A program made the translations under genes and the position numbers. A DNA stretch of 63,967 bases, the filler included, from Blastocystis sp. subtype 4 (taxonomy: Eukaryota), in assembly GCF_000743755.1 (NCBI RefSeq). It is 8 parts of 8 records of this genome, joined end to end, with 100 filler letters (N's around TTAATTAATTAA, not from the genome) between each part and the next. Parts side by side here need not be neighbours in the genome. Positions count along the whole stretch, not along the records: positions 16,954 to 25,295 come from NW_014569171.1; 7 more parts are not named here. The stretch is one strand, 5' to 3'. The notes beneath the pieces were generated by a model. That model was not told the origin of the DNA and made no database searches. It worked only from the letters and a program-made list of their open reading frames with translations. How positions within the stretch are numbered: the stretch's first letter is position 1; each line of letters starts with the position of its first letter. This document shows, one piece after another, positions 1 through 63,967 of this stretch.

Positions 1-16
1 TGCATCTTAAAATGAA

Positions 17-247
17 ATGTTTGTTAATGAAATGAGTGACTGGAGAACAATTCACGAACAGAAGAAACAGAAGAAACGATTTGATAACGAAATTCAATTT
101 GGGGACCTGAATTATGATGAAGATGAGGACGATGAAAGTGAGACTATCATCGACAATTCAACAACACAAATGAATCAAGATGAGTCATTGAAGAATAGGG
201 TTTCACTTGTTCAAACAAACAAACCACTAAATGATATGTCACAATGA
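17..247 (+). CDS. 3' end of an uncharacterised protein (partial, acidic stretch)
   Basis: ORF with DYDEDEDDESE segment running from near the window start; no family recognised. Confidence 0.35.
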   Translation: MFVNEMSDWRTIHEQKKQKKRFDNEIQFGDLNYDEDEDDESETIIDNSTTQMNQDESLKNRVSLVQTNKPLNDMSQ

Positions 248-261
248 TGTCCGAGCATTGA

Positions 262-2340
262 TCATTTGCAAAAGAGCCTTCGAATAAGCCTGTAATGAAG
301 AATCATCCAATAGACTGACTCGAGGAGGTAAGCGAACCATCTATCTATCACACACAAATTCATTTCATACAAGTAATTGTGAATGAAGCGTAAGAAGACT
401 CGAAACAGATACATGGGGAAGCAATGACTCCATTCTCGAACAGAACAACTGGACAACAGCTATTGTCCTATAAATCAGATGACTCAATGAATCGAACAAT
501 TCAAGTCGTTGGTAATCTGGAAGCGATGGAAGCAATGACAAAAATCGGGCTAATTCTGAATCAACTGTAGTATGAGTTTCTTTCTAATCATAATACCACT
601 GTACATCCCAAACAAGACAGCTTGTGAGAAGTGATACAAAACTCATCAAGACATCATAATTATCAAGAGATTCTTGTACACTTCCCAAAATTGTCAAGAT
701 TTGTGTACTCTGTTCAAGCCATTGTGATGGCTTCTCACACAGTCTGTGTAGAATAATTGAAATTACCTGACTTGAACACCTAGTAATCGCACAACGAGTA
801 ATTCGCTCAGTCTCCCACTCTGCAGCACCAGCTAACATTCCTTGTCGACACAGCATCGTAATGTGATTGGAGAGGAGAGTATTGACAAGCGAATACTCAA
901 TCGAAGCACTTCTGGAAAATAACAAAAAACAGGAGTATTTACGGAACACAAGTGAGTGTTTGAAGAAGTGAGAAGAGATGACGATCAGAATGAATAGGTC
1001 TGGATTCAACGAGAAGTTGAAGAAGATCTGTTAGAGAGGAATTAGAAGGAAGAATGACTTGAGTCTAATGATTAGAGAGATAGGTAAGAGGAACCAGAAG
1101 GATTGTCTGGATGGGAATCGACAGATCGATTTGAGATTGAATACAGTCTGTGATATAGTCGAGAAGGAGCTGATAAAGAATATTAGTTCGTTTGGGTGAA
1201 TAACAGATCTATGAATGAATACATCATGCTATCAAAACATGGTTCAAATATGACATCACTTCAGCAACTGTAAGAGATAGGAAGGATAATCCATTCGATA
1301 TGATATGAGAGAGAATCTGATGATGAAGGATTACTAGCATTCCTACAGCAAAGCAACTTTTTGAACAAATATAGAGATTTTCATCTTCTTTATCGAACAG
1401 AGTTTGAATTGAAGACATTGTCATCACATCCTTACGATACAATATATCCCACAATAATTCATGTTCCCTAATATCATTATACAAATCTATGGACAACCAA
1501 GACGAAGAAGGAACTGTTCCTATAAAAATCAATCCGATTTCTGTCATTCCAGAATTACGAGATTGAAGGTTCTGAACTTGAGTTTTGCACATCTGTGACT
1601 GATGTCTCAATCCCCAATCATACTTTTCTCCATTCAATAAGCTGCTCAAGAGTAACTGCAGGAATGTCACGACCTTCTCGAAAGGGACATGCATCAGCCA
1701 TTGTCTGAATCTCTTCCAGACCATCTAACACCATTCCCGAAGAGAGAATAGCATGTGTGAAATGACTGATCAATACCATCTACCGATAACAGTCGAAACT
1801 CTAACTCACATTTCCATAGAGAACCAGTTCCTTTAGATAGGAAATAATCAGAGTGAGTTCAGATTCACGAGGATTCTCCAATATTTGATAAAAAATGGCT
1901 GGATCGGGATTTGAAATCAGATAGTCCTACACTAGAAGAACAAAACAAGACATACTTGAATAAAGCTAACAATGTAGTACTGATAGATATACTCTGTTGG
2001 ATAAGGGATAGCAAAATTAATCCGATAAAAATCCAGGTATTTGGCACATTCTTTGAGAGAATAGGCAAGATCGGCTTCTTCTTGCTTTGCTAAATTCAAA
2101 GAATCAATTGCATCCATCAAAATCGACCGTAGATGCATACAATAGTCACAACACAAGGATTGAGGATCTATCTTTGAAACAAGAAAGTAAAGTTACTGTC
2201 ACATTCTGCAATCTGACTATGAAACTGAATCGAAGCACAATGAACCATCACGTGAATCTACAACTTAAAGCAACCAAATAATCACACATTCAGAATTGCT
2301 TTCGAATATTCATGAAATGTGTGTATTTGGATATCTGTTC
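262..2340 (-). CDS. multi-exon uncharacterised helical (HEAT/ARM-like) protein
   Basis: Series of Leu-rich minus-strand ORFs (584-1009, 1224-1724 and others) separated by short intron-like gaps; boundaries approximate. Confidence 0.35.
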
Positions 2341-3701
2341 CATCCTCTATGCTCTATTACAATCAATAGAGTAAATAAATATTACAGAATTCATTGATGT
2401 ATCTACAGAAGCTTGTTCTGTTGATGACAGAGAACAAATAGACAACTGATTACAAGCACCCCATGAACAAGACAATCTAATACCTAAAAAACACAAAATT
2501 CACTTACCTCTTTGAAAGGGATGTAACTGTCCTTGTTTTCTCTTCCATATCCATTCTTACTAAATCTAGATTGGAATAATTACTCATAAGTACCTTAATT
2601 CCAAGAACGTATCTTTTAATACTCTATGGCTCTTCTCAGCCAATTCTATGTGCTCGGGTTTACACCCATCTTGCTCGGGTTTTGACAAACCATTTCTTCA
2701 ACCAAACTCGGGAGAACCATGGTGAAAAGAAGTGAAAAGATCAAAAAGATGCTGCAGACCGTCTTTACAAAGAGTTATGATCTCGGTGTGGTACGTGGAA
2801 ACCATGTCGTATGAAAGATGTAGAAAGCTGTATACTATGGCTTCATACCATTCATGGTATATCTTGGAGTTAAGGATACGAGTCTCCCTGTACATCAACT
2901 TCTGCTTCCCTTCTTTTGATGAGACTGATCGGGGTATGAATTCCAAATGGATTTTAGTTTACAATTCCCTTGTTTGTTTGAGATGAAGACTGATCCTTTT
3001 CTTTTTCGAATCCCTTGATATTTCGACTATTCAAAGAGTATTCTAGCATACAGAATTATCTATGGAAAAGACCGATTATCATTCTTTGCAGTCAGCATTT
3101 GATGTAGTTCTTTCCTAAACCGATTGAACACACAGAAAGAAGTGGAGCAATTCGAGGAACTTGAATCTCTTTCCATTCAGGATTATTGTAATTCGTTAGA
3201 AGATGAACTGAGTAGATCCATGAATCATTCATAATGGAATAGAGGAATCGAATGATCAGTTGCATCGTCTCACAGAAAGAGTAACGGAGTTGGAAAGTGA
3301 GTTAGATGGAATTATCTTACAAATGGTAATCACTTTTGGGTAATTTGAAGTGTAGGCAAGTGGATACATGAATGAAAGTGAAAGTGATCGTAATAGACTC
3401 CTCAAACAATATAAAGAAACAATAGATGAAAAACAGTGCACTTGTTTTAACGATCTGAATCCTAGAAAACTGTTAGAAAGACTTCGTGAAATGCAGATTA
3501 CACAAGAAACAGTCTCCTATAGTCTTTTCTTTTAGTTGTAGAATAAAGATATCATTCTCCATCTGCAAAATCGATTGCAGATGATGCACAACGAACCTTG
3601 CCAACTTCCTGATAGCAAATCGACTATCATTAACTACCTAGAATACATAGCAGATCGCATGAAATTTGTTCTTTGTTCACAAACATATACGCAATACAAG
3701 C

Positions 3702-6167
3702 TTACAGAGAGTTCAGGCCTCCCTTTAGGATTTCAACGTAGTTACTCACACTCTCAGGTTCTTCGGTCTTGATAGTGATCTTACAATTGTTCTGAGCAAT
3801 GAGTAATTCCGTCTCAAAGCTTTTTCCACTGTGCTGAGCTACTAAGAAGAACTTCATGACCTGACCTTGATATCCGTTAGCAACCGTAGCAATGTTGTAA
3901 CCCAGAAGAGTCTGAGCCACTAGATTCGGATCAGAAGGAGAAGAGGGGATCTGGAATGTCTCTACATGAGCCTCAGGGAGTGACATCCATTTCTGCTGGA
4001 ACGAATTCTTATCCACCACGGGGTTGGGGTCGAGAGTAAAGGCAGGAGGCATACTAGCAGTAGGCATATCGAAGTTCATGAAATCATCCATTCCTCCCAT
4101 TCCCATACCAGTATCAGCACCCATAGCATAAGGATCGGCAGCAGCAGGCTCCATCGCATTTTCCATCGCTCCTACAGGAGCAGATTCTTCTTCCTCCTCT
4201 TGCTCCTCATCTTCGTTGTATCCCAGATCAGGTACAACCAGCTCCTTCGTGGTAATGAAGTGAGCAGCTGGCTTCTCATAGATGACAGAAAGCGTGTTGA
4301 ACTCATTGAACAGAGTTCCAATCAGCTTCTCATCCATCTCCACGAACTCCTGAGCCTCCTCATGCGAGTCAATCACTCGCTTGGCAGACTCAATATCGTT
4401 CATCAGAAGACGGTAGTACATATGAAGACGATCCGAAACATCAGGCGAAGAGTTGTCCTCAGAAAGAGCCTTGAAGAGACGACCCATCATAGCCTGCATC
4501 TCAGGAGCACGGATAAAGAAGAGCTTCACACATGTAGTCAGCAACTCCAAACGCACATTCACACTGGTCTGCTGCTCAATATCGTCAATAAGAGGCTCCA
4601 CAATGTAAGGTGCATCAGCACAGAAGTTGGGGAAAGTACCAATCAACCACAAGCATGCAGCACGACCATTTGGGTCCTCAGTCTTACGCAGAATGCGAGG
4701 AACAAAGGCCATCACCTCCTCAGCATTATCAGGATGCTTACGCAGCATATCTTGCATCACAATTGTCGTCTCAGCTCGGATATAGTCCACATCGATATCA
4801 AAGAATTCCACCAACGTCTCATAGCAGCGAGTATGGGCTATCTCCAGAGTGATACCCAACTGGCTGATAGCACGAATAGCAGCACGTGAGGTTGACTCAG
4901 GAGTACCAGGGACATACTCCTTCAACTCATTGAGGATTTCCACGAAGTTATGCTCAGTGGCAAGCATTGGAAGAATCTCAATCTTCAGCAGGTGAATGAA
5001 CGTGGGCTCATTGTATCGGCAGTAGAACTGACGATACTCATCCTGGAATGTCTCCTTGCTACGACGCAACATCAACTTCATGTGGGCCAACACACAATAG
5101 GCGACCTCAGGAATGTTGCTGGCCATGAGAGTCAGCAGAGGCTGCTTCAGACGAGTCATGACCTGTTGGAACACTTGTGGCATGTTCACTGTGAAGGACA
5201 TGTACACCTTGGTGGTAGCCAGAATGACAGCGGTGTTGTGATATCGAAGGAAGGGCTCCAGGAGATTCATGATACCGATCAGCTCACGCTCGTTCTCAGG
5301 CTGGTACTGAGCCACTAGATCCAGCACAATACAGATGCACCACTCATTAAAGTCCTTGAGACGATTCAGCAGATGGTGAATCAGGTTCTTTGTCTTAGGG
5401 AGATCTCCAGTGATTTCCTTCAGAGCCAGAAGGGCATTCGTGACCACCAGAGCATCCTCATCCAGTACCAGATTCTGGAGAGCAGTTACGAGATTACTCT
5501 CACGCACACGGTCCTTTTCAATGTGATACAATTTCAACACACCCATGATGGCGTTACGACGTACATAGGCACTCTGGTCCACGAGACCACGCTCCAGGCA
5601 GGGAACGACATATTCCACAACTGTCTTCAGACGAAGAGAACAGAGAGAACGAAGAGCCATTCCACGAACCGTGGGATTATCGTCACGACTATAGTTATTA
5701 TTCGTCTACAAACCTTACCAATCCTTTTCAAACGTGTTAATAGCAAGAATAGCCAGATCCTGGTTCTGCTTAGCATAGGTTACAAGGAACTGGTTAGTCA
5801 TCTTCTTGACAACGATATCCTTAGTGATCGAAATCTATTCCTCAAGAACTGCACCTATATGTACCATAATTACAGGAGTGAAGAGCTTGGACATATCGAC
5901 TCCCATTGTAGAGAAGTTGATTACACGGCGCATCACCTCACGCAGTTTCATCACATCCTTCTGGACATCGGGATTGTTCAGCAACTATAGATGAATCCTT
6001 GTCATTGACATCCCTACAGCCATCAGTTCATTCACCTCTCCCTTCTTCTTGGGTTGAGCAGCCAGTTTGGCAGCCTCAGCCTGCTTCTCAGCGCGAGTTT
6101 GCTTAACACGGCTACCTCCACCAATACCGGGAGGAGCATTACTTTCATGCTTCTTACGTCCGAACAT
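3702..6167 (-). CDS. AP4B1: adaptor protein complex beta subunit, AP-4 beta type (spliced)
   Basis: Adaptin-N repeats (ALRSLCSLR..VVEY, YVRRNAIMGVLKLY, EFNTLSVIYEKP), acidic linker and short appendage; 5' exons joined by ~30-nt introns. Confidence 0.85.
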
Positions 6168-6396
6168 ATTGTCTGTGAATCTATTTTGGCAAAGAAATGC
6201 AAAGGCCCTAATTATCCAAATAGAATCTCAATTATACAGAAAGAATTATAGAAATAGGGACCAATCTATTCCTAATTTAATTGGGACCACATGAACACCG
6301 AATTCGCCTCTGTTTCTGGCGTCTTCTAAATCAGAAAGTTGGGTGTATTTCTGCAGTGTTTTTGCTTTCTACTTCCACGATATTAGAGAATAGTTG

Positions 6397-7119
6397 ATGT
6401 CAAAATTTGGTGAAGTATATTTGATCTACCAATTGTGATAAATAGTTAGTCTTAATAGCTGGAGATGCCTGTCTTCCTTATGAAGCAAGTAGTATTCCTG
6501 AACAATTCAAGAAAATGTTTGTGGGTTATCATTTAATACCAATCATTCCAAGATTCCAGGGAAATTTAACCATATCATTCTCACAGGCAATATGTGTACC
6601 GATGCAGAAATTGGTTTTTTCCAGAATATTTGTGATGATGTATCATGTGTCCGAGGACGTTTAGATGATGTACGCTTTGTCATTGGATATGAAATTAGTC
6701 GACGATGTTTCAAGAGACTGTCGTTAAAGAGATTTGCGGATATAAATTGGTCGCTGTCAGTGGCTCTCGCTTGCTGGCTTCTGCAACAGATGCTTTGTTA
6801 GTAGCGACAGCAGAGAGAGTATATCTCTTTTGAATAGGTTATGAAGTAGATGGGTTGCGATATTGAGATATATGGAGGTACGCATAAACTCTCCGTCGAG
6901 AAGAAGGGAAAGGTGCTCTATGTGAATCCTGGTTCTCTTACAGGTGCATTCAGTCCAACAAATGTGTAGGTTGATTGGAGTTGGAAGTGAGATGGTAGAG
7001 AGAACAATCCTAGTTTCATTCTTCTTGCACTTCAGTCCAATGAGATTACTGTTTTCACATATCAGCTTAAGGATGGAAAACTAGATGTAGGAAAGACGAG
7101 TTTTGCCAAGGGTGAATAG
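6397..7119 (+). CDS. VPS29: retromer subunit VPS29 (spliced)
   Basis: Exons read MSKFGE/LVLIAGD..IPEQFKKMF/IPGKFNHIILTGNMC..VRGRLD..YVNPGSLTGAF..PSFILL. Confidence 0.85.
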
Positions 7120-7186
7120 TGAAGGTATTCTTGCATTTCCCTTTTTTGTTCCAAATCGGTCATTTTTGATTTTCCATAATTCAACG

Positions 7187-8237
7187 ATGGATGCGATTCG
7201 TGCTAAGCTAGATGATTTAATGGGACCTGACCGAGACGGTGTTCCCAAACATAGAGAAGTTACAGTAATGCTTGTGTAGGAATTGTCATTCGATTAGGAT
7301 TTCCGAGATGGCCGTGTTTGTAAATCATATTTGCTAGGATGTTGTCCTCATGACCTGTTGGGTTCTTCCAAATACGATATTGGCCCTTGTGGTCGTATTC
7401 ACGATCCGTTGTTGAAGAAAGCGTAAGATTGATATTGGAGAGTGATAACTCAGATATGAAGCAGATAGTGATCCCAAACGTTATGGATATGAAGCATATT
7501 TGCGAGCAGACCTTCGAGAGCAAATCCGTCAATGTGACCGCCGGATCAACGTAGGATTTTACAAGCAGTATAAGATGGTAGAATGCAGTAAATCGTTATA
7601 AGGGCGAGGGAATTCAGAATCTGATGATGATGGAAGAATTTGACGACGTGAAGACACTAGACCAGGAGATTGATAAATTGAATGAGCAGGTCAAGGAACT
7701 GAGTAGATGTGTAGTCTTGTTTTGACTGTAGCAAAGATGGGTAAAGAGGAATTTGTTGATGATATCCAACAGAAGATTAGTGATAAGATGGAGATCAAGG
7801 CAAGCCTCCAAGCCTTGCATCTGAAAGAAGAGCAGTTGAAAATGCCTGAAGGATTGAAGTAGGACTAGAAGAGTGATTGAACGTAGTGCTCAAACAGCAA
7901 CACAAGCTCAAAAGAATCGTATTTGCAATGTGTGTGGAGGCATGTTATCAATCTACGATATTGACCAGTATGTAAGGATCTGCAGATAAGAGGTAGACGA
8001 CTTGCAGATCACTTCTCTGGGAAGGCTCATCTTGCTTTCCTCACAATTCGTAAGAAGCTGAAGGAATTGGAATCTCAACCAATTGCTGTCCCGTCAGTGT
8101 GAAGATGGTAAGTGATTCGTAGACAGGAGGAAGAGAGAGGTCGCAGTCGTTCTCGTAGTCATTCCCGTAGTACCCACAGTCGTCGTCATCGCAGTCGAAG
8201 TCGTAGTAGACATAGTCATCGAAGTCATCGTCATTGA
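7187..8237 (+). CDS. LUC7: U1 snRNP-associated LUC7-like protein with C-terminal RS domain (spliced)
   Basis: MDAIRAKLDDLMG, VCKSYLLGCCPHDL..YDIGPC, ICNVCGGMLS..RLADHFSGKAH, RS/RH-rich tail. Confidence 0.85.
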
Positions 8238-8345
8238 TATGTTTGTTGAGAGTTTTATGTGTTTACAGCTCTTTCGGATCACTTCTATATTCCTCTCACT
8301 ATTCTTTCTAACAAACAGCTTCCCAACAGCATTCAACAACACCGT

Positions 8346-8408
8346 TTAGTTCTTGACAGTTCCAAAGAACTTGGCCTTCTCGGAGGAGGTCTGGAATCTT
8401 CCGTGACC
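8346..8408 (-). CDS. RPL3: 60S ribosomal protein L3, C-terminal fragment at contig end
   Basis: Translates GHGRFQTSSEKAKFFGTVKN*, the conserved uL3 C-terminus. Confidence 0.75.
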   Translation of the reverse strand, partial: GHGRFQTSSEKAKFFGTVKN

Positions 8409-8508
8409 NNNNNNNNNNNNNNNNNNNNNNNNNNNNNNNNNNNNNNNNNNNNTTAATTAATTAANNNNNNNNNNNNNNNNNNNNNNNNNNNNNNNNNNNN
8501 NNNNNNNN
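8409..8508. other. artificial contig linker (N run with TTAATTAATTAA); identical linkers at 16854-16953, 25296-25395, 33703-33802, 42089-42188, 51490-51589, 59782-59881
   Basis: Identical 100-nt spacer with stops in all six frames; genes are cut at these points. Confidence 0.95.
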
Positions 8509-8992
8509 AATCAACATCTGAATAACTCACATCCTTCCAATTGTCTGAAACACTGTTTGTGTACTTCCAACTATCATTCTTGTTGATAGGAGAATACAGA
8601 GAGAACTCTTCTCTTTGAACCCTATCTTCAGTCATCATTCCCTTGTACACAATGTTTCCATTCATTCCTTCTATCTCAATCCAAGTACCTGAAAACCATC
8701 GACCATTCTGTGAACATTTCATAACAAGAGTGAATATGTGATTAGAAGAAGCATTCAAACAGACTTCATACACATATAGTTGATTGTTTGAGAATGGAGG
8801 AGAAGTGAATAGAACAGAAGAACCAGATACAATCTCAAATGACTCTTCAGAAGCATCATCATCGCCAGTTTTCTTAGTGATCTTAGCATAATCTTGATTA
8901 GATGAACATTGAATAGAGTAAGAGAGTAGAATGAAGAATGAAACAGAATGTGAAGAATAGAATGAGATGATTGATACTACAATCAACAACAA
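8509..8992 (-). CDS. N-terminal part of a secreted/surface protein of a lineage-specific family (partial)
   Basis: Hydrophobic start followed by a beta-rich domain (WFSGTWIEIEGMNG, WKYTNSVSDNWKD); truncated by linker. Confidence 0.5.
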
Positions 8993-9250
8993 TCATATCA
9001 AATAAATAATGTTGTAAGAAACTGACAATACTTAATGGTATGATACTAACTGATGTGATTGATAGTGATGATGATGAATTATGAGATATGAATAGAATTG
9101 ATATGATAGGAGAGTGTAGATATAAATGGAAATATGAAATGAATGATATGATGAATGAATGAGGATAATGATATCCCCGTGATTGCATTCAGTAATAATG
9201 ATGATGAACTGAATGTGTTGTTGAAAAGGGTTAGTGAAATAAATAAAACA

Positions 9251-9355
9251 AGAACGGTCATATCTAGTGGAAAGCGCCCTAACCCGTCTGATCTAGGAAG
9301 CTAAGTCATTACGAGTTGAGTTAGTACCAGTGTGGGGGAGTCTCAATGCTGTTCT
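9251..9355 (+). rRNA. 5S rRNA copy with an internal ~15-nt deletion (possible pseudogene)
   Basis: GGTCATA..GCGCCC..CCCGTCTGATCT.GGAAGCTAAG..GTTAGTAC matches eukaryotic 5S; ends AGAAC/GTTCT pair; followed by a T-run; only ~105 nt long. Confidence 0.85.
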
Positions 9356-9781
9356 TTTCTCTTTATTCTATCAATCAAACTAAGATCTTCATCTGTTGAA
9401 CTGAATACTGAGTGAATTAGTTGTAATTGATTTGGATCTCAATTCCACAGAATATGGATCGTAGAACGACTTATATTGTACGGTGAACCAAAAGAACCCG
9501 TTACATTAGATGTTTCAATCCTTCCTCAATCATTCAGTCAGAGAACCTAGGATTGTTGTAAATGTAACAGTTCCCTATTTCCATTACTTTTGTTACACAA
9601 GGATTGAATGGATAAAGAGAATACGGAGAGCATTCAAGTAACAATTATTGGGTCCCGGATTCTAAATAGACCCTTATAGTATACAGTGAATTCCTCTATT
9701 TGAGGTAATCAAATGATGAAAACAATAGGGCCCAATAGTACCAACTTGCAATAGGGTTAGGCGAAACACAATTACAGATTC

Positions 9782-11395
9782 ATGATTCGAAAACAGAGCA
9801 GCAGACAAATTCTCACTCAGAAGGATCACCACAAGGATCCGAACATGCGTAATGTCATTTTACTAAGCATTGGTTTTGGACTCTGTTTTTTTGGTACATC
9901 GTATGCTGACATGTGTCAGTTTTAGGAACGAATGCCTTTATGAACTTTGCTGTTCCTATTCTAGGTAATAGTCTCAGGATGCGAGTAATTTGAAGGTGAC
10001 CTTGGTTCCATATGTATGGCAATTGTCAATTATGTCAATGCTTTCTCCAATTTCCTAGTACCCTCTGTAATTGCCTTTTTCGGTTCACCTCAACGAGCTC
10101 TATTCTGGTGTGGTTTTTCTTATTTGTTGGTGTTTAATACTATATGGTGAACACATAGGATTTACGTTGGTGAGTTTGCATACATTATCCCAGTTACTTC
10201 CTATTTTATTTGTGCCCTTCATGGCTTCCTATCTGCTGTAGTGTGGGCATCACAAGGTATCATTCTTGGCAACAATTCGAATGATTCGGATCGAGGAAGA
10301 AAATCAGGTTTATTTTTAGCCGTATACATGTTAGGAAGCGTCGGTATTTAATTAGGAAGTAATAATCTAGGCAATTGGAAATTTCGTTTCTGGTATCTTG
10401 GTGGATAAACTTCATATATCTGGCCATGTGCAGAATGGTTGGAATGGAACTGTGTCTATTCTCTTTCTCTTTTTAGCTCTTATTGCTGTTACTTCGGTAA
10501 TCCCGTATAGTCTTATTCGACCTCCTGTTCCTTATCTAACGTTATCAGAAACAGGATTGAATTCCGATGAAATAAAGAAGGAAAATCAACAGGAGGTGGT
10601 GGTGATTGCAGAGGACAAGGCTTCTTCTCATGCTGACGAGTCTGTTCCGTATACTACGGAAGATACAACGGAAATAGCAGAATGCCCTCCGAATCAACCT
10701 ACAGAAGTGAAGGAAAAACAATCAGTTTTCGAAGAGATCAAACAAGTACTCTTATTGGCACTACATCCTCGTATGCTATTACTCCTCTGCTTCTTCTTTA
10801 ATGATGGATACCAACAAGTGTTCCTGACTTCACAGTTCACACGACAACTTGTCGATCTGAGTTCTGTGGGTACGCTGATGGGTATATTCTCTATTGCTGA
10901 TGTGATCTTTGCAAACATTCATGGTTATCTTTGTGATAAGTTCGGTCATGTATCCGTATTGACGTTAGCAACTGCGGGAGAGTTGATTGGATTCCTATTA
11001 GCGTGGCTGGCGAATAAAGAACAGAATTGGCTTATCTATGCTACAGGTATTGTGTTTGCTATTGCTGATGGAGGATTCCAAACAGAGGTAGGTGAGAGTG
11101 ATTCATGTTAGTATAGTGTCTTAATTTAGTCAACCAGTTTTTCATCAAGGAACGTACTCGAGCAAATTCTGTCTTCAGAATGGTATGGCTATGAGAATTT
11201 GTAATAGTATAGTTGCAGTGTTTTGGGTTCGCAATTGCCCTTACACTGACTCCTCTCTTTATTTCTAAAGGTGCTTCTCATAGTTCACCAACTCAATTCC
11301 TCTGGGAAATTATCTGTGCTGCTATTCTGGGTGTCGGTGGTTATATTGGATGTCTCGTGTTCTTGCATAAATCAAAGAAATCTGCTAAACCGTAA
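9782..11395 (+). CDS. UNC-93-like MFS membrane protein (spliced)
   Basis: NVILLSIGFGLCFFG, AVVWASQG, ~12 hydrophobic segments over several exons. Confidence 0.75.
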
Positions 11396-11424
11396 TTCTT
11401 GTTGTTTGTTGTAACAAGGAATCA

Positions 11425-11952
11425 AGTGAGGTTTGGGAACATGTCCATCTACATAGAAGTTGCGTGTTGTCCCTGGAATGGTAATCTAGATACTTATTGG
11501 TACAGCTCAACGATACATCAATTCCATCAAGTTCCGGTGTGACCTTTAGTTGACATCCCAAGCGCGATCTAACCATAAGTCACGTAGAATCTCTGAAACG
11601 TTTCTGTGAGATTTGATGCATTATCTAAGCAATCTTCTTCGGCCTCACTCGCCTCCGGTAGTTTGTCGTAAAAGTCCTTTCCAACAATCACGTGGCAAGT
11701 TGCACAAGCCATGCCTCCTTCACATGCACCTATAATAACAAAAAGATAGTGTCTCTACCTTCAAGAGGAATACCGTTATGCTGTGCAATGCGCAAAATGG
11801 ATTCTCCAGGCTCTGCTTTTACCGATTTCTTTTCTCCTTTAGCAGAATAAAAGTTGACCGTGATGAACCCTCTACTTATGATTTCCACTTTCTCTCATGC
11901 ACCTGGAGAGTATGGGACGGCACACTTCCCTAATCACTCTTGTTGTCAACAT
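11425..11952 (-). CDS. FDX2: mitochondrial-type [2Fe-2S] ferredoxin (adrenodoxin family); stop codon probably made by polyadenylation
   Basis: [21 protein letters not shown]-terminus [14 protein letters not shown]; Arg-rich presequence. Confidence 0.9.
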
Positions 11953-12050
11953 TGGGTATAAAATGAAGAAAACTGCCATTACAGAAAAACATCAAATAAG
12001 TGGAATTGCGGAAAAGAATTCTCGACGACGTCATTCTAATAGTTGTTTAA

Positions 12051-14273
12051 ATGGTGAAATTGAACTTGAAAGGCCATCTTCTGTATGTTGGAGATGATGA
12101 TTTGCCACTTTTCATGATCTATGACGTCACTTTTCGATTACTGACGATTCCTCTATTGATATTAGCTTCACGAGAATACTTTCATGTGTTGCATTCCATT
12201 GATTCTAAGTGCGGAGTGATGGGGTTGCTTTGATCTTAGTTACTTATTCTACGTGTATTTATTTTGCCAGACTGTATCTCAGACAATTCTTTTTTCTGTA
12301 TTCTTCTTTTATTGTATCTGATCTAGTACGCTTTAACCATTCAGTTGATTTCATCCAAACAAAAGGTTCTGGAAATATCCTTTTTCCCCTAATTCTTGGA
12401 TTTCTTGATGTTGAACACGACATACTCCAAACAAATCGGTCATATGTATCGTATGCATTATCGCCATTTGCTTTTCTTCACCTCGATAACCATTGTCTTA
12501 ACTTTTTTGGTTCCTTTTTCTTCTTGATGTTAATGTTCAGGTCTATCGTTACTATTCGCCTCTTTCCAAGGCTTTTACTACCTATGTCTTAGTGTACAGT
12601 TATTTATCGGTGTTTGAGACATTTGTTACTGTTTCAGTAACTATGATTTTGACTTCTCATCGCTTCTCACCTTCTCAATTAAGTCATTTAGTGAGTTTGG
12701 TAGTTGGTTGTTTTGTGGGTGAGAGTCCCTTCACAGAGCGTGTTGTGGAAGGAATTACCCGCTTGTCCTCCTATCGGGATCTGTCCTATTCGGATGTGGC
12801 ATGTGGTGTGACATTGAATACTATCATTTGGCATCATAAACGTGATAGCGGATATGATCTTGAAGTAGTGAAGAATATGTGTGTTCATGAATACTTGGAA
12901 TACATTCGTACCCATCCAAAGCCACTAGCAAGACATCCAACACCCCAGCTAACAATAAGTGAGAAGACAAAGAATGAACTCATCCATTATGTTGAGTATG
13001 CCAATGCCATCTATGGAGTAACATTGTGATAACGAATTGATTGGTTGAATGATAGTGTGATGATGAGCAAGAAGATTGAATCAACTTCTCTTCTTCAACG
13101 TATTCGTACACGAACTCATTATAATTCGGAACGAACAATGAATGCTTTGATTGAAGAGTGTGGAGGAGAACTAATTCTAAATGTTGATAATGATGAGTAA
13201 ATAAGAAGAGAGACGATAAGGAATAGCATTGGAGTGATACCATGGCTTGTTGCATATGATTACGCTTATGATAGTGTGGTGATTGTGATTCGAGGAACAG
13301 CAACACCTACTGATTTCTTTACTGATATGATCAGTATGAGATTGAATAGTGTTCTATGTGTAGCTATTGAGTCAGTGGAGGATTTGGGTCGAGAATATGG
13401 ATTTGATGGTCATGATGAATTTACTCATGGTGTAGGAATAGAATGAGTGATGTATCTTAGGGTATCTTAAATGCAACCAAGAGTATCCTACACGAATTGG
13501 AAAATAATCATTTGCTGGATGCATTATTCAAGCGAAGTTTATATCAAACTGATATTCCTATCTCTCAATCCATTCTCAATCGCATCTCATCTCGTACTTC
13601 TCTTATCATTACAGGTCATTCCCTTGGAGGAGGTATCGCTGCCTTGTTATCATTATGTCTTCAATCTCAATACCCAAATCATTGTTATGCATATGATCCA
13701 CCGGGTCAAACTCTTTCACCACGATTATGTGAGCTCACTATTCCTTATGTTACATCGATTGTAACAGGGGATGACTGTATTCCTCGTCTTTCTGGAAATG
13801 CATTTGTGTGTCTTCAGGATAATATTGCTTCTGCTTTGTGTTGTTGTAATTGTACCAAGACCGAACTGAAGAAGAAATTGTTCTTTCAATGTCGGGATCT
13901 GAATCAATTATTCTATCCATCACTTGATGCGGTTCCTGAACAGAAGAAACGCTATTTGCAGCAATGGTTGATGCATGTAGCGATAGAAGACTGATCTGAT
14001 TTGTAGAGTGAAAAACATATTCGGGATGTTTGTAAGGTCTGCCTAGTTCCTGGAACCATTTATCAGGTGATGTTTGAAATGGGAGAGAGAAAGGGTCTCT
14101 TTCGAAGAAGACAGGAAAGGCTGTACTTGCGAAATGCAAAAGCAGACGATTTCTTTGATTTCCGAGCGAGTCGACATGGTCTGACACATCACTTTATTTA
14201 TCGAGTAAGAATGAGTATATATTGTTATCAATAGTATCCCGCTTATTTGCGCATGGCATTGGCCTCCAATTAG
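12051..14273 (+). CDS. lipase class 3 / diacylglycerol-lipase-like membrane protein (spliced)
   Basis: N-terminal TM segments, VVIVIRGT, ITGHSLGGG nucleophile motif, DCIPRL. Confidence 0.8.
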
Positions 14274-14306
14274 TACATTTCGGTTTTCGCATTGTTTGTT
14301 TACCGC

Positions 14307-16493
14307 ATGTATTCGTTGAGAAGGTCTGTAACAGTCCTGAAGGGAACGTATAACCTATCACAAACCGTGTTTGGGAGACGGTATTCGTCGATATCACGAT
14401 TCCTTCCCTGCTATAAAGCTCTCGGACCCAGAGTACCTTCAGCAAGATGGTTTTCAACTTCTGATTTGAATCTGGAAGACGATTATGTGAATCCTTTTCT
14501 TTAGTGGATAATTATGTAGATCGACCCAGACCTTGTCTTTAAGAATATCAGAGAACTATCTAAAACCAAAAGAATTGTCCCAGCGTCCATTACTTCGGCA
14601 TTACAAAACAAATCGATTACTTGTGATTTTGAAAAGAATCAAGTGATAATCTAAGAAGATTTCTAAATAGTAGTTGTCAACAATCGTCAAAACACTTAAG
14701 GAGTGTCAGTTGGAGAAGGAACAAGATCGAAACGCTGTCTATGAGAGTGTTTTAATTGCTTGCTGCAATAATCGAGACTATCTTGATGGATATACATTGC
14801 TCCTCGTATTATTGATATTTGAACTCCATATTAGGATTCAGATGTTCGTGGTATGTTACAGTCCCTTCCAACCTCCGCCTTTAATAGCATCTTTATGATG
14901 TTATTCAAGTACAAACAGTATAACAAAATCATCAACTTATACCGTTTAATGCAAAAGAATACCATTTCATTAAGTAGCAAGTATAACTATCGTTTCGACT
15001 TGAATCTAGTATCTTACTCACTGTACTTCGTTCATATGGAAATTGTTGCCAACTTGAAGATGCACTGAAATTAATGCGTTCTTCCATCGCTCAATTATTG
15101 TCACCAGATGACACTTCCACTCTCTTCAAATTCTATTCTGCAGGAATCGAAGTATGTTGCCATAACAATGATAACGATACTGCATTGAGTCTGTTACATG
15201 AGATGGTCGACAAAACAGATCATAAGATTCCAATCCCACGTAACTGTTATCTGTTGCTCTTTTCTCATTTTTCAACATCGATCGAGGGAGTGGATCGAAC
15301 AGAGATTAAAACATTTCTTGATGACATGTATGAATGAGGGATTCTGATAACATAGAATGAATGTCTGTAACTCCACACCATGTAACAAACAAGAGGTTCT
15401 CAATCATTATATTTTGGCTTTGATGAAAGTAGGGACTACTCTGTATATTCAGAATAGAGTGGAAATATTGATATAGCTCGTCAAGTGACTCTAGAAGCCT
15501 CGCATTCAGTTGAATTCAATGGTGAAACCTATACCTACTTACTAATGGGACTGAATCATGCATTGAAGCATCATACTCCTCCTCCTGATGTCACAGAAGA
15601 AGAGGAAAAAGCTCAGACACTGGCTCTTGCAATGACTCTTCTTCACAAGTATCGAAAGACGGGAACTCCCACATTGGAATTCTACCTTCAGATGATCACT
15701 CTTTTAGGTCACTATCATGAATATGATAAGCTAGATATCATAATCCAAAATATGAACAAGGATAAGATTGCTTTTGATGGACGGATGTGAGAAGTGCGTC
15801 TAGGTGTGAAGTTGTAGTTATTCTGCGTTAATCGACGCATTTGAAGATACACAACTTGTGATTGATATTTATAATGATGCTAAACACAATGTTGGGGCTA
15901 ACGGAAAGATTGACTTGTAGTTGCCCGCCTCTGATCCCTATGCGTCAGTTTTGTTTCCACCGGAATTGCAAACACAGGAATTTGATACATTCCCGAAAGT
16001 GATCAATTGTGCTCAACTTCAGCAATCTGCGTGCAAAACTACGATTCTTCAAGAATTATCAGAAGTTGTATTGAATAGCAAATGTAATGAATAGATGGAT
16101 ATCAATAATTTGGATTCGATTCATGATCTGATTTTGATAACTGGTACGTTCAGTGATTCCTTGATAATCAAGATTTCAATACTCCATCTAAGAAAGCCTA
16201 TTCAACTGTAACTTCCTTATTGAATTCATTACATATCTTCTGGTTCCAGGGGCCACGAGATGGACGTGTTTATGTTACTCGAGACGCAATCATGTATCTG
16301 TTCGGTTCATATCCAACTATAGTGATTACTTGACAAAAGCAAGTGAGAATAAGCATGTATATGGATTCAAGAAGCTGGTAATCATGCGATCCAAGTTGAT
16401 CCCACTCCTCTTGTTGTTAGTGTATATGTTTTGATTCTTATTGATTATAGACCCCTACCAATAGCATTTGAAGTAGTAAAAGGATGGTTTTGA
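14307..16493 (+). CDS. mitochondrion-targeted PPR-like helical repeat protein, possible C-terminal Smr-like domain (spliced)
   Basis: Arg/Ser-rich presequence; PPR-like units (FYSAGIEVCC..ALSLLHEM, TYTYLLMGL, YSALIDAF); LILITG near the C-terminus. Confidence 0.55.
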
Positions 16494-16953
16494 GCTGTTT
16501 TCAAGAAACACAAAGGCATTAACAAGCTTTATGCTCTGCTCTTCTTGCCCTTCTTACCTTTCTTGCCCTTCTTTCCCTTCTTTCCAACCAAATCTCCTTC
16601 CATTCCAGCAAGAGCCTTTCCAGTCCAACCAATCAACACAAGAAGACAAATGTTACTCACCAGTTGAGTCAACACTAATCATTATCAATTGTACTAACAA
16701 ATACTCATTCCCCAACCCAAGAAAGCAGATCGAGAATAGTTGAAAATACCACACAAGAAGCTGATTAAACCGCAAACACCTCCAATGAAAGCAGTCTTAC
16801 TATAACCAGCACTGAACTTCTATTTGTCAATCAAGGTAATGAAGAATCACATCNNNNNNNNNNNNNNNNNNNNNNNNNNNNNNNNNNNNNNNNNNNNTTA
16901 ATTAATTAANNNNNNNNNNNNNNNNNNNNNNNNNNNNNNNNNNNNNNNNNNNN

Positions 16954-17245
16954 AGATGGTATACAACTGAATGAGATGACAGGAGAGATTTCAGGTATTC
17001 CAAGTACCTTAGGAGATCCTATTGATGTCACTATTCAAGTATGGAATGAAGTAGGATCTGAAGAGACAACCTTGACTCTTGTTGTGAAGAGATTCACAAT
17101 CTTGGCGATAGTATTGATGGTTATTGGTGGTGTAATCCTATTCTGTTTTGTAGTTCTGGTTATGATAAGAATCAAGACAAGAAAGAGTAGTACTAATCAG
17201 GGCTCTATAAGATCACTGGAAAGAAAGTATTACCAGAAGATTTGA
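16954..17245 (+). CDS. C-terminus of a type I membrane protein with a putative Ig (He_PIG-like) domain (partial)
   Basis: GIQLNEMTGEISGIP..VWNEVGS followed by a TM helix and basic tail. Confidence 0.65.
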
Positions 17246-17429
17246 AGATTTGGTGTAGAAATTGTTCTGAGAATCTGTTTTGTTGAGAAGTGCAATCTAT
17301 GTGCATCGTTGAGTTGATGCAAAATGAACGAATGCATCCAAATAATCATCATTCCTTGATATCGCCAAAACACTTTGGCATACTCCAATTTCAAACAATA
17401 TGAAACTACAAGGAAATCAACAACAGTCT

Positions 17430-18030
17430 TCTTATTGCTTTGACTAATTCCTAACTGTTCAAAGATAGATTGTAGATAAGCTTTGTTATCTTTTTTCCAA
17501 AGAAGGCAGTCATAGCGTCATCTTCTACAACCACATTCATCATAGATTTCAAAGTATTCTTCCCTACATACACATCATTACTATGCTCAACCAAATCCAA
17601 TGCACATCATTCTCAATATCCAATTCTGTTTCCAGTCATGATTGTATTCACATTGACTTTATTTGTTCAGTTGATTTCTCACAAGCACCAGATATCATAG
17701 ACATATTAGGTCTAACAGAAACAACATATAATCCAGGTGCAAATACAGGAACTAATATCATTGATATCACTAGAAACAGACAAGTGATACAAGTCTATTC
17801 TTCAATTGTACGAACATCTGATCTTAAGATTGCTAATCAGAATAACAATCTCATTACTACAATCATAATCAATGATCCTCAACTCAGATACTTGAATACT
17901 GTGAACAAGTCAATATTCCTATCATCAATCGATTTCATCGTATCTACTTCTCATTCAAAGATTTGGATGGTAATCTAATGAATTTGAATGCTGATTTTGA
18001 ACTTCAATTGACTATTGATGATGTTATGCA
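17430..18030 (+). pseudogene. decayed minor capsid (penton)-like gene of Polinton/PLV-type dsDNA virus, copy 1
   Basis: Intronless; FSQAPDIIDILGL..GTNIIDITRNRQVIQVYSSIV..NLITTI resembles the LG(F)..D..I.VY..IV pattern of single-jelly-roll pentons; frame disrupted at both ends. Confidence 0.5.
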
Positions 18031-18112
18031 TCAAACTGAACCGAACGCAAATCACTCATACGAACTCCTGACATGTTCAAATGACTAAACGAACACACAT
18101 TGTTCAATCCCA

Positions 18113-18423
18113 TTATTGAGTAGACATACAATCCACTAATGGACTTGTTTCAAATGATATCATCTGTTTTACCAGATTACTGTAGATTCGAATACATTTC
18201 AATCCACTTGATAGATCCACTGGTTCTCTTCCTTTCACACCATTTGCCTGAATCTTATCAAATCCCAATATCGACTCAAATCAGGTGCTTGTTGAAATAC
18301 TAGATCATAAGCAGGACCAGAAGGATGTGCATATCCATCTTCTGTGAATGTGAGATATGAACCAAACATCTCTTCTTCTTGATCATAGTATCCTACTTCA
18401 ACAACGATAATGATAACAAACAT
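18113..18423 (-). pseudogene. decayed minor capsid (penton)-like gene, copy 2, frameshifted
   Basis: FQQAPDL/(frameshift)ILGFDKIQANGVKGREPVDLSSGLKCIRIYSNLVK aligns with copy 1. Confidence 0.5.
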
Positions 18424-18479
18424 AAATTATGTCATCTTCAACACAAATTAGTTAATGCAAATCAGTTAAAGATGATCAC

Positions 18480-19287
18480 TCCTTCTGTCGAATGATGTGA
18501 TCAAACGAATCAGCATCTCAACTGTTATCTTTAATTAATCATACTTGAACTCTGCAGTTCTCTGACACCACTAAATTCCTTATCTCCCAACTTAATCCCA
18601 TCTTCTGTTAGTGATAGAATGTCTAATTCAAATGCAATTCATCAATAATCTCCAATATCACTTTGCTTATTTGTATTAAACTGAAATCACTTCCAATGAA
18701 TACTAGAAGAGAAGGAAGATCTGACCTAACTATACTCTATCATTCCCACTTCTCATTATCAACTCATTTGATTCTCCTTTCTGACAGTCACCAATTACAA
18801 CCAAGATTCCGACACATATAGATTGAAGTTGAATCAGATCTCATTCATCATTCATTCAATCATTCATACTCTCAAAAACAACAGAATGACAACGAACGAA
18901 TGCACCTATATCTAGTTTAATTGATTTGAGAGAAAGGAGATTCTTCACTTCAAATGATTCATACAAACAGAATGAATTGTAACCGATCTGTATTTGTCTC
19001 AACAGACTACAATTCATTATCACACATTTGCTTCCTTCTTCACCGTTCTTCTCAAGTTCAAAACTCTTGTCTCCAATCTTCACGCTCTTCAGCTCATTAA
19101 GTCCATCAATCAAGAATTGAATCATATTCTTAAAACAACCATTTCCAATCTCAAGCATTTCAACTCCTTTCAAACAATTATTATCAAATACACTCAAATC
19201 ACTTCCATATCCATCTTCTAATCGTTTGATTGCACCGGATTCATCATTGCTGCCCACTTTTGACTTGAAATGAACTACTGCTTCCAT
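18480..19287 (-). CDS. leucine-rich-repeat (BspA-like) multicopy family member, possibly pseudogene
   Basis: LEIGNGCF..IDGLNELKSVKIGDKSF..LKSIKLDIGAF repeats; 3' exons and introns similar to those at 23850-25290. Confidence 0.6.
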
Positions 19288-19559
19288 TCTTTTAACATTA
19301 TCTTATCATTTCCCTGTATAGCTACCAAGGGTTGGAGGTCCTTGTTGGTGACGATTTGTTTGCTTCCAGTTTGTACGTGATATATGTCTAAACCTTCCCA
19401 TTTTGCCTTTACTACCACAGTTCGGAGTGTTGTGTGTTCCATCTGTGGATAAGTTCGACCCCTACAAGAGAATAGAATTGCTTTCTGGAGAGATACCATC
19501 GGAGAACACAAGAGTCTCTGCATTCTCTGTATCAGAGTCTACAAGAGACATCCTCGTAG

Positions 19560-20030
19560 CAACGGTGTGTCCTTCATCCAGCTTGCGTTTCTGTAGTGAG
19601 AGGAGTTTGAGAAGTTTCTGAATGGAATGATCATGGAGGTAGTGTCGAAATAATTACCTTTAGCTGTTGGAAGAAGCTGGATTACTTCAACACCTGTGTA
19701 TATCACTAATTCGATTATCAAAGATAAAAGATGACGAAGGTGTTGGACTAGCTACATCGAGTTTCTCATGATATCGATTCCTTGTACAAAGACAAGTTCT
19801 ACAAGCGAGTGGCGATTGCGGCTATTCGCTGTGCAATCCGTTTAGCCCAGAACCCTATCAATGAAGTGGACTACAAGAAACATTTCTCTCTGCTCCATTA
19901 CCACAAAGTTCATAAGAAGGGAGCTGAATACCGTGATGATGAGAATCCCGATAGCTTGAAGCCAATTTATGGCAATGAACCAGAAGAGTATCTGCAAAGC
20001 AGTAGAAGAGTTGTCTTTGTTTGCAGATGA
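19560..20030 (+). pseudogene. fragment resembling the C-terminal part of NatA auxiliary subunit NAA15, with stops and frameshift
   Basis: *FDYQDKR*RRCWTSYIEFLMI/DSLYKDKFYKRVAIAAIRCAIRLAQNP vs NAA15 pattern QFDFH..RK..RSYV..L..D.L....FY.KAA..AI..Y..L..NP. Confidence 0.5.
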
Positions 20031-20338
20031 TGTGGAGTGTTGGAGGTGTAAAAGGGAAGAAAGAAACGGGATTAACCATTGTTGACACTTATGGTGTAGT
20101 TTTCTGAGCATCATCCTCTGTACTCATTTGTGATAGATGAACGCCACACATATGTATCCTTGTCTGGAAAACGCATCCTATTCGAACTAAAGAAATCACC
20201 TCAAACGAATTGACGCTTATTTTCTGAAAGGGTCCTTACGAGTACTTGTTTCAGAGCAATGGAAATCCGGATTTAGTATATCAAGCAATCATCACAAAGA
20301 GTCAATCCAATATATAGAACAAACTAAAAGCAGGAGAA

Positions 20339-20671
20339 TTACTTCCTTATAAATGCAGAATCTGCTGCATTGACGTCATTATCGTCAGACATATATCGTT
20401 CCACTTTCATATGTAAATCATACTTTTCCCGAAGTTCCATGATTCTTGCCATCATTGGGGAAGCGTGGTGGACATCGATCGAGTGTTGGTCTTTCCAGCT
20501 ATCAATAAGAAGGACTGTTTCCGTGTCTTCCATTGGAAAAAAGTATTCATATCGAAGATTTCCGGCTTCACCACGAATATCAGTCACAATTCCACTTGAA
20601 ACCATTTCTTCTGCAAATCTCTTTGCACTTCCATTTGTACCAGTGTAATAGATATTAACTGTAATGACCAT
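20339..20671 (-). CDS. antibiotic biosynthesis monooxygenase (ABM) / putative quinol monooxygenase, bacterial type
   Basis: Intronless 110 aa; IRGEAGNLRYEYF..VLLIDSW..HHASPMM typical of ABM-family proteins. Confidence 0.85.
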   Translation of the reverse strand: MVITVNIYYTGTNGSAKRFAEEMVSSGIVTDIRGEAGNLRYEYFFPMEDTETVLLIDSWKDQHSIDVHHASPMMARIMELREKYDLHMKVERYMSDDNDVNAADSAFIRK

Positions 20672-21269
20672 AAGCTTGTATTCTGTTTATACGCCAATCC
20701 ACTAGAAAGCCCAATAACTACTCCCAATATCCTCAAAACTGTTAAGAGTAGTACAGTGGTTAACACCTAACCACTATTTATGATAATTATAATTATGTTA
20801 CATATTGTGGAGAGTTGTAACTGAATTGAAACACGGAAGTTATGCCAGTTCATATAGTCATTTCAACCGCGATTGTAATCAGTAATAAATGCTTCATTTT
20901 GATTGGTGTTTATTATCTGGTAAGAAACATACAACTAGCTAAACCTTCACATTCACGCTCAACCATATGTTGATGTAGATGTTAGAAGCGATTGAGACTA
21001 CTTCACCACGACGATTCTATTCTGATGATCCACTATGCTAAGGATTCTCTTCAGTTTCTCTGAAGTCTCTTCAATGGTTGTAAGTTTAGTGTATCTGATG
21101 ACCTAAGGCTAATTGAGATTGTTAATAACAAGCAATTCTACCACATCTATTAACGTGATGACATGGAGTTCCTCCAGTAGTGAGGTTATTAGTGTTCTGC
21201 AGAGGTGCCTCACCATATTACCTTAGGTCATTAGCATGCTGGCAACAAATAACCATACGAATTACGGTC

Positions 21270-21545
21270 TGTACAGAAGCATATAGTATTACCTTGGTTA
21301 CTTCTGATCCAACTCATTATTATTCTATTCTTTATAAAATGGCTAGAAGAATTCGTTATCGTAGATATCGACATGCCACAAGGCCCGCTTACACTGTCTC
21401 CCACAAGTACATCCGAAATGGTACATAATCTGTTCGCAGCATTAAAGGCTGGTATACTTCGTCATGCCATCCTCAACCATTCGCTCCTACTTAGTATTCT
21501 GCTACAGTATTCTTACTATTAAGCATCTTTGTGTCCAGCTACAGG
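21270..21545 (+). pseudogene. decayed CRESS-DNA virus capsid copy (ATG 21339) with its own origin hairpin (TAGTATTAC 21284-21292)
   Basis: MARRIRYRRYRHATRPAYTVSHKYIRNGT* then, via frameshifts, IKGWY..ILTIKHLCVQLQ, homologous to the N-terminus of 21870-22529; CAGAAG/CTTCTG stem around the nonamer. Confidence 0.85.
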
Positions 21546-21779
21546 TTTGTTATTTGTAAGTGTTTTCCGAATGTAGTAGATCCTACTGTTATCTCTATTG
21601 AAGGTAGTGATAGCATTGTATTATATATCCATAGCTAACAGAAGTGTTCTTAAGAATATTACCTAACTCAACCATGCTGTAGTTATAAGAGGTGTGACAA
21701 TACAGTCTGCCCAGAAGTACAAAGTATTACCTTATCTCACTTCCGTGCCAACCAATCAAATTCTTGGGATCCCAATGGG

Positions 21780-21858
21780 ATAATGACGGTTTTGGCCACT
21801 GCCCAGAAATCTATAGTATTACCCTTCACTTCTGGGCAATGACCCAAATAGTCATTAT
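21780..21858 (+). promoter_or_regulatory. rolling-circle replication origin stem-loop with nonanucleotide TAGTATTAC (21814-21822)
   Basis: Inner stem TGCCCAGAA/TTCTGGGCA and outer stem ATAATGAC/GTCATTAT around the canonical circovirus/nanovirus nonamer. Confidence 0.9.
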
Positions 21859-21869
21859 TTTTTTATGGA

Positions 21870-22529
21870 ATGGCTCACAAACTCCGCTACCGCCGCTATC
21901 GTCGATCTGGTCCCCGACCTGCCTACACGATCAACCACAAGTATATCCGCAACCTCACCTGGGATGCTCTCGGAGTCGAGGGCTGGTTTGCTGCCTCGGT
22001 TCAGCTGGTTAATAACCCGTCTATTCTTACCTCTAATTCTGCTGGCAATATACTTACTGTTAAGCATATTAAATGCCAACTCCAGAATCTGCCTACCTAC
22101 TTTGGAACCAACTCTACCACTGGGGTCTATAATTTCGGGCAACTAGAAGGTGGATGGATTTGTGTGTATGTTCCTGAGGGAACTAACCCAAACCGCCCTT
22201 TTCCTGACCTGACTACTGGTGCTTCTAGCTTGACCTTGTATGAACCTAATCAGTTTGTACTATATCATGGCACTTGGATGGAAGGTGGTTCTTACTATCA
22301 GACTAATCGTCCTGAACCTATTCTGGAGAACGGTGCTCTTGGCTATAACCGCTACTCAAATACTCCCCCTGGTAACCTCTGCCGTATTACTATCCCTCTC
22401 TCTAAAAGACTCAACCCCGGTGACTCTATCTATATGATCTATTATGCTAAAGGAGATCCCAACCTCATCTCCGGCACCTCTATTGAAGGCTGCGAAACTA
22501 TTGTATCCTACGCGTCTAAAGCTAATTAA
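21870..22529 (+). CDS. cap: CRESS-DNA virus capsid protein (single jelly-roll, Arg-rich N-terminus)
   Basis: Intronless 219 aa; N-terminal RYRRYRR arm; TVKH, VYVPEG, LYEPNQFV, KRLNPGDSIY motifs like capsids of gut-protist-associated CRESS viruses; adjacent origin. Confidence 0.85.
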   Translation: MAHKLRYRRYRRSGPRPAYTINHKYIRNLTWDALGVEGWFAASVQLVNNPSILTSNSAGNILTVKHIKCQLQNLPTYFGTNSTTGVYNFGQLEGGWICVYVPEGTNPNRPFPDLTTGASSLTLYEPNQFVLYHGTWMEGGSYYQTNRPEPILENGALGYNRYSNTPPGNLCRITIPLSKRLNPGDSIYMIYYAKGDPNLISGTSIEGCETIVSYASKAN

Positions 22530-22537
22530 CCTGATTT

Positions 22538-22545
22538 TGTTTGTT
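22538..22545 (+). terminator. host-type polyadenylation element TGTTTGTT downstream of cap
   Basis: Exact motif 8 nt after the cap stop, same as at host gene ends in this window. Confidence 0.7.
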
Positions 22546-23849
22546 TAAAAATACCTAACTCAACCATATACACGATACCATGGAGCCCCTCGGGGCGGTG
22601 TGGGGGTTACCCGGTGCTCCGTAGGAGTGCCGCAATAAGAATACCTAACCTTATCTCACTTCCGTACCATCCAATCAAATTCTTGGGATCCCAATAGGAT
22701 AATGACGGTTTTGGCCACTGTTCAGAAGTCTATAGTATTACCCTAGTAGATATTGGTATTAATATCGTACAAGTTTTAAACAGACATATTATATGACAAG
22801 GCCCATAAGAAATGCAAGATACCCTTCTTTCAACCAGATTATAGTTACTTTTGAAGAATCATCTTCACTATTGCCTGATTTACTCATAGTAATAATGAAT
22901 CTACAATAGGTTGAACCATTTCATTCACACTCAACTGTATGTTGATGTAGATGTCAGCAATTTGCATACGTTCACCAGACAATCACACTCAACAAACTAA
23001 TTGAATGCAATCACTCATACCAAAAACTCATTATACATCCCTATCAAGTATCCAACATTTGCGTTCTTCTTGATAATGAATAGAACTGCTTCTTTTGGTT
23101 CCTGTGTCTAAATCTAGTATTCCATAGAATGAATCTGTCTTATTCATAGTCTTCAGTCCAATTGAATTAGATAGGATGATAACTGGTAGTAGGAATTCAT
23201 CCTATAATGGTAGTATGCGTCTGATGTACTTAACATCACAATTATCAAGTCCTTAATTTGTTATCCAAAGGCCCATGATTCTATTGTAGCCTTTGGTATT
23301 ACTCAATACCATTTCTTTATCTGGATCAACCATCTAAAAGATGGCTTCCAACCCTAAGTAGCTGTACAGGATAGATTTCAAAACTAAACCATCATTTTCA
23401 TAACACTAACATTATTTCGAGACAAACTGAATGGTGATTAAGAACAAAGATTGTCATTCATTCTTGCAGCATTGTTACTGACTTCAGTAAGATGTACTAC
23501 TCAATAATCATTAGGAAAACCAAATGGATCATTCTCTTGGTAGAATCCATATCGATTCATCAATTCTTGTCCAATCGTTCATATTCTACTTTTACCTGCT
23601 TCAAATGTACTCTTTACTAACATCAATCAATTCAATGCCTTCTCCAATACCGATGAATCAATGATGTTTGATAAAGGATATTATACTCTTGCTCACATAA
23701 TTGCTATTTCCAATCAAACGCAATACTCATCATTCTCTCTCTCACCCACTTATCATCCTATTCATCATCACAATTCTCGTTGACACGAACGCTAGCATTA
23801 TAAATAGCATATTCATCATCGGTTACTATTCTTTAACCTTTAATAACTC

Positions 23850-25290
23850 CCAAACCCTTCTGTCGAATGAACTGATCAAGAGAATCAGCATCTCAATCAT
23901 TATCAATCAATCAATCTTACTCGAACAAGTCAATACTTTCACATTGTTGAATGCCTTACATGTCATCTGTATCCCTTGTTCAGTGAGTGATGGAATGTCT
24001 AGTTCAAATTCAATCATCTATCATCACTATCCAATATCACTTTGCCTATCCACAAGAAATTGTAGCCATCTCCTTTGAGTGAAGAAAGAGAAGGAAGATC
24101 TCATCAATCAATCATTATTGTCATTCATACTCTTCATTATCAATTCATTTGATTCAATAACATGATAGTCACCACAAAGAACCCCATATCCAAGAGTGAT
24201 AGATTGAAGTCGATTTAAATCTCATTGATCATTCATTTAATCGTTCATACTCTTAAACACTATTGAATGGCAACTACAGAATGCATCACAACCCATTTCA
24301 AGAGAGATGAGAGTACGAAGATTAGAGAGATTGAATGATTTTTCCCTCATTCCCACTTCTCCTTGAATCACAATCGATTCAACAGAACTAGATATCTCTT
24401 TCATTTGATCGATTCTAGATATCCAGAATGCTGATGGATGAAGAGATAGTAAGTGTTCAGAAGCAATCACATGACTATTCTTTGTAATGTAATATTCAAG
24501 AGAATCAGCATCTCAATCAGTATCAATCAATCAATCATACTTGAACTATCCAACTGCACATTGCAGAATATGCTTCTCAGCTTAATCCCATCTTCAGTGA
24601 GTGATGGAATGTCTAGTTCAAATTCAATATCACTCATTACTATCCAATAACATTTTGCTAATGTAGAGGAAGTTGTTACCATCTCCTTTGAATGAAGATA
24701 GAGAAGGGAGATCTAATCAATCAATCATCATCATCACTCATACTCTTCATTATCAATTCATTTGATTCAACAGTATTCCTATAACCATCTAAAGCCAACA
24801 GTCCAACATCGATAGATTGAAGTTGAGTCAGATCTCATTCATCATTCATTCAATCATTCTTACTCTCAAATACGATCCTATGACATAAGTAGAATGCATA
24901 TTGACCCAATTGAATGGATATCAGAGAACGAAGATTCTTCAATTCAAATGATTCATAACTGTAAAATGATCTGTATCCAATATGGATTTCACTCAGTTGA
25001 TCACAATTCATTATCAAACATTTACTGCCTTCTCGATTAGATTCATCAAGTTCAAAGCTCCTATTACCAATAACCAAACTCTCCAATTCATTCAATCCAT
25101 CAATCACAAATTGATTCACATTCTCAAAACAATCATTTCCAATGTCAATTCGTTTCAATGATATCAATGAATTGTTCAGTATCAATGATGATATATCAGG
25201 AGGATTGAAATGATCAGCAATAATCAGAGATTCAATACAACTAGTAACAATCAATTCACAATCATCAATCCATTTCATTCTCATATCATC
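23850..25290 (-). repeat. two tandem LRR-family gene fragments with shared exon/intron sequence (related to 18480-18880)
   Basis: Recurring blocks AAGAGAATCAGCATCTCAATC, AGTGAGTGATGGAATGTCTAGTTCAAATTCAAT, GATAGATTGAAGT; ORFs 24237-24470 and 24850-25284 end like 18856-19287 (..IVFES.ND). Confidence 0.7.
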
Positions 25291-25396
25291 ATTAANNNNN
25301 NNNNNNNNNNNNNNNNNNNNNNNNNNNNNNNNNNNNNNNTTAATTAATTAANNNNNNNNNNNNNNNNNNNNNNNNNNNNNNNNNNNNNNNNNNNNC

Positions 25397-25480
25397 TGGA
25401 AGGAGGAGTACGATATGGATGCTATGACTCGCGATATGTTGACGGAGATTGAGAAGAAGCTGAAGAACGCCAAGAACTAA
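25397..25480 (+). CDS. C-terminal fragment, probably NAD-dependent epimerase / L-threonine 3-dehydrogenase family
   Basis: WKEEYDMDAMTRDMLTEIEKKLKNAKN*. Confidence 0.45.
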   Translation, partial: WKEEYDMDAMTRDMLTEIEKKLKNAKN

Positions 25481-25555
25481 GAAACGTTTCACGTAATTAC
25501 ATCTAGTTGTTTTGAAATGTTTGTGGCAGAAAGGAGGACTTTTCACTGATGTTGT

Positions 25556-26882
25556 ATGAGTATTGTCGATTGTTCCCATTTCCATTTTGATAAGAATTCT
25601 GTACGCATCTGTATTGTGGGAGTGGGAGCTTTAGGCTCATCAGTGCCATTGAATCAACAGACTGATCCTTAGGTACTCCAGTTGTTAGCAGATGAAGGAT
25701 ATCCTAATGTTGATGTTATTGATATGGATATTGTCGAGTTGGACAATCTTGGTTTTCAGTTGTTGTTTGAGGAAAATGATATTGGAAAGAAAAAGACTGA
25801 TGTGGTTCTTCAACGACTATTTGGTTCTAGCGACTTACCTAATCATCGATCCTTCGCATGTAGTGTGCAAAGCCTTCCTTTGAATCAACTTCTCTCATAT
25901 AATATCATTCTCGGTTGTGTTGATAATTTGGAAGCCCGTTCATATATAAATTCGATCGTTGTTAATCAAGGACAAGAAAAGATTGTGTACATCGATGGAG
26001 GATCGATGGGACTGGGTGGCCAGGCTCATTTGATTATTCCATCTGTACAAATCTGTCTGAAGATTGATAAATAGGTGACACCTTGCTTTCAATGTCTGTA
26101 TGCTTTGTTTCCGGATCCATCTACAGAACTTTATCCTCTTTGTACAATCGTCTCTCATCCTGTGCTTCCTGAACACTGTATCACCTATGCTAAACAGATA
26201 CTGTGGGAAAAGAAACGACCTAATGAGCCTTTTGATACTGAGAATGAAGAACACATTCAATGGATTTATCATGAGGCTTTGGAACGGAGTCTTGAATTTG
26301 GAATTGAGGGGGTCACAGTCCAACTGACTCGTGTAGTAGATATGGAAAGGTTTAATTGGTTAGAGAGTGGCGAAGAATGTGATAATCACACATCCAGAGA
26401 CAAATTATCGTATTGCTCAGTTTATGCTTGAATTTGTGAATGAACTTGTGAATGCAGAGAGAATTGAATCGAATTATGTCATGTTTCTCTCTATTAGAGA
26501 TTGTGAGTCGTAGTTATCGAGGAGAGGAAGGCGAGTATGTTGAGCGATTTTGGATGGAGATAGACAGCGATTGTCCTGTTTGTGGGGTTCATCCCTCTCG
26601 GATCACGCTGTCTGTTCATTCTTCGTCGCTTTTGCAAGAAGTGATAGATTTGGTTTCAAAACAAATCAATCATCCATTTTCGTTGTGGATGGGAACGACA
26701 CCCTTATTTGCAGATGTAGTAAAGACGATTCGTGTATATCCATAGAAACCACGAGCTGTTCGTGAAGCGACAAAGAAAAATCTCTCACAGTCACTTAGTT
26801 CTCTTCACTTGTATAATGGTGATAGCCTTCTCATCCGTTCTTCTTCTGTTTCGTATACATTAATCCTACAATTGGCTACATA
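25556..26882 (+). CDS. UBA3: NEDD8-activating enzyme E1 catalytic subunit (spliced, divergent)
   Basis: IVGVGALG, DVIDMD, GCVDNLEAR, TPCFQC, YPLCTI..PEHCITYA, CPVC. Confidence 0.8.
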
Positions 26883-26920
26883 CCTCTTCTTGTTCACAAA
26901 CACATTAAAAGATAACCACA

Positions 26921-28054
26921 TTACAATTCCCTCTCAAGGACCTTATCATCGTTTGTTCCCACACTATTCAAGCGATTACAGAAGTCCAACATTGCACAAT
27001 ACCCAACCAAAGGCTCCACACGACTACAAATAACAATTATTGTATATCCTTACTCATTCCCCACAACTTGAGCAAATACGGGATCCTCTTCATCCATCTC
27101 AGGAAGCATATCATCACCCATCTCACTACGAATACGATTCTCTTCCACTCGAGCATTCATCCATTCATTTTGTTGCTGCTTTTGCTTGTTCGCTTGCCTT
27201 ACTTGCATGGTATAGCTGTGACGCTCATTCACAACGCTATCAATGTTTTCAATCAACTGCTCCATGTTCTTCTCCTAGTCATCACTCTTTCTACACACTT
27301 CTACCAATGATGTGATAGGATCTGCAGCAGGAGTAGCCTTCTCCGTAAACATGGAAATGATACCACATTGATGAAGCAAAGCTTGTGAAGCCTCATCTAG
27401 AGACAGATACAAAGGAACTTCCTCCATGATCATGGTACTGTCAAAGGCCTGATCGCGCAGACTAATTGAGAGAGAAGATAAACTCATACTCGTTTATGTT
27501 GATCTTCTTGTCACGGAATAGATTCATAAAGGCTCTGGTCAGACGGAAGGCCTTAATGTTGAGTTTTCCACGAGATAGATCAAAGGAGTCGATGACGAGA
27601 ACAAATGTGTTATTTCCCAATTCTTCCTGATATGTATACTGCGAGAGAATCATCTGAAGGGTACAGAAAGAACTCATGAAGGTGGATGTATACCAACCGA
27701 CAACATCATTATCAACACCAATCTAAACATTAGATACAAGAAAGACTCTTACTTGACCAAGACTTGTGATCATACTCTGTTGAAACTCCGTCTTATTGAC
27801 AAACTGGAGGTCCCCTTCCGAAGATGGCATTCCATATGCATAGGTAACCTCTACATGGCCTTCATCGTCCATACCCAGGAGTTGTCCTGACACGTTCGTT
27901 GGTGATGATCCCTGTGCATGCTTAATAATTTGGATAAGGGGCTACTCCATGAAACCAACCACTCTGGAAATACCAAAATGTCCAAATTGATGGTCTTGTT
28001 ATCCAGCATATTTGGAGCTTCCTCTGTATTACTAGAATCCGTGGAAGTTGACAT
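26921..28054 (-). CDS. EIF3H: translation initiation factor 3 subunit H (spliced)
   Basis: MPN domain: IIKH..VSGQLLG..VEVTYAY, VDNDVVGWYTS, QYTYQ, G.LNIKAFRL; ENRIR in the C-terminal part. Confidence 0.85.
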
Positions 28055-28095
28055 TGAAACAGTTGATAGTTATGGAATTAGAGTAGTGGGAGACG

Positions 28096-30229
28096 ATGTC
28101 GCAAATTCGACATATTAGGCTATTGGTTTTTCACACTTGGAGTCTTCTTGTGAACAAAGATCACTGCATTATGATTGAAACAGAAGTCTGGGTATCAAGT
28201 AACTAGTATTTGGGTTTGATCATCCTATCAGATCTGTTTGAGGATTCGGAATTTGAAACTTGTGGGCGAAGCTATTTCCAGAAAGTTGCATGGGACAAAA
28301 GCGTCGATCCTTCTCTAGATCCCAAAGAAGAGAAGGAAGAGGAATCGGAGAATCGCCCAAGAAAGCTATCAGTTTCAGACTTGTTAAAGAAGGATTATTA
28401 TCGAGTGTTGGGCTTGGAGGACTTGAAATGGAGAGCAACTGAGGATCAAATTCGTTCTGCCTATCGCAAATTGGTATTAAAATATCATCCTGACAAAATG
28501 GCTGATCCTTCTTCCGAGGACAGGGAAATCTTCTTACATGTGCAAGAGGCTTATGATACGTTGGGTAACATTGAAAAACGACGAGCGTATAAATGTTGAA
28601 ATGGTTTCAGACCTAGGTACGATTCGGCTGATGCGAATCTAGTGATTCCTTCGTTTGATTTAGATGATGATTTCTTTGAATGTTTCAGTGATGCCTTTTA
28701 TCAATACAGTCGTTTCAGCAGTATTCAACCTGCGTTGTCTTTACTACCTGGGTTTGATGTATAGACCTCTTCTAGGTTCCATAGACACTCCATGGCCTGA
28801 AGTAGAAGCATTCTACCGTTTCTGGCGTGATTTCAAATCTTGGCGAGTATACAATGCTTATGACGAGTATAATCCAGAAGTAATATTCTGAATAAGAGCT
28901 GATATATAGGAAGCAACTAGCCGAGGTGAGAAACGTTGGATGAATCAAATGAATGAAGCTCATCGCAAGAAATTGCGAGCTCAAGAGTATGTGATATGGA
29001 TACGCATTTATTGTAGTAACAAGAAACTGCAAACCCTGGTAGAACGGGCATACAAGGTGGATCCTCGAGTCCTTGCTTGGAAGAAGGAACAAGAACGTCT
29101 TCGTGAAGAGAAGGAGGTATTAGAAGCTTATCATGATAAGTCCTAGCGACAAGAAGAAGAAGCAAGACGAGCTGAGGCAGAAAAGAAGGAACAGGAACGT
29201 CTGAAGAAGGAACAAGAAGAACGAGAAGCTCGTGAAGGTGAGAATGAGAATGAGGAGTGACTATTAGAAGAGGAACGCCTTCGGAAAGCAGAGATAGAAG
29301 AACGAGCACGAGAACGTCGTGAGAAGAAGCGGATTATGAAATGTTTTATGAATGAATTAAACGACGTATGAATGAGCGTTGATTCTATTGTAGCAATTCC
29401 CCGTGGTTCTATACAAGATGTATTCAGATACTCATTCTCTTGAAGAGTTGTTGTCTCTCCAACAGAAAGTCAAAGACTGTTCTATTGAAATTGTAGCTTC
29501 AGAACTCCGTGCCTTACAGAATCAAGTAAGTGTTGTGGAGAGAGTTGAGAGTTAGGAAGCATTACGAGAAGAAGCAATCGAACGTCAGCGACGAGAACAG
29601 GAAGAACGGAAGAAGGCTGAGGATGCTATGGTGCTGGAACGGAGCAAGGAAAGCAAAACTGGAGCTCCTTGGCAGTTAGAAGAGGATCACTGTTTATCTC
29701 AAGCAATCAAAAAGTATCCTGTAGGGGAAAAAACATAAATGAGAGATAGGCTGGGTATCGAAACCGATGGGGCAAGATTGCTGAGTATGTAACGGAGTAT
29801 AGTCGTTGTAATCGGGAACGAACAGATGTTCAGTGTCGTGCTCGGATTGAAGAGATTACACGGCGGAATATGGGACAGAATACAAAGGTTGATGATAATG
29901 GTGCATTCGCTCGATTCCAACGTGGAAAGGAATTGTTTAAGGAGAAGAATAAGGTTGAAATTCAGTTGGATACGAATTATTCTTCCGTTGCAGCTGTTGT
30001 GAAGGAAGAGGAGAAGATGGATGAAAATGGATGGACTCAAAGTCAACAGAAGGCATTAGAAGCGTTTGGTTTTGAGGGATAGATAATTTATAGAGCAATG
30101 GTTCAATTCCCAGCCTCGATGGATAAGAATGAACGATGGAAACAAATTGCTTCAGCAATTCCAGGGAAAACCAAGGCAGACTGCATCAAGCGTGTTAAAT
30201 GGATTCGGGAACAAATGTTGAAGAAGTGA
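28096..30229 (+). CDS. DNAJC2: DnaJ zuotin/MPP11 with SANT domains (spliced)
   Basis: DYYRVLGL..KYHPDK, FYRFWRDFKSWR, LVERAYKVDPR, two SANT domains (WTQSQQKALE, ERWKQIASAIPGKTK). Confidence 0.9.
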
Positions 30230-30265
30230 TGTGTTTCAAACAAATACAAGACCCTAAATGAATCT

Positions 30266-31077
30266 CTATTCTTGTTCATCCTTCTCCTCTGCAGACAATA
30301 AATTCATCAACTTCACAAAATCTTCAGAAGCTCCTTCATTCGTACTCTCCATTTCTGCTTTGTTCAGCTTTTCAGAAAGAGATTCCTCTTCTTCTTCCTT
30401 CTCCGGTTGATTCACATTGTGTCCTGTCATATAATCATACAATTCGTAATCCTCAGGAGTCAGCTGGAAGGGAAGCAGGCCTGCACTTCGAGCATGCTTA
30501 ATACAACGCGTGATCTTGTGTTGATGCTTCTTGCATGTTCCACTCACAATTACGAACCTCTCCTGACACTTACGTCAAATGACGACTGTAGATCATACCA
30601 GATTCGTGAAGGAACAATCGAAGCAAGCCAACATTCTGCTGTTAACAACAATCATCAATAATACCAAGTATGTGATCAGATTCTCTGGAATGTTGCACAA
30701 TAGACAACTCTTTTCGTTTCCTGATTGATATTCTCTATGTCTCAACCAAGATAATCTAATCCTACTTAAATACTTTGCCATCCTTGATAAGATCCAGATA
30801 CACTTCGCGAAAGAGTTCCTTACGATCTGCAGCATTTTTATATTCCGTAAAGTTCTTTTTAAGGTCTTGTTTGAGCACATAATCCTTCAGCAACTCATTA
30901 TAGTTTGCTAGTCGATAATTCGTCATTTACTACACAATACCATCATTACTAAAGTAATGGGAAAAAACGGACATCGCTGGAACCTGGGTTCGGACGAGAA
31001 ATCCTCGAGAGGAACTTCGGAGAGAAGACACTATTCTGATCACACAACCTCTATTCAGTACATCCAATTCGAATCAT
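30266..31077 (-). CDS. mitochondrial ribosomal protein S18 family (spliced)
   Basis: CLLC..ITY.NVGLL, SGTCKKHQHKITRCIKHARSAGLLPF; presequence-like N-terminus; start approximate. Confidence 0.75.
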
Positions 31078-31166
31078 GGTATTCGATTTGCCTTTCTAAT
31101 TAAGGATATGGAACCGATGACAAAAATCGGAATGATTTCGCTCTTTTCATATACTCTTTCGGATTG

Positions 31167-31417
31167 ATGATTGAAGTAGTGTTAAACGATCGTTTGGGAC
31201 GAAAGATCCGTGTAAAATGTAATCCAAGTGACACGATTGGAGATCTCAAGAAACTGGTTGCAGCTCAGACTGGTATATTTTGTGAGGTGTAATTATGGTA
31301 GGAACGCGTCCAGAGAAGATTCGTATTCAGAAGTGGTATATTACGTACAAAGACCATATTACTCTGGCAGATTACGAAATTAACGACGGTATGGGTCTTG
31401 AGCTGTATTATAACTAA
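31167..31417 (+). CDS. UBL5: ubiquitin-like protein 5 / Hub1 (one intron)
   Basis: [52 protein letters not shown]. Confidence 0.95.
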
Positions 31418-31459
31418 CATTATTTCTTTGATCAAACATTGATTATTCTAAAGTGACAT

Positions 31460-32892
31460 TTATTTGTAGATAGGACATTCTTGTTGATATAGCAACGTAT
31501 AGTAACAGGGGGAAATCTTCTTCAGAACAAGTGCTCCGAGTTCAATCCGTTCTTTGTCAAAAAGAGGACACTTGCAGATCATTGCACTTTCGAAATTTAC
31601 AAAATTCTCCGAAGAACGCTTCACTGCTTTGAGAGATGGAAGATCTACAGTGAATGACCTCGATTACAGATACTTGTCATTTCAATGATGTGAGTCCGTC
31701 GCTTTGAAGACGAACCTCGAAATGCCTTAACACCCAGAGATATAGTATGAAGGGAGGGCAAATTCGCGAATGAGACAGAAGAACAGTGCTGAAATGAAGC
31801 CTCTCCAAAGTAGAGGGTCTGAAGATACGGTAACGATTCGAACTGAGGTGAATCCGACTCCATGAAGTTGTGTCCTCGAAAAACGAGCGATTGCAGTGTA
31901 TCACATTTCGATACGTGCAGACAATGGAACTCACTGAAAGCGTTATTTCCAAATACGACAGTTGATAAGGAAGGACAATCGTGAATAGAGAGAGAACTGG
32001 TCTCCTTAATACAGGAACATTCCATATAACTATATTCGAAGTTGAAAGAATGTATATAGAAGGTGATTTTATGTAAACTCTTCATTTGACGAATGACAAG
32101 TTGCTTCGTATGAGGGAAACTATTTGGTCCAAAAACGAGTGACTGCAACTGAGAGTAGTTCTCTAGTGTTAGCGTCTTGGGAAGATTGCTAGATCCTGAA
32201 TTCAGTACAATGGACTTCAATAGAGTATGAAGACCTGACAAAGAAGCAGAAAGTGGAATGAAGAGAGAAGTACCAACATGAGCATCGTCTAACCACCTTC
32301 CTTTTTGGATAAGATTAGCTGTTCGATCGTAAAGTGACCCATATCCCCACTTCTTCCCATTACAAAGCATCCCTTCATACTCTAGAATACCAAGGTCTGG
32401 ATAGAAGATACTTCCATAACATACACGATGGTCTTTATACATAAATCCCCGATACACTAATTGGTTCTCATCATCATAAAACTCACCCCAACCACAAGGC
32501 TGGTCATTGAGTACATAACCCTCCCACCGTTCTCCACATGCAGTAAGATCAAGAATTTCGGAACATCGCTGGGAGGTATCCACTTCACAAACAACTGAAT
32601 CACCCTTCACCAAAAATACTGCAAATAGATAGGGTTGAGTTGACGAAGCAACAATAGCATAACCGTCAACGACACCACTTGTGTAATGTAGCTGCATCAC
32701 TACTTCGTCCTTAGTTGATATCCGAAGCGCATCACCATCTGGACCACAAGGATTACACTTCGCAAACAGTAAACTATCCTTTGTAGTACCAAATAACGCA
32801 CGGAGGGTATTGGATGATGGATTTGGGTCTGACAATTCTTCTAGATTTATGATGCAACTCATTCCTAATGTACCATCCGGTGTATCTGTCAT
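31460..32892 (-). CDS. MORN-like repeat + leucine-rich-repeat protein (lineage-expanded family)
   Basis: GERWEG..PCGWGEFYD..YEGMLCNGKKWGYG followed by L..L.FG..SF repeats; 3' end approximate. Confidence 0.75.
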
Positions 32893-33143
32893 GGCAATTA
32901 CAATCTGTCCGTGATGAGGTGGTTGTGTACTAGAATTCGTTCCATTTCCGCGGAATATCTCAGCCAATCCTATTAGCCACAAGTGATGGAACAACAATCC
33001 ATTCTTCTAGCTGTGAGGATTTCAACATCACATTCCAAGAAAAAGATTTCTGGAATGACTTTGGATGTACTTCTGTGAACTTCGAAGAAATCAGTGTAAC
33101 AAACAAACAGATTACATTACTTTATGCTGACTTCCAAATATAA

Positions 33144-33517
33144 TCACATTTCCTTTGGATTTTGGCGAGGAACCTACACGATCACCTGAACCAGGAATCC
33201 ATACGCAACGAGCCAAATGTGGAGGGTCATAGTGCTTCACACCTTCCCAAAGGAGAAAGAAAAGACAAGAAAGCATGACCTGTACTCACATTCTGTGCAT
33301 CAAAATCGATAGCAGTTTCGGGAGCCACTCCATCTTCCCAAATGAGTTCTGCATGCTCAGAAAGCTACACATTAGCAATTCATTCGAGATATATGCATAC
33401 AGACTTTGTAGGAGCTCTTCTTTGCACATAGGGAGGAGGAGGAGTTCCAGCATGGTCATGATTGTGTCGTTTGATCACATTCTTCATTCCGTTGTTCCGA
33501 ATGACTCGAGATGTCAT
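33144..33517 (-). CDS. complex I accessory subunit NDUFB8-like (spliced, reading-frame break near 33280)
   Basis: HAGTPPPPY..LSEHAELIWEDGVAPETAIDFDA resembles plant/stramenopile B8; TM and YDPP..VPR follow in another frame. Confidence 0.55.
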
Positions 33518-33802
33518 TCGAGTTGCCTGGGAACAAGCACGGCTGAACATTCTTTGTTCTTATAGAGATCTGGAGGATGGCAAAAATACTCCTAATTCTT
33601 GGAGAACAAACAAACCAGCTAAATAACAATGATTACTTTCCTATGGTCTTGTCAAAGAAGGACTGGAACAAAATGGATGGTGGAGGCAACATATGAGTAG
33701 GTNNNNNNNNNNNNNNNNNNNNNNNNNNNNNNNNNNNNNNNNNNNNTTAATTAATTAANNNNNNNNNNNNNNNNNNNNNNNNNNNNNNNNNNNNNNNNNN
33801 NN

Positions 33803-33884
33803 CACTGGTACTAACTCAACTCGTAATGACTTAGCTTCCTAGATCAGACGGGTTAGGGCGCTTTCCACTAGATATGACCGTTCT
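33803..33884 (-). rRNA. 5S rRNA, 5' part (cut by contig end)
   Basis: Reverse complement identical to 9251-9332. Confidence 0.85.
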
Positions 33885-34147
33885 TGTTTTTATTTCTTTC
33901 ATTAACCCTTTTCAACAACACATTCATATCCTCACATCATCAATTATCAAACACAGAGAGAGTAATAATGTAAGTTGTATTCTTCTACTGTAATATATGT
34001 TGTTCTTCTTGATCATGTCAAATACCTTCTTTTTTGATATTGTTCTCTTAATGATAGTAAGGACCAAAGTAAGGATTATACAAAAGTACAAATGAGTTCA
34101 CTCGACAACAATACTCTGCTTGCAACAAACACAACAAATGACCACAC

Positions 34148-36132
34148 TTAGAACATCTCTGCAAGAAGAACGGAATGTTGAGCACCTCCATCCACCATAA
34201 CAACACGCTTGTTCTTTGAATTATTAACATTCTACGAACCTACTGACAATTCCTTGCTTTTCACATGATAAGGATGTGTCTCATCTTCATACTTTCCGTT
34301 TCCTAATTGTTCCATATCACCAAACCCCCAAGTATACAAAAGACCCTTTTCATCCACTGCAAGGACATGATGATTACCACAAGCAATCTGCTGAATCCGA
34401 ACATCTTCAGGGAATGATACTTTCGCGAAGTGAATATCAAATTGCTGATCTTCATTCATTCTTCCTAATTGACCATAACTATTACGGCCACATGTATAGC
34501 TATTCCTCATCCATTCTCTCATCACTTACACACATCCATCCTTTGTCAACACTGCAGTTGCATGCTGAGACAGAGCGGCTTGAACAACTTCCTTATCATC
34601 AAAGAAGGTTATTCGCTCTGGAGCTTCTACTGTTTCTGAACGACGACCATTACCCAACTGTCCCCAGTTGTTCAGTCCAAAGGTCATTCTACAGTGAACT
34701 CTCCTTTTCAATCCTACAAGTGACCATTCTCCAATAACACCATTGAGTGCATGCCTCCTGCCCATATTGCACGAGCACGCATACGACGTCTTCCTTCTCG
34801 GAAACTCAAGGCATGAGGGACAAGAGCACGTCGTTTCATCGCTTCAGGCATGTGGAACATTAACTGACCTTGCTCATCACACCCCCATCCATATACAATT
34901 CCATCCTTAGCAAGAGCAAGAGAATGATTCTCTCCACAACTGATTGATGTGATTATAACTCCTCGAGGGAAATGTATTTGAGTTGGGTTCAGTTGCTTCT
35001 GAACAGTTTCATTCCAACCCAAAATACCCTTGCTGTCGCGATACGTACCCCAACAATACACTTTACCTGAAAGTGTGAGGATGACTACATGACAGGCTCC
35101 AGCGGCAATCTGATCAATTGGATCATCCTTAGGAAGTTCACCCACATTTACGGGAAGTGGATGAAGTTCTTCTCCTTCACGTCCCTATTCGTTATATTGA
35201 ATAGTGAATGAATACCAACTGACTCTCATCGTTGCATCCCCAGGAATACAATTTATTATCATTCGTGACAATCACGTTGAATAACCCACCACTAACAATA
35301 CGAGTTGTCTTCAGATCTGTTGCTTTGACATGCTTTATAGGTTTTCCTGCCTACAGAGCATTAGAGGAATTCAACGTCTTCATTGTGACATCAGTAGTGT
35401 GTAAAGGGTTGAGTCATTGACCCGAAAGTCTCATCAGCCGAGAGAGTATCATCCTTTGTCACAGACACAAGTACGTACCTGAGTTACATCCATATCGAGT
35501 CCAAGTTGACCGCAATCACCCGAACCAAACACATACACATCATATGTCTTGGAATCTTTTGAAATGGGTGTCCTTGCTGTTATACAGTCACTGGAAGTGA
35601 TAAATACTCTTCCTTCCATAACATCCTCGCACTTTTCATCCTCACTGTAGTCCTGTTCAGGAACAGTACCGTGTTCATCTTCGTCACTTTCATATTTCAT
35701 ACAGTCCGAGTCTGCATCTTCTTTCATAACTACAGGTTCCTTTTTCACTGGTGCAGGAACGCTCATCGTAACAGCATTCTTTCCGACGCCAAACTTGAAT
35801 GTTGTAGGAAAATTCGTTGTTGCAGCCACAGGCGTCTTCATTGGAGCTGAATCAAAGATTGACTTCGATTGCTGTTCTCCTGAAGGCTTGAATACAAATC
35901 CAGTTGTCTTGGGTTTCTTTTCATCATTCTCAGGGAGTTTCTCGGCAGAACGCTTTACTGACGAATTGTCAGTAGAGAGAGTAGGTTTATCCATTTCGCA
36001 TGACCTACACTTTGCAAGAGAATTATCATTGTATGCAAAACATCGAGGACATCTCCAACTGTTTTGACTCCTCTTCTTCATCTGTTCCAAAAAAGCAGGA
36101 TTAAAAGATGTTGCAGGTGTTGATTCACTCAT
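34148..36132 (-). CDS. RCC1-family beta-propeller with N-terminal RanBP2-type zinc finger (spliced)
   Basis: WRCPRCFAYN..KCRSC; repeated VYxWG..GQLG, IACGxxH, GGxHS blades. Confidence 0.85.
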
Positions 36133-36219
36133 AAGAAGGATTAATGATTTGATGAATTGGGTTGTGTTGTCGCAAAATAGCGACAAAAGGGTAATGATCA
36201 AACAAACAAGGTACCCTCA

Positions 36220-37437
36220 CTATTTCTTTTCCGTACTTGCATTTGGAGTTTCCTTTTCCTTCTGCACTTCCTTCTTCTTAGTCCCTTCCTTTGCCTGCTT
36301 CTCTTCTCCTTCAGCTTTGGGTTCTGCCTCCTCTTTTCCCTTCGCAGTCTCAGCTTCCTTCTTCTCCCTCCGAGCTTTTTGTTCCAGATAATAAGGCTTC
36401 TCGAGTTCACCAGTAATTTCATACGTCTTTTCGATTCCCTGTTTCTTCAGTAATAAGGCTAATCCTTCAGCCTAATTATGATCCAATCTAGTCATCTCTA
36501 CTCTCTTTGGATCCTTTGCTTGAACAGCAGTATCCAACATCTTCTCAAGGATCGTCGTGCTCGGTAAGGATTCAAATGGAGCAAGCTCCTGAACAATTGA
36601 ATAGGCAGTTCCAAGCTTCTTGCACCCAAGCAACAGATCAATGGCATGATCAATATATGATTGCTCTTTTGGCCATTTAGGATACGTAGCTTTAATGACA
36701 GCTAATCATAAGTTCCGATTCAAAGGCATACTGCGGATCTTTTCTGGTCTCCCTTCCTCAACCAATCCATCCTATTGTTATCATCAATGAATAACAAATG
36801 GTACCATGATCTTTTCATAGGCAGAGGAAGGACAAGATTGAAGACTCAAGGGATGTTTAAATACAACTACGAATTAGTCCCAAATTCCAACAGAAACAGT
36901 TGTAAACATCTGTTGCTGGTGAAATAGAAAGCAAATTCGTAATAAGAGAATCTACGTTCAAGTAGATACCACAGAAATACTTGCAGCAACAGGATGAATA
37001 CCGGTATGTTTTGTGTCGAGGAAGTTAAAGAGCTTCTGGAGGAATGGGAGATCTTCTTCCGATTTGCACCTTAAACATAAAACTCTTTCCCTGACACCCA
37101 CAACTTGAAATAGCGATTCAGCATATTTTTGGAGATCTGATTAGGTTTCCGATACAGGATAACAACTCTCTGATACCTTTCTCGCGGTGTCTCTAACTGT
37201 TCAATTGGAATTGAAAAATCCTTCACTGCCTCCGACCTAGAGTCACAGTTCTTCGCAAAATCACTACATTCCAGTCGGCTGCTCTTTCTTCTCCTCCATT
37301 TCGGAGTTAGATACGTTTGTAGACATCAAACGACAAAACATCGCGTCTGAACCATTTATAGGAACAATAACACTCCTAAAGGATAGTGCAGACAATTTCG
37401 ATGCTGAACGATATCCACAGCTGATGATTCGACTCAT
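36220..37437 (-). CDS. uncharacterised mitochondrion-targeted protein (spliced)
   Basis: MSRIISCGYRSASKLSALSFRS presequence, helical exons, Glu/Lys-rich tail. Confidence 0.45.
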
Positions 37438-37547
37438 AATGGCTGCGTTATTGATCGCCCAAGAGACGCATGTCAAGTGGTATTGATTATCAATAATACC
37501 AATAACTGTACAAGTTGTCCATGATCTCAACAAATACAGCATTTGAG

Positions 37548-38514
<967 letters not shown>

Positions 38515-38595
38515 TCTGATGTGCTTATAGTAATTGTTCCTGTTTGTTATAAGTGGTTTTTTCCCGTGGCATCATGTTCTTCCATTTTTCTCTGA

Positions 38596-39932
38596 ATGGA
38601 AAGTCTTAATGAGGTGTATTCATTTCCCGTTGAGAAGATGAGGTTGTTTTCTGAATATATGCATCAGCAGATGATGGAAGGACTTGCTGGTCATCCATCG
38701 GATTTGAAGATGCTGCCTTCCTTCATAACATCACTTGCCACAGGTAGCTCTTGTTTTGGTTGATGAATCTAGGCGATGAAGTCGGGATGGTCTTGTCTGT
38801 GAATCTGGGGAATTCCAAAGTGCGAGTTGCAAAGATCCGTCTGAATGGGAACTGCCAATTGACGATTGAGAAGGAAACCATTCATCCTGTCACCGATGAA
38901 GTGAAAAGTGGTACAGCAGAGCAGCTCTTCGGATTTGTTGCTGACTGTATCTGTGAGGTGGAGCCAGAAAATGGAATTAAAGTGGGCTTTGCCTTTTCGT
39001 TTCCTTGTGAACAGACTTCCTGTCGAAAAGGAACGTTAATGGAATGGACCAAAGGGTATTCTGCTACTGGATGTATTGGGAAGGATCCAGTTCTTCTACT
39101 TCAGAATGAATTGGTGAAACGGGATGTTAACGTCTGCATTGTTGCTCTTTGTAATGACAGTGTTAGCACTCTTGTTGCGCAGTCTTATAAGAATACAAAG
39201 GTGGCCATGGGGGTTGTTTTGGGTTCGGGAACGAATGCTGCTTACATTGAGCGTGTATCCAATATCCCCAAATTCCACTCGGAAATTGCAGGTTCAACGA
39301 TGATTATTAACATGGAGTGGGGTGCCTTGGGAATGAGCAATCGTGATGTCCTTCCCTTTTCTCCGCTTGATGAAGAAATTGACCGAATGTCCATCAATCC
39401 AGGGAAACAATACTTAGAGAAGATGATGGGAGGACTTTACCTTGGTGAAACAGTGCGGTTGTGGATGTTACACTTACGTCGAAAAGATGAACTACTGAAG
39501 CATGTATCTCTTACAAACCGCCTGTTCATGGAACCTATGTCGTTTGAGTCCGAGTTCTGTACTACTATTCTTCTAGATGATAGTGATCAGTACTCTGAGA
39601 TTGATGGCATCCTCCATTCATTCGGGATCAGAACCAGCTCTATAAATGACCGCAAAGTGATTGCTCAGATCGTGAATGCTGTTGTAACTAGATCGGCTCG
39701 ATTGATGGGAACTTGTGTCTACACAGTATTGAATCACATGCATGAATCTGGTCTTGGAGGGAGTATTGGAGTTGAAGGAAGTGTTTACAAGTTCTTGCCA
39801 GGATACAAACGACGAATGATGAAGGCATTGGAAGAATTAGGGATGGAGAATGTGGACTGTTCCATCGCAGAGGATGCTTCTTGCCGAGGGACTGCTTTGA
39901 TTGCTTATGCTGTCTCTCCAATGTATTTGTAA
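38596..39932 (+). CDS. hexokinase family protein (one intron)
   Basis: LKMLPSF, GFAFSFP, WTKG, NDSV, GSGTNAAY, INMEWG, PGKQYLEKM.GGLYLGE. Confidence 0.9.
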
Positions 39933-40000
39933 TATTTCGTTGTAAACTACTTCTTGTTGTTTGTTGTATACTTACTACGACTTCGGTCTGGGTTATTCGT

Positions 40001-41282
40001 ATGAATGCTAATTCCCGCGGTAATAATGGAGTTCCGAATACCACGTTCAACGTAACACATTTTGAAATGGTGGAAGATAGTGACAAGGCGACTCCTGCAA
40101 TTGAGATGCAGTCAGAGGTACCAATACCTAAGGTTGAGATGAACATCCCGTCTAAGAAGAGTGATGTAACCGAAGAGAAGATCGATGAGGCAGCTGTAAA
40201 CTATCGTTTTACTAAGAAATCTGCCATCGGAATGGGCCTTGTTGCTTGTGCTGCAGTTTTCGGAAGGTGATTGAACCCAACTCTAGTCATGTGTAGCATC
40301 ATGTCTGCTGTTGTCAATGTCCTTGGAACGAAATATAAGGTTCCAGCTCCCACCATCACGTTCACACGCTCCCTGATCAACCTTATTTTCAACCTCATTT
40401 GCTGTGCATGTGCAAGGGTGAACCCTATTGGACCCGTGAAGGAGAAAAAGAAGTATGCTTGGGTAGTAATGCGCGGTCTCTTCGGAGGTATTCAGATTAC
40501 TTGTTACTTCTTCGCATTCACAAAGGTTGGAAAGTATATGGGACTATTATTCTAGATTCCCGTTGGTGATGCGACAACCTTGACGTTTGTTGCTCCAGTT
40601 TTGACAGGACTTTTGGCCATCTGGATTCTTCATGAACCTTGGGGGTGGGTGGATGCTCTTGCATCTGTTTTATGTTTTGTTGGTGTCCTATTCACATCGA
40701 AGCCAATATGGTTGTTCCCTCAAAGTGTAGTTGGCTGTTGTTCTTTTTAACCTCTAGGAAGAGAGACTCAATATGACTTATGTGCTGATAGCTTTGATGG
40801 GATCCGTTGCTGCTTCATTTGCTTATATCTCTGTACGAAAGATCGGTCCCTCTGTTTCTGTATTCGTCCTTATCAACTATATCCTACTGTTTACAATGGC
40901 AATCAACATCTTCCAAAGTACGTATTCGGACTACATGTCATTGCTAGGTTACTATAAGTTGAAGACATTCCCGTGGCCAAAATCTACAGTATCTTCAACT
41001 GCTTGGTGGCTTATTGTTTCAACTGCGTTTCTAGGCGGATGTGCGCAGATTTGTATTAACCGCGGTCTTCAGTTAGAAATGGCTGGACCCGCGACCTCGA
41101 TGAGGTTTCTTGATATCGTTCTATCTTACATCTGGCAAGTCTTCTTCATAGGAGACGAAACAGACGTCTACAGCATAATTGGAGCTGTTCTCGTTAGCAT
41201 ATGCTTGATCATAATCGGAATGAAAAAATTCTTCGTTGTTCGTAAAGCACGTCAAGAATATGAAAAGCTTCTACTAGAATAG
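40001..41282 (+). CDS. DMT/EamA transporter (SLC35G-like, spliced)
   Basis: RGLFG, GDATTLTFVAPV..ILHE, AYISVRKIG, GLQLEMAG; ~10 TM segments. Confidence 0.85.
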
Positions 41283-41398
41283 AAGGATTATTCTATGGAG
41301 AATGACTCTTGTTTGTCTAAAACTCGTGCCACCAATCAAATCATTCAGCTGGAGATTGATGATTAACCATTATTGTTGATCCTCATTTTCTTTTTCAA

Positions 41399-41909
41399 AT
41401 GGCCAAGAAGTAAGACCTTTCTTGCACCTCAAATGTAGATATCAGTTTACTGTCGTTCGTGATGTTGAGTCCTTCCCCAAGATTCTTGAGGAGAATCTTT
41501 CCAAACCTAGTTTGAGTGTGATCTTTACTGGTGATATTGATCCCGCAACCGGTAAATCATGGTAGGAAGTTGATTGGCTCAATGATATTTGTAGGTGCCC
41601 AGATTGCATGTATGTTATGGCTGTTGGATATGTAATGGTAGAGCTGCTGATCCTGTGATTGACTTGTTCTTGGAAGATCAGAAGAACAATACTGTCCTTG
41701 TTTGCTTAGTGAAGCGTGAGGGATACAAGGTAGTCGTTAGGAGTACCTCTGATGAATAGGGAAATCCAGATCATCCTTATCGTCTTCATCCTCTGATCAA
41801 GCTTCAGTCGATTCCTACCCTAATTCAATTTAAGAATGGAAAGGAAGTGGGCCGCTGTGTGGAAGCTCAGTGTAGAAATGAGGATAACTTGTATGCTTTA
41901 GTAGACTAA
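41399..41909 (+). CDS. TXNDC17: thioredoxin-related protein 14 (spliced)
   Basis: GKSWCPDC..ADPVI, HPYR, IPTLI. Confidence 0.85.
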
Positions 41910-41990
41910 TGTGTTTGTTTTACAATATCTAGTGTAACTGAGAGGCATCTGGAACAAACATCAGAGAGCTCTACATCAGTTACACACCTC

Positions 41991-42088
41991 TTATTCTTCA
42001 GTCGTGTTCTTTCCATTTCTTCTAGCCACACGTCCAGGACGACCACCTCCATAGGGAGAGTTCTCAGCGAACTGAATGTGCTTCTCTG
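41991..42088 (-). CDS. RPS9: 40S ribosomal protein S9 C-terminal fragment
   Basis: EKHIQFAENSPYGGGRPGRVARR. Confidence 0.8.
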
Positions 42089-42188
42089 NNNNNNNNNNNN
42101 NNNNNNNNNNNNNNNNNNNNNNNNNNNNNNNNTTAATTAATTAANNNNNNNNNNNNNNNNNNNNNNNNNNNNNNNNNNNNNNNNNNNN

Positions 42189-42340
42189 AGGCTGACGACC
42201 CATCTCGAACTTTCTCTTCTTGATGTTAATCACAACCTTTCCTCCGGTCAAACGACGCTTATGACGAGAATCACGGCAAATACCTACCAAAGGATTAGAA
42301 CACTTTGAAAATAGGCTATTCAACGAATAGACTTACCCAT
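42189..42340 (-). CDS. RPS8: 40S ribosomal protein S8 N-terminal fragment (intron after ATG G)
   Basis: [27 protein letters not shown]. Confidence 0.9.
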
Positions 42341-42519
42341 TATTCAAAATCGATCAGTACAAGCGATACAACGATTGAATTCTAGGTAATCCAATTCAGT
42401 GGTGACTGTGCAGTGATCGGATAGAGAATGATTATTAAGCGAATTACTTGACGTGTCAATGAATCACGAATGAATCTCACTAATTACTCTTCACAGCCAG
42501 ATACTTATAACAAACAGAA

Positions 42520-45500
42520 TTACATCTGATATGCTAACAATGAATCCATAGTATTTGTATTATTTATGATCCCAACCACATCCATAAAAGCCATCAAGAA
42601 GATTGTGAGATCCAGATAGTTACACAATCGTCTACATGGATGAAACCAAGAATAATCTATCACTTTGTCAAGATATCAGAGATCTGAATCAAATCAGTTT
42701 TAGAAAACACTGTAGGGTATTTGAGTGCCATAGCTTGAACCACTGCCTCACTTCGTTGCTGAGGCGATGGTAGAACGGTCATAAGAAGAAGAAACAGGAA
42801 TGAACATCCATTCCGAAGCGTCATTCGTTCCCAATTCACCATTTCAGTTAGAACAAGCTACAAATAAGACAAATCCATCACCCACACATCCATAAATGAT
42901 GGAGCCAATTGATTGAAAACCAGTTTGATGTTCTCGTTATCAGCTTCCAAACGTAGTAATTTGCTCATGAATGCAAAACAAGCTACCTTGCCGCGATGTG
43001 CAGCAGACTGAATATATTCCTTACAGACATGAAGAACAACCTGAATACACTCCATATCAGCATTGAATTGATAGCAATATACAGTAGCAAAAGAATTAAA
43101 CAATGCTATTAACTCCCGAATGTAATCATCACTATTAAAGGAAAGATTGGCCTCAGCAAGGAAAGCAATGTTTTTGAGAACCGAATAGAAGTCATCCTGA
43201 TACGATTTTGCATAGAATTGTGTGAGTGAGGAAATGGTCTTCATTAACTGAGTGTTCTTGAAATCATGTTGAAGGAATCGAATTAGCGTATTCATAACAC
43301 TCTGAATATGTGGGGCAAATATGGGGATCAACCAACCTCGTACACAGTAAGTTACAAACGAACAAAACACGCTCACAACCTCATTGTCAGAAGACTGTTG
43401 AAGAAGTTGTTCTAAGATAGTCATAAGAGATTGAATCACTGAACTAAGAAGTTGAGGAGTATGTTCATCTTCATTCACTACATATCAGATTTTGTCTTAT
43501 AAAATCACAATGCTGGTATACTTGAACTGATGTATACAGGACCATCATACATTCATAAACAGAAACAATTTTCTCATATAGACTCACATCATGCAACGAT
43601 GCTTCTAGTACTCTCTGCAGAATCTCAAGTTGATGAATCGTAGACTCATCTTGATGGAGAGTGATCAAGATTCTGGCTAATTTGAAGCGAACGAATGCAG
43701 CAGTGGAACAATTCTATGATAAATTCAACAATCCAAATGAACAGAGTAAGGAATCAATAATGATGAGAAAGCCCCAAAATTCTTCAAATAATCGCGGTAA
43801 TACATTGTGAGAAGAAGTAACAGATCAACTGCGTATGGACTCTGTGAGGGTTCAGCAAGCATGCTAATAGCAATGGAATAGAGAGTTTGAATGACTGTAA
43901 CAGGGAATTGAGTAGGAAGTGAGAGAAGTCTCATAGCCACCACAGCAATTTGTCGAGCGAGAAGAAGAGACTGTGATGATCTCTGATAGAGATCCTGCAA
44001 AGATTGTGTGAGATCTGAACAGGTTTGGAGGAGAGAAGGAGTCTACATGGTAGAGATTCATAATATCCAACGATTGGATTCTCTTCTCGATTACTCGTGA
44101 TTTCATTGAGCATCTGACTGATCACAAATAAATCAGCCTCTGCTACTTCTTCTGAAAATCTTAGTAGGTCCTGGCTTAGCCACTGGATCAACTCCTCACC
44201 TACATTCGCATACAGACTCCGAAGGAGATCTTCACATCCAGGGGGACCATGACGAAAAGGAGTCGTTTCAAATTCCAGAATCGCAGGAAAAGGCTCAGTT
44301 CGAGAATCATCTCCAAACGATGGTTTCCAATTAAACATAGAATCTGCTGTTTGAAGCAATTGAAGCTGATTCTGAGGTGTATTGAAGAGTATGAACTGAG
44401 TATCAGAAGAGAGAGATTGATAGGAAGGGATGAGAAGCTGGTTACGAAGCATTCGAAGTAAGGTGGTATAACAATCACTATGATCGGGAAGAACTGATTT
44501 GATATAAAACTCATTCATGTCCTTTGAGTGAATGAATGAAGTTATTCGTACAGTGATAAGAAACCATGAGTCAAGAGTGAGTGAAGCAAGGTTTTGTGAA
44601 GGTAATGAAATGATATAGAATAGAAAGCAGATTAAATCAAGATTGATCGTCTGATTCGTAATCATAATAGATTTCACTTCTCGAACTATGAATCAGAGAT
44701 AATGGAAGGATTTACTGACGGTAGTAGTAACTCGAATTACTTCACACAACTCCTCTTCAGTCATCTCATTCTTCATTCCTTCAGCCATCAGACTTGTGAG
44801 TGATGGATACATGAGTTTTACCGCGGGACTGAGGAGTGGGTGAACTGGATAACTCCCTAGTTCCAATAGATTTGCCAGAAGAGAGAGAATAGTGTTTCGA
44901 AGAGTTGTATGAGGATGTTGGAGTGCAAGTTGGAGTAATAGTGAGAGGAAACTGGAATCAGGTTTATCTTGTGAGGGAAAACTGTATAACAAAGGAATGG
45001 AGCTAGTGAATAGAGTATATGACAGAATTTCAACGATTGATTCTTTGAGCTCAAGAGGAACTATATATGAGATGTAAATAAAAGATCAACTGTCCTTTTG
45101 AAGTAACATATAAAACAAACCCAACCATTTGTCTGTTCTTTGTAGTAGACAGTTAACTACTGCATCTTTCAGCGATTCTGGAAAGTGATTACTATCAACT
45201 TCTTCTAGAAGACACTAATATCGTCAAAACAGAATAGGAAGTACTTTAAACAGATTGAGATAGATTTGAAGATGAATTGGAGAGAACGACATCGATTCCA
45301 AGCAAGTGTCAATGAATCTACATTTAATAGAGATCAATAAAACCTGCCTTGGTAATTGCTGTTCATCGACCGCTTGTAGCGAACAATAACACAAACAAAC
45401 ACGATCAAATGCTGTTTTACTTGGGATTGGTCTGGAATTTCCTATCAATTCCGAGATATATTGTTGGAAAGAAGCCCTGTACCGCTCAATCGCCTGTCTA

Positions 45501-45778
45501 TTGGGATTTCTCCAATCTACCTTAAGCTATCTACTTAGACCAATGGAATAATACAAACTTGCTGATAGATAATGTTACAAACCCCAAACAACACAGTATC
45601 ATTTGTTTCCGAAAATATTGGATTCAAATCAAGGAGAACTGTTGAATCTGCAATAATACTATTGACATACTTCTCTGCTTGATTTAGAGACGACACTGAA
45701 GAAGTCTGCTTATTCAGAAAAGATAGTAACTCTTACAGGTGAATAGAGAGTATTCAATGCGGAAACAAGTTGATCCAT
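42520..45778 (-). CDS. importin-beta-like HEAT repeat protein (transportin-SR/importin-13-like, spliced)
   Basis: MDQLVSALNTLYSP..QAEKY N-terminus, ~1000 aa of helical exons; boundaries approximate. Confidence 0.5.
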
Positions 45779-45908
45779 GAATCACAGTGTCAATTTGTAG
45801 CAAGTATTTTCATATCTCCTTCAATTTGATGTGAAAGTTGGTTAGAAATGTGATTTCATTTTCCCTCCATTGTGATTACCAGGAAGTTGCTCTTTCATTC
45901 TTCAGATT

Positions 45909-46848
45909 ATGACGTTTCAACCGCGGTGTAATCTATGTTATACTGTAATTAATTCTCCTCAAGCAGTTTTCACATCATGTGGTCACTTTCTGTGTCCCAA
46001 ATGCTATGCAGAAAAGATGGCTAGAACTCCAGATACCTGCTCACAATGTGGCCAATCCTGTAGTACCCTCTTCATTGACGTAATGATATGTACTTGTATT
46101 CATTTCAGGACAATATGCCTGAAGAAGTGCAACAATTCTTTGTTAGCAATCCAGTGGAACTCTTTTCACAGTCACTGGAGATCTATAGGGTATGTATATT
46201 GTCACTCTCTCATCTAGTTTCAAGAAAATCATAATCGTCTATATGCAGAACATCTCAAAGAGCAATTGCAGCAGCAAACACAGTAACGATGAGTGGATGG
46301 ACTATACTCTAGAGAAATCCAGTCTCTCAAGAAGGAAATTGATAACCTCAAACGCGGAAATACACTCCCATTACAAACACCAACTCGATTGTACATCACT
46401 CATTATCGTTCTCATTGGTTGTAGACAACCATTTGGACAAATTAAACGTCCTGATTTCATGTCACGATTCAAATCGTCCATGTCAACCACACTCACCCCA
46501 ACTCCTCAACAACCAATACCTCCTGCAACTCCGTCTCCACTTCGCGCTAAGAGTGATATCCTGACTCGTCCAGGAACACCTTCATTCATGAACCGAAAGA
46601 ACGATGTAGTATCGTTTTCGAACTTTCAGCACTAGAAGAAGGTTCTCAACCCGTTCTCAAAGGAAACTGAAGGTTCCACAACTCCATCGATCAGTCGTCG
46701 TGGGTTGGATATTCCAGGAAGTATTACACGGCATCCACAGTTAACAAAAACACCTTCTCGTCCAATACGAGAACCAACCCCTTCTCTTCCTTTTCAGTTG
46801 TTGCGACCACCAAAATCCGCTCCTCCATTCCGTAATCAAGGAATCTAA
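45909..46848 (+). CDS. RING + coiled-coil protein, RNF212/Zip3-like (spliced)
   Basis: CNLC..FTSCGHFLCPKC..CSQC, then MPEEVQQFF..FQENH, coiled coil and S/T/P-rich tail. Confidence 0.65.
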
Positions 46849-46968
46849 TGTATTATTGTTTGTTCTTGAGTCCACTCAAACCGGCATTTCGGCTTTGACA
46901 ACAAACTTAAAAAGAGGATTCTGAGTATGAATATAATCTTTATGTTGATATGTAGATATCAGATTGAG

Positions 46969-47669
46969 ATGGATTCTGAGGAGAGTGAAACACCTATCGA
47001 GCAGGAGAGTTCTCGAGATTGTTCATTTTGATCGGTAGATATTCCATTCTCAATTGATGAAATCAAAGGAACGGGAGTGGAGAAGAAAGAAGAAAAGAAG
47101 ACTCGGAAGAAGGCCGAACCTCGAGAAAAGTTTACGACAAATCATTTAGTTGGAGAAAACGGGATTCCCGAGTTGATCCGGAATGGAAGGAAACTGAGAT
47201 TGAAAGAGCAGAAGAGTATTGTACTTATAATTATGTGAGGATACCGAATAGTTGAAAAAATCGGATATGTTGATGATGATGTACCGAACATGGGCAAAGA
47301 ATGATTATGGATTGATTCGGTTTGAGGATTTTTTGACAAGAGTAATATAATGGCGATGAATTTGAGTTAGACAATGGCAATGACAACAAAACCAGAAATC
47401 CGGCATATGATGGATAATTATCGTGACATGGAGCGACAGAAATTTGTTCCGTACTTGATCAGAAATGAGCTGAGAGATTAGAGTAGAGGACCAAGCTGTG
47501 TCTCAGCCAACTGAAGAACAAACACTAGATACAGAAGAGATACCATCTGTTGCAGCTGTTACTTCAGGAGAGGGAGAAAAGGAATTGGATTTAGATGATG
47601 AACAAACTACAATAACACGATTGCTAGATGTATGCTTTAGTCAGTAGATTCATGTATAGGAAGAAGAAT
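46969..47669 (+). CDS. replication fork protection factor TIPIN/Swi3/Csm3-like (spliced)
   Basis: PREKF..LVGENGIPEL..LMMMYRTWA..FEDFL. Confidence 0.7.
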
Positions 47670-47749
47670 CGAGTGTTTGTTAATTATTACATACATGACT
47701 GAATCAACCAACAAGGATTTGTGAATGTGTGCTGAACAAACAAAGTTTC

Positions 47750-49745
47750 TCTACCTCCTAGAGTAAATAACAATTACATCGCTAGATTCTCTGATTCGAA
47801 GCAATTGACACATCATGGTACCAATACCTCCGTTTTCCTTTTTTCTCTTCAGAAGTATCTGAAATCAATCCACGTTTCCTTAGACAAATATCAACCATTT
47901 CTTGTCCATGCTTTACTCGTAATTGATTCTCACTGATGCCTTCCTATGAATCATTTTCTTCTTGAATCATTCACTTCAATGTCATCTACTCGTGACTGTA
48001 TCCGCTTCCCACGTCGCAATTCCCTCCATAAAGCGAACCCAGCCAATAGAACAACAAGAATTGGCATCAAACTATTAAATTCGGTTCCTAAAAATGGAAT
48101 TGTAGTCATTTGACCTAAAACAGTGGAAAGAGCAATCTCCTTATAAGCCTCATCGGGAAGCTATCTATAATGAGTAAAATATACAATGACTTGAAGAAGA
48201 GTGAAATAATGATAGAAAAGAGAAAACTGAAAACGACACAGATTGATCGCATTCTGAGCTAGAGCAAATACATCCGTATGGTGAGGATAGAGATCAAATG
48301 AGCTGATAAATGGGACTGGGAAGTTGAAATAGGAGTAGAAAAAGCAGACCGAGATATACCTAGTTCGCATGCTAGAATCAACATGTACACAAGACTCAGT
48401 GTCCCAAGGAGAATTCGAAGTGAATGAGAGAGAGAGAGTGAATATGCCCATCGGAATGGAGAGAAATACTTATTAGTGACCCAGTATAGCAAAGTCGTGA
48501 GTTCAGTGAACACTGTGATAGCAGAGAAGATCAGAGATACGAAGAAAACGATCTGTAAGATGAAAGAAGAATAGGAAACTCACTCGGAGAACAGGTTGTT
48601 TGCAATAGATCCAACAGTGTTTCATCTTTCCCGCGATTCCTGTTTTTGTCTCCAAAGGGATCTACTAACAAGAGAATGAATAGAAATACTTCAGAAGTCC
48701 CAGATTGTCTGCGTAGTTCCACAATTGACACCAGCAACTCATCAAACTGATTGAGTTTGCGCTGATAAGTGAGACATACGTTCTTACAACGGGAATTCAC
48801 CTAATGAAGATGGCGGGCTGTCATTCATACTTTTGAGAGACACCGAATCACATCACGTTCTGACATCGATTCATTCACAATCAACCAATTATTCTGATCG
48901 ATAATACCTCGAGAATGGCGTTTTAAACTTATCTCTTCATCATCTGGCATACTATCCAGAATCTACAATGGGACTCTGAAGTCGATCTTACAGATTGAGC
49001 AATCTTCAGCGCTCCTTCATGCTTAGTCTGCTTCATAATCTCGCGAACATTACATTTCACGGAAACAACTTGCATCTCAAAGGAAAAACGATCTTCATCC
49101 AACTCCACAGCACGAAGATATAATTCATTGATCTCTTTTTTGGGGTACAATTGACGCAATATACTACGATGGAAAAAATAAAGAAACAATACAAAGAAGG
49201 AAGTGTGACAACTCCAATACCTAAGAATATCACTACAGGAATCAAGCCATAGGTGTTCATTAATGCTATTGAGATAGCAAATAGAGAAGATAATGTTCTA
49301 CATCCATAACTACTAGAAATCCATACGTCATTTTCGACAGTAACAGATATAAAACAATAATAATTCCAATAACACCAAGAATAAGATACATTCGGATATT
49401 GCTTTTAATTGTCTCCTTGAGTCGTTCTCTAAATATCACTGGATGTTACAATTCTCAACCTTCTTGAAAATTCACCAGATTTCCAATAATCCCTCATGAT
49501 GGGTAAAACCCCAAAAGCCATGATAAATGTGGCAACATATAGCACAGCCCACAGGATAACCATTCCCTTACTCGCTTTTTGGCCTTCTGTTGATAAGCCG
49601 ATATCAATAGGGAAGATGATGATCCCTACAAAAGCAAGAAAACTAGAATCTTATTACCCACAGAATTTCTTACAATGATACATATAAAACAGAGTAATAC
49701 GAAGATTCAACGGAATCTTCCATATAATAGCCCAATATCAACCAT
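47750..49745 (-). CDS. LMBR1-domain membrane protein (LMBRD2-like, spliced)
   Basis: ILLPIDI, MNTYGL..GIGVVTLP, QFSLFYHYF, GQMTTIPF..FNSLMP; multiple TM segments. Confidence 0.75.
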
Positions 49746-49856
49746 GTGATTATCATCAACAATAATATCGATAAAACAACACTTAACAACTCTATCAAAT
49801 CCTCATTCATTTCTTAAATGATATTAACAAACACATAAAAACACAATATTCAATTA

Positions 49857-51037
49857 CTAATAACTATTACGAATGATATCACAAGCAACATCAGCATCAA
49901 TATCTCCATCCTCACCAAGACGAACATTGCCAGCAGTGAACTTAGCATGAACTTCATCAATCCATGCCTTGTCTTGACTACAATCACATTCACTAATATG
50001 AGTAGGAACACCCAAATCCTTCGAATAGAAATCATCAATCATTTGAATGCAAGTTCGAGCCTTCTCTTCAACAGTTCCTTCAGTCACTCCAAATACTCTT
50101 TCAGCCATCTGAGCCAANTTCCATTTCTTTGTTTCAAACTTAAACTCCAATACACGTCTCTGAACACAAGCAAGAGTCTGACCATGATCCATTCCCAAGA
50201 AGGCAGTCAATTCATGACCAATGTAATGAGTAGCCCAATCAACTCGCACTCCTTGAGCAATCCAATTATTCAATGCCTGATTAGCAGCCCACATGATATT
50301 AGCACGAACATTATAATCAGTAGGATTTGCTCTCACCAACTTTCCATTATCATAAAGAACCTTCAATAGAGCCTCAGCATATCGATCCTGAACATCAGCA
50401 TGACGACAATCAATGATGTATTGTTCACACACATGAACAAATGCATCAACAATTCCATTCGTCGTCTGCTTGTAAGGAAGAGACATTGAAGTATCAGGAT
50501 CAAGAATTGCAAACACAGGGAAGTTGGCTTCATTCAAGATTCCGAACTTACAATGAGTTCTTCTGCAAGAGATCACACATCCACTATTCGATTCAGATCC
50601 AGTAGCAGGAAGAGTCATAATCACACCAAGAGGAACAGACTTATGACAATCAGCACCCAGTCGAACCAATAAGTCTTCATAAGGATTCTCTCCATTATAG
50701 AAAGCAGCCATTGCAATGAACTTACATCCATCACTAATTGAACCACCTCCAACAGCAAGAATGAAATAGTTTTCAGGACCATTCTCTTTCAGAATAGCAA
50801 CTGCTTTCATTAATGTATCATAATCAGGATTTGCTTCAATTCCTTGGAATTCAGTAACCTCATATCCTTTCAAAGCAGCATAACTTGATCATATACTCCA
50901 TTTCTCTTGATTGATCCCTTTCCATAACACATGAACACCTTTTTATCCTTGGGAATGTAGTTTGATATTTCAGCAATCTGTCCCTGACCGAAGATGATAC
51001 GAGTGGGATTCTGATAGTTGAAATTAAGAATAGACAT
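49857..51037 (-). CDS. yqhD: iron-containing alcohol dehydrogenase, YqhD/butanol-dehydrogenase type; 1-nt frameshift near 50880
   Basis: NFNYQNPTRIIFG, GIEANP, AVGGGSISDGCK, TLPATGSE, DAFVHVCEQY, DWATHYIGHELT..DHGQTLA; intronless. Confidence 0.85.
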
Positions 51038-51589
51038 TATTGATATTGTAATTAGATTGAAGAAATAAAAGAAATATGATTAAATCAAAAGAGATAGATA
51101 CATCCCGCGGGAATCAGGATATATCATGATTGACACAAGTTTTGTGTGGTAGAGAATTCGTGGAATGATCTTGATTCTTGAGTTTCATTGATATTTGTGT
51201 TATGTTGCACACATTTCGATTGGTTTTGAGAATGTATTTGATAGTGACCAAGCCAACATTTGTATCAATGAAATGGTGTGAAGAATTGAATACAATGATT
51301 CTGATTTGAACATTCTCATACCGTTTCAATGAATGAGTTGTAGTTGTTCTCTTCCACTTTCCTTTTATTCTTTCAGACACAATTGAAACCCCTCATTCTA
51401 TCAGAATCATGATTGATTTGTTTCAGTTCACTCTCATGAACAATCTTGTACTCAAACCCGAATTAGATGGTTATTTTCATTCGATTTGANNNNNNNNNNN
51501 NNNNNNNNNNNNNNNNNNNNNNNNNNNNNNNNNTTAATTAATTAANNNNNNNNNNNNNNNNNNNNNNNNNNNNNNNNNNNNNNNNNNNN

Positions 51590-51782
51590 GAAGACACCTG
51601 TGGACTGGTACAAGGTACAGCCTGTGATTGAAGAACCAAAGAAGGAGGAGATGAAGGAAGAGAAAGAAAACAAGAAAGAGGAGAAGGAAGCCAAGAAAGA
51701 GAAGAAGGAAAAGAAGGAGAAGAAACATAAGGATAAGGAAGGCAAGAAAGAAAAGAAAGAGAAGAAGGAGAAGAAAGACTAA
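51590..51782 (+). CDS. KKE-rich C-terminal fragment, possibly Cbf5/dyskerin or other nucleolar protein
   Basis: KTPVDWY followed by KKEKKEKK repeats. Confidence 0.4.
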
Positions 51783-51932
51783 GCTGTTTTCTATGTTGAT
51801 TTATTGGATTAGTGTTTGTTTTGCATGTCTTTGGATTATGACACCAAGTAGTGAGAAGGATAACCAGATTCTTCTCAAATACATTATAACAAACAAAACC
51901 ATGTTATACAGTTCATAATACACCGTTCATAC

Positions 51933-52733
51933 TTAGTTTTGATCCACATCTGTTGTCCACAGAGTCAGGTTATCTCGCAATAACTGAAGAATCAGAGTAG
52001 CATCCTTATAATCATTCTCTTGTAACGAATCAAGATCAGCAACGGCACTATCGAAAGCGTGCTTCGCTAATTCACAGGCCTACTACTCAATATCAATCGA
52101 TAGACAAACCTTATCAGGATTGTTCAAGATTTCATAATAGAACACGGAGTAATTAAGGGCCAGACCCAGAAGAACAGGAATTGTGGGAGACAGTTTAGCT
52201 TCCTGGCCTCTCTTCATGGCATCCTGATACCTATGAATCATCTCACCAGAGTACAATTACGCTTGGTCAGCATTAGCCTTGGAATCAGCAAGTGCCTCAC
52301 CAGTCTGGAATTCGGCAAGATAACGGTAGTAATCACCTACCATCTTCAAGTAGAACACCTGGTCTTCCACGTTCTCCTTTCCATCAAAGATGAGGTGATC
52401 TCGGAGAAGATTGATAATTTCCATGCAAATATCTGTCAGTTCCTTCTCGATCTTTTCTCTGAGAGCAACAATCATGGGGAGAACTGTGCTGTCAGGATGG
52501 TTACTCTCCTTTTGCTCAGAGGATTTAACAGATCTCCAAGAGGCTCTTCTGCAACTTACAACATTCTTGTAAGCAACAGAAAGAAGACTTCTCTCGTCCT
52601 TCGTAAGAATGACGTGATCTTGTCCTTCCTTAGGATGGGAGGCTACATATTTGATGTGCTCAACCATCTCTTGATATCTTTCAACCTGCTCAGAGATTCT
52701 GGCCATATAAGCGTGTTTTGCAATAGCGTCCAT
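51933..52733 (-). CDS. 14-3-3 protein (spliced)
   Basis: [65 protein letters not shown]. Confidence 0.95.
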
Positions 52734-53100
52734 TCTTCACTGCACACAGTAGATTAATTTAGATCTATTCAACTTACTTCTCATCACACAAACAATTACG
52801 TAAAAAAAGGATTGCAATACCTTGCCTATTCCTATTTGAGTTACCTTCGATATCGTTGGGCAGTTTTCTTTTCTCAATGAAACGGTCAATTCTATGGGCC
52901 TATTTTTTCTATTTCAGTATTTTTTCCCTGCTTATTGCTGATTAGGCCTTGTTTCACAGTATTCTTTTTGCGAAGATATTGAACTGAACACTTAGTATAT
53001 TCCTATCAAATATAAGAAATCGCTTAGCAATTGAGAGATACAGCAAATCTAACAAATAGGAAAAGAAAGAAACAATTAACAACCATAGATCATATCCTTT

Positions 53101-55380
53101 CTACTGTTTCAACTCCGATTTCATATATCCAGACAAACGGTCGAAAACAACAAAGCAATCCTCACAAACACGCTACATGTCACAACACCTAAATAGGCCA
53201 ACCTGTTTCTTTTCATTGCCAGGTAGTTCAATTGCTTTACTCGAGCACTTTGAACAGAACACATTTCCACAGTATCTACAATGACTACAAATCAGTTCTC
53301 TCTTCCTTTCATACTGTTTTCTATTCACCATGGAGAATACAGAGTGGCAATTATGGCAATTTGTAATCAAAGTTGAATCAATCCATTCTTTGGGATGGAA
53401 TCCATTAACTACCAATTGCTGTACAGTATTTACACGATCAAGAAGTAATCCCTGAATGTCTTTCAGACTGTCATCTGATAATTCTAAACATCACGATACA
53501 ATCTCAGATCTTGCCTTTCGACATGTCTGAAGTATGAAGAGTTTCTCTATAATTCAAGTACCATATCCATATCAACTTGGTAAGAGTAGTCTGTACGAAA
53601 TCTAAGAATGAAAGGAGAGTGAAGGAAGTAGTATGCACAATCGTCGCAACCTGAGGAAGAGATTCCGTCGTGTCAGGTTGAACAACAGGATCCAGACGAG
53701 ATACCAGCTAGCATTAACAATTCATTGAATCCCTACATCATCTGCTAACTGTTCCTTCATCTCCTTCATATCTCTTTGAAGTGTTTCTACCTCCTTCTTA
53801 AGACGTGCACTGTCTTCCAATGCAGACGTATACTTCTCTTGAAGAGAAGTGTTTTCCAATGAAATAGCCTCCATTTCTTTTTGATTCTCCTTCACCACTC
53901 CCTGAAGAAGGATCTATGATGATATCTCTTGAATCATATTTACATAGTTCTCTGCAGTCTCAGCTAGACAAGCCTCCTTCTTCTTCAATTCCTCTGTCAA
54001 TTCATCATGTGAAGCAGTCAGAGTCATCAAATTGTTCTGGATGGTAGTCATTTCATTATTCACAGAAGCCAATTGTTCCTTAAGATCTTCCTTCTCTCGT
54101 TGTAACATCTCCGTTGCAGTCTGCTGCTCCTTAAGCTCGTCTCTATCTCTGATATCATCTTCCATCTCTCACATCATTCGAGTCACCTCTGCCAGAGCCT
54201 GTTCCTTCTCCTGAATAATCATTTGATGTTCAGATTCCATTGTCTGTTGCTGGAGAGCAACCTGCTTCTCTAATTCCTCATTACGAGCCATCACACTTCG
54301 GAGATGCTATCTGTCAACCATCACAACATTACTCACTTCCTCCACTTCTTGGGTCTGACGAATTGACTCCTGAGATGAAAGCTGTGATTGCGTTTTAGTC
54401 AATGTATGACGGAGTTGTTGTAATTCCAAAGAAAGGTCCGAATTTAGATGATCAAGACGAGCACGTTCCGCTTCTGCCTCTTCCAAAGTCTTTTTCATAG
54501 ACTGAATCTTCTCCTTAGCCAGAGAATCCATTGTTTGCTTCTTCTGAGTCAACATATTCTTCATTTGAAGTAATTCAGCTTCTAATTCACCTTTCTTACG
54601 AAGAGCTTCAGCAAGATCACTATCATTTTTCTCCTTCTCTTGAAGAGTACTGGTAACCTTCTGATTCATTTCTTGTATTTTTAATTCCATCATCTCTAAC
54701 TCATCTTGCATACTTGCTATCATATCATCCTTCTCTAAGAGATCTCTTTGTGACTGTTCATCTTTTGCCTTCAGAACTTCTTCCATTTCTTTCTCTTTTG
54801 CTTCTAAAGCTTCTTTCATTTCCTTCTCTTTCACTTCGACTGCTTCCTTCATCTCTTTTTCCTTCTCCATTAGTACCTCTTCCATATTCTCTCCAGTCTG
54901 TTCCATCTCCACTGAAGAGACCACATTCTCCTTTGAACGCAACTCCATGTTCTCATTCTCCAACAACTGAACTTTCTCTTGCATCACTTTCATCTCATCT
55001 CGAAGAGACTTAATCTCTCCCTCACGAGTACAAGAAGTGGATGTCAGTTCAGATATCTCTTTTGACAAAGAGGCGATCAAACTCTGATCCTGTGCCTTTT
55101 CTGATTCAACAAGCTTGCGATCCTTTCTCTCCGTTTCCAGAGCCAATTCTAATTCTTCTAAGCGCTGACTAGAGGAATCTAGCTGACGGTCTCGAGTTTT
55201 GATATCTGCATTAAGAGTATCTATCTTCTTTTCTCGGTCCAAAATTGTATCCTATCTATCATATGAACATCCTTTTCCTACTCGAAGTGTATTAATCTCT
55301 TTCTTCAGTTCCGCCAAAATATCTTCTCGACTTGGTTTGCTCCTAGTATCCGAAAGAGTAGGATGATTAACATCCGCCAT
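53101..55380 (-). CDS. long coiled-coil protein with C-terminal FYVE zinc finger (EEA1-like architecture, spliced)
   Basis: WID..CHNC..FSMVNRKH HCRYCGNVFCSKC..VCEDC; E/K/Q-rich heptads. Confidence 0.8.
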
Positions 55381-55866
55381 AGGATCAACTCTAGGCCATG
55401 GATCTTCGTTGTAGCTACATCAAGATTAGTGAAGGATGTGAAATACATCACTTACAGTTTTCTCAAACGATTGAAGAGAATATATTCTACACCTTTGTAC
55501 TTGGAGAGGATTTGAGGGATCTGAACATCATATATACTACTAATGCAAACATTTGTGCTCTTTCCTGGGTTAACTCTTTTGTAGAAATCGGACAACACCT
55601 CTTCCAGATTAGTCGGAATGTAAACATCCTTTCCAACACTACCACATCATTTTCCCCTTCATTTTCTACTCTTTATCGCTAGATGAAGTACTTGACATTT
55701 AAAACCTATCTTCACAGTTAGCAATAGAATATTTTCCACATTACCTACAATGAGCCTTCAAATTGATTGTGTTTACAAAGGTGAAAGAAACCGAAATACC
55801 CACTTTTTGAGCTACTCCAGAATACCATCCCATTCTGTTTGATCACAAAATGAGAATGATCATTCA

Positions 55867-57514
55867 ATGATGGAGAAGAGACTAGGAGGAAATACTCAAG
55901 ATGGAAGAGAGAAAAGACGAAAACTCATCAAAACAGAGTATCATGGATTACTGCAGAATGGGGTCCGGGAGGGTCTCTACAAGATTATCATTCATGGAGA
56001 TTGTGATACAATGGTGATGGTTAGTTCTTTTGTTCATGGAATGAAAGAAGGAGAACACTATTCGTATCTAGAGGAGTCAGGAAAACTATTGTACTATTCA
56101 TTGATGAAAGAGAACAAGAGTGTAAAAGAAATGGACTTGTCTGAGAATGAAACCGTCTCTGGTATTATTGATTTCGAAGATGGATCACGATGGGAAGGAA
56201 AAATCTGTATGGAACGAGCTTGTGGTCAAGGAGAGGAGTATTCTGACACGAATCTTCTTCAATATAAAGGGATGGAGGTGAATAACAGATACGAAGGATA
56301 TGGAACAAAGTTCCATCTATTGGGCAATACAACAAAATTGCCTATTCCAGAGTATGAGGGAGAATGGTGTGCTGGTACAAAGCATGGAAAGGGAACTACA
56401 TTTGATTTGAAAGGACATCCACTTCAATCGGGTCTTTGGGTAAATGACCAGCTTATGGACATCCACTGTCAAATCAACGGACGTAATAGCGAGTTTACAT
56501 GTTACTCTCGCATCGAAACACTTTCTATTGCTTCTGATTCCTATACCAAGGCAACAGAGCTTAATCTAAGTAAATGTGAGTGTCTTAGAGAAATTACCAT
56601 CGGTGATCATTCTTGTTGTAGTATTCACTCCCTATCCTTAAAGGATATGCGTGAATTATGTTCGCTTTCTGTAGGTAACAATTCGTTCACGGAATGCAAT
56701 GCTACATGGGAATCACAACGAGGTTGCGCTCAACATGCTAGAGAACAAGGAAAGGTCTTGCGAATTCGGAATTGCCCAAAACTCATTTCTGTTATTATTG
56801 GTTTGAATTCCTTTTCTGATTTTGTTGGTTTTCAATTAGAGGGTATAAATGTTGGAGACTATGAATCGAAGATTGTCCTTCTTTGAGTAACATACGTCTA
56901 GGAAAGGCCACCAATCAGGAAGAAGAAGAATACATGTCTTTTTGCTTTTTTCATACTTCGCGATTGATTCTTTCAAGTACGAATTTCCTGTTAATACTTC
57001 ATTCAGACCTTCCTTCTCTAACCCATGTTATCATTGGAAATTCTTCATTCTTTCGAGTAGAATTTGTAACGATTCGAAGTGTGATTTGGCTGATGTCTTC
57101 ATTCTAGACTTACCTTCTCTGGAAACCATCCATTTTGGATCTTATTGTTGTTATGGGAATGACCTACAGAAATCCGAATGCAACTGTGTTGAATTTATAC
57201 GTATTCGAGTATCTGATCTCTTCATCTAGATTTGCCGAATCTAACACATCTGAAAGCATTTCGTAAGGCTTTCTATACATTCATTCAGATGACTGTAGAT
57301 GGTGGGATAGTGAAGATCCGTTGATAACTAGACATTCCAAACCTTTCTGATTCAAAACATATCCGATTATATACGTCGTCTTTCAATTACGTGAATAGGT
57401 TAACAAGAGGTCATGGTACGAGTCTTTGGTTTATAATTATCAGATGTCTCAGATGATTTCGTTCGCCTTTTACATTTAACTTATGAGAACAAGGATCCAT
57501 ATTCTTGTGTTTGA
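55867..57514 (+). CDS. MORN-like repeat + leucine-rich-repeat protein (paralog of 31460-32892, spliced)
   Basis: GSRWEG..ACGQGEEY..YEGEWCAGTKHGKG, then LRRs. Confidence 0.75.
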
Positions 57515-57543
57515 TCAAACAATTGCCCTAAAATACAATAAGA

Positions 57544-59259
57544 TCACACTTTAACTTCATCTTTGAATTGTTTATACTTTTCTTGTAACAGAGATTCAAT
57601 TTCCTTATTCCGGCAATGTTTTCGCAATGAATTGATCGTTTTAAAATCGGCTTTACAAACAGAATCTTTTTCTAATAACAATTCTTACTATCACTTGAAC
57701 CATCAACACCTACTCACTAAATCAGTGTATCCCCACCGTATTGCACATCCCAAAGGTGTTTCTTCATGCTTCCTATCAATCTTTCTAGCAATTGTAGGAT
57801 CCGCATGTCTTTTCAATAGGAACTTCACCACTTTCAAATTACATTCCAAACATGCTAAATACAACGCTGTACGATTTTCACTATCCACTACCCATCAATG
57901 ATCAAGTCTACATTTTACCAGCATTTATCAATTTTCTCGGATCTCCATCAAAAAAGAATCCATTTGGATCATCTGCCAACAATTCACTCATCTTTTCCAA
58001 GTCTACTGCAGTCCCACGAGAAACCGTCTTAAACCATAAATCTTCACGTCGAACCGTCTCTAATGATTCTTCCCAAGCATTTTGTCTGCGAATAGCCTCA
58101 TGTTTCTGACGAGCATTTGCAGTTACTAAGTGATCACTTCCACTCTCCTCTCCTACGCCCTAGAGATGCTGTGAAGTTCATTTCTCGCGGTTTGAATTGA
58201 TTCACATGGAATCAAGAAACAATCATCAACATGGGAATTAGGATATTTCCTCTTCGACATCCTCTGCTGTTGCAATTCCATGAACATCTTCTTCTCCAAC
58301 TAATCGAATAATAGCCAAACTCTAGTCATCAACATCAACAACAACATCAAACCAAGAATTTAAATTGTCGCCATCGTTTCCATGCTTCGTTTTTCTCTTC
58401 GTCTGTAAGATCCATAGGCATGACTCCTTCAGGTTCAACAGAAGACAATGAATCCATAACAGGAATTGCAGAGAAGCAAGTAGCAGGATTCATGTCTGGA
58501 TAAAGCAAATGGAAACTTTTAAGAGCAGAAAGCTAAATGAAACAGAACACAAAAGAGTACGATTAATTGGACTTGATGATACTCTTGAGATGAAAATGAG
58601 ATAGAAGATATATGGCTCTATGCTCATGAACTGGGAAAAGGAGTACCATAACAATTGAAATACGATCAATGAGACATGATCCATCTGCCGTTGATCCTTC
58701 ATCCGTGAAGTGAAGTATTCCAAAATGAATGCATTTATCAATCAACACCAGAATCTCATAGAAGAACATACTTATCGCTTCAACCTCATTCTTGGGCATG
58801 TCAGCACCTCGCTGACAATAATCTTTCCACATGTTCACTAGAAGATTGTCCCAATCATCTAGTGTGAAGATAAATGGAGATCATTACTGTTTACAAGATA
58901 ACGATGTAATAGACCAAAATAGCTGCTTCCTGACAAACTAAGTGATGACACCATTTTATTCCAATCATCTCCCTCGGCATTCTCAAGATTTGATAACTAA
59001 ATTATATCAAAACGAAAAGAATACTATTGAAATAAACTCATCTCGGTCTTCACTAAACAGACTATCTTGTAACGAAGGAGAGAAGATATCAGTATGCATA
59101 TCATCGCCGGATGACACAGAAACAGTATCAACATTTAGTTGTTCATCTTTGGAAAACGCTACGATAGAAATCTTTCCTAATACACATACCTGGTGACACA
59201 TCCCCTTTAGATACGTAATCAACGGTTAGAGACTCATGCCCTTGGCTTTTTCTTTTCAT
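57544..59259 (-). CDS. ankyrin-repeat protein (spliced)
   Basis: RTALYLAC..VVKFLLKRHAD, ETPLGCAIRWGYTDLV; 5' extent inferred. Confidence 0.6.
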
Positions 59260-60001
59260 TTCTCTATTTTTCTTAAGAGAATTCTCCGTATTTAAGGATG
59301 CTGAGCACGTGCTACCCTCCACCTCAGGAGATAGTTCCTCTGAAATTATTATGAGTCAGTGAAAGCAAATACCAGAAACTACGCCTCTAGAAACGACATC
59401 TGCAGAAACCGATATATCTTCAATAGGAGTAATCGATTCAGAGAACTCAATGTCGGTATTCACACTACTAAAGAATTAAACATCAAAAACACAATGATCA
59501 CTCAAATACAGAGGAAGGCTTCCTCTCAATCTCTATATATTACTCTTCATCTAAGAACCCAACCAGAAGTAGAAACACAATTCCCCATAAACAATACTAA
59601 TACAAATGCTTTCATAACAAACACTTTCCTATTCCCCAACGAATGACTAAACAGACAATAGAGATATGGCATTGAATTCGCCCAAGACTCTATTTCAAGA
59701 ACTTCTTGATCTTCTTTGCAACATAACTTAGACTGTTCATAACCCCAAAAGAGATATTCCCTCTCACAGCTTGATCGATACNNNNNNNNNNNNNNNNNNN
59801 NNNNNNNNNNNNNNNNNNNNNNNNNTTAATTAATTAANNNNNNNNNNNNNNNNNNNNNNNNNNNNNNNNNNNNNNNNNNNNAGATGGCTGTAGAGTAGGA
59901 ATGAAACAGAGAAACGATGTTTAGAGTGAGTTATGTGGAAGGAGAAGTGATTGAGGAAAGTGAAACGATCGTTTAATTGGGGTTCTTATTATTTGTTTAT
60001 T

Positions 60002-60760
60002 ATGGATACAAAGAAGAAGAGAGTGATTGGATTGGTTGGAGGGATTTGTAGTAAAGGTGGAGATGGAAAGGTGATGATGAGGTGGAAAGAGTACGGTCTC
60101 GAAACTTCTGCAAGAAATGAATTGCTATTGCATTGACTGTGACAAACTGGGACATAAAGTGTATATATCCTGTACTTGGAAACTGTGTATTGTTTGGTAG
60201 TTTAACATAACGAACCGAATACAAAGGGGTTCGACAGAATTGTTGGAACGTTTGGAACTAAAGTAGTGGGTGAGGATGGATACATCGACCGAAAGATCTT
60301 GGGATCCATTGTCTTTTCGGATAGCAGTATATTCAATGAGTGGTTTAAGAGGATGAGATGAAATGAAGAAGCTCACCGATATCTCCTGGCCACTCATCCA
60401 CGAAATGGCGCAGGAGGAAATCCAAAAGTAATTAACAAGTTTTGATAGTGTTCGAATAGAAGTGATGCGTCAATCGTCATAATAGAAGCTGCAATTCTGC
60501 TAGAAGCAGGTTGGACAGATTTAGTGGATGAAGTAAAATAGGATGTGTGGGTTGATGAGAGTAGATTTGGGTTGTGGAAGTAGATCGAGAAGTGGCCATT
60601 CAAAGACTCCAGAAACGCAACAATCTCAGTATCGAAGAATGTGAGAAACGTCTAGATTGTCAATGGAGTAACGAAAAGCGTGAATCGTATGCAGATGTGG
60701 TGATTCAGAACAACGGAACTCAAGAAGAGCTAAAGAAAGAAATTGAACATTATCTACATT
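60002..60760 (+). CDS. dephospho-CoA kinase (spliced); stop probably made by polyadenylation
   Basis: IGLVGGICS/GKSTV, IDCDKLGH, IDRKILGSIVF, IEAAILLEAGW, ADVVIQNNG. Confidence 0.9.
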
Positions 60761-60783
60761 GTAATGTGTGTTCTACAAACAGT

Positions 60784-62048
60784 TCAAATATTCTTCTTTC
60801 GGTAAATCAGCTTGTCCATAAGATTGAGTGAATGGGTATCAGGATATAACTCTAACAATTCTCCATCCATCGTCTCCGCCTCCAACATTCCACTTGTACT
60901 GTTGATACCACGAATAATTGCCTTCTTCTTAATGGACTCATCACCATCACAGACAACAGTTACCTCCTCATCCGAATGCATCCAATTATCTAAATAATCC
61001 TTCATAAACGGCTCAAAGCCATAAAGACGGAAGGTGTGAATGGCTTCTGTGAATTGATTACAGAAAGAGGCCAACACAGTAGAACGACCCAAAACAATTT
61101 GTTTCTTCTGTAAATTAGATGCAATTTCATCCATGCAAGTGGTTGGCTTCTTATTGGAAATATTGATGCCAATTCCGATGGTCACATCGTAAACACGTCC
61201 ATTGAAATAGGACTGACAAATAATTCCTCCAACCTTCTTGTCACCATGATAATAAATGTCATTAGGCCACTTAATCGCAATATCCATGTCCTACAGATCA
61301 AACATCCATTAGAATCAAACTCCCGTATTGTAAATATCTTCCAACGAATTGCACATTACAAGCGTTGTCAAGTACTGGAGCATGGGTAAATCCCGTGGAT
61401 GTGTGATGTATGTTTTAAAACTGAACATCAAGCATCCGTATGGAGAAACCCATTTATTGGTTGAACGACCTCTTCCTGCAATTTGCTTGTCAGCAATACA
61501 AACCAAACCAGATTGGTAATCACGGAAATTGTCCATCAAGATAGTTTGCGTGCTTGTTAACTCGTGGCCATATAGGATAGTTCGGCCCATATATTTGGAG
61601 TGAAGATGGTGGAAGTAGTTATCAAGATTCAGTGGAGGTTCCTATCTTATCATTGACTCACGTTAATTACATCTGCTGGAGTATTTACAATTGGTGGATT
61701 ATCCATGTATCTATATATTACTCTCCTTGTCAGATCGAACTCTTCCAACGTCATAACAGATGGAACCGCTTGAGGATAATTACGCTTCCAATGTTTGGCA
61801 ACAAATTCTTCCAATTTCAACTTCTGAGTTGCATTGCTACAAATCTATATATAATACTCTTCAAAACGATTCAGACCCCAATAAACGGATATTGTGTCGG
61901 CCTTAGATCATCTGATGCTGATCTAGAAGTGATTTGGGAATAAGTGACGTTACGAAAAGTGCGTCTCAAAACTGCTTATTCGAGGTAAACATGAACTCGA
62001 ATAAGTAGAGATCTTATGCAATGTGCGGATACTAGCTCTAGATAACAT
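60784..62048 (-). CDS. HLCS: biotin-protein ligase / holocarboxylase synthetase (spliced)
   Basis: STQT, QIAGRGRSTNKWVSP.GC, IKWPNDIY..KVGGI, GIGIN; presequence-like start. Confidence 0.9.
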
Positions 62049-62328
62049 CTCTATAAGATATTATTATCCTATAATTCCCGTGGAGCTCAGTTATTCTGTT
62101 TCCTTCTATTAATATTGTAATATATGTGGATAGCAACAAGCAGAAATGATCCAAACGATGAAGAAGGGAGTTAATATTGATTCTGTTGAGCTGTCGTTGT
62201 CACTGAAACTGGATTGACAGCGAGTATTCTATTTCCAGCTCTTTTGTTCTAACACCAAATCCAATCCCCATTGTCAGGGACACGCCAATGATCCTCGTGT
62301 CTAGCTCTTCTATTCATTATTCTCTTAA

Positions 62329-63749
62329 ATGAATAAGAATACACTTATTGCTTGTAGAATTGGAGATTCAGAATCAGTTGTAGGTTTGATTAACACCTTT
62401 GGAGGAGCCATTATCGGCTACAACTCTGGAATTGTTTCAGGAATGTCTCTTCCATTCATTACATGTACACTATTTGATAGTTCCGCAAACATTAATGTTT
62501 CTCTTTATCAAGGTATATTCACTGCGTTCATTCTCGTGTTTGCCGCTATTGGATCTCCTCTAGGAGTATATATTCAGAAGAAATGGAATATGAAAGCGGT
62601 AATGACAAAGAGTATCGTTGATTTATAGGCTCTCTACATTATGGGAATCATTGCAACCATTTTCCCCATTCTAATGATTCTCTATAAGAATTACTATTAC
62701 ATCACAATTATGCGAGGTATTCTTGGAATAAGTATTGGATTCGCTTCAGCATTATGCAGTCTATATGCTAATTCTTTAGTGAAAGACGAAATTAAAGGTC
62801 GAGTTGGATCCATCTTTCAACTCTCTGTTACATTCTTCATTTTCCTTGCACAGGTGATGAACTATTTCTTTGTGGATGAATTTGACGTGAATAACTGTAA
62901 ACCTCTTTCAGATATGAGTTGGAGAATTCAGTTAGGTCTCTCATCAGTGATTGGCATCGCTACAATTATAACTCTGCTGTTTGCTCCTGATATGAAGAAG
63001 GAGGTAGAGAAGAAGTCTGTAGCAGCGTCGAAAAATAAAGAGAGTCTATTCACAAAGAAGAATGCTCGCTGGGTAGTATTTGCTCTGATGCTTGCTGTGA
63101 TGAATCAACTGACTGGTATCAATGGAGTTATGTACTATGCTGCACAGATTCTGGCAAGTGCTGGAATCGAGAATGTGCTACTGACACAACTATTAGTTGT
63201 GGGTCTCTGGAACATGCTCACCGTGTTTATCTTCATGGCAATTGTGGATAAAATGTCTCGAAAGAACATCTTCCTTATTGCTTTGGGAATCATGATCACA
63301 GGAACTATTGCTCTGATCGTCAGGTACTCCTATTACGATCAATGAACCATAGTTTCATGGTATCAGGAATCGCACCAGTTGCAATGGCTGGAATGATCTT
63401 CTACTTGCTGGGATTCGAGACAGGACCAGGTCCACTGTTCTATGTGATGGCAACACAAGACTTCCCTCCAGAGCTTGTGAATCAGGGACTATCTCTTTCC
63501 AATATCCTCCTTTATGTCTTAAATATCCTGCTATCATTCACATTCCCGATAATCACAGAAGCCATTGGAGCTGGATACACCTTCGTCATCCTTTGTGGGT
63601 TTGAAGTGATATGTATGATCTATTTCGGTTTGAGTCCTGTTCAAAGGTAAGGTATTGAAGTAAAGATTTTCATTCTTAGAAAGAAGTCCCTTCCAGTTCA
63701 GGATAAGCCTACTGCTCCTGTTTCTGTTAAATCTGATATAGCACTTTAA
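62329..63749 (+). CDS. sugar porter family MFS transporter (spliced)
   Basis: GYNSGIVSG, GSIFQL, WRIQLG, NQLTGINGVMYYA, VDKMSRK, GPGP. Confidence 0.9.
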
Positions 63750-63837
63750 TTATTCTATCCCTTGTTTTCTAAACAAATAGTGACAATATGATTGAAACAA
63801 ACATATCAACCTCTCCATTTTGTACAATAGTCTTCGC

Positions 63838-63966
63838 TTAGATCATTCTCTGTACAAGCTTTCCAATAAGGACTTCATGGTTACCATAGTCACCACCCTC
63901 ATTGAAGTGACGGAGCTTCTTGCTGAAACCACCATTAGGACTAGACAGCTTGAAGGGCCACAGGAA
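63838..63966 (-). CDS. RPL7: 60S ribosomal protein L7 C-terminal fragment
   Basis: [29 protein letters not shown]. Confidence 0.9.
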
Positions 63967-63967
63967 G

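What the first reader, a model, noticed from the sequence alone, without database searches (positions are those of the whole stretch)
21200..22750. Cluster of origin nonamers with sequence junctions at the TATT^AC nick site: footprint of Rep-catalysed joining
Seen: nonamer-type sites at 21284 (TAGTATTAC), 21654 (GAATATTAC), 21722 (AAGTATTAC), 21814 and 22733, plus a weaker CCATATTAC at 21213. Nearly all follow a CAGAAG-type left arm. After the 21654 site the DNA continues ACCTAACTCAACCAT, identical to 22553-22567. After the 21722 site it continues ACCTTATCTCACTTCCG, identical to 22648 onward. At 22733 the element stops at ACCCT without the right hairpin arm. Left arms are therefore repeatedly fused, at the cleavage position, to ACC-starting sequences from elsewhere. 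Inference: HUH-endonuclease nick-and-join reactions at true and cryptic sites built and inserted this array, like a Helitron/IS91-type mechanism rather than random end joining.
Basis: partly seen in the sequence, partly recalled or inferred. Interest (0 to 1): 0.8.

Follow-up and report, generated by a model that had tools for sequence, protein, structure and literature searches.

The report
Integrated array of capsid-only DNA circles
A gut protist chromosome carries a head-to-tail array of a 0.9-kb capsid-only circular DNA virus segment; two of its three informative breakpoints sit at the replication nick, likely a relic of rolling-circle replication rather than proof of enzyme-made joins.

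Summary

What is there is an endogenous CRESS-DNA element at about 21,004-22,744. It has three parts:
- a decayed 3' fragment (Z);
- a decayed, internally deleted 438-nt unit (A);
- an intact 1.1-mer of a 919-nt unit (B), which encodes only a 219-aa jelly-roll capsid.

Related capsid-only circles of 831-887 nt are in metagenomes. Capsids at least 90% identical to the window's lie on 931-979-nt contigs. No Rep gene was found in the window.

The sites at 21213 and 21654 are not junctions. They are colinear, homologous 3'-flank sequence shared by Z, A and B.

One unit switch is real. At 21728|21729, identity at offset 919 jumps from 10/30 to 91/97 exactly at TATT^AC, though 5 nt of ACCTT microhomology blur the crossover point. 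The array ends 5 nt past the nick, and its left edge lies inside the capsid gene.

So the origin is a breakpoint hot spot, which is already known for these viruses. Rep-catalysed joining at cryptic sites, or a Helitron-like mechanism, is not shown.

The host is likely Blastocystis: its TGTTTGTT poly(A) motif occurs 30 times against 4 expected, and also follows the viral capsid genes.

The parts
20942..21015 (.). Left copy of a dispersed, high-copy host repeat that abuts the array.
   Evidence: 84% identical to 22914-22957. Summed contig depth is 203 here against about 7.5 in the flanks in run X5, and several contigs diverge at 21005-21015.
21004..21194 (+). Unit Z: a strongly decayed 3' fragment of a capsid gene. 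The left edge of the array therefore lies inside the gene, not at an origin.
   Evidence: Weak profile match to capsid positions 180-199 at about 21004-21060 (E 0.066 in a 3-sequence search). tblastn gives LHHDDSILMIHYAK against LNPGDSIYMIYYAK. This part is the least certain.
21195..21290 (+). Unit Z 3' intergenic region. It holds the pseudo-site CCATATTAC (21213-21221) and the origin left half up to the nick at 21290^21291.
   Evidence: Colinear alignment with 21636-21733, sharing CAGArGTG, ATATTACC, CATGCTG, ACrGTCTG and CAGAAG..AGTATTACCTT. Repeat family D2 is 82% identical.
21269..21306 (+). Z/A origin: CAGAAG / CTTCTG 6-bp stem with TAGTATTAC (21284-21292) in the loop. It is decayed.
   Evidence: Folded as DNA: -2.8 kcal/mol, z -0.12, no better than shuffles.
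21291..21728 (+). Unit A: a 438-nt nick-to-nick unit carrying a capsid pseudogene with an in-frame stop, frameshifts, and capsid residues about 73-185 deleted.
   Evidence: Profile hits to capsid positions 3-42 (E 2.8e-7) and 57-70 (E 0.0012). tblastn pieces cover residues 14-45, 60-72 and 186-214.
21654..21675 (+). Pseudo-site GAATATTAC followed by ACCTAACTCAACCAT. This is native 3' flank of the capsid gene, not a junction.
   Evidence: Colinear with 22547-22567 (D7, 90% ungapped; alignment). No hairpin forms. The CAGAAG at 21639 overlaps the last capsid codon (read from the sequence).
21701..21745 (+). A|B switch: A-type left arm plus AAGTATT, joined at 21728|21729 to B-type sequence ACCTTATCTCACTTCCG.
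   Evidence: Ungapped identity at offset 919 is 10 of 30 left of 21729 and 91 of 97 from 21729 on. ACCTT also follows the nick at 21291-21295. No stable hairpin forms.
21729..21825 (+). 5' copy of the 97-nt terminal redundancy of unit B. The 92 nt 21729-21820 run from one nick position to the next.
   Evidence: D1: 94% identical to 22648-22744.
21801..21838 (+). Intact origin stem-loop of unit B: GCCCAGAA / TTCTGGGC stem, TAGTATTAC at 21814-21822 in the loop, nick at 21820^21821.
   Evidence: DNA fold -8.8 kcal/mol, z -2.94; 1 of 200 shuffles folds as well.
21821..22739 (+). Unit B: a complete 919-nt nick-to-nick copy of the capsid-only circle.
   Evidence: Repeat spacing is 919. The unit length is close to the 931-948-nt Logan contigs that carry capsids at least 90% identical.
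21870..22529 (+). Intact capsid ORF of 219 aa with an arginine-rich N-terminus and a jelly-roll fold.
   Evidence: No Pfam hit. 71 homologues. Model pLDDT 75, pTM 0.72. The best fold matches are CRESS capsids (E 8.8e-9) and geminivirus, nanovirus and circovirus capsids.
22538..22545 (+). TGTTTGTT, the Blastocystis-type element downstream of the poly(A) site, 9 nt after the capsid stop codon.
   Evidence: PMC4159000 passages.
22553..22567 (+). ACCTAACTCAACCAT, a conserved 3'-flank block shared with unit A. ACTCAAC is also present in the free circle L007.
22612..22654 (+). GC-rich hairpin followed by a small ATAAG/CTTAT hairpin ('B-up'). The right side of B-up, CTTATCTCAC, resembles the origin right arm of free circle L005. 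The 97-nt block starts at the position that corresponds to the nick in L005.
   Evidence: Fold -6.9 kcal/mol, z -2.1. The comparison with the L005 hairpin GTGACATAAGG..CCTTATGTCAC is my own reading, not a statistical test.
22648..22744 (+). 3' copy of the 97-nt block. It ends in a half-origin (CAGAAGTCTATAGTATT^ACCCT) without a right arm. The virus|host junction is at 22744|22745.
   Evidence: No hairpin forms.
22914..22957 (.). Right copy of the dispersed host repeat, in direct orientation, 170 nt beyond the array.

Best explanation
Window about 21,004-22,744 is an endogenous viral element: a head-to-tail array of two decayed units and one intact 1.1-unit copy of a 919-nt capsid-only CRESS-DNA circle. 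It was likely captured from rolling-circle replication multimers whose unit switch and 3' end lie at the Rep nick.

**Shown directly**
- The unit structure of the array.
- The capsid identity of the ORF.
- The chromosomal context.
- The existence of related capsid-only circles.
- The positions of the breakpoints.

**What the six nonamer-type sites are**
- Three unit-boundary origins: 21284, 21722, 21814.
- One terminal half-origin: 22733.
- Two copies of one homologous 3'-flank motif: 21213, 21654.

**Inferred**
- A Rep supplied in trans nicked TATT^AC.
- Failed termination, or a template switch at or near the hairpin, produced multimers and hetero-multimers with ends or switches within 0-5 nt of the nick.
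- Host repair (end joining or microhomology) then fixed such a molecule in the chromosome, with its other end at a random place in the capsid gene.
- Units Z and A look older (stop codons, a deletion, a decayed hairpin). Unit B looks recent or constrained.
For: **Element and capsid**
- Intact 219-aa ORF. The fold model (pLDDT 75) has its best matches among CRESS, geminivirus, nanovirus and circovirus capsids.
- 71 homologues. A profile search finds 288 cluster representatives at E<=0.001 and 53 at E<=1e-10.

**Free circles**
- L005 repeats with a period of 887 nt, L007 with 879 nt (3.35 copies) and L009 with 831 nt. The repeated parts of L005 and L007 are 100% identical. Each unit has one capsid gene. 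L005 and L007 each have one strong origin hairpin with an 11-nt loop (z -5.4 and -5.8).
- Capsids at least 90% identical to the window's lie on Logan contigs of 931-948 nt and an ENA contig of 979 nt. The exact window protein lies on 245 contigs, the longest 882 kb.

**Chromosomal context**
- Eukaryotic genes surround the array, and independent contigs bridge every junction.

**Array structure**
- Repeat spacing is 919. D1 is 91 of 97 identical, D2 82%. D5 and D7 are colinear.
- The Z and A intergenic regions align colinearly.
- Unit A matches capsid profile positions 3-42 and 57-70, with a stop codon and a deletion.

**Breakpoints**
- Identity at offset 919 steps from 10 of 30 to 91 of 97 exactly at 21729, and from the block to 7 of 30 after 21825/22744.
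- Only the 21801-21838 hairpin is stable (z -2.94).

**Prior knowledge**
- The virion-strand origin is a recombination hot spot through replicational release from concatemers and copy-choice at the hairpin (PMC3187698, section 8.1 and 8.3 passages).
- Tandem endogenous geminiviral arrays are known (PMC5014472 passages).
Against: - The DNA of the closest free (B-type) circles could not be fetched. That the 92-nt block and the B-up hairpin are native to the free genome rests only on contig lengths (931-948 nt against a 919-nt unit).
- The donor side of the A|B switch ends exactly at TATT, and the acceptor begins at the nick-equivalent position of a degenerate hairpin. A true Rep strand transfer would give the same picture.
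- In a simple run-on concatemer the 5' end, not the 3' end, should sit at the nick. Here the 3' end (nick+5) is origin-associated and the 5' edge is inside the capsid gene.
- Unit B sits exactly at the end of an apparently older A-type array. That is either a coincidence or needs a single hetero-multimer or a targeted event.
- No circular joint was seen in the four runs laid. Contigs cannot show absence, so this has no weight either way.
- No cognate Rep was identified.
Confidence: 0.55

Rival explanations
1. A cognate HUH Rep itself catalysed the joins by nicking true and cryptic TATT^AC-like sites and ligating the 3'-OH of one to the Rep-linked 5'-AC of another. This would have both built the hetero-array and inserted it.
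For: - The A|B switch is at TATT|AC to the base.
- The 92-nt block 21729-21820 runs from one nick position to the next. The Z/A origin differs from the A|B-plus-B origins by exactly that nick-to-nick module.
- The block's start in unit B (22648) is at the position that corresponds to the nick in the L005-type hairpin (my own reading).
- Rep proteins nick and rejoin DNA (PMC12981564, abstract as listed).
Against: - The 21213 and 21654 sites are colinear homologous sequence without a breakpoint.
- The acceptor loop in unit B reads AATACCTA^AC, which is not nonamer-like.
- ACCTT microhomology makes the crossover point ambiguous over 5 nt.
- The virus|host junction is at nick+5, not at the nick. 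The host|virus junction is inside the capsid gene.
- No Rep is in the window (0 of 118 ORFs).
- In L006 the two origin modules are swapped with breakpoints away from the nick.
Confidence: 0.25
2. Rep-independent origin fragility or homology. The hairpin or cruciform of double-stranded viral DNA was cut by host nucleases, or incoming B-type DNA recombined with a resident older A-type EVE through the short sequence they share around the nonamer. Host end joining or microhomology repair then sealed the ends.
For: - Both origin-associated breakpoints lie inside the hairpin loop rather than strictly at the nick (0-5 nt and +5 nt).
- ACCTT microhomology is present at the A|B switch.
- In run X5 the same locus carries a mosaic tract at 21811-21881 whose left edge is 10 nt before the nick.
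- Units Z and A look older than B: stop codons, a deletion and a decayed hairpin, against an intact ORF and 94% identical blocks.
- Sites exposed in viral mini-chromosomes are breakage-prone (PMC3187698, section 8.5 passage).
Against: - The exact coincidence of the left edge of the 97-nt block with TATT^AC is not predicted by loop breakage.
- The B-type partner joins at its upstream degenerate hairpin, where it shares only 5 nt with A-type, rather than at its own nonamer, where the shared run is longer.
Confidence: 0.15
3. Post-integration history only. One unit integrated, was tandemly duplicated by unequal crossing-over, and the copies then diverged. Gene conversion kept the 97-nt blocks alike.
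For: - Tandem arrays can grow by unequal exchange.
- The locus lies between two copies of a dispersed host repeat.
- Mosaic variation exists between strains.
Against: - Units A and B have different intergenic architectures. A lacks the GC-rich hairpin segment.
- Identity changes abruptly (10 of 30 to 91 of 97) exactly at the nick, and the other edge of the block is the array end. Conversion tracts have no reason to stop there.
- Unit B is at least 90% identical in protein to capsids on small contigs, while unit A is a wreck.
Confidence: 0.05

Closest known systems
Endogenous geminiviral tandem arrays (EGV1 in yam; GRD repeats in Nicotiana)
   Same: CRESS-type ssDNA virus sequence fixed in a eukaryotic chromosome as partial head-to-tail repeats that include the origin hairpin and nonamer (PMC5014472 passages).
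   Different: - Those arrays carry Rep and other genes from 2.6-kb genomes in plants.
- This one is a 0.92-kb capsid-only unit without Rep, in a gut protist, with units of two types and one intact ORF.
- That GRD repeats end at the origin is my recollection and was not checked here.
Virion-strand origin as recombination hot spot / replicational release from concatemers (geminiviruses, circoviruses)
   Same: Breakpoints concentrate at the nonamer hairpin because Rep initiates and terminates there and because polymerases switch templates there (PMC3187698, sections 8.1 and 8.3, passages read). The A|B switch and the array end fit this.
   Different: Here the product is fossilised in a host chromosome and joins two divergent capsid-only molecules. 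The acting Rep is unknown.
CRESS-DNA EVEs of Blastocystis and other gut protists (Kinsella et al. 2022, PMC9615429)
   Same: Cressdnavirus-derived sequence integrated in a gut protist genome. That paper reports 38 EVEs in Blastocystis (passages read).
   Different: - Of those 38, 37 were Rep-like and 1 Cap-like, and none was found in the subtype 3 and 4 assemblies examined.
- They were linked to CRESSV1 (pecoviruses), 2.9-kb genomes whose reported nonamer is TTTTATGAG (PMC9447917 passage), not TAGTATTAC.
- I did not see the supplements, so the single Cap-like EVE could not be compared with this one.
Nanoviridae-type multipartite genomes and ssDNA satellites
   Same: Circles of about 1 kb, each with one gene and an origin hairpin with a TAGTATTAC-type nonamer. 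Replication would need a Rep encoded elsewhere. The capsid fold is distantly like the FBNSV capsid (rank 6, E 1.7e-3).
   Different: - No Rep segment or shared common region was found (0 matches in viral contigs).
- The host is a protist.
- The capsid has no Pfam family.
- Whether the circle is a genome segment or a capsid-encoding satellite is open.
Helitron / IS91 rolling-circle transposons
   Same: HUH chemistry would nick at a defined site, and one end is defined by a hairpin-associated site.
   Different: No RepHel or transposase, no second copy in the window, units are virus circles with exogenous relatives, and one array end is random.

Membership tests
CRESS-DNA virus-derived endogenous element | Jelly-roll capsid protein with a basic N-terminus | tested here: met
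   MAHKLRYRRYRRSGPRP…. AlphaFold model pLDDT 75, pTM 0.72. 103 BFVD matches at E<=0.001, the top ones named CRESS or circovirus capsids. PDB matches: MSV, FBNSV, AYVV and circovirus capsids.
CRESS-DNA virus-derived endogenous element | Origin hairpin with a NANTATTAC-type nonamer in the loop | tested here: met
   21801-21838 folds at -8.8 kcal/mol, z -2.94, with TAGTATTAC in the loop. The Z/A origin is decayed (z -0.12). The hairpins folded from free relatives L005, L006 and L007 give z -5.4 to -5.8.
CRESS-DNA virus-derived endogenous element | Rep gene (HUH endonuclease plus SF3 helicase) | tested here: not met
   0 of 118 stop-to-stop ORFs of at least 90 aa in the window hit a Rep or helicase Pfam family. 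Units of 831-919 nt have no room for one. The element is capsid-only, so Rep must act in trans. Shorter or badly decayed Rep fragments would have been missed.
CRESS-DNA virus-derived endogenous element | Exogenous circular relatives | tested here: met
   L005 and L007 have 100% identical wrap-around or tandem repeats of 887 and 879 nt, and L009 repeats at 831 nt. Capsids at least 90% identical lie on 931-979-nt contigs. Circularity is inferred from terminal redundancy and contig length.
CRESS-DNA virus-derived endogenous element | Host chromosomal flanks on both sides | tested here: met
   Adaptin, hexokinase, 14-3-3 and other eukaryotic genes are in the window. L002 spans the array plus flanks. 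Bridging contigs come from other runs. The longest contig with the exact protein is 882 kb.
Rep nick-and-join junction footprint | Heterologous junctions fall exactly at TATT^AC | tested here: inconclusive
   Three junctions are informative:
- A|B is at the nick but carries 5-nt ACCTT microhomology.
- B|host is at nick+5.
- host|Z is inside the capsid gene.

The 21213 and 21654 sites are not junctions.
Helitron / IS91-type rolling-circle transposon | Element-encoded HUH Rep (RepHel or transposase) | tested here: not met
   No such Pfam hit among 118 ORFs.
Helitron / IS91-type rolling-circle transposon | Dispersed copies with the same termini | tested here: not met
   No further copy in the 64-kb window. 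No whole genome is held, so genome-wide copy number is untested.
Nanoviridae-like multipartite virus | Rep-encoding partner circle sharing the origin or common region | tested here: inconclusive
   An exact search for the 23-nt origin core in viral contigs gave 0 matches. The other collections could not be scanned for it.
Blastocystis as host | TGTTTGTT element downstream of poly(A) sites; stop codons completed by polyadenylation | tested here: met
   - 30 matches in the window against 4.25 expected; 0 of 100 shuffles reach 30.
- The motif follows the capsid end once per unit in L005, L006 and L007 and in unit B.
- The motif rule comes from PMC4159000 passages.
- This is suggestive of the host, not a taxonomic proof.

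The most novel reading that the evidence does not exclude
Origin-targeted integration. The Rep serving an infecting B-type circle recognised the origin of an older A-type EVE already in the chromosome, nicked it at TATT^AC, and joined a replicating B-type strand there. Resident viral fossils would then act as landing pads for new integrations, an AAV-like site-specific integration in CRESS-DNA viruses. This would explain why a young, intact unit sits exactly at the nick of a decayed array.
Probability: 0.12. Interest if true: 0.8.

Novelty: new member of a known kind. Interest (0 to 1): 0.5.

Why it matters
The locus gives a clean, independently assembled example of a CRESS-DNA element whose informative breakpoints sit at the replication origin. 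That makes the integration route of these viruses testable in a protist.

Their genes carry the Blastocystis-specific TGTTTGTT 3'-end signal. In 8 of the 35 aligned proteins the capsid lacks a genomic stop codon at the conserved end, which would need polyadenylation to make UAA.

That ties an unassigned gut ssDNA virus group to a very common human and animal gut protist. It also raises the question of which Rep replicates these circles: are they segments of a multipartite virus, or capsid-encoding satellites?

The junction pattern itself is what known rolling-circle biology predicts, so that part is confirmatory rather than surprising.

Tried and rejected
- **Whole genome of the window:** none is held. 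Genome-wide copies and empty sites could not be examined.
- **Viral contigs:** the single protein gave nothing. The alignment gave one 507-nt distant fragment, L001. The 23-nt origin core gave 0 matches.
- **Genome contigs:** only a weak 28-residue match in a bacterial MAG, L010, taken as spurious.
- **L004:** first looked like a 94% allele, but it is identical to the window from 22125 to about 24325 and differs only in the LRR paralogue region. It says nothing about the junction.
- **Read laying on X5, X6, X13, X16:** no circular (go-back) joint. Contigs cannot show absence, so this carries no weight.
- **Protein search with the 55-aa ORF across the unit B intergenic region**, to find free-genome ORFs covering B-up: no candidate.
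- **The search of earlier findings** by place, by sequence and by words: nothing.
- **Protein atlas on the hexokinase ORF** to name the host: uninformative taxa.
- **Pecovirus (CRESSV1) Rep as helper:** set aside, because its reported nonamer TTTTATGAG differs (one passage).
- **The CAGAAG + ATATTAC pseudo-sites as fused half-origins:** rejected, because Z, A and B are colinear there and the CAGAAG at 21639 overlaps the last capsid codon. The low chance expectation of the composite motif (0.15) is still not fully explained.


Full report
**1. Observation**

- TATTAC lies at 21216, 21287, 21657, 21725, 21817 and 22736 on the + strand. There is one more at 22385 inside an ORF.
- The window has 48 such hexamers against 27.15 expected.
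- A composite pattern, CAGAR-N4-16-TATTACC, matches 6 times in 64 kb against 0.15 expected. All 6 are on the + strand between 21200 and 22742. I chose the pattern after seeing the sites.
- 21660-21675 equals 22552-22567.
- 21729-21825 matches 22648-22744 at 91 of 97.
- After …TATTACCCT at 22744 the similarity ends (7 of 30) and no hairpin can form.
- The structure is not an assembly artefact. A 6.9-kb contig from another data set, L002, is 99.9% identical across 18346-25200. Contigs of other runs bridge each junction with 0-1 differences.

**2. What it is**

21870-22529 is an intact 219-aa ORF with an arginine-rich N-terminus.
- It has no Pfam family.
- An AlphaFold model (pLDDT 75) finds CRESS-DNA capsids first in BFVD (E 8.8e-9; 103 matches at E<=0.001). 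In the PDB it finds geminivirus, nanovirus and circovirus capsids.
- It has 71 sequence homologues. A profile finds 288 cluster representatives at E<=0.001.

The contigs that carry the homologues are mostly about 0.9-1.0 kb or about 2 kb. The loci I could fetch show why.
- L005 repeats with a period of 887 nt.
- L007 repeats with a period of 879 nt (3.35 copies).
- L009 repeats with a period of 831 nt.
- The repeated parts of L005 and L007 are 100% identical. Each unit holds one capsid gene and about 220 nt of intergenic DNA.
- L005 and L007 each have a single strong origin hairpin with an 11-nt loop, ACCAGTGTTAC and ACCAGTATTAC (z -5.4 and -5.8).

These are capsid-only circles; circularity is inferred from the wrap-around.

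Capsids at least 90% identical to the window's occur on Logan contigs of 931-948 nt. The exact window protein occurs on 245 contigs, the longest 882 kb. So a close exogenous relative of about the same length as the 919-nt unit very probably exists, and the window holds its integrated form.

None of 118 ORFs of at least 90 aa in the window is Rep-like. The surrounding genes are ordinary eukaryotic ones split by introns.

**3. Anatomy of the array (+ strand)**

- *Unit Z (about 21004-21290).* A very decayed capsid 3' end, with only a weak profile match to positions 180-199. It is followed by an intergenic region that aligns colinearly with that of unit A.
- *Unit A (21291-21728, 438 nt nick to nick).* A capsid pseudogene with a stop codon, frameshifts and a deletion of about residues 73-185.
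- *Unit B.* This is 21729-22744: a 97-nt terminal redundancy plus the complete 919-nt unit, 21821-22739.
- *Hairpins.* Only 21801-21838 is still stable (-8.8 kcal/mol, z -2.94). The Z/A origin is no better than shuffles, and the 21722 and 22733 sites do not fold.

**4. Are the sites junctions?**

*21654 and 21213: no.* Units A and B are colinear from the capsid C-terminus (D5, spacing 885) through this site (D7, spacing 892, 90% ungapped). ACCTAAC starts 27 nt (A) and 32 nt (B) after the conserved GCTAA at the capsid end, with one 5-nt gap in the alignment. B reads AAAAATACC where A reads AATATTACC. Z has the same arrangement as A, so the two sites are one homologous feature. The CAGAAG at 21639 overlaps the last capsid codon and the spacer before a decayed TGTTTGTT-like element. 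ACTCAAC after TGTTTGTT is also present in free circle L007. These two sites are therefore native 3' flank.

*21728|21729: a real switch.* At offset 919 the ungapped identity is 10 of 30 to the left and 91 of 97 from the A of TATT^AC onward. The left side is an A-type origin left arm, 82% identical to the Z/A one (D2). However, ACCTT follows the nick in both partners (21291-21295 and 22648-22652), so the crossover may lie anywhere in 5 nt. In unit B the block starts in the loop of a small ATAAG/CTTAT hairpin whose right side, CTTATCTCAC, resembles the origin right arm of L005, CCTTATGTCAC. By my reading this is a degenerate second origin, and the block starts at its nick-equivalent position.

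*The array ends.* The right end is 5 nt past a nick (ACCCT). The left end lies inside the capsid gene, where similarity to a high-copy host repeat stops at about 21005-21015.

*Tally.* Of three informative junctions, two lie 0-5 nt downstream of a nick and one does not. Chance placement within a 6-nt window of a 919-nt unit is about 0.7% each, so the origin effect is real.

**5. Mechanism**

Origin-centred breakpoints are what rolling-circle biology predicts. The review PMC3187698 (sections 8.1, 8.3 and 8.5, passages read) describes the virion-strand origin as a hot spot through three routes: replicational release from concatemers, copy-choice at the hairpin, and breakage-prone exposed sites.

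My best reading (0.55) is that multimeric and hetero-multimeric replication products, with a switch or an end at or next to the Rep nick, were fixed in the chromosome by host repair.

Four things weigh against it:
- two of its supporting sites are not junctions;
- the B|host junction overshoots the nick;
- the left junction is inside the capsid gene;
- the acceptor loop (AATACCTA^AC) is not nonamer-like.

Rep-independent loop breakage, or microhomology with a resident EVE (0.15), and purely post-integration duplication with gene conversion (0.05) are weaker.

Two further data points argue against strict nick precision.
- In run X5 the same locus has a 70-nt mosaic tract at 21811-21881 whose left edge is 10 nt before the nick.
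- In L006 two 88-89% identical capsid genes carry non-homologous origin modules, with breakpoints away from the nick.

Nothing supports a Helitron/IS91-type transposon.

**6. Host**

TGTTTGTT occurs 30 times in the window against 4.25 expected. According to PMC4159000 (passages), this motif lies 4 nt downstream of about 96% of mapped Blastocystis poly(A) sites.

The motif lies 9 nt after the unit B capsid stop codon, and once per unit right after the capsid end in L005, L006 and L007. In L006 copy 1 the gene reads …GCT AAC T|TATA|TGTTTGTT, with no stop codon at the conserved …AN end. Eight of the 35 aligned proteins show the matching read-through N-x-x-V-C.

So these capsid genes likely use Blastocystis 3'-end processing, and some would depend on polyadenylation to complete UAA. 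The run metadata say mouse gut and wastewater.

**7. Comparison and novelty**

- CRESS EVEs in Blastocystis are known: 37 Rep-like and 1 Cap-like, none in the subtype 3 and 4 assemblies (PMC9615429 passages; supplements not seen).
- Tandem endogenous geminiviral arrays are known (PMC5014472 passages).
- I found no paper on capsid-only circles of Blastocystis in three full-text searches. Another full-text search, on multipartite or segmented CRESS viruses of protists, also listed none.

The junction footprint is a new example of a known behaviour. The capsid-only circle family and its Blastocystis-type gene ends are the fresher result.

**8. Limits**

- The DNA of the closest free circles could not be obtained.
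- No whole genome, empty site or Rep partner was available.
- That the 92-nt block is native to the free genome rests on contig lengths alone.

Noticed in passing
window 22538-22545 and 29 other sites; L005 92-99, L006 374-381 and 1270-1277, L007 202-209: TGTTTGTT, the Blastocystis element downstream of poly(A) sites, is 7-fold enriched in the window (30 against 4.25 expected). It also follows the capsid gene in unit B and in the free circles. In L006 copy 1, and in 8 of 35 aligned capsids (read-through N-x-x-V-C), there is no genomic stop at the conserved end, so UAA would be completed by the poly(A) tail.
   Followed up: partly
window 20942-21015 and 22914-22957: Two direct copies (84%) of a short dispersed host repeat bracket the array, 1972 nt apart. 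Summed contig depth there is about 27 times that of the flanks in run X5. Whether this reflects the target site, a repeat cluster or a larger mobile unit is unexplained.
   Followed up: partly
window 21811-21881 (run X5, coded organism A): In another organism or strain the same locus carries a mosaic tract from the origin loop to capsid codon 4, with 17 substitutions and 15 inserted bases. It is flanked by sequence identical to the window. This could be recombination or conversion with another viral variant.
   Followed up: no
L006 1-1695: This contig holds three successive capsid gene copies (88-89% identical) separated by two intergenic regions with non-homologous origin modules: a TAGTATTAT hairpin at 495-545 and a CAGTATTAC hairpin at 1395-1450. 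It may be a hetero-dimeric circle, an integrated array or an assembly chimera.
   Followed up: partly
L009 1-1655: A distant relative (28% identity): an 831-nt repeat unit that encodes only a 154-aa capsid. The capsid-only architecture therefore extends well beyond the window's clade.
   Followed up: no
window 20342-20671 (-): An intron-less ABM-domain (antibiotic biosynthesis monooxygenase) ORF (Pfam E 2e-10) lies directly left of the array. Its look is bacterial-like, so it is a possible horizontally acquired gene.
   Followed up: no
window 18481-19163, 23856-24323, 24478-25158: Three paralogous leucine-rich-repeat gene fragments (70-77% nucleotide identity) surround the array. L004 diverges from the window only in this family (from 24325 on).
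   Followed up: no
window 22546-22559 and 22636-22649; 21652-21667: TAAAAATACCTAAC and TAAGAATACCTAAC are repeated 90 nt apart in the unit B intergenic region, the second copy in the loop of the B-up hairpin. Unit A has TAAGAATATTACCTAAC at the first position. This may be an iteron-like Rep-binding repeat; it was not tested.
   Followed up: no

What the first reader, a model, noticed from the sequence alone, without database searches (positions are those of the whole stretch)
21729..22744. Integrated 919-nt capsid-only CRESS-DNA circle: a Rep-less genome segment or satellite of a Blastocystis ssDNA virus
Seen: TAGTATTAC at 21814 and 22733, exactly 919 nt apart, inside a 97-nt direct repeat (6 mismatches). 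The first copy sits in a long hairpin 11 nt upstream of one intact 219-aa ORF with an Arg-rich arm. No Rep motif is present in the unit or elsewhere in the window. Known: TAGTATTAC hairpins are the nick sites of rolling-circle Reps, and ~1-kb one-gene circles are how nanoviruses are organised. Inference: this is a slightly more than unit-length copy of a capsid-only circle, from either a multipartite virus or a satellite that depends on a Rep in trans. Two origins in direct repeat could let a Rep release the circle from the chromosome. The capsid motifs resemble gut-protist CRESS lineages (CRESSV1/pecovirus-like), but the family is not established here.
Basis: partly seen in the sequence, partly recalled or inferred. 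Interest (0 to 1): 0.92.

Follow-up and report, generated by a model that had tools for sequence, protein, structure and literature searches.

The report
Capsid-only virus circles of Blastocystis
A chromosome of what is likely the common gut protist Blastocystis holds an intact and two decayed copies of a 0.9-kb virus DNA unit that encodes only a predicted shell protein; relatives occur as repeating one-gene units in other metagenomes and carry the host's own mRNA-end signal, so this is likely one half of an undescribed two-part virus of Blastocystis whose replication half has not been found.

Summary
Observation confirmed and extended. The ORF folds as a gemini/nanovirus-type jelly-roll capsid. 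The insertion is chromosomal: independent metagenome contigs cross both junctions at host depth. All 3 close non-integrated relatives with DNA in hand are Rep-less repeats of 879-890-nt units, and nearly all Logan contigs of the family are 0.9-1.0 kb. The family carries the Blastocystis poly(A) signal TGTTTGTT behind the gene; 46 of 47 homologues lacking a stop read through exactly as expected if polyadenylation makes their stop codon, a host hallmark. No Rep partner was found, so segment (0.6) versus satellite (0.3) is open. The capsid is nearer to kirkovirus-like and Entamoeba-virus short capsids than anything shown for pecoviruses. One run suggests a second allele with a swapped origin; another shows splicing on both strands. 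Rep/Cap two-circle CRESS viruses are known from bat faeces and blackflies without a host; this family, its host link and poly(A)-made viral stops were not found in print.

The parts
20998..21293 (+). Decayed copy A: capsid C-terminal part, non-coding stretch and origin
   Evidence: nhmmer of the intact unit, unit positions 679-1014, E 8.3e-13; weak tblastn hit to residues 179-213
21284..21292 (+). Third exact nonamer TAGTATTAC, origin between decayed copies A and B; stem largely lost
   Evidence: fold z -0.05
21340..21676 (+). Decayed copy B: capsid start (to about residue 72, with a stop and a frameshift), middle of the gene deleted, capsid end and start of the non-coding stretch
   Evidence: nhmmer E 1e-16 (21268-21545) and 5.2e-5 (21579-21676); tblastn E 3e-6; alignment
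21701..21733 (+). 5' arm and nonamer variant AAGTATTAC (21722-21730) ending copy B; the intact unit begins at its expected nick position (21728/21729)
   Evidence: repeat family D2; nick position from knowledge of CRESS origins (recalled)
21729..21825 (+). Left copy of the 97-nt terminal direct repeat
21780..21858 (+). Complete origin hairpin with TAGTATTAC (21814-21822) in its loop
   Evidence: (I2)
21870..22529 (+). Intact 219-aa single jelly-roll capsid gene with Arg-rich arm
22538..22545 (+). Blastocystis polyadenylation signal TGTTTGTT
   Evidence: motif described in PMC4159000
22648..22744 (+). Right copy of the 97-nt repeat, second nonamer (22733-22741); viral sequence ends 5 nt past the expected nick
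21487..21516 (-). 30-nt GT-AG intron on the minus strand, absent from a contig of run X6
   Evidence: table 4
21604..21634 (+). 31-nt GT-AG intron on the plus strand, absent from the same contig
   Evidence: table 5

Best explanation
This is a chromosomal, slightly more than unit-length copy of a 0.9-kb capsid-only DNA unit, likely the capsid segment of an undescribed two-part single-stranded DNA virus of Blastocystis whose Rep would sit on a separate circle. Shown: one origin hairpin, one virion-sense gene, host poly(A) signal, no Rep; relatives repeat head to tail with 879-890-nt periods; the copy is in host DNA next to two decayed copies. Predicted: the protein is a gemini/nanovirus-type single jelly roll whose basic arm binds the DNA. 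Inferred: a Rep supplied in trans nicks the nonamer and copies the circle by rolling circle; host polymerase transcribes the gene, the host 3'-end machinery cuts 4 nt before TGTTTGTT, and in part of the family the poly(A) tail completes the stop codon. Inferred for the insertion: an old tandem copy (A, B; about 65-70% identical) decayed, and a younger copy was joined at the nick position of the old array's last origin, which points to Rep-driven, origin-targeted joining. The two origins in direct repeat would let a Rep release the unit, but release was not seen.
For: Fold: pLDDT 77.6, pTM 0.74; 12 of 12 PDB Foldseek matches at E under 1e-3 are gemini-, nano- or circovirus capsids; VIA Z 10.5 AYVV (rmsd 3.8, 158 aligned), 10.1 FBNSV (3.5, 136), 10.0 STNV (6.8, 155), tied. 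Rep-less circles: of 8 loci from the metagenome scan, 4 are this same insertion, 3 are 53-54% relatives that repeat every 887, about 890 and 879 nt (L022 holds 3.35 copies) and 1 is a distant 831-nt unit; none has a Rep; their origins fold with z -3.2 to -3.9. Logan-only records: 16 of 17 and 26 of 27 (four ids are in both lists) lie on contigs of 895-1000 nt; no contig among the 71 hits exceeds 2,338 nt, and 6 of 6 read-through proteins from 2.0-2.4-kb contigs run from the non-coding stretch through the origin into a capsid, as in concatemers. Host: TGTTTGTT follows the gene in the window and in L020, L021 (both copies) and L022; of 138 stored homologues that reach the conserved last strand, 91 stop there and 46 of the other 47 continue as x-x-Val-Cys, the reading of T + 4 nt + TGTTTGTT, the spacing given in PMC4159000. 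Integration: L017 spans 18346-25200 at 99.9%; contigs of X5 and X10 cross the left end and of X1 and X5 the right end at flank-like depth. Precedent for Rep and Cap on separate 1.1-kb circles with TAGTATTAC (PMC6630596). 37 Rep-like against 1 Cap-like EVE reported in Blastocystis (PMC9615429).
Against: No Rep circle was found: a Rep profile search listed 120 of 232 hits and none ended with the Blastocystis read-through signature; a search with the translated origin region gave 6 of 6 capsids; two IMG/VR scans for the circle's architecture gave 0, but IMG/VR also lacks the capsid circles, so these tests were weak. The 37:1 EVE ratio may only reflect missing capsid references. DNA of most 1.7-2.4-kb ENA contigs could not be fetched, so some could hold a Rep. 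Circularity rests on tandem repeats in assemblies, not on isolated circles; single-strandedness and particles are untested. No joint that would show excision is among the 15 shown of 24. The chromosomal capsid departs at residue 132 from a position invariant in the other 36 aligned rows, so it may not assemble. The 46 read-through proteins include near-copies (14 distinct extensions) and DNA was seen for one.
Confidence: 0.6

Rival explanations
1. Capsid-encoding satellite: the 0.9-kb circle makes its own small particle but borrows the Rep of an unrelated, complete Blastocystis virus, as satellite tobacco necrosis virus does among RNA viruses.
For: No partner segment found. Complete Rep+Cap viruses (CRESSV1/pecoviruses) are assigned to Blastocystis (PMC9615429). 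The origin motif AGTATTACC..TCACTTC is common among unrelated Rep+Cap circles, so many Reps might accept it. STNV ties for best fold match.
Against: The pecovirus nonamer is reported as TTTTATGAG (PMC9447917), unlike this origin. Capsid-only satellites replicated by an unrelated Rep are not an established ssDNA class (own knowledge), whereas cognate Rep and Cap circles are reported. The STNV fold tie is shared by gemini- and nanovirus capsids and says nothing on lifestyle.
Confidence: 0.3
2. Defective deletion products of an ordinary Rep+Cap virus, like half-size geminivirus defective DNAs.
For: Distant relatives of the capsid (25-34% identity) sit in 2.3-3.9-kb Rep+Cap genomes. Copy B shows that internal deletions of the unit occur. 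Most ENA contigs were not read.
Against: The same 0.88-0.92-kb one-gene layout holds across lineages only about 50% identical in protein; none of the 71 hits lies on a contig above 2,338 nt; no Rep in any relative read.
Confidence: 0.05
3. The chromosomal copy is a host-kept antiviral element (antisense or double-stranded RNA, or a dominant-negative capsid); this concerns the integrated copy only and can hold together with the best explanation.
For: One contig of a probable RNA run spans 21156-22421 and lacks one plus-strand and one minus-strand intron; the ORF is intact in all isolates read; it departs at an otherwise invariant residue; repeated insertion at one site.
Against: One contig, strand and level unknown; isolates are nearly identical across the flanks too, so intactness may only mean youth; passages searched in PMC5608401 do not mention Dicer or Argonaute.
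Confidence: 0.15
4. Assembly chimera of a free virus circle and host contig.
For: Free-looking variants of the same species exist (X13); a repeat node makes the X5 graph ambiguous.
Against: Same junctions in L017, L018, L019, L023 and runs of several studies, at host depth; decayed copies with stops and spliced introns flank the unit.
Confidence: 0.01

Closest known systems
Pacific flying fox faeces-associated and blackfly multicomponent viruses (unclassified; PMC6630596 passages; Male et al. 2016 not read) and capsid-only molecules LfBACM-1, SACM-2 (PMC6186406 passages)
   Same: One gene per circle, about 1 kb, unidirectional, TAGTATTAC origin, Rep in trans.
   Different: Those circles are 1.13-1.16 kb, have a recovered Rep partner and no known host; here the unit is 0.88-0.92 kb, the host is indicated by integration and poly(A) signal, and the partner is missing. 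Capsid sequences were not compared.
Nanoviridae (DNA-S capsid segment, e.g. FBNSV)
   Same: About 1-kb one-gene circle, nonamer stem-loop upstream of a virion-sense capsid gene; capsid fold Z 10.1, rmsd 3.5, 136 aligned.
   Different: 7-10% sequence identity; protist rather than plant host; no movement or other segments known; no master Rep identified.
Kirkoviridae-like genomes (L147-L151) and the short capsids of Entamoeba-associated CRESS viruses (CCA2, about 180 aa; PMC7493932 passages)
   Same: Same capsid family (shared YVPEG, YEPNQ, LNxGD motifs); Entamoeba-associated CRESS DNA virus 1 capsid is second-best BFVD match, E 9e-9; gut-protist hosts.
   Different: Those are monopartite Rep+Cap genomes; this clade has an insertion of about 28 residues, forms its own branch (26 rows, SH-aLRT 100, quick tree) and has no linked Rep.
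CRESSV1 / pecoviruses and Blastocystis CRESS EVEs (PMC9615429: abstract, section 8, passages, supplement rows)
   Same: Same host genus; endogenous CRESS sequences in Blastocystis.
   Different: Pecoviruses are 2.9-kb ambisense Rep+Cap genomes with a different reported nonamer; the published EVEs are 37 Rep-like and 1 Cap-like, none in the two ST4 assemblies screened.

Membership tests
Cressdnaviricota (works like) | Single jelly-roll capsid with basic N-terminal arm | tested here: met
   (predicted structure)
Cressdnaviricota (works like) | Nonamer at the apex of a stem-loop | tested here: met
   window left origin and 3 of 3 relatives
Cressdnaviricota (works like) | Small circular genome | tested here: met
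   head-to-tail repeats of 879-890 nt in L020-L022; inferred from assemblies
Cressdnaviricota (membership) | HUH-SF3 Rep encoded by the virus | tested here: inconclusive
   absent from the unit; no partner circle found
Cressdnaviricota (membership) | Encapsidated single-stranded DNA | not testable with these tools
   needs nuclease-protected particle DNA
Multicomponent CRESS viruses (flying fox/blackfly type) | Capsid alone on a circle of about 1 kb | tested here: met
Multicomponent CRESS viruses (flying fox/blackfly type) | Cognate Rep circle sharing a common region | tested here: inconclusive
   weak negative searches; assemblies behind the loci not held
Nanoviridae | Six to eight segments, master Rep of the nanovirus clade, plant host | tested here: inconclusive
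   host signature is Blastocystis, not plant; no other segments seen; not filed here
   units of 879-919 nt without Rep
CRESSV1 / pecoviruses | About 2.9-kb ambisense Rep+Cap genome, reported nonamer TTTTATGAG | tested here: not met
CRESSV1 / pecoviruses | Capsid homologous to pecovirus capsids | not tested
   no pecovirus capsid was returned by any search

The most novel reading that the evidence does not exclude
A widespread, undescribed lineage of 0.9-kb one-gene circles is the first segmented (or capsid-satellite) ssDNA virus of a gut protist; it has adopted Blastocystis's poly(A)-made stop codons, and its Rep treats chromosomal origins as live landing pads, so that this locus is repeatedly reloaded, swapped and released, acting as a chromosomal reservoir of a capsid segment.
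Probability: 0.35. Interest if true: 0.85.

Novelty: new variant of a known kind. Interest (0 to 1): 0.7.

Why it matters
Multipartite ssDNA viruses with a known host are plant viruses, and why split genomes persist is an open question; a split genome in a culturable, single-celled gut protist would make it testable without cell-to-cell complementation in tissue. Blastocystis colonises about a billion people (PMC5608401 abstract) and its virome is barely known; this family is abundant (clusters of 50-393 sequences) yet invisible to Rep-based surveys and to Pfam. Viral genes that need the host's poly(A) step to make a stop codon give a sequence-only way to assign hosts, which can also be used to find the missing Rep circle. 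The layered insertion at an origin is a case for Rep-driven, origin-targeted integration.

Tried and rejected
Pfam: no family for the ORF; 4 of 37 aligned members hit Circo_capsid at best E 0.022. PDB by sequence: nothing. Phage and plasmid collections: no match. IMG/VR: no close capsid relative; origin-pattern scans gave chance hits in large contigs (not read further) or unrelated Rep+Cap circles without this capsid. GTDB: one weak 23-residue match, rejected as chance. Rep hunt: kirkovirus-like Rep profile gave several Reps on 1.0-1.2-kb contigs (P0441-P0444, P0446) but none with the read-through signature and no DNA to check; not claimed as partners. Origin read-through search: capsids only. 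Whole genome not held; assemblies behind the loci not held. Wide VIA search never ran. The careful tree did not finish; the quick tree is used. Earlier scan findings: none related. Excision joints: none among those shown, which contigs cannot exclude. Literature searches found no description of this family; subscription papers, among them Male et al. 2016 and recent taxonomy papers, were not searchable, and GenBank records of unnamed circular molecules were not searched.

Full report
1. Observation. The features described are present at the stated places: two TAGTATTAC 919 nt apart in a 97-nt repeat with 6 mismatches, a hairpin at 21780-21858 (z -4.56) and a 219-aa ORF at 21870-22529. The unit is 45.8% GC against 39.1% for the window. 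A profile of 117 Reps finds no Rep in the window or in L017, L020-L022, L024 and L001, while 4 of 4 control loci are found.

2. The locus is larger than reported. nhmmer with the intact unit finds three further pieces upstream: 20998-21293 (capsid end, non-coding stretch, origin), 21268-21545 (origin, leader, capsid start) and 21579-21676 (capsid end). They form an old head-to-tail array with stops, frameshifts and a deleted gene middle. It ends in a 5' origin arm and AAGTATTAC at 21722-21730 (D2). The intact unit starts at 21729, the position where CRESS Reps cut the nonamer (recalled), and ends 5 nt past the same position of the last origin. I infer two insertion events, the younger joined at an origin of the older.

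3. Host and reality of the insertion. The window has 29 TGTTTGTT motifs against 5.2 expected (30 simulations, maximum 12), candidate 30-31-nt introns in a ThiF-domain gene, and GC close to the 39.6% given for Blastocystis ST4 (ST1 54.6, ST7 45.2; PMC5608401 passages). Blastocystis, probably ST4, is therefore inferred. Four metagenome contigs carry the same insertion with host flanks; L017 covers 18346-25200 with 7 differing columns. In four runs of four studies (X1 may be the source) depth over the unit is like that of single-copy flanks, and contigs cross the left end (X5, X10) and the right end (X1, X5). A published screen found no CRESS EVE in two ST4 assemblies and only 1 Cap-like among 38 EVEs (PMC9615429, section 8 and supplement rows).

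4. The protein. Pfam and PDB sequence searches are blank. The model from 37 sequences (pLDDT 77.6) matches geminivirus, nanovirus and circovirus capsids in 12 of 12 Foldseek hits under E 1e-3 and AYVV, FBNSV and STNV at Z 10.0-10.5. In BFVD the top named hits are an unclassified ssDNA virus capsid and that of Entamoeba-associated CRESS DNA virus 1. The profile finds 291 representatives at E up to 1e-3: a 207-225-aa group and a distant 150-200-aa group, five members of which lie in Rep+Cap genomes whose Reps match named kirkoviruses and Histomonas replicases. The quick tree separates the two groups with SH-aLRT 100 (48 rows). No pecovirus capsid appeared.

5. Rep-less units are the family's normal form. 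L020, L021 and L022 (53-54% identity) repeat every 887, about 890 and 879 nt with one gene and one hairpin origin; L021 joins two different variants; distant L024 repeats every 831 nt. Logan-only records lie on 895-1000-nt contigs in 16 of 17 and 26 of 27 cases; those of the window's own cluster on 931-948 nt. The longer ENA contigs (to about 2.4 kb) behave like noisy concatemers: broken duplicates share a contig length, such as 1826, and 6 of 6 read-through proteins pass from the non-coding stretch through the origin into a capsid; their DNA was not read. Wastewater run X13 holds several diverged variants confined to 21734-22713 with no cover on flanks or decayed copies, as expected of free circles.

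6. Host signature on the free units. PMC4159000 (passages) places TGTTTGTT four bases behind the Blastocystis poly(A) site and shows that poly(A) completes stop codons; PMC12129017 (passages) finds the motif enriched in human-type subtypes but not in tortoise isolates or other stramenopiles. The motif follows the capsid gene in the window and in all three close relatives, not in L024. Of 312 stored proteins, 138 reach the conserved last strand: 91 stop, 46 continue as x-x-Val-Cys (14 distinct extensions), 1 otherwise. In L021 the DNA reads Asn codon, T, four bases, motif. I infer that these viral genes get their stop from the tail. This ties the free circles to Blastocystis independently of the insertion.

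7. Signs of activity. In run X5 four contigs meet at a shared 33-nt node (21778-21810 and its right-hand twin); the left origin there has both arms changed in step, 14 listed substitutions and 15 gap letters within 21811-21881, no other difference to 22306, flanks with 0-1 differences, all at depth 7-9. Four of these changes also occur in an X13 variant. The simplest reading is a second allele with an origin patch swapped from a free variant; an excised site plus a free circle at equal depth fits the same graph. X1, X6, X7, X14 and L017 carry the window's allele. One contig of X6 (RNA by guess) spans 21156-22421 and lacks one plus-strand and one minus-strand intron of host-typical size, pointing to transcription on both strands. 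Both observations rest on single runs.

8. Mechanism and rivals. The unit needs a Rep in trans. I favour a cognate Rep circle (0.6): such pairs with TAGTATTAC are reported from blackflies and flying-fox faeces (PMC6630596 passages; PMC6186406 passages), Rep-only EVEs dominate in Blastocystis, and the reported pecovirus nonamer differs (PMC9447917 passages). A capsid satellite of a complete helper stays at 0.3 because all partner searches were negative though weak. Deletion product 0.05, chimera 0.01.

9. Novelty. Two-circle CRESS viruses and capsid-only molecules are known, and so are CRESS EVEs in Blastocystis (also PMC3198968, PMC7493932, PMC11281440, passages). Ten library searches found no account of this capsid family, of a segmented or satellite ssDNA virus of Blastocystis, or of viral stop codons made by the host's polyadenylation; subscription papers are outside the library. 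Verdict: new variant of a known kind, interest 0.7.

Noticed in passing
window 20339-20671 (-): Intron-free 110-aa ABM-domain gene (Pfam E 2e-10) about 330 nt from the array; contigs with other flanks align to it in mouse-gut runs, so likely a recent bacterial transfer.
   Followed up: no
window 18480-19290, 22890-25290: The array sits among multi-copy, decayed leucine-rich-repeat-like genes (weak Pfam, 70-77% mutual identity, high summed depth); L019 diverges from the window only beyond 24398.
   Followed up: partly
L024 (831-nt unit): A capsid-only repeat with a 153-aa capsid of the short group and no Blastocystis motif; several short-group capsids also lie on contigs of 0.9-1.0 kb, so capsid-only circles may exist for other gut protists.
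   Followed up: partly
P0073 (cluster of the window's capsid): A second capsid variant about 93% identical, on 41 contigs up to 4,215 nt including NCBI: possibly another integrated copy.
   Followed up: no
P0442, P0444, P0441, P0443: Reps on 1.0-1.15-kb Logan contigs, one with a read-through across a nonamer-like stretch: candidate Rep-only circles of unknown host.
   Followed up: partly
L021:1-1695: Two different circle variants (79% identical) joined head to tail, with different origin loops: recombinant dimer or amplification chimera.
   Followed up: no

What the first reader, a model, noticed from the sequence alone, without database searches (positions are those of the whole stretch)
22527..22548. 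Viral capsid gene carries the Blastocystis-type poly(A) element
Seen: TAA (22527-22529) is followed 8 nt later by TGTTTGTT (22538-22545), inside the 919-nt unit, so it belongs to the viral circle rather than the flank. The same motif ends host genes here (8240, 41912, 47674). Known: this GU-rich element positions polyadenylation about 4 nt upstream in Blastocystis. Inference: the virus is adapted to this host's 3'-end processing, which supports Blastocystis as the true host and offers a sequence marker for assigning hosts to orphan gut CRESS viruses. The integrated cap may also be expressed.
Basis: partly seen in the sequence, partly recalled or inferred. Interest (0 to 1): 0.7.

Follow-up and report, generated by a model that had tools for sequence, protein, structure and literature searches.

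The report
Gut-virus capsid genes lacking stop codons
A viral capsid gene inserted in the genome of the gut microbe Blastocystis ends in that host's RNA-tailing signal, and many of its free-living relatives have no stop codon at the conserved gene end, so they likely let the host's poly(A) tail write their stop codon, as many Blastocystis genes do.

Summary
TAA (22527-29) is followed 8 nt later by TGTTTGTT (22538-45), inside a 919-nt unit holding one jelly-roll capsid gene and a TAGTATTAC origin, integrated in Blastocystis ST4 DNA. All 4 capsid 3' ends seen in DNA of related tandem (circular) contigs carry the motif; 1 of 386 ORF ends in other small viral contigs does. Of 243 distinct homologous capsids, 95 run past the conserved C-terminus; 94 of these read x-x-V-C, the in-frame translation of T + 4 nt + TGTTTGTT. 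One contig shows this layout in DNA. These genes lack a genomic stop and likely get UAA from polyadenylation, the Blastocystis nuclear rule; my literature searches found no report of this for a virus. The state changes at least 6 times on the tree. The units are about 0.9 kb, carry no Rep, and are likely capsid-only segments or satellites; the Rep partner was not found. One run shows spliced contigs over the locus, but no poly(A) end was observed.

The parts
21870..22529 (+). Intact capsid ORF, 219 aa, Arg-rich N-terminus, predicted single jelly-roll
22527..22529 (+). Genomic stop codon TAA of the capsid gene
22533..22534 (+). Predicted cleavage/poly(A) site (after 22533), giving a 4-nt 3' UTR; not observed
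   Evidence: inference from the 4-nt rule in PMC4159000
22538..22545 (+). TGTTTGTT downstream element (Blastocystis poly(A) signal)
   Evidence: conserved in relatives
21729..22647 (+). 919-nt viral unit bounded by 97-nt direct repeats (21729-21825 / 22648-22744, 94% alike); no Rep
21814..21822 (+). Nonanucleotide TAGTATTAC in a weak stem-loop upstream of cap
22733..22741 (+). Second TAGTATTAC; similarity to the unit stops just after it (right junction with host DNA)
21109..21675 (+). Older, decayed and internally deleted copy of the unit: own TAGTATTAC (21284-21292), cap start at 21339 with an early stop, decayed motif TGTTCTTA at 21645-21652
21604..21634 (+). 31-nt GT-AG segment missing from a contig of run X6 (likely spliced intron)
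21487..21516 (-). 30-nt GT-AG segment on the minus strand missing from the same X6 contig (likely intron of an antisense RNA)

Best explanation
This is an integrated copy, in Blastocystis ST4, of a likely circular ~0.9-kb capsid-only DNA whose gene ends in the host's TGTTTGTT element; the host machinery is predicted to cut and polyadenylate 4 nt upstream of it, and in relatives without a genomic stop the tail would turn a lone U into UAA. Shown: the motif and its position here and in 4 of 4 related 3' ends; the stop-less layout in DNA in one contig and by translation in 94 proteins; the jelly-roll match; no Rep in the units; the same junctions with host DNA in independent contigs. Inferred: that free circles are transcribed in Blastocystis nuclei; that the precise cut relaxes selection on the stop's last two bases, so stops are lost or regained repeatedly; that a Rep on another molecule (second segment or helper virus) copies the circles from the nonanucleotide; and that the same Rep joined copies into the chromosome at TATTAC|C sites, the intact unit beside an older decayed one. 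In this window the genomic TAA is kept and the predicted 3' UTR is 4 nt.
For: Motif at TAA+4 nt (L004, L006), at T|GATT (L005 copy 2) and at T|TATA with no stop (L005 copy 1). Of 243 distinct capsids with the C-terminal anchor, 148 end there, 94 run on as [Y/S/L/F/C]-x-V-C-[L/S/W/F/Y/stop], and 1 is a false anchor in a frameshifted fragment. Among the 71 cluster representatives: 29 end, 20 run on (20 of 20 fit), 22 lack the anchor. Chance fit per run-on tail is 2e-4. Tails vary from 4 to 31 aa, and frameshifted capsids show the motif in another frame (K-C-L-F). At least 6 changes of state on a 54-row tree. Controls: 0 of 180 and 1 of 206 ORF ends; 0 of 120 and 0 of 113 Rep C-termini show x-x-V-C. 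Host: the exact cap and the neighbouring ABM protein both lie on a contig of 882,118 nt, the length given for a named Blastocystis sp. BT1 (ST4) record. Flanks are identical or 94% alike in L001, L002, L003 and L007. Changing the motif together with two upstream T's cut reporter expression 324-fold in Blastocystis (PMC6395660 passage).
Against: No read or contig shows the poly(A) junction of any viral transcript. Only one stop-less end was seen in DNA; the other cases rest on translated tails, and a +1 Leu (23 of 94) or Ser (25 of 94) can also come from codons that do not start with T. The protein set is redundant (many members of the same 90% clusters). Host assignment of the free circles rests on the motif and on this one integrated lineage, not on co-occurrence data. 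Circularity is read from tandem contigs and contig sizes. One control virus (L142) has the motif 6 nt after its rep stop. The Rep partner was not found.
Confidence: 0.85

Rival explanations
1. The x-x-V-C tails are translated C-terminal extensions kept for a protein function, and the motif is a by-product.
For: 57 of 94 tails are 6 aa and look alike. No transcript end was seen.
Against: Tails range from 4 to 31 aa and agree only at the positions the motif dictates. The motif sits at nearly the same place in capsids that stop before it (L004, L006, window) and shows in another frame in frameshifted records. Capsids 98% identical differ in having the tail.
Confidence: 0.04
2. The motif is a real poly(A) signal, but the free circles infect another gut protist with the same signal (or several hosts), and only this lineage entered Blastocystis.
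For: No co-occurrence test was run. The 3'-end rules of most gut protists are unknown. The closest folds include a capsid of an Entamoeba-associated CRESS virus.
Against: The motif is reported as enriched only in the human-associated Blastocystis strains, not in tortoise strains or other stramenopiles. A family member is integrated in Blastocystis. Distant homologs (L008, L010-L013) have no motif.
Confidence: 0.06
3. The motif at 22538 is chance, or was gained after integration, with no bearing on the virus.
For: The region is T-rich, and one control virus shows a chance-like match.
Against: 4 of 4 free 3' ends and 94 of 95 run-on tails carry it at a fixed register.
Confidence: 0.01
4. The 0.9-kb units are defective or broken assemblies of ordinary Rep+Cap genomes rather than a capsid-only molecule class. 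(This concerns genome form only, not the poly(A) rule.)
For: Short-read unitigs break at variants, and many ENA contigs are 1.7-2.3 kb, long enough for Rep+Cap.
Against: L004 and L006 are head-to-tail repeats of 887 and 879 nt with cap as the only long ORF and a strong origin hairpin. 17 of 17 Logan-only representatives lie on 909-1032-nt contigs. Contigs of about 2.2-2.3 kb appear twice with two cap pieces at the same length, as expected of concatemers. No cap-profile hit in 791 ORFs of 79 Rep-bearing loci.
Confidence: 0.12

Closest known systems
Blastocystis downstream GU-rich element and poly(A)-created stop codons (Klimes 2014 PMC4159000; Gentekaki 2017 PMC5608401; Lind 2025 PMC12129017)
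   Same: Same 8-mer, same 4-nt spacer, same T-then-tail layout; 15-26% of host genes use it.
   Different: Described for host nuclear genes; here it is in viral capsid genes on mobile circles.
CRESSV1 / Pecoviridae, the CRESS lineage assigned to Blastocystis (Kinsella 2022 PMC9615429)
   Same: Gut CRESS DNA, Blastocystis host, endogenous copies, TAGTATTAC origin.
   Different: Defined by Rep; the Macochavirus-like genomes described are 2.9 kb with Rep and Cap. That survey found 37 Rep-like and 1 Cap-like insert and none in the two ST4 assemblies. The unit here has no Rep, so it cannot be placed in the family.
Nanoviridae DNA-S and other one-gene ~1-kb ssDNA components (family features recalled; abstract line)
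   Same: About 1-kb circle, one capsid gene, stem-loop origin; a nanovirus capsid is among the fold matches; L004 and L006 share their non-coding region.
   Different: Plant viruses with 6-8 segments (recalled). No partner segment is shown here, and identity to that capsid is 8%.
Capsids of protist-associated gut CRESS viruses (Entamoeba-associated CRESS DNA virus 1; kirkovirus-like genomes L010-L013)
   Same: Closest structural matches (E 1e-8) and weak profile hits (E about 1e-11 in a local search).
   Different: About 175-185 aa, on genomes that also carry Rep, with no TGTTTGTT.

Membership tests
Blastocystis downstream poly(A) element (DGE) | Exact or near-exact TGTTTGTT just downstream of a gene end | tested here: met
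   22538-22545, 8 nt after TAA; fixed register in relatives
Blastocystis downstream poly(A) element (DGE) | Poly(A) added 4 nt upstream of the motif | tested here: inconclusive
   Only contigs were laid; none shows a tail at 22533
Blastocystis downstream poly(A) element (DGE) | Genes with T, TA or TG at the cut and no genomic stop | tested here: met
   L005 copy 1 in DNA; 94 of 95 run-on tails compatible. Not the window's own gene, which keeps TAA
Cressdnaviricota (CRESS DNA virus) | Single jelly-roll capsid related to gemini-, nano- and circoviruses | tested here: met
   Model pLDDT 77.6; best PDB match maize streak virus capsid, E 7e-5; best viral matches CRESS capsids, E 2e-9; Atlas clusters 100% viral
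Cressdnaviricota (CRESS DNA virus) | Stem-loop origin with nonanucleotide | tested here: met
   TAGTATTAC three times in the insert; hairpins in free circles z -4.3 to -7.0, weaker or lost in the integrated copies
Cressdnaviricota (CRESS DNA virus) | HUH/SF3 Rep encoded on the genome | tested here: not met
   No Rep hit in the window, L001, L004-L006 or L008; a separate Rep molecule is inferred, not found
Cressdnaviricota (CRESS DNA virus) | Circular single-stranded encapsidated DNA | tested here: inconclusive
   Tandem contigs and 0.9-1.0-kb contig sizes imply circles; strandedness and particles not testable here
   No Rep on the unit; no confirmed pecovirus capsid was on hand for comparison
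Multipartite ssDNA virus (nanovirus-like organisation) | A Rep-bearing component sharing the non-coding common region | tested here: inconclusive
   Three non-coding patterns scanned in viral contigs: 0, 13 (all in contigs over 11 kb, not examined further) and 0 matches; the origin-pattern scan gave no cap relative
Endogenous viral element of Blastocystis | Viral sequence joined to host genes in independent assemblies | tested here: met

The most novel reading that the evidence does not exclude
A widespread, undescribed class of ~0.9-kb capsid-only ssDNA circles infects Blastocystis as part of a segmented virus or as capsid-donating satellites, and is the first virus whose genes lack stop codons and have them written by host polyadenylation; an x-x-V-C read-through tail then identifies Blastocystis viruses from protein databases alone.
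Probability: 0.65. Interest if true: 0.85.

Novelty: new variant of a known kind. Interest (0 to 1): 0.76.

Why it matters
Hosts of most gut CRESS viruses are unknown. A virus that has given up its own stop codon can express a correctly ended capsid only in a cell that cuts RNA by the Blastocystis rule, which would be a mechanistic, sequence-level host assignment for a family with clusters of up to 393 members. It also gives a natural test of the idea that precise cleavage relaxes selection on stop codons: near-identical viral genes with and without a genomic stop (98% identical) and at least 6 switches. It points to a segmented or satellite genome form in a protist virus, to a capsid insert in ST4 that a Rep/Cap survey did not report, and to systematic mis-annotation of these capsid C-termini.

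Tried and rejected
No whole genome is held for the window. Pfam found no family for the cap, and no solved-structure sequence match was useful. Single-protein scan of viral contigs: 0 loci. tblastn in plasmids and phages: no match. Genome contigs: 1 short, probably spurious 28-aa hit. Rep-partner hunt: origin-pattern scan (86 stretches, none with a cap relative); three non-coding patterns; Rep homologs of L013 and of a group of 275-281-aa Reps on 1.0-1.2-kb contigs, none with an x-x-V-C tail; L142 had the motif after rep but is an ordinary ambisense Rep+Cap genome with a TG-rich spacer and an unrelated cap. In run X6 the spliced contig stops at 22421 and nothing covers 22422-22844; a gap in contig cover is not evidence of a transcript end. 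T at -5 of the window's 30 motifs (14 of 30) is not clearly above T at neighbouring positions and was not used as evidence. Earlier scan findings: three look-ups returned nothing.

Full report
OBSERVATION. The window is a concatenation of contigs of about 8.4 kb joined by N-linkers; the finding lies in the piece 16954-25295. A 219-aa ORF runs 21870-22529 and ends in TAA; eight bases later comes TGTTTGTT at 22538-22545. Two 97-nt direct repeats (21729-21825, 22648-22744) set a 919-nt unit that contains the ORF and the motif. The motif occurs 30 times in the window against 4.25 expected. The gene at 8240 looks Luc7-like and that at 41912 thioredoxin-like; these two names are recalled and come from no call.

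HOST AND INTEGRATION. The cap protein, letter for letter, is on 245 contigs, the longest 882,118 nt. The neighbouring ABM-domain protein also has a longest contig of 882,118 nt, and clusters of two flanking LRR-like ORFs hold NCBI proteins named Blastocystis sp. BT1 on a contig of that length. BT1 is ST4 with 39.4% GC (PMC12129017 passages), which fits the window's 31-48% per kb. Four metagenome contigs (L001, L002, L003, L007) repeat the insert with host flanks at 94-100% identity. So this is an endogenous element, not a chimeric assembly. Kinsella 2022 reported 38 CRESS-like inserts in Blastocystis, 37 Rep-like and 1 Cap-like, and none in two ST4 assemblies (PMC9615429 section 8).

THE PROTEIN. 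Pfam has no family for it. An AlphaFold model from 32 sequences (pLDDT 77.6) matches geminivirus, circovirus and nanovirus capsids in the PDB (best E 7e-5, TM about 0.4; lectins also appear among the top hits) and CRESS capsids in BFVD (E 2e-9). The Atlas places it with clusters that are 97-100% viral. It is a single jelly-roll capsid with an Arg-rich N-terminus.

ANATOMY OF THE INSERT. TAGTATTAC occurs at 21284, 21814 and 22733. Upstream of the intact unit lies an older copy (about 21109-21675) with its own origin, a cap start at 21339 that meets an early stop, a large internal deletion, and a decayed motif (TGTTCTTA at 21645) (local alignment scores 69 and 59 against shuffle maxima 31 and 33). 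Several segment borders fall at TATTAC|C-like sites, which suggests Rep-made joins (inference). No Rep was found in the window by tblastn with 106 long viral ORFs or with a Rep profile.

FREE RELATIVES ARE CAPSID-ONLY UNITS. 71 homolog clusters were found. All 17 representatives known only from Logan lie on contigs of 909-1032 nt, and no representative's contig exceeds 2338 nt. Of 8 metagenome loci, 4 are the integrated locus and 4 are head-to-tail repeats: L004 (period 887), L006 (879), L005 (two variants 79% alike) and the distant L008 (831; 28% identity). Cap is the only long ORF in L004 and L006, and the origins fold into strong hairpins. ENA contigs of about 2.2-2.3 kb appear twice at the same length with two cap pieces, as concatemers would. 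The DNA of those contigs was not available.

THE MOTIF IS CONSERVED. In DNA, 4 of 4 close-family free 3' ends carry it: TAA + 4 nt (L004, L006), TGA + 2 nt, that is T|GATT (L005 copy 2), and AAC T|TATA with no stop at all (L005 copy 1). L008 and the distant Rep-bearing genomes L010-L013 have none; L009 ends at its stop. Controls: 0 of 180 long ORF ends in 66 small viral loci and 1 of 206 in 79 Rep-bearing loci. These ORFs are mechanical calls and some loci overlap. The one hit, L142, is an ambisense Rep+Cap genome with a TG-rich spacer.

MANY RELATIVES HAVE NO GENOMIC STOP. Klimes 2014 places poly(A) addition four bases upstream of TGTTTGTT in about 96% of 2,419 mapped genes, and describes genes whose UAA is completed by the tail (PMC4159000 passages); 26% of ST1 genes do this (PMC5608401 passages). 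If a cap gene ends codon-T-NNNN-TGTTTGTT, a gene caller reads on as [T-starting residue]-x-V-C-[T-starting residue or stop]. Of 612 stored proteins, 243 distinct ones reach the C-terminal anchor: 148 end there, 94 run on and fit this rule, and 1 is a false anchor. The +1 residues are Y 27, S 25, L 23, F 15, C 4. Among the 71 cluster representatives, 29 end, 20 run on (all 20 fit) and 22 lack the anchor. A random tail fits with probability 2e-4. Tail lengths range from 4 to 31 aa, and 11 frameshifted records end in K-C-L-F, the motif read in another frame. On a tree of 54 rows (107 full-length proteins thinned at 93% identity within each state; tails removed), the state changes at least 6 times, in all bootstrap trees; this does not say which state is ancestral. 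None of 120 and 113 Rep proteins shows the tail. Limits: the set is redundant, Leu and Ser codons need not start with T, and the layout was seen in DNA once.

EXPRESSION. Run X6 (RNA by guess) has one contig over 21156-22421 that lacks two segments, 30 nt (GT-AG on the minus strand) and 31 nt (GT-AG on the plus strand), both in the decayed copy. Short GT-AG deletions of this size fit Blastocystis introns (size recalled) and suggest transcription on both strands; the contig may merge overlapping RNAs. X15 (RNA) has a 353-nt piece inside cap at low depth. Contigs cannot show ends, strand or level, so the poly(A) site is unobserved. A reporter study found that changing the motif and two upstream T's lowered expression 324-fold (PMC6395660 passages), so the signal matters for expression in this host.

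MECHANISM. A capsid-only circle enters a Blastocystis nucleus; a Rep from another segment or a helper virus copies it (inferred); host RNA polymerase transcribes cap; host factors cut four bases before UGUUUGUU and add A's (inferred from host data). Because the cut is exact, the 3' UTR has shrunk to 0-4 nt, and in many lineages only the T of the stop is left. Here the TAA is kept. Confidence 0.85. Rivals: translated tails (0.04), another host with the same signal (0.06), chance (0.01); separately, broken Rep+Cap genomes instead of capsid-only circles (0.12).

COMPARISON AND NOVELTY. It works like a Blastocystis nuclear gene end and like a nanovirus capsid segment. It cannot be filed in Pecoviridae or in any Rep-defined family, since the defining gene is absent. 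CRESS viruses of Blastocystis are known (PMC9615429 passages, sections 6 and 8, two supplement places; 'polyadenyl' occurs 0 times in its main text). I found no paper on viral use of this element or on tail-made stops in CRESS viruses: Blastocystis + TGTTTGTT gave 4 papers, none on viruses by title or abstract; polyadenylation + stop codon + cressdnavirus gave 0; related searches gave nothing relevant by listing. The library lacks most subscription journals, so this is not proof of absence. Also seen as passages only: PMC11281440, PMC13475009, PMC7000223. The motif is reported as not enriched in tortoise Blastocystis (PMC12129017 section 7), so the marker covers only part of the genus.

VERDICT. 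Observation confirmed, interpretation supported and extended. New variant of a known kind; interest 0.76.

Noticed in passing
window 21487-21516 (-) and 21604-21634 (+): Two 30/31-nt GT-AG segments inside the decayed viral copy are missing from one contig of run X6, on opposite strands: the host spliceosome appears to have found introns in a dead viral insert that is transcribed both ways.
   Followed up: partly
L008 (831-nt repeat unit): A second, distant class of capsid-only circle (153-aa cap, no Rep) without TGTTTGTT; its stop runs into TAAA, which recalls the parabasalid poly(A) signal (recalled, untested). It may have a different protist host.
   Followed up: partly
L005 490-545 and 1395-1450: Two related capsid genes in one contig have quite different origins (TAGTATTAT in a long AT-rich stem versus CAGTATTAC), suggesting that caps swap origins and may be served by different Reps.
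   Followed up: partly
proteins P0492, P0496, P0498, P0499, P0501, P0503, P0505 and many of P0613-P0725: A large group of 270-285-aa CRESS Reps lies on 1.0-1.25-kb contigs, possibly Rep-only circles; no link to these capsids was shown.
   Followed up: partly
window 20339-20671 (-): Intronless 110-aa antibiotic biosynthesis monooxygenase (Pfam ABM) gene next to the insert, a likely bacterial gene transfer into Blastocystis; covered by a contig in run X6.
   Followed up: partly
window 18480-19290, 20921-20985, 22893-22957, 23858-25284: The insert sits among multi-copy LRR-like host repeats; a 65-nt repeat flanks it on both sides and has very high contig depth in the runs laid.
   Followed up: no
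proteins P0018, P0040, P0041, P0043, P0044, P0058, P0139-P0142, P0149: Many records share the same frameshifted C-terminus ending LTNKCLF; either a recurrent sequencing error or a real variant.
   Followed up: no
window 8400-8514, 16854-16953 and every ~8.4 kb: N-padded TTAATTAATTAA linkers: the window is a concatenation of contigs, so genes across linkers are not neighbours.
   Followed up: yes
window 25682-26745: ThiF-family (ubiquitin-like activating enzyme) gene broken by short introns, on the next contig.
   Followed up: no
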